Below are positions 1 through 20,000 of a stretch of DNA of 20,000 nucleotides, piece by piece. The stretch comes from an uncultured virus (IMG/VR IMGVR_UViG_3300031857_013780). Its lineage: Duplodnaviria; Heunggongvirae; Uroviricota; Caudoviricetes. Both the position numbers and the translations under genes were made by a program. The DNA is taken from the IMG/VR virus record IMGVR_UViG_3300031857_013780, positions 52,390 through 72,389 of that record. One strand, given 5' to 3'. The notes beneath the pieces are model-generated. The model did not search any database. It was not told the DNA's origin and saw only the letters and a program-made list of their open reading frames with translations. How positions within the stretch are numbered: position 1 is the stretch's first letter; each line of letters starts with the position of its first letter.

Positions 1-1
1 T

Positions 2-943
2 CAAGATGGTAGTTACTTAGCCGAGTATTTACTTTCTTTAGGGTATGACGTTTATGGTATAGTAAGAAGAAATTCAACTCCCGAACATCAACAAACAAGA
101 TTAGACCCAATAAAAAACAAATTAAAAATATTTTATGGAGATTTGTTGGACCAAGGAGGGATTGAGCGTTTATTGGACGATATACAACCAGACGAGATAT
201 ATAATATCGCTGCACAATCGCATGTAAGAATTAGTTTTGATATACCTCAATTCACTGTTCAAACAAATTCTTTAGGTGTTTTGAACATTTTGGAAGCATA
301 TAGGAGATCTTGTCCTTCTGCTAAATTTTATCAAGCTAGTTCATCTGAAATGTTTGGTAATTCTGTAGATGATGATGGGTTTCAAAGAGAAACAACCCCT
401 ATGACTCCCGTTTCACCTTATGGTTGCTCAAAAGTATTTGGTTACAATATTGTTAGAAATTACAGGAATGCTTATAAATTACATGCGGTAAATGGAATAT
501 TATTCAATCACGAATCACCAAGGAGAGGATCTAACTTTGTAACAAATAAAGTAGTTAAAGCTGCGGTTAAAATTAAATTAGGTTTACAAGATAAATTAGA
601 ATTGGGTAATATGGACTCATATAGGGATTGGGGACATTCTAAAGATTATGTTAGAGCAATGCATATGATAATCAATAATTATAGTCCCGAAGACTTTGTT
701 GTTTCTACAATGCAAACACATTCGGTACGTGAAATGGTTGATTATGTTTTTACAAAACTAGAATTAGATTACAGAGAATATGTTGTACAAAACCCAAAAC
801 ACATGAGACCAGAAGAACTAAAATATTTAAAGGGAGACTCAACAAAAATAAGAAAAACATTAGGATGGGAACCGGAATATACTTTTGAAATGTTAATGGA
901 TGAAATGGTTGAGTATTGGATGAATCATTATACAAAAAAATAA
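2..943 (+). CDS. gmd: GDP-mannose 4,6-dehydratase (5' end outside window)
   Basis: Frame is open from base 2 (QDGSYLAEYLLSLGYDVYGIVRRNS, the Gmd N-terminal motif). It also has AAQSHV, QASSSEMFG, SPYGCSK (YxxxK), LFNHESPRRG and LGNMDSYRDWGH. Confidence 0.96.
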   Translation, partial: QDGSYLAEYLLSLGYDVYGIVRRNSTPEHQQTRLDPIKNKLKIFYGDLLDQGGIERLLDDIQPDEIYNIAAQSHVRISFDIPQFTVQTNSLGVLNILEAYRRSCPSAKFYQASSSEMFGNSVDDDGFQRETTPMTPVSPYGCSKVFGYNIVRNYRNAYKLHAVNGILFNHESPRRGSNFVTNKVVKAAVKIKLGLQDKLELGNMDSYRDWGHSKDYVRAMHMIINNYSPEDFVVSTMQTHSVREMVDYVFTKLELDYREYVVQNPKHMRPEELKYLKGDSTKIRKTLGWEPEYTFEMLMDEMVEYWMNHYTKK

Positions 944-962
944 ATAATAAATTCAAATAAAA

Positions 963-1886
963 ATGGATAATAAAATTGGTTGGTTAGTTAACGATACTTT
1001 AACGTGTATACCAAACACAAAGACATTTTGGCACGATTTGTTAGAATGGTTCCCTAACTTACAGGATAAATGTAATGGTTACACTGATTTTTCTGTACTT
1101 GCCGAAAAAATAGAATCAATAAAAGATAGACCTGATTATATTATTAGAAATGGAACTTATTTTCGTAAGTTAAATATCGACGTACCCACTTTTTGTTTAA
1201 TTCAAGATACATATAATGACCCGGTACAGACAGAAGTAATAAACACATCAACGTGTGTTGTATTTGCATCTAAACAAACATACAATATCTATAAAGACAG
1301 AATTAATCCAAAAAACGTAAGGATAATTGAACAGTCATCTGATTTTGATTTTTTTAAACCGATTGAAGAACGTCATCCCGATGTTTTACCTAATTCAATA
1401 ATTTTTATTGGTGACTCTTCACATGAAAAAAAAGGGTTTCATAGGGTATTAAATTTAATAGAATTATTACCTGAATTTAATTTTTGTTTAGTAATGAAGG
1501 ATAATACAAGTATAGAGGCAATACCAGAAAATAGTAGGAATAGGGTTCGTATTTTTAATAAGGTTGATAGGGGTACGGTCAGACTTTTAATTAATTCGTC
1601 AGTATGTGCGATATGTACTTCAGGTAATGAGGAAGGGCATTTTGCAGGAATTGAAATTGGGGCGTGTAACATACCTATGGTGTCAAGACCTATGGGTTGT
1701 TACTTAGATAGAAAAGACGATAAGAGTTGGGGTTTAATTTCAAGTGATGAGGATTTCCCTGAGACCATAAGATATGTTGTTAATAATCTTAATTTATTTT
1801 CTCCACGTAAATATTATTCTAAAGATTATACTTTAGATAGTTGTCGTAAAAAATGGACTAATTTAATAAATGAGTTTGTCAAATAA
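963..1886 (+). CDS. GT-B fold glycosyltransferase, GT4/Glycos_transf_1-like
   Basis: IFIG..HEKKG motif and an EX7E motif (EEGHFAGIE) followed by GACNIPMV; lies in the sugar cluster. Confidence 0.75.
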   Translation: MDNKIGWLVNDTLTCIPNTKTFWHDLLEWFPNLQDKCNGYTDFSVLAEKIESIKDRPDYIIRNGTYFRKLNIDVPTFCLIQDTYNDPVQTEVINTSTCVVFASKQTYNIYKDRINPKNVRIIEQSSDFDFFKPIEERHPDVLPNSIIFIGDSSHEKKGFHRVLNLIELLPEFNFCLVMKDNTSIEAIPENSRNRVRIFNKVDRGTVRLLINSSVCAICTSGNEEGHFAGIEIGACNIPMVSRPMGCYLDRKDDKSWGLISSDEDFPETIRYVVNNLNLFSPRKYYSKDYTLDSCRKKWTNLINEFVK

Positions 1887-1895
1887 TTTATTAAT

Positions 1896-2744
1896 ATGAA
1901 ATTTACAGTAGAGGTTTTATCTGGTCTGTGTAATGTTCTTAAATCATTTGTGACAGCATTAAGTATGACAGATGTTGGTAATACTAATATTTTACCTAAA
2001 TATAATAATTGGTTTGACGCAAATTATACTGAAATTTTAGATGACTCTTTAATTTGCCACGGCGATCATGAATTTGGGGAATCTTTTGTTTCTGCTAGAT
2101 TCCTTATTTTGAAATCAGAAGAAGCAGATCAACCAGACTTAATTAATGATGCAAAAAGTTTAGGGGACCACCCAAATATTAGAAACAAATCGTTATCACA
2201 TTTATTTTCAACACACTCCATAGATTGGTTTTATGATAGAAATCTTATATCCGATAAAGTGTATAAAAGAATACAAACAGGAATTAATAGAATCAAATGG
2301 AAAGATGAAGTTTTATCTGAGGTTGGCAGAGTTTCAAAAGATTTTGAATATCCGTTATTAACGGTACAAATACGAACTTGGACACATAGATTTGACCCGC
2401 CTAATTGCACAAGTATACGTGATGGGGTTGTAAGAGATTATAATTTTGAAACGTATAAAAACGCGATTGATGGTTTTCTACAAAATGAGAATCCTCCAAA
2501 AACAATTTTTTTGACTTCAGATTCTGATTCTGTGTTACAAACTTATATTGATTATTTTAAAAATTATAATGTAAACGTAGTAACATATACCCAACCAGAT
2601 AATATTACTCAAATGCAGTACTCCGCAGCAAGCATGTTAATTGGGTCAAAGTGTGATATGTTAGTATGTAATCGTTTGAGTACATTCGCAGAATGTATTT
2701 GGTGGTTTGGTGAATGTAAAGCAAAAACAATACCGTTGTTTTAA
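1896..2744 (+). CDS. Fucosyltransferase-like GT (GT11/GT23/NodZ-type motifs)
   Basis: GLCN (cf. GLGN), VQIRTW (cf. VHIRRGD), IFLTSD and SKCD...STFAECIWW (cf. STFSWW) occur in the order expected for GDP-fucose-dependent transferases; near gmd. Confidence 0.7.
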   Translation: MKFTVEVLSGLCNVLKSFVTALSMTDVGNTNILPKYNNWFDANYTEILDDSLICHGDHEFGESFVSARFLILKSEEADQPDLINDAKSLGDHPNIRNKSLSHLFSTHSIDWFYDRNLISDKVYKRIQTGINRIKWKDEVLSEVGRVSKDFEYPLLTVQIRTWTHRFDPPNCTSIRDGVVRDYNFETYKNAIDGFLQNENPPKTIFLTSDSDSVLQTYIDYFKNYNVNVVTYTQPDNITQMQYSAASMLIGSKCDMLVCNRLSTFAECIWWFGECKAKTIPLF

Positions 2745-2768
2745 AAAATAAATTAAAAAAAATATATT

Positions 2769-3296
2769 ATGGAAGATAAGTTAGGTTACCCCGGGTTTAA
2801 ACACAACCATTCGGATTTTATTGCAGAACTAGTAAAACAAATAAATTGTAAAACATACTTAGAATTAGGTGTGTACGATGGTACCACAATGTCCTTAGTT
2901 TATCCACATGTAAAAAAATTAATTGGGGTCGATATTAAAGATGTTAGGAATTTTAAAGGGGGCGATTTTTACTTAGAAAGCACCGACAGTTTTTTTTCCC
3001 ATTTCAATGAAATTGTAGATGTTGTCTTTATTGATGCCGATCACAATTTCGAATCAGTAAAAAAAGATTTCGAAAATTCTATAAAGTTATTAAACAAATT
3101 CGGCATGATAATTTTACATGACACTGACCCAATGGAAGAAATGTACTTGAATCCTAATTATTGTGGTGACTCATATAAAATGGATGAATGGATTAGAGAA
3201 AACTATACAGATTTGGATATTATGACACTACCTTTAACACAAGCGGGTTTAACAATTGTAAAAAGAAAATCCGATAAAAGAATTAATAATTTTTAA
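2769..3296 (+). CDS. Class I SAM-dependent methyltransferase (Methyltransf_24-like), probably sugar O-methylation
   Basis: YLELGVYDG, VFIDADH and IILHDT motifs. Confidence 0.85.
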   Translation: MEDKLGYPGFKHNHSDFIAELVKQINCKTYLELGVYDGTTMSLVYPHVKKLIGVDIKDVRNFKGGDFYLESTDSFFSHFNEIVDVVFIDADHNFESVKKDFENSIKLLNKFGMIILHDTDPMEEMYLNPNYCGDSYKMDEWIRENYTDLDIMTLPLTQAGLTIVKRKSDKRINNF

Positions 3297-4259
3297 ATGA
3301 AAAAAGAAAAGGTATTAGTAGTAGGAGGATCGGGTTACATTGGCGGTTTAACCTGTGATTATTTAATAAGAGACGGTTTCGATGTTACTGTTTTTGATAA
3401 TTTATTGTATGAGAATAGATTTTTAAAAGATATTAGTTTTATACATGGAGATATCAGAGATACTGAAAAAATTTATGAGGTCTCAAAAGATTTTGACGTA
3501 ATAGTTTTGATGGCAGCTTTGGTTGGTGATCCTGCATGTAGTGTTGACCCTACCTTAACCGAAGAAATCAATTTTAAATCCATAAAAAATTTTTGTGACG
3601 TAGTTTTACCAAATAAACATTTAGTGTTCATGTCAACCTGTTCTGTTTATGGCGCACAAGAAGGTCTTTTAAATGAAGAGAGCCCCACTAACCCACTGTC
3701 TTCTTACGCTTCAACAAAACTAGCTGCCGAAAAATATATTTTAGATAAGGGCGGAACCGTATTTAGGTTAGGTACTGTTTTTGGTTTAGGGGATACATAC
3801 TCAAGGTTAAGAATGGATTTAGTTGTTAACGTGCTGACAATGAAAGCAGTAAAAGAAAATGAGATAACAATAAATGGTGGAGAACAATGGAGACCAATCA
3901 TCGCAGTAAAAGATATTGCAGAATATGTTACAGAAGCATGTAAAGAAAAATATAGTGGTGTATTTGTTTTAGCAAAAGAAAATGTTATAATTAGAGAGTT
4001 AGGTGAAAAAGTTGCAAAACTAATACCAGGGACTAAAATAAACTATACAGAAATTTCTTTTCAAGATGCGAGAAATTATAGAGTTGATAACACAAAATCT
4101 TTGGTGACTTTTAAATACAAACCACAAGTAACTGTAGAAGATGAAGTAAAAAGAATGTTAGAGATGTTTAAAGAAAATAGGGTAAAAAACCCAGAAGATA
4201 AAGTTTACCACAATGGTGCTTATTTAAAAAATAAAAAAGAAAAAAACGAAGTTATTTAA
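3297..4259 (+). CDS. NAD-dependent nucleotide-sugar epimerase/dehydratase (extended SDR)
   Basis: GGSGYIG, GDIRD, STCSVYG, YASTK (YxxxK); ATG directly follows the upstream TAA. Confidence 0.9.
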   Translation: MKKEKVLVVGGSGYIGGLTCDYLIRDGFDVTVFDNLLYENRFLKDISFIHGDIRDTEKIYEVSKDFDVIVLMAALVGDPACSVDPTLTEEINFKSIKNFCDVVLPNKHLVFMSTCSVYGAQEGLLNEESPTNPLSSYASTKLAAEKYILDKGGTVFRLGTVFGLGDTYSRLRMDLVVNVLTMKAVKENEITINGGEQWRPIIAVKDIAEYVTEACKEKYSGVFVLAKENVIIRELGEKVAKLIPGTKINYTEISFQDARNYRVDNTKSLVTFKYKPQVTVEDEVKRMLEMFKENRVKNPEDKVYHNGAYLKNKKEKNEVI

Positions 4260-4675
4260 TGGAAACAAAAATATTAAATGGTGGGTTATCGGTAGACGAT
4301 AGAGGTTCGGTTAGTTTTGTAAATGATTTTAACTTTAACGGAGTAAAAAGATTTTACCAAGTTGAAAATCACAGAAGGGGGTTCATAAGGGCATGGCACG
4401 GACACAAAAATGAAGGTAAATACGTATATGTGACAAGTGGTTCGGCATTGATTGGTGTAGTAGATATGGAAACTGAAGAAATAAAAAAGTTTGTATTAAG
4501 TAGTAAAACACCAAAAATACTATGGATACCACCAGGTAATTATAATGGGTTTAAATCATTAGAAGAAAATACAAAAATAATATTTTTTTCAACATCAACA
4601 TTAGATGAAAGTTTAGGTGACGATATTAGACAAGAACACGACAAGTGGGATATATGGAATGAAGAATATAGATAA
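4259..4675 (+). CDS. RmlC-like cupin (dTDP-4-dehydrorhamnose 3,5-epimerase family)
   Basis: DDRG, RAWHGH and WIPPG.YNGF cupin motifs; TAATG overlap with the upstream gene. Confidence 0.85.
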   Translation: METKILNGGLSVDDRGSVSFVNDFNFNGVKRFYQVENHRRGFIRAWHGHKNEGKYVYVTSGSALIGVVDMETEEIKKFVLSSKTPKILWIPPGNYNGFKSLEENTKIIFFSTSTLDESLGDDIRQEHDKWDIWNEEYR

Positions 4676-4692
4676 AATATAAAATATAAAAT

Positions 4693-5517
4693 ATGAAAAT
4701 TTTTGTTATTGGAAGTACTGGAATGTTAGGGAAATACGTGTCTACGTATTTGAATGATTATTATGAAGTGGTTGAAATTAATAGAAAAGATATAGATGCG
4801 TCTTTAATTAAAGAGTCTGAATTAAAGGCAAGGTTTCTACATTTAAAAATTAATGAGGGCGACGTAGTAATTAACTGTGCCGGCACAATAAAACCAAGAG
4901 TAGACCAATTAGGTGATTTAAATGCGGTGTTAGTAAACTCAGTATTCCCAAGAATTTTAGCGAATGTATGTGACTATTACAAAGTAAAAATGATCCATCC
5001 AACAACTGACTGTGTATATTCAGGTAACAAAGGTAGTTATTCTGAAAATGATAATTATGACGTTTATGATGTATATGGAATGTCTAAAGCACTTGGAGAA
5101 CCAAAAAATTGTACAGTTATAAGAACATCGATTATAGGTGAAGAAGTAAATCAAGGCAGATCGCTTATAGAATGGGTTAAGTCTGAAAAAAATAAAACAG
5201 TTAATGGGTTTACTAATCATTTTTGGAATGGTGTAACTTGTCTAGAATTTGCAAAAATTTGTAAAAAAATGATTGATGAAAATTTATTTTGGAATGGTAC
5301 AAAACATTTACATTCAAATACGTTAAATAAAAAGGAATTAGTTGAATTAATAAGTAAATCATTTGAACTTAACGTTACTGTGGTTGAAAAACAAACTGAA
5401 AAAACTTGTGATAGAAGTTTGTCTACAATATATGATGATATAAACAAATTTGATATACCTACATTAAAAGATCAACTTAACGAGTTAAAGGATTTTTCAA
5501 TCAAACTTTATAAATAA
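4693..5517 (+). CDS. rmlD: RmlD-like dTDP-4-dehydrorhamnose reductase
   Basis: GSTGMLG, VINCAG, TTDCVYSG, YGMSK and RTSIIG; adjacent to the RmlC-like gene. Exact substrate is uncertain. Confidence 0.8.
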   Translation: MKIFVIGSTGMLGKYVSTYLNDYYEVVEINRKDIDASLIKESELKARFLHLKINEGDVVINCAGTIKPRVDQLGDLNAVLVNSVFPRILANVCDYYKVKMIHPTTDCVYSGNKGSYSENDNYDVYDVYGMSKALGEPKNCTVIRTSIIGEEVNQGRSLIEWVKSEKNKTVNGFTNHFWNGVTCLEFAKICKKMIDENLFWNGTKHLHSNTLNKKELVELISKSFELNVTVVEKQTEKTCDRSLSTIYDDINKFDIPTLKDQLNELKDFSIKLYK

Positions 5518-5522
5518 AAACT

Positions 5523-6254
5523 ATGACAAGAAAAAAACAACCACAAACCGAAGAACAAGAATCCAAACCTTTTTCAAAAAAAGACTTTATAAATTCAATA
5601 GTAAAGAAAAAACAAAAAAATAAGTTTTTAACTGAAAGTCAAGAACATTATTATAACCTCCTAAGAAACAATCAAATCACAATTTGTTCGGGACCAGCAG
5701 GTGTTGGTAAATCCTACATCGCAATGAAAGCGGCGGTTGATTTATTAATGGACCCATCAAATGCATATGAAAAATTGGTTATTGTTAGGCCGGCAGTAGA
5801 AGCTGAAGAAAAACTTGGTTCATTACCTGGTAACTTAGAAGAAAAATTAGACCCTTACATTTTTCCATCTTATTATCTATTAAATAAAATTATAGGTAAG
5901 GAGGCAAGAGAAAAATTAAAAGATGCCGAAATTATTGAAGTATTTGCTTTAGCATACATGAGAGGTATGAATATAGATAATACAATTTTAATATTTGAAG
6001 AAGCTCAAAACTCAAGCCCAAATCAAATGAAATTACTATTGACAAGAATAGGATTCAATAGTAAATTCTTTATATCAGGAGATATTGAACAAACTGACCG
6101 TTATAGGGACAAAAAACAATCAGGTCTTTATGACGCAATTAAAAAGTTTAATGATGTTCACGATATTGGTGTGTTTGAGTTTGGTGATGGAGATGTGGTA
6201 AGAAACCCTCTTATAAGTAAGTTATTAAAAAAATATGAAGAGAATAGGGATTGA
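5523..6254 (+). CDS. phoH: PhoH-family ATPase
   Basis: Walker A GPAGVGKS, RPAVE..EKLG.LPG...EKLDPY, LAYMRG, EEAQN, SGD..Q.D and VVRNPLI. Confidence 0.95.
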   Translation: MTRKKQPQTEEQESKPFSKKDFINSIVKKKQKNKFLTESQEHYYNLLRNNQITICSGPAGVGKSYIAMKAAVDLLMDPSNAYEKLVIVRPAVEAEEKLGSLPGNLEEKLDPYIFPSYYLLNKIIGKEAREKLKDAEIIEVFALAYMRGMNIDNTILIFEEAQNSSPNQMKLLLTRIGFNSKFFISGDIEQTDRYRDKKQSGLYDAIKKFNDVHDIGVFEFGDGDVVRNPLISKLLKKYEENRD

Positions 6255-6885
6255 AATTAATGGTGTGTTAAGGGATACTATTGGCAAATTTACTCAGCTA
6301 TATGAAAAACATATGATTGAAGAAAAAAACGATGATAGTAAAACTTTTGAGTTAGATATGTCCGGAAATACCGAAGAAGTAATTTCTCCTGAAGAATTTG
6401 AATATAAAATTTTAAGTGACGTAACTTCCCTTAATTTAATGGAACACTTTAAATTTAATGGTGAAGATGAGTTATATTCTTTTATGTATGAAGATTTTGC
6501 AATGCAAATATTTGGTCACGCAGGATCCACTGAAACATTTACTTTTAACGATCTTAATGAAATATATTTAAATTATAGAGATAATAATGAATTACTTATT
6601 GTGTCAGATGAAATGGGCAAATCAAAACCAGCATCTTTATTTTTTCTTTCAAAGTTTGGGTGTTTGTTAGAAAAAATAAAATTTTATTCAAATGTTACAA
6701 TTAATTCAATGTGGAATGAAGTAGACATTTTACTTACGTCCAACCCTCAACTAATATTAGAAAAACCAAAAGATAAAATCGTAGTTAAATTTAATACGAA
6801 TTATAATAAAAATGTCAGTTGTGAATATGAAATAAACACATTGAAAGAATTTGACGAAACATTAAAAAAATTAAATATATGTTAG
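6235..6885 (+). CDS. HAD/5'(3')-deoxyribonucleotidase-like protein with degenerate catalytic motifs
   Basis: N-terminal RIGIEINGVLRD (cf. IGIDIDGVLRD); C-terminal DILLTSNP...KFNTNYN resembles the NT5C-like tail. Confidence 0.6.
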   Translation: MKRIGIEINGVLRDTIGKFTQLYEKHMIEEKNDDSKTFELDMSGNTEEVISPEEFEYKILSDVTSLNLMEHFKFNGEDELYSFMYEDFAMQIFGHAGSTETFTFNDLNEIYLNYRDNNELLIVSDEMGKSKPASLFFLSKFGCLLEKIKFYSNVTINSMWNEVDILLTSNPQLILEKPKDKIVVKFNTNYNKNVSCEYEINTLKEFDETLKKLNIC

Positions 6886-7166
6886 AATTTTTAGGAGAAA
6901 ACTATTTCTTGGACATTAATGAACTAGAAAAGCAAGTAAGTTACGAAAAATCTGTTTTACCTTTAACCACGGGCGATACAGAATCTCCAGAACAACAAAT
7001 AAGTGTAACAAGATTTGAAACCTTTAAAAGTTTGATAGAGGTTTTACTTACAGAACGTGAAGAGTTAGATGAAGATTTAGGTATACATGGGGCAAAAAAC
7101 TTAACAATCCCATTTAAAATCGCCTTCAACACTTTATTAATAAATAAAATACTTAAAAAGTTTTAA
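6879..7166 (+). CDS. Hypothetical protein (95 aa)
   Basis: Fills the gap exactly, overlaps the upstream stop, and has normal composition. Confidence 0.8.
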   Translation: MLEFLGENYFLDINELEKQVSYEKSVLPLTTGDTESPEQQISVTRFETFKSLIEVLLTEREELDEDLGIHGAKNLTIPFKIAFNTLLINKILKKF

Positions 7167-7169
7167 AAA

Positions 7170-8234
7170 ATGGAATTAGAAAAAATTGAAAAATTAGAAA
7201 AATCTGTCAACAGTTTAAAAAACAAGTTGTCAAGAATTTATTTTTTAGTGCAGGACACTAAAGGCAACCCAAAAGCTTCTGTTAAATACATTTATGACTT
7301 GGCTTTGATTCTTTCTAAGAAAGGTTATAACAGTATTATTATTCATGAAAGTCAAGATTATAAAGGAGTTTCTTCTTGGTTGAGTGAGGAGTATATGGAA
7401 TTACCTCATCAAACAATTGATGGTCAAAATTTGCAAATATCACCTGAAGATTTTATTATTATTCCTGAAATTTATGGTCATGTAATGGAGCAATTAAAAA
7501 ACTTTACTTGTGGTAAAATAGTTTTATGTCAGTCGTATGATTATATGTTAGAAACGTTAGCACCTGGAACTTCTTGGGCTAATTTTGGTTTTATAAAATG
7601 TATTACTACTAGTGAAAATCAAAAAAAATACATAACAGATATTTTTAGAAATGTTAGTGTGGATATTATTGAGCCAACAATTTCATCTATTTTTAATAAA
7701 AAAGAAAGACCCGCTAACCCTATTATTTCAATACACTCCAGAGAACAAAGAGATACTGCAAAAATTATAAAAACATTTTATTTAAAATATCCTCAGTTTA
7801 GATGGTTAACGTTTAGAGATATGAGAGGAATTAGTCAAAATGATTTTTCTAAATTCTTAAAAGAAAGTTATCTTTCTGTTTGGGTTGATGATATATCTTC
7901 TTTTGGTACTTTCCCTTTAGAATCTATGTCTTCAGGTACTCCTGTAATTGGTAAAGTTCCTTATTTACCTCACGAGTGGATGACTGAAAATAACGGTATT
8001 TGGACAAATAATACAAACGATATTGTTGATTATATTGCAAACTTTACGCAAAATTGGTTAGAAGATAATATTGCGGATAATCTTTACGAAGAAATTAAAA
8101 ATACTTCAGATAAATTTAAAGATATTGAAAAATTTGAAGGAGAGGTTGTTAAACTATTTGAAAAATATTTTGAGACCAGATTAGGAATATTTGAAGAACA
8201 ATTAGAAAAAATAAAATTAAACGTAGAAAATTAA
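7170..8234 (+). CDS. GT-B fold glycosyltransferase (GT4-like)
   Basis: SFGTFPLESMSSGTPVIG matches EGFGLPxLEAMxxGxPVI; N-terminal IYF...YIYDLA.IL and IIIPE. Confidence 0.75.
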   Translation: MELEKIEKLEKSVNSLKNKLSRIYFLVQDTKGNPKASVKYIYDLALILSKKGYNSIIIHESQDYKGVSSWLSEEYMELPHQTIDGQNLQISPEDFIIIPEIYGHVMEQLKNFTCGKIVLCQSYDYMLETLAPGTSWANFGFIKCITTSENQKKYITDIFRNVSVDIIEPTISSIFNKKERPANPIISIHSREQRDTAKIIKTFYLKYPQFRWLTFRDMRGISQNDFSKFLKESYLSVWVDDISSFGTFPLESMSSGTPVIGKVPYLPHEWMTENNGIWTNNTNDIVDYIANFTQNWLEDNIADNLYEEIKNTSDKFKDIEKFEGEVVKLFEKYFETRLGIFEEQLEKIKLNVEN

Positions 8235-8239
8235 TTAAT

Positions 8240-9043
8240 ATGGAAAAATTCGATGTATCGGTAATATTACCACTATCAAGCTCAAAAGTTAGAGGGTTTG
8301 ATGAATTGTTAGAAAGATCAATAAAATCTTTAAAAAATCAGTCATTACCAATAAATGAATTAATTATTGTCCATTCAACAGATGAATCATTAATCAGCCA
8401 TTTATCAAATTTTGATTTTGAAGAGTTACCTGTAAGGTTAGTAGAAAATAAAGGATCTTTTGATTTTGGAACACAAGTTAATTTGGGGGTAAACGAATCA
8501 AATAGTAAATGGGTTTCTATTTTAGAGTTTGATGATGAATACTCGTCAATCTGGTTTAAGAATGTAAATGATTATGAAAAATCTTTTCCTGAAGTAGATG
8601 TATTTTTACCTTTGGTTGTTGACACAGATGAAAAGGGTGTTTTTGCTGGATTTACAAATGAAGCAACATTCGCCGTAAGTATGAATAGTGAGTTAGGATA
8701 TTTAACAAATGAACTATTGTTAAATTATCAAAATTTTCAAACAAGTGGAATGGTTGTTAAAAAAGAAAAGTTCTTAGAGAATGGAGGATTTAAACCATCA
8801 ATAAAATTAACTTTTGTTTATGAACTTTTATTAAGAATGACATATAATTCTAATAAGATATTAACAATTCCTAGAATTGGTTACAAACATACAAATATGA
8901 GAGAAGGTTCATTATTTTGGAGCTACAAATATGGTGAGGAAAAAATCTCCGACAATGAGGTTAGTTTTTGGTTAGAAACCGCAAAAAAAGAACATTTCTT
9001 TACTACAGATAGAAATATAAAGTATGTTGAAGAAAATGTTTAA
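8240..9043 (+). CDS. GT-A fold glycosyltransferase family 2-like
   Basis: VSVILP, SLKNQS, ELIIV, NLGV...WVSILEFDD and YELLLR follow the GT2 motif order. Confidence 0.8.
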   Translation: MEKFDVSVILPLSSSKVRGFDELLERSIKSLKNQSLPINELIIVHSTDESLISHLSNFDFEELPVRLVENKGSFDFGTQVNLGVNESNSKWVSILEFDDEYSSIWFKNVNDYEKSFPEVDVFLPLVVDTDEKGVFAGFTNEATFAVSMNSELGYLTNELLLNYQNFQTSGMVVKKEKFLENGGFKPSIKLTFVYELLLRMTYNSNKILTIPRIGYKHTNMREGSLFWSYKYGEEKISDNEVSFWLETAKKEHFFTTDRNIKYVEENV

Positions 9044-9774
9044 TGTTAGTTAATGATGAAAACAAAGAATTAAAAAAGAAAAAGGCGAATAAAAATAATT
9101 ATTTTGATATTCGCGAAGAAGAGGCAGTTATTAACTATATTAATAGTGAAGACCAAAGAGAAAAAGAGTTTATATATAACAATTTTTTAAGAGATCCTCT
9201 TGATAAGATGATAGATTCTATTATTAGAAGATATAAATTATACAGAAAAGATATGGATTATAAAGATCTTCACACAGATACCCATTCTTTTCTTATGACA
9301 AAAGTAGATAAGTTTAAGCCAGATAAGAATAAGAAGGCTTATTCTTATTTTGGTACCATATGTAAAAATTATTTAATGGGTCAAATACAAAAAGATCAAA
9401 GGGAAATGAATAGAAAAATTTCTTATGAAGACATTTCTACAAGTTTGGAAAATAGACCTGATTTAATATATTATATAGAAAACGAAGAGATTGACGCAGA
9501 AAAAATAATTGATGTATTTTTACAAGACTTGAAAACATATATTCAGGATATGAAATTAAACGACTCGGAAATGAAATTAGGTCAATCATTAATAGAGTTG
9601 TTTAACAACTACGGAAACATTTTTATAGGTAACGACAATAATAAGTTTAATAAAAATATAATACTTTTATCTTTACGTGAAATGACTAATTTATCCACAA
9701 AAGAGATTAGATTATATCTTAAAAAATATAAGACTCTTTATCTGACTACTTTAGAAAAGATAAAAAAGGATTGA
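9043..9774 (+). CDS. Phage sigma factor, T4 gp55-like (late transcription)
   Basis: Basic N-terminus with NNYF, then KFKPDKNKKAYSYFGTICKNYL resembling sigma region 2 of gp55-type factors (FD..K...AY.T..C.N.F); sits directly before probable virion genes. Confidence 0.65.
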   Translation: MLVNDENKELKKKKANKNNYFDIREEEAVINYINSEDQREKEFIYNNFLRDPLDKMIDSIIRRYKLYRKDMDYKDLHTDTHSFLMTKVDKFKPDKNKKAYSYFGTICKNYLMGQIQKDQREMNRKISYEDISTSLENRPDLIYYIENEEIDAEKIIDVFLQDLKTYIQDMKLNDSEMKLGQSLIELFNNYGNIFIGNDNNKFNKNIILLSLREMTNLSTKEIRLYLKKYKTLYLTTLEKIKKD

Positions 9775-9790
9775 AAAATTCTATAATTAA

Positions 9791-9800
9791 TATTTATATA
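9791..9800 (+). promoter_or_regulatory. Candidate late promoter motif TATTTATATA
   Basis: In the 28-nt gap after the sigma gene; the identical 10-mer occurs at 13988-13997 in another intergenic gap. Confidence 0.45.
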
Positions 9801-9802
9801 TT

Positions 9803-10171
9803 ATGAATAGACAAAGAAAAAAAGAGATTGCACTAAACAAAGATTCGGTCTTAGGATTAATGCAAGAAATATATAATGAACTAGTCGAACAGAGGTCTAC
9901 CGCAATTAGAATACAAAATAAAATGTTATCTATGCTTAAAGATCCTGAAGACATGACATTAATAGGTCCTGTTATAAAGGAACAGCAAAAAATTATTAAC
10001 GACACCATAGAAAAAAAACTAACACTATCAAAATTACAATCAACAATTTGGGAAAAATCAAATAAATCAAGTGATGAAGACTTTAGTTTAACTGATGTTG
10101 ATGATGAGTTATTACAAAATTTAATACAAAAAGACATAAATAAACCAAGTAACGGTACATTCAATATTTAA
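9803..10171 (+). CDS. Hypothetical helical/coiled-coil protein (122 aa)
   Basis: Co-oriented ORF with an A-rich start context and an amphipathic helical pattern. Confidence 0.8.
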   Translation: MNRQRKKEIALNKDSVLGLMQEIYNELVEQRSTAIRIQNKMLSMLKDPEDMTLIGPVIKEQQKIINDTIEKKLTLSKLQSTIWEKSNKSSDEDFSLTDVDDELLQNLIQKDINKPSNGTFNI

Positions 10172-10174
10172 AAA

Positions 10175-12217
10175 ATGGGACTTGATTTAAAAAAAAGTTA
10201 TAGTGATGCGTCTGAAGAAATTTCAGCAATAAAAACCGTAAAAGAATCCAGTAAAGCAGATAAGAAATTAAAGAAGGATAAAATCAAAGATCCAACTTCA
10301 AATACAAAAGCCGAAAAAAAACAAATTACTTCTGATGAGGACAAAAAAAGTTTGGGTGAAAAAATTAAAGATTTAAGATCTTCAGAAGAATCTCCAATAG
10401 AAAAGTTGCTATTAATTTTTACACAAACTGATGACGCAGAAGAAACTGACGATAGTGAAGACTCTAATGAAAACGTAAAAGAAAAGAGAAAACAAAAAAA
10501 ATCTAAAAAACAAAAAAGAAAAAATAGAAGTAGTCTTGATAGGATGAGTAGGATTTTTTTAACAACATGTGTAAACACAAAAGAAAGGATTCTTAAAATA
10601 ATTATACAAGAAATTTTATACGCTATTGGTTGTTCTCAAGACCAATCATATGGTAATTTTGCGTTAACAAACACGCCAATATATGTAAAAATAAAAAATA
10701 TAGACTTTTTCAATATATTAAAAAACTCACCTGATGATGAATTGACAAAATATAGTTATGAGGATTCTGCAACAACAAACGGATCACTTTTTTTGTCGGG
10801 AACACCTTATTCTATGAATAGACAACTTTATACAAGAACCTTATCCCCAAATTCATTTTTTCAAGAGTATGGAGAATATTATAAAGGAGCTTCAGGAAAT
10901 GAAATATTTGATATACAATATGAACAAATTAATAATGAACAATATTTTAAAATAACCCTTAAACCCCAAGCAAATAATCAAGATACAGTTACCAATTTTT
11001 TAGAAGATTATTATAGAAGTATAGATCTATTTAATTTGGACAATTTAATTAATAATATTTTATCTAAATTATTTAATACTACAAATTTTGAATTACAAAT
11101 ACCAGAAGAAGAACTAACAGTAATTGAAAAGTTTTTTAGTATTATTAAACGTTTAATGGGTATATGTACAGACAACCCAAAAATTGAGGTTTCGGGAAAT
11201 GCAAAAATCGCTGAAGATGATTCTTTAAGTGATGATTTTTTTACGGTTTCGGGTATAGAACTTAGACAGATTGAGGATAGGGTTAACAACATTCAAAATG
11301 GGTTAGTAACTTTTGATGGTTGTGATTCTGTTTTATTACCTATTAATGTTTTAGCAGTAACAAAACTACAAAAACAAATAATAAGTGAAAACAAAAGTGA
11401 AAAGAAAATTGACAATTTACTAAATGGGTTAGCAGGATTAAGTAAAGATCCAAATTGGTCTGGTAGTATAGACGTGTTAAACTTGAACATACTTGATTTT
11501 ATTTTTAGAGAAATGATCATTGATTTACCAACAAACCTTTTAAAAACTATTTTGAGTCCTAAATTTATGTTAGGGTTTATGACTATGTTTAAAGCAATAA
11601 AAACTGTTGCATCAAATACTTTTAATGAATATTATGACGGGTTATTAGATTTTTTAAAAAAATTTAAAAAAGTAGTGTTTGGTATCGCAAAAAAAATAGT
11701 AACAATCTTTATAGAAGAATTATTCAAAGAAATTAAAAAAAATATAAAACTTTTAGTTCAAGACATTTTATTAGATATCGCAACAGAACAACAAAAAAAA
11801 TATTATGAAATGTATTCTAGTATTGTTTATTCTTTGTTACAATTAAACCAATTATTTACTGATTTTGCAAATTGTAAAAACGTGATAGATGAAATATTAA
11901 AACTACTAAATTTAAGTGTCGCTAAACTTAATATAGGGTTACCACAATTTGTATTGGCGGGAGCGGCCCAATTAGGTGGTGTTTCAGATACTAGAGCCTT
12001 TGCTAATACCATAAAAAATTTACAAAAGGCAGGATTACCGACGGGGGCAAATGCTGACGGCAGCCCAAATCTTATGAATATCGCATTAAAAGGTTTAATA
12101 CAGGGACAAAATACCGAAAATAATAAAAATGGTAAAGCAGAGATGTTTATTCCACCATTGACAATGACACCGGCAGGGATTACTTTACCCTCAAAGGGTG
12201 TTGGCAAGGCGTATTAA
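10175..12217 (+). CDS. Large hypothetical protein, probably virion-associated (680 aa)
   Basis: Long ORF with a charged low-complexity N-terminus and a Gly/Pro-rich C-terminus; upstream of the spike gene. Function inferred from context only. Confidence 0.75.
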   Translation: MGLDLKKSYSDASEEISAIKTVKESSKADKKLKKDKIKDPTSNTKAEKKQITSDEDKKSLGEKIKDLRSSEESPIEKLLLIFTQTDDAEETDDSEDSNENVKEKRKQKKSKKQKRKNRSSLDRMSRIFLTTCVNTKERILKIIIQEILYAIGCSQDQSYGNFALTNTPIYVKIKNIDFFNILKNSPDDELTKYSYEDSATTNGSLFLSGTPYSMNRQLYTRTLSPNSFFQEYGEYYKGASGNEIFDIQYEQINNEQYFKITLKPQANNQDTVTNFLEDYYRSIDLFNLDNLINNILSKLFNTTNFELQIPEEELTVIEKFFSIIKRLMGICTDNPKIEVSGNAKIAEDDSLSDDFFTVSGIELRQIEDRVNNIQNGLVTFDGCDSVLLPINVLAVTKLQKQIISENKSEKKIDNLLNGLAGLSKDPNWSGSIDVLNLNILDFIFREMIIDLPTNLLKTILSPKFMLGFMTMFKAIKTVASNTFNEYYDGLLDFLKKFKKVVFGIAKKIVTIFIEELFKEIKKNIKLLVQDILLDIATEQQKKYYEMYSSIVYSLLQLNQLFTDFANCKNVIDEILKLLNLSVAKLNIGLPQFVLAGAAQLGGVSDTRAFANTIKNLQKAGLPTGANADGSPNLMNIALKGLIQGQNTENNKNGKAEMFIPPLTMTPAGITLPSKGVGKAY

Positions 12218-12218
12218 T

Positions 12219-12425
12219 ATGGAAAAAGAAAAAATATTTGAAATACTAAACAACTATAGAACGGTTTCTAATAAAGAACTTTTAGAAACATTAAAGTTTT
12301 TAGATGAAGATTTTTATAAAACTAAAGATTTGATACTTAAACTCACTCGTCATTTAGACGTTACTGAGTCAAGTTACAATAAAATATTAGAAGAATTTAA
12401 TAGAAGAACAAACAATGGCAACTAG
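12219..12425 (+). CDS. Small hypothetical coiled-coil protein (68 aa)
   Basis: ATG at 12219 (TAAT-ATG after the upstream stop) is preferred over GTG 12198; overlaps the next start. Confidence 0.75.
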   Translation: MEKEKIFEILNNYRTVSNKELLETLKFLDEDFYKTKDLILKLTRHLDVTESSYNKILEEFNRRTNNGN

Positions 12426-13986
12426 TTTAATGCCCAGTGATTTTTCATCTGATATGACACAAAATATATATTTTGGTGTCTGTTTAGATACTAAAGACCC
12501 TTTAATGTTGGGCCGTATTAGGGTCGCACCAACAAATGAAGACGAAGACCAAGTTAAAAAATCAATAAAAGGTTTTGATGAAAACTCAAAAACCCCATTT
12601 AAAAATGGTCCATGGTCACAAAAAGATCCCTTCATATTTTTACCTCTTTTACCTTACTTTATAAATCAGGTACCAAAACCTGGTGAAAATGTTTTGTTAT
12701 TTTATTTCGATAGAAAAAGAAGATCAGGTAGAAATAAATTTTACATGATAGCCCCTTATTCTTCACCAACAACAATAAAAAATGAAGATTTTAGATCATC
12801 AAACACTCATTTGGATAGTGGTTATGGAAACTCTACAGTAAGTATCCCTTTTATAAAAGATAGTAACGGTCAATATGCTGACAAAGAAAAAAAGGGTGTT
12901 TTTGTTGAGCCTGTAGATATTTCAATAAATGGTAGAGATAGTTCTGATATTATTATAAAAGAAAGTGAACTCTTATTAAGGGCAGGAAAACACTTTACAT
13001 TCCAAAGAGGAGAAATACCATCACCAAACGAAAACAGGGCATTTTTTCAAATGTCATACTTTGATAAAGTAAAAATTTATGGAGATGATAAAACAATAAC
13101 TAGACTATTACCAAACGTTGAGGGTGTAAAATATTTAATAGAATACCAATGTTCGACTTTGAACACCACGGTTGATGTTTATACGGGTATGATTTTAATA
13201 TATAAACTTCCAGAAGACGCTCAAACTAAAACTGATTTTTTAGATTACAACACAGTTTTTACTAATGTCACTCCATCAATCATTTATACAAAAACACTTA
13301 CTGCGCTATCTTTTGATTTATTTATAAATGAAATTAATAAAGTTTTAATTGATTTTAAGAATCAACCACAAACACTTATACCAACTATTGAACAAGGTGA
13401 TAATTTTCCTTTTTTTTATAGACCTGATGCAACTTTAAGAAACTCAATAACCGATTTAATTTCTAGTGATAATATAGATATAAATGTTATTCAAAATACA
13501 ACTAAAATTATGGACGCAGTCCAAGTTAGTCCTGCAGATATTTCCCAAGGATATGGTTTGGTTAGTGATATAAATAATAATCCAAGAGAACCATTCATTA
13601 AGGTTGAAGAAACTTACAAACCAGTTACAGAAGAACAAATAGGTACAACAATCAATTTAATGGGGGCTCAACAAATGTACTTTTTATCTCACGATAATAC
13701 TACCCCTGAAATTAAAGAGGTGTTATCAACCAAAGGAATCTATGGTATTGAGGCCGATGATATATATGACACCTTACAACCTAATACCAAATCTATGGTT
13801 AGAGGCGAACCGTTATTAGATTTACTTCAGTTAATTGTTAATTTTTTAGTAACTCATGATCACCCTTTCCCAATGTTACCACCAACACCAGTTTCAGCAG
13901 CATCAGGAATATCAACTGCAGAAATATTAACAAAAATGCAAGAAGCTTATCAAAATGTTTTAAATAGTAATATTCGAATTAATTGA
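12415..13986 (+). CDS. Baseplate hub/central spike protein, gp5/gpV-like
   Basis: N-terminal OB-fold signature G.C.D.KDPLMLGRIRV...PKPGENV; C-terminal RGEPL..LL...THDHP with the HxH motif typical of spike apex domains. Confidence 0.7.
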   Translation: MATSLMPSDFSSDMTQNIYFGVCLDTKDPLMLGRIRVAPTNEDEDQVKKSIKGFDENSKTPFKNGPWSQKDPFIFLPLLPYFINQVPKPGENVLLFYFDRKRRSGRNKFYMIAPYSSPTTIKNEDFRSSNTHLDSGYGNSTVSIPFIKDSNGQYADKEKKGVFVEPVDISINGRDSSDIIIKESELLLRAGKHFTFQRGEIPSPNENRAFFQMSYFDKVKIYGDDKTITRLLPNVEGVKYLIEYQCSTLNTTVDVYTGMILIYKLPEDAQTKTDFLDYNTVFTNVTPSIIYTKTLTALSFDLFINEINKVLIDFKNQPQTLIPTIEQGDNFPFFYRPDATLRNSITDLISSDNIDINVIQNTTKIMDAVQVSPADISQGYGLVSDINNNPREPFIKVEETYKPVTEEQIGTTINLMGAQQMYFLSHDNTTPEIKEVLSTKGIYGIEADDIYDTLQPNTKSMVRGEPLLDLLQLIVNFLVTHDHPFPMLPPTPVSAASGISTAEILTKMQEAYQNVLNSNIRIN

Positions 13987-13987
13987 G

Positions 13988-13997
13988 TATTTATATA
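13988..13997 (+). promoter_or_regulatory. Candidate late promoter motif TATTTATATA
   Basis: In the 22-nt intergenic gap before ATG 14009; identical to 9791-9800. Confidence 0.45.
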
Positions 13998-14008
13998 TAA
14001 AACGTTAT

Positions 14009-15469
14009 ATGTCTATTCATAAATCTTATTTTGATAAGTCTAATACAATTATATATAATTCTTACACTAATACTGCGAGAAATCCTATTGTTGAATTATT
14101 TTTTGGTAGGGTAGATAACCTATCGGTACCAATAGGTTATAGTAGGTATATTTTTAATATAGATTTAACAAATTTACAGACAAAAATATCTGAAGGAATT
14201 ATATCAACAGGGTGTACTGGATTTTCTAATATTACCCACAAATTAAAAATGACTAACACATCATTCTTTGATAAAGAGTTACTTAACGATAAGACATCTC
14301 AAGGTAGAAGAAGGGCAACTTCTTTTGATTTAATATTATTTAGAATACCCCAAAACCAACAGTGGGATATGGGTGTAGGATATGATTATTATGATTTTGG
14401 AATCACTAATTTAAATGATAAATCTTTTTCTGATAGATCGTCAAATTGGTTTCAAAGAACGACTTTGAGTGGTTGGTCAACTAATGGAATATACGATAAT
14501 ACAAATTCTTCTTCGGGTACTTCAGTAAACTATTCAGCATTAACAATCATAGATACCCAACATTTTGAGTTAGGTAATGAGGATATTGAATTTGATATGA
14601 CAAATGAAATAAACTCAAGATTGAGTGGAGGAACGACGGGAGTTACTGGTTATGGTATCGCATATCTACCTCAGATTGAAAATATTTCCGGTATGACAGA
14701 AAACTATTTTGTTGGGTTTTTCTCTCCTTATACTCAAACTTTCTATGAACCTTATTTAGAGACAACATACGATGATTTAATCTTAGATGATAGAAATAAT
14801 TTTTATGATTCGTTCAATAATAAACTTTATTTATATGTTTATGAAAACGGAACCCCAATAAATTTAGATTCAAACCCAACTGTTGATATTTTAAATTTGG
14901 ACGGTGATCCTGTCGTTGGTTTTACATCTCTAACCACATGTTTGGTAACAAAAGGGGTTTATAAAGTAGATATAAATGGATTAACTTCTGATAGTACTCC
15001 TTGTTTATTTACTGATGTTTGGAAAAATTTAGTAATTGGTGGTAGTTCTTTAGATAATATAGAAAATGAGTTTGCGGTTTTATCTAAAACTAACAAATAT
15101 AATATTGGTACTAAAACAGAAAGTCCTAAATTATTTGGGTTTTCTTTTGATGGGATTAAACAAAATGAAAAGGTATTTAATACGGACGTTAGGAAAGTTA
15201 ATGTGACAATAAAACAGGCGTATTCTACTGCAACGGTATTAAAAGGAGTAAAGGCCTACTATAGAATATATGTTAGAGAGGGTGCAAATACAGAAGTACA
15301 AGTTCAAGATTGGACAGAAATTAATAGAACTACAGATGGTTATTATTTTGTTTTCGATACAAGAGATAAAATACCTAATGAATATTTTATAGATATTAAA
15401 GTAGTTTCAGATAGAAACATAGATACTTATAAAAGAGAATTACAATTTCAGATTGTAAATAAATTATAA
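14009..15469 (+). CDS. Probable virion structural protein with a DNRLRE-like beta domain plus Ig-like C-terminal part
   Basis: SRYIFNIDL, spaced Trp residues, EFDMT, GYGI and FFS...PYLETTY resemble the DNRLRE pattern; beta-rich; adjacent to the spike gene. Confidence 0.55.
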   Translation: MSIHKSYFDKSNTIIYNSYTNTARNPIVELFFGRVDNLSVPIGYSRYIFNIDLTNLQTKISEGIISTGCTGFSNITHKLKMTNTSFFDKELLNDKTSQGRRRATSFDLILFRIPQNQQWDMGVGYDYYDFGITNLNDKSFSDRSSNWFQRTTLSGWSTNGIYDNTNSSSGTSVNYSALTIIDTQHFELGNEDIEFDMTNEINSRLSGGTTGVTGYGIAYLPQIENISGMTENYFVGFFSPYTQTFYEPYLETTYDDLILDDRNNFYDSFNNKLYLYVYENGTPINLDSNPTVDILNLDGDPVVGFTSLTTCLVTKGVYKVDINGLTSDSTPCLFTDVWKNLVIGGSSLDNIENEFAVLSKTNKYNIGTKTESPKLFGFSFDGIKQNEKVFNTDVRKVNVTIKQAYSTATVLKGVKAYYRIYVREGANTEVQVQDWTEINRTTDGYYFVFDTRDKIPNEYFIDIKVVSDRNIDTYKRELQFQIVNKL

Positions 15470-15481
15470 TTTAAATAAAAA

Positions 15482-15661
15482 ATGGGACAAGTAAGCGCGA
15501 ACACAGAAGTTACTTTTTGTGAACAAATTTGTGACGGGTCTGGAGGAACAACCGTTGTTGAGGTTTCAACACCACACCCAACGTATTCAGATTTAACTGG
15601 AGGTACAGTAGTACAATTAAATATGGTTACTCTTGGGGGACCAAACGGATTAAACTCATAA
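15482..15661 (+). CDS. Small hypothetical protein (59 aa), absent from the ORF track
   Basis: Hand translation: MGQVSANTEVTFCEQICDGSGGTTVVEVSTPHPTYSDLTGGTVVQLNMVTLGGPNGLNS. A-rich start context; fills the gap and ends 3 nt before ATG 15665. Confidence 0.8.
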   Translation: MGQVSANTEVTFCEQICDGSGGTTVVEVSTPHPTYSDLTGGTVVQLNMVTLGGPNGLNS

Positions 15662-15664
15662 ATT

Positions 15665-16126
15665 ATGAATATCAATCATATTATACGTAAAGTATTAAAA
15701 GAAGAAGAAAAGAAACATTCAAGTAGATACATGTTTTTTTCAAATTTAGAACAAATGAGAAGACAATGTGATATGTTGTTAGAATTAGATGAATCAATGT
15801 TAGAAGAAATATTAGATAATGGTCATGATTGGGCACAAGATCACATTTCTGAAGCAAAGAACAATATGGATCAAGTTTTTGATTTTTTAATGAATGAAAC
15901 CAAAAAACATGGTATGCAAATGTCAATGAATATTGATGATAAAGATATGGTTGAAGAGGGTCGTAAAAAAACGGGAACAAAACTTTGTGCTAGAGGTTTA
16001 GCATCGGCTAAAGCTAAATATGACGTATTTCCAAGTGCTTATAGTAATGGTCATGGTGTACAAGTTTGTAAAGGAAAAATTAAAGGACTGGATGGTAAAA
16101 AAAGGTGCTCACCACCATACTGTTAA
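15665..16126 (+). CDS. Modular phage protein: leader, acidic helical domain, basic Cys-containing PSAYxNG domain
   Basis: MNINHIIRKVLKEE leader; C-terminal LCARG...KYDVFPSAYSNG...C...C...C. Confidence 0.8.
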   Translation: MNINHIIRKVLKEEEKKHSSRYMFFSNLEQMRRQCDMLLELDESMLEEILDNGHDWAQDHISEAKNNMDQVFDFLMNETKKHGMQMSMNIDDKDMVEEGRKKTGTKLCARGLASAKAKYDVFPSAYSNGHGVQVCKGKIKGLDGKKRCSPPYC

Positions 16127-16833
16127 AGACCTGATAAAATATTTCTAACTATAATATTTAAAGACTCTTTTTGAGTATTTTTTGTTTTATATGAAGTCAT
16201 GACAGGTTTTTGTCCTTTTCCTGATTGTGGGTCATTTTTTTCCGCACTTCTTTTTTGTTGGCACGCAGATCTTTTTTGTGAATCAGACATTTTGCCAGCA
16301 ACACCAGCGGCTCTACATTTAGGATAAGCACCTTTACTAGTGTCGCTTCTACCACAAGGTGGGTGTTTACCATCAACTTTTCTACAAATATCCACCCAAG
16401 GTCCTTTTGGTTGTGACGATCCTTTAGGTTTTTTCTTTTTTCCAAACCAAACCGCCAAATCTTCATTAATTGGTATTGCATTTAATTCAATCCACTCATT
16501 AACAGGAACAACTTTTTTACCTTTACCTGGTGTTTGATTTATTATACCACCATCTTCATCATTTGGTTGAGGATGTTTTTTATTATATAATGAAATTCTT
16601 TTTGATTTTGCTTCTAATTTTTTTCTGTCTTTCTTATGTGAATCTAAGGATCCGTCATAACTATCGTACTCTAATTCTGCATTATAAAACTTAGATACTT
16701 TGTGTTTGAATGGACCTAAAAACGAGTCGCCCCAATCAATTTCTCCCATAGTTAAAGGTCCGTTATAAGATCCTGCATATCGACTAGAATCGGCCTCTTT
16801 TATTATTTTTTTTACAATATTATTAATGTTCAT
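16123..16833 (-). CDS. Modular basic phage protein with a WF..WVD..PCGR..YPKC domain
   Basis: MNINNIVKKIIKEA leader; ATGA overlap with the upstream gene; stop overlaps the convergent gene's stop (TTAA 16123-16126). Confidence 0.8.
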   Translation of the reverse strand: MNINNIVKKIIKEADSSRYAGSYNGPLTMGEIDWGDSFLGPFKHKVSKFYNAELEYDSYDGSLDSHKKDRKKLEAKSKRISLYNKKHPQPNDEDGGIINQTPGKGKKVVPVNEWIELNAIPINEDLAVWFGKKKKPKGSSQPKGPWVDICRKVDGKHPPCGRSDTSKGAYPKCRAAGVAGKMSDSQKRSACQQKRSAEKNDPQSGKGQKPVMTSYKTKNTQKESLNIIVRNILSGL

Positions 16834-17294
16834 ATATTCTTTCTACTATCTAATAAATATCTGTATACTGTTAAATGTGTGTGATAAAATACTAAAATTA
16901 GTATCCCCCAAGTTTCTGCCCAAAATAATCCATCAAATAAAAAAAGTGCGGATAGTAAAAATATAAAAAAATAGTACCTGAATTTTTTAATACTCCATAA
17001 CGATACCGCAGAAAAAATAAAAAATAATACCGCAAAAATATTATGTAAAACAAAATGGTCAGTCACTGAAAATGAAGTTAAAAGTAAAAGAAGTATTGCC
17101 GGTACTCTCCATTTTGGCATTTTAAAAAAGAAAAAACTAACAAGAGCGTTTGTGATTATAAAAAGTGGTTGTAGCGGTGTGTTCCAAGACTGTGATATTG
17201 CGTGGTCGTCGCCATATAGGAAATAAATGATGAAAGGTTGTAAGACCGCCAAAAAGGACGCAAACAACCTTTCAAACATATCCCATCTATTCAT
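16830..17294 (-). CDS. Polytopic membrane protein (about 5-6 hydrophobic segments; loosely DUF998-like)
   Basis: Alternating hydrophobic stretches, AIS and H...A.LFF motifs; start abuts the upstream stop. Confidence 0.75.
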   Translation of the reverse strand: MNRWDMFERLFASFLAVLQPFIIYFLYGDDHAISQSWNTPLQPLFIITNALVSFFFFKMPKWRVPAILLLLLTSFSVTDHFVLHNIFAVLFFIFSAVSLWSIKKFRYYFFIFLLSALFLFDGLFWAETWGILILVFYHTHLTVYRYLLDSRKNI

Positions 17295-19286
17295 TTACCT
17301 AATCATTTTTCTAATACTTCCGTCGTCATAAATTTCAATAACAAGTCCCTTTGTGTAATCAGGATTCACTTCTTGACCCATTAAATTTATATATTTTACA
17401 ATTTTCTTTTCAGTAATTGTTTTTGTTACTAATATTGGTCCGTAAGTTTTAAACACACCATCTATATCAAATTGTTGTAATCTATAATATGTCACAGGAT
17501 TTAAGTTATAATCAATATAAGAGTATTTAATTTCTTCTGTTGAATTTCCTGCCGCATATTTTGTTGTGATTTTTCTCCAATTCTCACCATCTGTACTTGA
17601 TTCTAAATCAAAATGACTTGAGTTATTTTCACTTGCAGTTGTCCATTTAACAACATTCCACTGAGGGTATCCAAATGATTCAAATTGTGTTAGTTCTACA
17701 GGTAATGAAATAGGGTTAGATATTCTTATTGTATATTCTTCTATTTCTCCATAACCATAACCTAACGAATAATACGCATCAATATCAGGTGTACTATTCC
17801 ATACAGATAATACTCTCATTAAAACGTCACCTGTTACAGCATCTGAAGGTATTGTTACAAGTTGTGATGTAGAATTTGCCGTTGCTTTTAATAAAACATT
17901 TTCTGTTGTTTGTAAGACACCGTCACCATTCCAATCAATCCAAGCAGCATAACCTTGACCTGGATTTAAAGTGTTTGCTGCAGTTACGGATAAATTATAA
18001 GGTTCACCTTTTGTAACATTTGCAATTATTGAGGTGTAATCCGAATAAGCATCTCCATCATTAGTTGTTGTATTATTTATATCATTAAAAGTGACATTTG
18101 TTATGTGATCTCCGTCAACAATTCCTGATGAATATGGTGGAGCACTTTTAAGTGTTATATTTACAATATTAGAAACACCAGACGGACAAGTACCGTCTTT
18201 TGATGTTGTTCTAAAATATACGTTTGCTTCTTGTACGTTTAATTGAATGTTGTACGGATTTGCGGGGTTTGTAACACTACCGTCTACTGTTGTAAAATTA
18301 TCAAATGACCACTCGATTTTTGTTATTGACCCACCATTTCCGGTAGTCGTTAAAGAAACCCCATCATTAACTGTTGTTAAACTTTTATTAGTACTTAATG
18401 TTCCTCCATTTGTTGGTGTTGTACATACCGTAACAGATGTTACAGTTGCTTGGAAACCAACCCTAATACCACTAATATCTGAAGTAAACCTTAATGTAAG
18501 TTGTCCTGAAGCATTTTCAGCAGTAATAGTTGCAGGTAATGATGTGCCATTTAATGTTGCAAGTAAGGGAGAACTTGTATTTGGCCCATCATAAACATAT
18601 AAGAAATCATAAACCGCCTCTACGTTGAATGATGAAAAATCTAATTGTAATTTTTTTGTATTGTCAGATGGTGTTAAAGTTACTGTTTGATCTAAATTAT
18701 TATTGTATGTGTCAGTAGGTCCACCGGCATCAGTTATTGTATATGTAAGTGTAGAGGTTAAAGTCTGACTACAATTCCCTAAAAATGGTATTAGTGTATT
18801 TTGATTTGTTACAGTTGATGTAATACCTAAATCATCAACATATCTTTCGTGTGCACCTGATGCTCTACCATCTAAAAGTCTTATAAAAACATTTGTAAGA
18901 CCTAAAGCACCAATATTTAAAGTATATTGTTGATATGTTGTTGTTGGTGCTGTTACTGTACCCCTTGTTGTCCATGTTGTTCCGTCAGGTGATGTTTGAA
19001 CATTTAAAGTCCAAGCAGTTGAGTTACTACTTCTTCTATACCAAAAAGAAAGAACCCCAGGATTTGCAATTTGTGGTGTTCTAATCCAATCTCCGGTACC
19101 ATTAAATCCTGCGGCATAATTACCGGTTCTAGTTGGTGAAGTCGATGCAAGTATGGAATTTACACCCCATGTACCTCCTTGTGTTGTTAATGTACTTGTA
19201 AAACTTTCGTAAATTAAATATTGATTACATTGTGATTTTACCCCCAAAGAAATTAGAAGTGTTAGAATAAAAAACAGTTTTTTCAT
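17295..19286 (-). CDS. Secreted CUB + GEVED + Ig-like protein with T9SS-type C-terminal sorting tail
   Basis: Signal peptide MKKLFFILTLLISLGVKS|Q; CUB (Y.NN...LDFSSFNVE..YDFLYVYDG...LRFTSD); GEVED (AWIDWNGDG...GEIEEY); LPVEL..F/WTTASE.N/YYRL.Q.D.DG block; tail YINLMGQEV...IEIYDDG..RK. Confidence 0.85.
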   Translation of the reverse strand: MKKLFFILTLLISLGVKSQCNQYLIYESFTSTLTTQGGTWGVNSILASTSPTRTGNYAAGFNGTGDWIRTPQIANPGVLSFWYRRSSNSTAWTLNVQTSPDGTTWTTRGTVTAPTTTYQQYTLNIGALGLTNVFIRLLDGRASGAHERYVDDLGITSTVTNQNTLIPFLGNCSQTLTSTLTYTITDAGGPTDTYNNNLDQTVTLTPSDNTKKLQLDFSSFNVEAVYDFLYVYDGPNTSSPLLATLNGTSLPATITAENASGQLTLRFTSDISGIRVGFQATVTSVTVCTTPTNGGTLSTNKSLTTVNDGVSLTTTGNGGSITKIEWSFDNFTTVDGSVTNPANPYNIQLNVQEANVYFRTTSKDGTCPSGVSNIVNITLKSAPPYSSGIVDGDHITNVTFNDINNTTTNDGDAYSDYTSIIANVTKGEPYNLSVTAANTLNPGQGYAAWIDWNGDGVLQTTENVLLKATANSTSQLVTIPSDAVTGDVLMRVLSVWNSTPDIDAYYSLGYGYGEIEEYTIRISNPISLPVELTQFESFGYPQWNVVKWTTASENNSSHFDLESSTDGENWRKITTKYAAGNSTEEIKYSYIDYNLNPVTYYRLQQFDIDGVFKTYGPILVTKTITEKKIVKYINLMGQEVNPDYTKGLVIEIYDDGSIRKMIR

Positions 19287-19311
19287 TAAAGTATTTTTTT
19301 AAAAATAAGAT

Positions 19312-19337
19312 TTCCCCTATAAATAAATATAGGGGAA
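19312..19337. promoter_or_regulatory. Perfect 10-bp inverted repeat (terminator- or operator-like) overlapping a minus-sense TATTTATA
   Basis: TTCCCCTATA-aataaa-TATAGGGGAA; on the minus strand it is followed by ATCTTATTTTT, 25 nt before ATG 19286. Confidence 0.55.
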
Positions 19338-19397
19338 CTACTTATTGGTCAACCATTTTAATGTGTAAATGAATATTTGTGGGGAAATCTTTTATAT

Positions 19398-19496
19398 TTA
19401 CACTCCTATAATGATTATCTTGAATACTGTTGTTATTGAAAACACGGTCATAAAGACTAAAGAGAACAATTTTAGATTATCTAAAAACTTTTTCAT
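19398..19496 (-). CDS. Small single-TM peptide (32 aa), absent from the ORF track
   Basis: Hand translation: MKKFLDNLKLFSLVFMTVFSITTVFKIIIIGV. The ATG lies 1 nt after the protease stop (TAA-T-ATG). Confidence 0.6.
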   Translation of the reverse strand: MKKFLDNLKLFSLVFMTVFSITTVFKIIIIGV

Positions 19497-19497
19497 A

Positions 19498-19998
19498 TTA
19501 ATTTTTGTATATTTTTTTGATTATTAAATTATTGCTAACAACAAAGTAGAATCCAGGTAATGCGTTTTCTATGTTTGTTATTTTACCATTTATATCAATT
19601 ACTGTCACATCTGATAAGTCATCACCTAAAGTTACTTTATCTTTGTTATCCCACCCGAAGTGATTTCCATTTCCACCTTGATTACCGTTGTTTCCTCCAC
19701 CTTGTCCAGGGTTAGAACCATCTACACCGTCAGCGTCGTTACCATGACCGTTATTTCCGTCTTCTACTTCTTGAATCATATTCCATACTGTTTGAACTGC
19801 CAATCCTGAGTTTAATCTTCCTGAACCTATTTTACCAATATAGTTTGGATTTAAAATATCTATGTTAGTTGCCGTTAATCTTAAAATTGAATCTATTTCT
19901 TGATTTGTTAAATCAGGTTTAACAGATAACATAAGAGCCACAGTTCCTGTAACGTAAGGTGCTGCGAATGATGTTCCTGAAGAATTCAAATACCATCC
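19498..19998 (-). CDS. S8 subtilisin-like serine protease, C-terminal part (start outside window), with a short T9SS-like tail
   Basis: Catalytic Ser motif SGTSFAAPYVTG.VALM and G.GRLN; frame open to the window edge (GWYLNSSGTS); tail VIDING...PGFYFV...KKI. Confidence 0.88.
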   Translation of the reverse strand, partial: GWYLNSSGTSFAAPYVTGTVALMLSVKPDLTNQEIDSILRLTATNIDILNPNYIGKIGSGRLNSGLAVQTVWNMIQEVEDGNNGHGNDADGVDGSNPGQGGGNNGNQGGNGNHFGWDNKDKVTLGDDLSDVTVIDINGKITNIENALPGFYFVVSNNLIIKKIYKN

Positions 19999-20000
19999 TG

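Follow-up and report, generated by a model that had tools for sequence, protein, structure and literature searches.

The locus described here raises the question of why sequence motifs that in other viruses belong to one small protein should be encoded in two genes on opposite strands, and of what the two products do. The window, that is, the whole stretch of 20,000 nucleotides analysed, is the final 20 kb of a 72,389-base IMG/VR virus record with 30% G+C and an estimated completeness of 24%. An original prediction, made from the letters alone, had placed at 15950..16470 the two halves of a split domain, a PSAY-type half ending a plus-strand gene and a WF/WVD/PCGR/YPKC half in a minus-strand gene. 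Both open reading frames (ORFs) and every motif it named are present there, in the following two genes:

15665-16126, plus strand: gene A, encoding a 153-aa precursor composed of a leader, a conserved acidic middle module (module X), and the DUF5872 N-module (module A)
16123-16833, minus strand: gene B, encoding a 236-aa precursor composed of a leader, a variable region, the DUF5872 C-module (module B), and a short tail

The two genes are convergent, with a 4-nt overlap of their stop codons. The C-terminal region of the gene A product carries AKAKYDVFPSAYSNG, with Cys108, 135, 148, and 153 within the last 55 residues and a net charge of +11 (a fifth residue, Cys35, lies upstream of module A), and the gene B product contains LAVWF..WVDICR..PCGR..YPKCR, with Cys150, 160, 173, and 191 in residues 125-223 and a net charge of +16; the four Cys and the strongly basic character ascribed to each segment are thus borne out. 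Both halves occur in 148 of the 160 IMG/VR loci retrieved with either half (some contigs having been retrieved by both the A and the B query), always convergently and never fused, so that their pairing is not a matter of chance. The remaining 12 loci lack a tblastn partner; two of them have a Tyr-type A detected by HMM search, and ten end 3-1024 bases past the match. Although the location of halves of one domain on opposite strands is unusual and might suggest that a recent gene break, inversion, or assembly artefact has split one gene into remnants, the identical convergent layout recurs in the 148 loci, with intergenic gaps of -4 to 3226 bp, and genes A and B are each intact with their own leader, B also having its own promoter-like motif. 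The recurrence refutes such an origin, to which we assign a negligible probability.

With regard to the identity of the two segments, the Pfam model of DUF5872 (PF19197; length, 116 positions; gathering cut-off, 27.5 bits) gave no match to either window protein or module (E<=1 or E<=10), nor any in the window's own contig, and because they lie below the gathering cut-off, window A and B are referred to as DUF5872 homologues and not as Pfam members. Their relation to the family emerges from hhalign comparison with an alignment of 11 natural fusions, in which window A aligns over columns 6-40 at a probability of 96.2 (E 2.5e-9), and window B does so over columns 59-129 at 97.8 (E 7.4e-13). The two segments therefore hit non-overlapping N- and C-parts of the same targets, as the original prediction had anticipated, and at the level of profile alignment modules A and B are shown to be the N- and C-parts of DUF5872:

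15959..16123, plus strand: module A (residues 99-153), DUF5872 N-part, Cys-type, assigned by hhalign; predicted helical hairpin with a PSAY turn (secondary structure taken from the fusion model described below)
16165..16461, minus strand: module B (residues 125-223), DUF5872 C-part with WF..WVD..CG..YPKC, assigned by hhalign, ending at a second Glu

Homologues elsewhere agree with this assignment, the B homologue of the Prochlorococcus phage P-SCSP2 aligning with PF19197 positions 55-112 of 116 (5e-14) and 57/74 A rows and 49/74 B rows matching PF19197 at E<=0.1. The gene A product also matches phrog_27331 (E 1.7e-11, residues 104-147) and the gene B product phrog_23735 (E 2.4e-7), with 3449 homologues of gene B at E<=0.001. 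Longer B homologues (358-410 aa) were considered as fusions and rejected, since they represent leader repeats or C-terminal extensions; PSAY was found in one of the 121 proteins, namely, the window's A itself.

The fused form named in the original prediction, with PSAY preceding WF, proved to be real. A DNA pattern of SAY followed by WFxExWV gave at least 120 matches in IMG/VR, and those listed comprise 11 single ORFs and 109 separate-gene pairs; of nine natural fusions scanned, eight score above the PF19197 cut-off, with alignments that span positions 1-113 and 1-115 of 116 in two cases. There are also Cys-type fusions, L227 and, in the cultured Flavobacterium phage immuto_2-6A, gp187; both score lower than the Pfam cut-off. 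The fusion profile matches 5148 clusters (50% identity) at E<=0.001, and the best 150 of these, which are fusions by construction, are ordered A-B in 86, B-A in 63, and otherwise in one, with linkers of 0-105 residues that are <=25 residues long in 133/150, the query itself selecting fusions. Modules A and B are also found as adjacent tandem genes in the pelagiphages HTVC023P, 027P, and 106P, as genes between the scaffold and capsid genes of P-SCSP2, where two small genes separate them, and 42 kb apart in cyanophage Sf-CH8. Hence, the notion of a split domain holds insofar as two genes carry the N- and C-parts of DUF5872, but separate genes are the commonest state among the matches listed (109/120) and fusions occur in both orders, so that DUF5872 is best seen as a two-module unit present in one of several arrangements and not as the result of a rare fission. 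The proteins with which the window modules align, at their N- and C-parts, extend over the entire PF19197 model; in contrast to one polypeptide of about 116 positions, the window has two opposite-strand genes, each module lying within a longer precursor. In A, a Cys pair takes the position of a Tyr pair, and in B, an insertion replaces WFxExW. The ESM Atlas contains clusters with DUF5872 on 14% and 32% of their members, and a piece of the cyanophage S-SM1 matches 386 records, nearly all of them cyanophages. As a separate observation, a Tyr/Trp-type A of other phages replaces the Cys-type A in L013, L026, L027, and L028, within the same clade and at the same gene position, which points to either an exchange of modules or the persistence of an older form.

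The most informative feature of the locus, absent from the original prediction, is the presence of leaders and of Glu sites at the module edges beside head genes:

15665..15706, plus strand: leader of gene A (residues 1-14, ending L-K-E-E), a candidate capsid-targeting propeptide
15728..15895, plus strand: acidic middle module X (residues 22-77), present in 78/96 unique A ORFs
15956..15958, plus strand: Glu98 (V-E-E followed by G), predicted prohead-protease cut before module A; Glu immediately before the module in 92/93 unique ORFs of relatives
16795..16833, minus strand: leader of gene B (residues 1-13, ending I-K-E), with a putative leader function; leader motif in 63/104 unique B ORFs
16462..16464, minus strand: Glu124 (I-N-E followed by D), predicted prohead-protease cut before module B; Glu immediately before the module in 104/104 unique B ORFs
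16126..16164, minus strand: C-terminal tail of gene B (residues 224-236), resembling by eye the N-terminal leaders

The leader motif [ILV]xx[ILVA][ILV]xE is found in the first 35 aa of 82/96 unique A ORFs, as against 6/71 own-contig ORFs. Ahead of the modules, the precursors differ greatly in length and sequence, and yet the border Glu is nearly constant; a Glu also follows module B within <=10 residues in 86/104 ORFs, the remaining 18 of which end there. At P3, Met (68/93) or V/I/L (24/93) is found before A, and L/I/V (100/104; L/I in 92/104) before B. In T4, gp21 cuts after L/I-X-E (PMC9026906) and removes capsid targeting sequences of 10 residues (PMC9026906, PMC9958956). The start of the predicted mature part in the window has a site of this type in B (I-N-E) and V-E-E in A, the module A border being in general a looser match to the T4 motif because its P3 is mostly Met. 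Compared by layout and motifs with the T4 internal proteins IPI-III and Alt, the window shares leaders that end hydrophobic-x-Glu, a gp21-family protease in the head module of its relatives, a small basic product (predicted), and Glu sites that border B on either side, a feature reported for Alt. It differs in that Met is common at P3 before A and that the propeptides are long (98 and 124 residues), nearer to those of SPN3US, for which removal of propeptides of up to 254 residues, after A-X-E, has been described (PMC10052503).

Further comparisons are consistent with cutting at these borders. In the 109 separate-gene pairs, B has its start codon 2-13 codons ahead of the same Leu, with Glu at that place in 0/109, and the predicted start of module B is within a few residues of the starts of stand-alone B proteins in other phages, so that the predicted cut would yield a piece that other phages encode directly. 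Moreover, [LIVM]xE occurs inside the A core in 0/23 clusters with a Glu border before B versus 91/113 without it (best 150 clusters, 14 skipped), and in the alignments internal cut sites number 0 in the 20 clade rows, whereas the 54 other rows contain 28 in A and 9 in B, all of these counts, like those of the border Glu, being of kin and not of independent events, so that the p-value overstates the case. The genome encoding the Glu-bordered fusion L227 has an S77 protease, and none of four genomes with unbordered fusions (38-90% complete) shows one.

We lean, by a modest degree, toward the reading that A and B are late head-cargo precursors from which the prohead protease frees basic, DNA-associated peptides with within-chain disulfides. 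In the predicted mechanism, a T4-like jumbo phage would make A and B late in infection as cargo proteins of the head interior, and the N-terminal leader would bring each precursor into the prohead core, where a gp21-type prohead protease would cut after the border Glu to give the 55-residue module A and the 99-residue module B. The freed basic modules, probably stapled by within-chain Cys pairs, would remain on the DNA packaged in the head and neutralise or organise it, and they may exit with the DNA on infection; these last steps are suggested by charge and location. A and B probably act together as one unit.

The head-gene context comes from relatives, because the window's own contig ends before the head block; no head genes were found in it before the contig end, and at least three other genes lie upstream of B. 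A major capsid gene is situated upstream of B on the same strand in 147/159 loci, at a median distance of 329 bp, and the capsid protein of the relatives matches gp23 (E 1e-23). Peptidase_S77 is present in 4/4 relatives searched, 4-9 kb from B. Four long relatives have, in order, terminase, portal, bS21 (on the reverse strand), prohead protease, scaffold, and major capsid protein, followed by gene B, with terminase, portal, bS21, and protease confirmed by Pfam in one of the four. A terminase-portal-bS21(reverse)-protease-capsid layout is described in a preprint by Chen et al. (bioRxiv 10.1101/2021.10.11.463225) for bS21 jumbo phages predicted to infect freshwater Bacteroidetes; the window's close relatives have the same head block, whereas the window's contig stops before it. 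The relatives of the window are classed as bS21-type T4-like jumbo phages. Upstream of B, the window itself encodes a membrane protein, a 663-aa protein with CUB and GEVED domains and an apparent signal peptide (17295-19286, minus strand), and a subtilase fragment cut by the contig end (19498-19989, minus strand). The CUB/GEVED and subtilase genes occupy the place where relatives have the nearby capsid gene, and their products look like secreted Bacteroidetes-type cargo.

A heptanucleotide that may point to late expression of both genes is found at the following positions:

16853..16859, minus strand: TATTTAT upstream of gene B, its candidate late promoter
13988..13994, plus strand: TATTTAT upstream of the 486-aa gene heading the run 14009-15469, 15482-15661, gene A

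TATTTAT occurs within 60 nt upstream of B in 76/93 unique regions, compared with a chance expectation of about 0.018 per window, and precedes 16/71 own-contig ORFs, many of them structural-looking and one of them the gene that heads A's run. It stands directly before A in only 6/83 cases, and gene A is presumably transcribed from the copy at 13988..13994. From its placement, we infer that TATTTAT is a late promoter; scans for sigma-70 promoters and terminators gave chance-level results. A sigma-factor-like protein encoded at 9043-9774 (phrog_234 late sigma factor, E 0.013; Sigma70_r2, E 0.0064) is a candidate for reading the motif. In one metatranscriptome with 0.06 of words present, a search at 80% likeness gave sparse coverage, namely, a few 150-nt contigs, two of which lie free of differences inside gene A at a depth of 2-3. 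Among other genes preceded by TATTTAT, G000:C1:29168-29884 encodes a protein with an N-terminal run of [LI]NE motifs that we take to be superoxide dismutase-like, and the product of G000:C1:38453-39196 presumably has a DUF3721-like start; both are possible additional capsid cargo. Another locus (L294:4792-7866, G004) has a possible cargo array of four unrelated ORFs with similar Glu-ending leaders, located between the capsid gene and gene B.

Published virion proteomics provide a link to the particle through cyanophage polyproteins. S-SM1 gp115 contains B (iE 1.5e-10) and A (4.3e-11). It belongs to the cyanomyophage cluster T4-GC119, whose S-BM3, S-B43, and S-SM1 members have B ahead of A; an S-B68 protein labelled GC0119 has this order too, and Syn9 gp114 also carries both motifs. 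T4-GC119 is given as a structural protein with 13 peptide counts for the whole polyprotein in Table S8 of Sullivan et al. 2010 (PMC3037559), in which, to judge from other rows of the table, it was detected in S-SM1, is lacking in S-PM2, and went undetected in Syn9; the peptides may come from other modules of the polyprotein, for example, DUF6321. S-SCSM1 ORF29 holds both modules and is a "virion protein" by its GenBank label; 45 proteins of S-SCSM1 are reported as detected by mass spectrometry (PMC9602691), and the region of its genome searched at 85-134 kb gave no module. These cyanomyophage polyproteins (S-SM1 gp115, Syn9 gp114, S-SCSM1 ORF29, and S-BM3 gp185) resemble the window in that B and A are Glu-bordered and belong to T4-like phages, being reported or labelled as virion proteins, but they differ in being single polypeptides in B-A order, with DUF6321 and other modules, encoded beside terminase genes.

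The fusion partners bear on what the modules may do inside the head. In the 94 of the best 150 clusters that were scanned, the domains joined to DUF5872 are portal (4), prohead protease (3), DUF6321 (13), DUF3721 (4), ART-PolyVal (3, one below cut-off), topoisomerase IB (3), and InPase (2). The portal and protease fusions, together with the location of the P-SCSP2 genes between scaffold and capsid genes, might indicate structural parts of the head interior, or handles for assembly that attach to the capsid wall, portal, or scaffold, with charge being secondary. However, the modules accompany unrelated head-assembly systems, are also present in giant viruses, and have a patchy distribution among related phages, making such a role quite improbable in our judgment. 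The ART-PolyVal, topoisomerase IB, and InPase fusions could instead be expected if the released unit were an injected effector like T4 IPI, acting early on a host protein or on nucleic acid of the host or phage rather than packing DNA; the T4 internal proteins are described as small, tag-cleaved, and injected (PMC9958956, PMC9026906), and PSAY and the aromatic residues are invariant in the modules, beyond the needs of charge alone. Against this stands the occurrence of the unit in phages of Pelagibacter, Roseobacter, cyanobacteria, and Flavobacterium and in algal giant viruses, hosts so diverse that a single host protein target is hard to reconcile with it, and the T4 internal proteins are said to be poorly conserved (PMC9026906). 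We therefore consider an effector role improbable as well, and return to the reading of A and B as DNA-associated head cargo.

Structural models were compared with regard to the predicted association of the two products. In the AlphaFold2 model of the natural A-B fusion L217 (pLDDT 86.9, pTM 0.70), module A forms a helical hairpin, and module B combines a beta hairpin with three helices, one of them short; largely the same elements are seen in the natural B-A fusion P0148 (pLDDT 76.0, pTM 0.39), in which, because of the low pTM, one module is not confidently placed on the other. The evidence of the models for a fixed A-B interface is accordingly mixed (pTM 0.70 versus 0.39), and such an interface is plausible; for direct contact between A and B, the chances appear about evenly balanced. 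Both modules might instead be packaged and cut free without binding each other, as independent basic peptides of a common cargo kit (DUF6321, DUF3721, and others) that are linked by timing and destination. This would agree with the freedom of order and spacing among the best 150 clusters, with the company of DUF6321 in 13/94 clusters, and with the B-A model, the pTM of which is 0.39 as a whole while each module folds locally. It agrees less well with the short A-B distance (<=25 residues in 133/150, in a set selected for fusions), with the treatment of both by Pfam as one 116-position unit, with their remaining neighbours even on opposite strands, and with the pTM of 0.70 of the A-B model, and we regard it as unlikely, though deserving of real weight. 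In searches of the PDB, the fusion model gave no fold match at E<=0.001, with a best VIA-align Z of 4.0 confined to the helical hairpin, and the sequence gave no match; these results speak neither for a known fold nor for a novel one. BFVD gave 17 structural matches at E<=0.001, all viral proteins, including a DUF5872 protein of Chrysochromulina ericina virus.

The eight Cys residues had been proposed to stabilise the unit through metal or disulfides. They are spaced by 27, 13, and 5 in A and by 10, 13, and 18 in B, and no CxxC/CxxH pair, the pattern sought for zinc fingers, is present in window A or B. The A Cys at -15/+12 are both present in 53, both absent in 208, and single in one of 262 segments, the A tail pair is both present in 72 and both absent in two (n=74), and the extra pair of B is both present in 152 and both absent in 202 (n=354), a paired-Cys test that rests on few independent evolutionary events. 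Both core Cys of B are absent from L186 and L218. Since Cys are gained or lost in pairs inside one chain, the sequence variation is suggestive of four disulfides, all within chains, as a better fit than an inter-chain metal site. The presence of four Cys in each module would also suit a metal site or cross-links shared between the A and B chains, but the coming and going of pairs within one chain, the combination of a four-Cys B with a Tyr-type A in L013, L026, and L027, and the lack of a CxxC motif make this very improbable. The disulfide part of the proposal is thus retained, and a metal site shared between the chains is disfavored.

The loading-and-cutting mechanism itself is already known from T4, and DUF5872 is already in Pfam, where it has no assigned function; what the present analysis adds is a census of fusions in both orders, the contrast in site avoidance, the pairing of the cysteines, and a connection to virion proteomics already published. 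A search of the openly accessible literature found DUF5872 only as a row of an annotation table, with no functional study of its modules, and did not find DUF6321. The modules are widespread: the fusion profile matches 5148 clusters, and they are present in cultured, abundant marine phages (pelagiphages, Roseobacter phages, and cyanophages) and in giant algal viruses. If the cargo reading is true, DUF5872 gains a place (the head interior) and a processing rule (Glu borders with internal sites avoided), direct tests become open in the cultured phages S-SM1, P-SSM2, HTVC023P, and immuto_2-6A, and the findings would bear on the neutralisation and organisation of packed DNA in aquatic viruses. In its widest form, which we put forward tentatively and hold to be rather doubtful as a whole, DUF5872 would be a two-subunit, disulfide-stapled DNA-binding core protein with a fold unmatched in the PDB, serving protamine- or histone-like packing in varied tailed phages and giant viruses, and delivered as free mini-genes, as fusions in either order, or as protease-released cargo with the cut motif kept at the edges and purged inside.

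Several minor observations concern related proteins and the rest of the window. Module X has weak look-alikes elsewhere (iE about 0.1; phrog_13574, E 0.055) and, by BLASTP and HMM, weak similarity to one segment of P0244 and P0241. In P0005, P0101, P0110, and P0111, a unit of ~110 residues precedes module B and is duplicated in some relatives, each copy starting after Glu. P0161, P0176, and P0215 carry DUF5872, in B-A order, N-terminally fused to a topoisomerase IB catalytic core. In another fusion group (P0146, P0143, P0149, and P0178), the borders are E-K-S or K-S instead of xE, which suggests a Lys-based cutting code, and P0146 itself includes an HK97-type S78 protease. Finally, window positions 143-9043 hold a long run of genes that, as read from their translations, are sugar-nucleotide-enzyme-like and glycosyltransferase-like, with a PhoH-like gene; the run continues upstream in the contig, and similar clusters of sugar-nucleotide/glycosyltransferase-type genes are mentioned in the bS21-phage paper (bioRxiv 10.1101/2021.10.11.463225).
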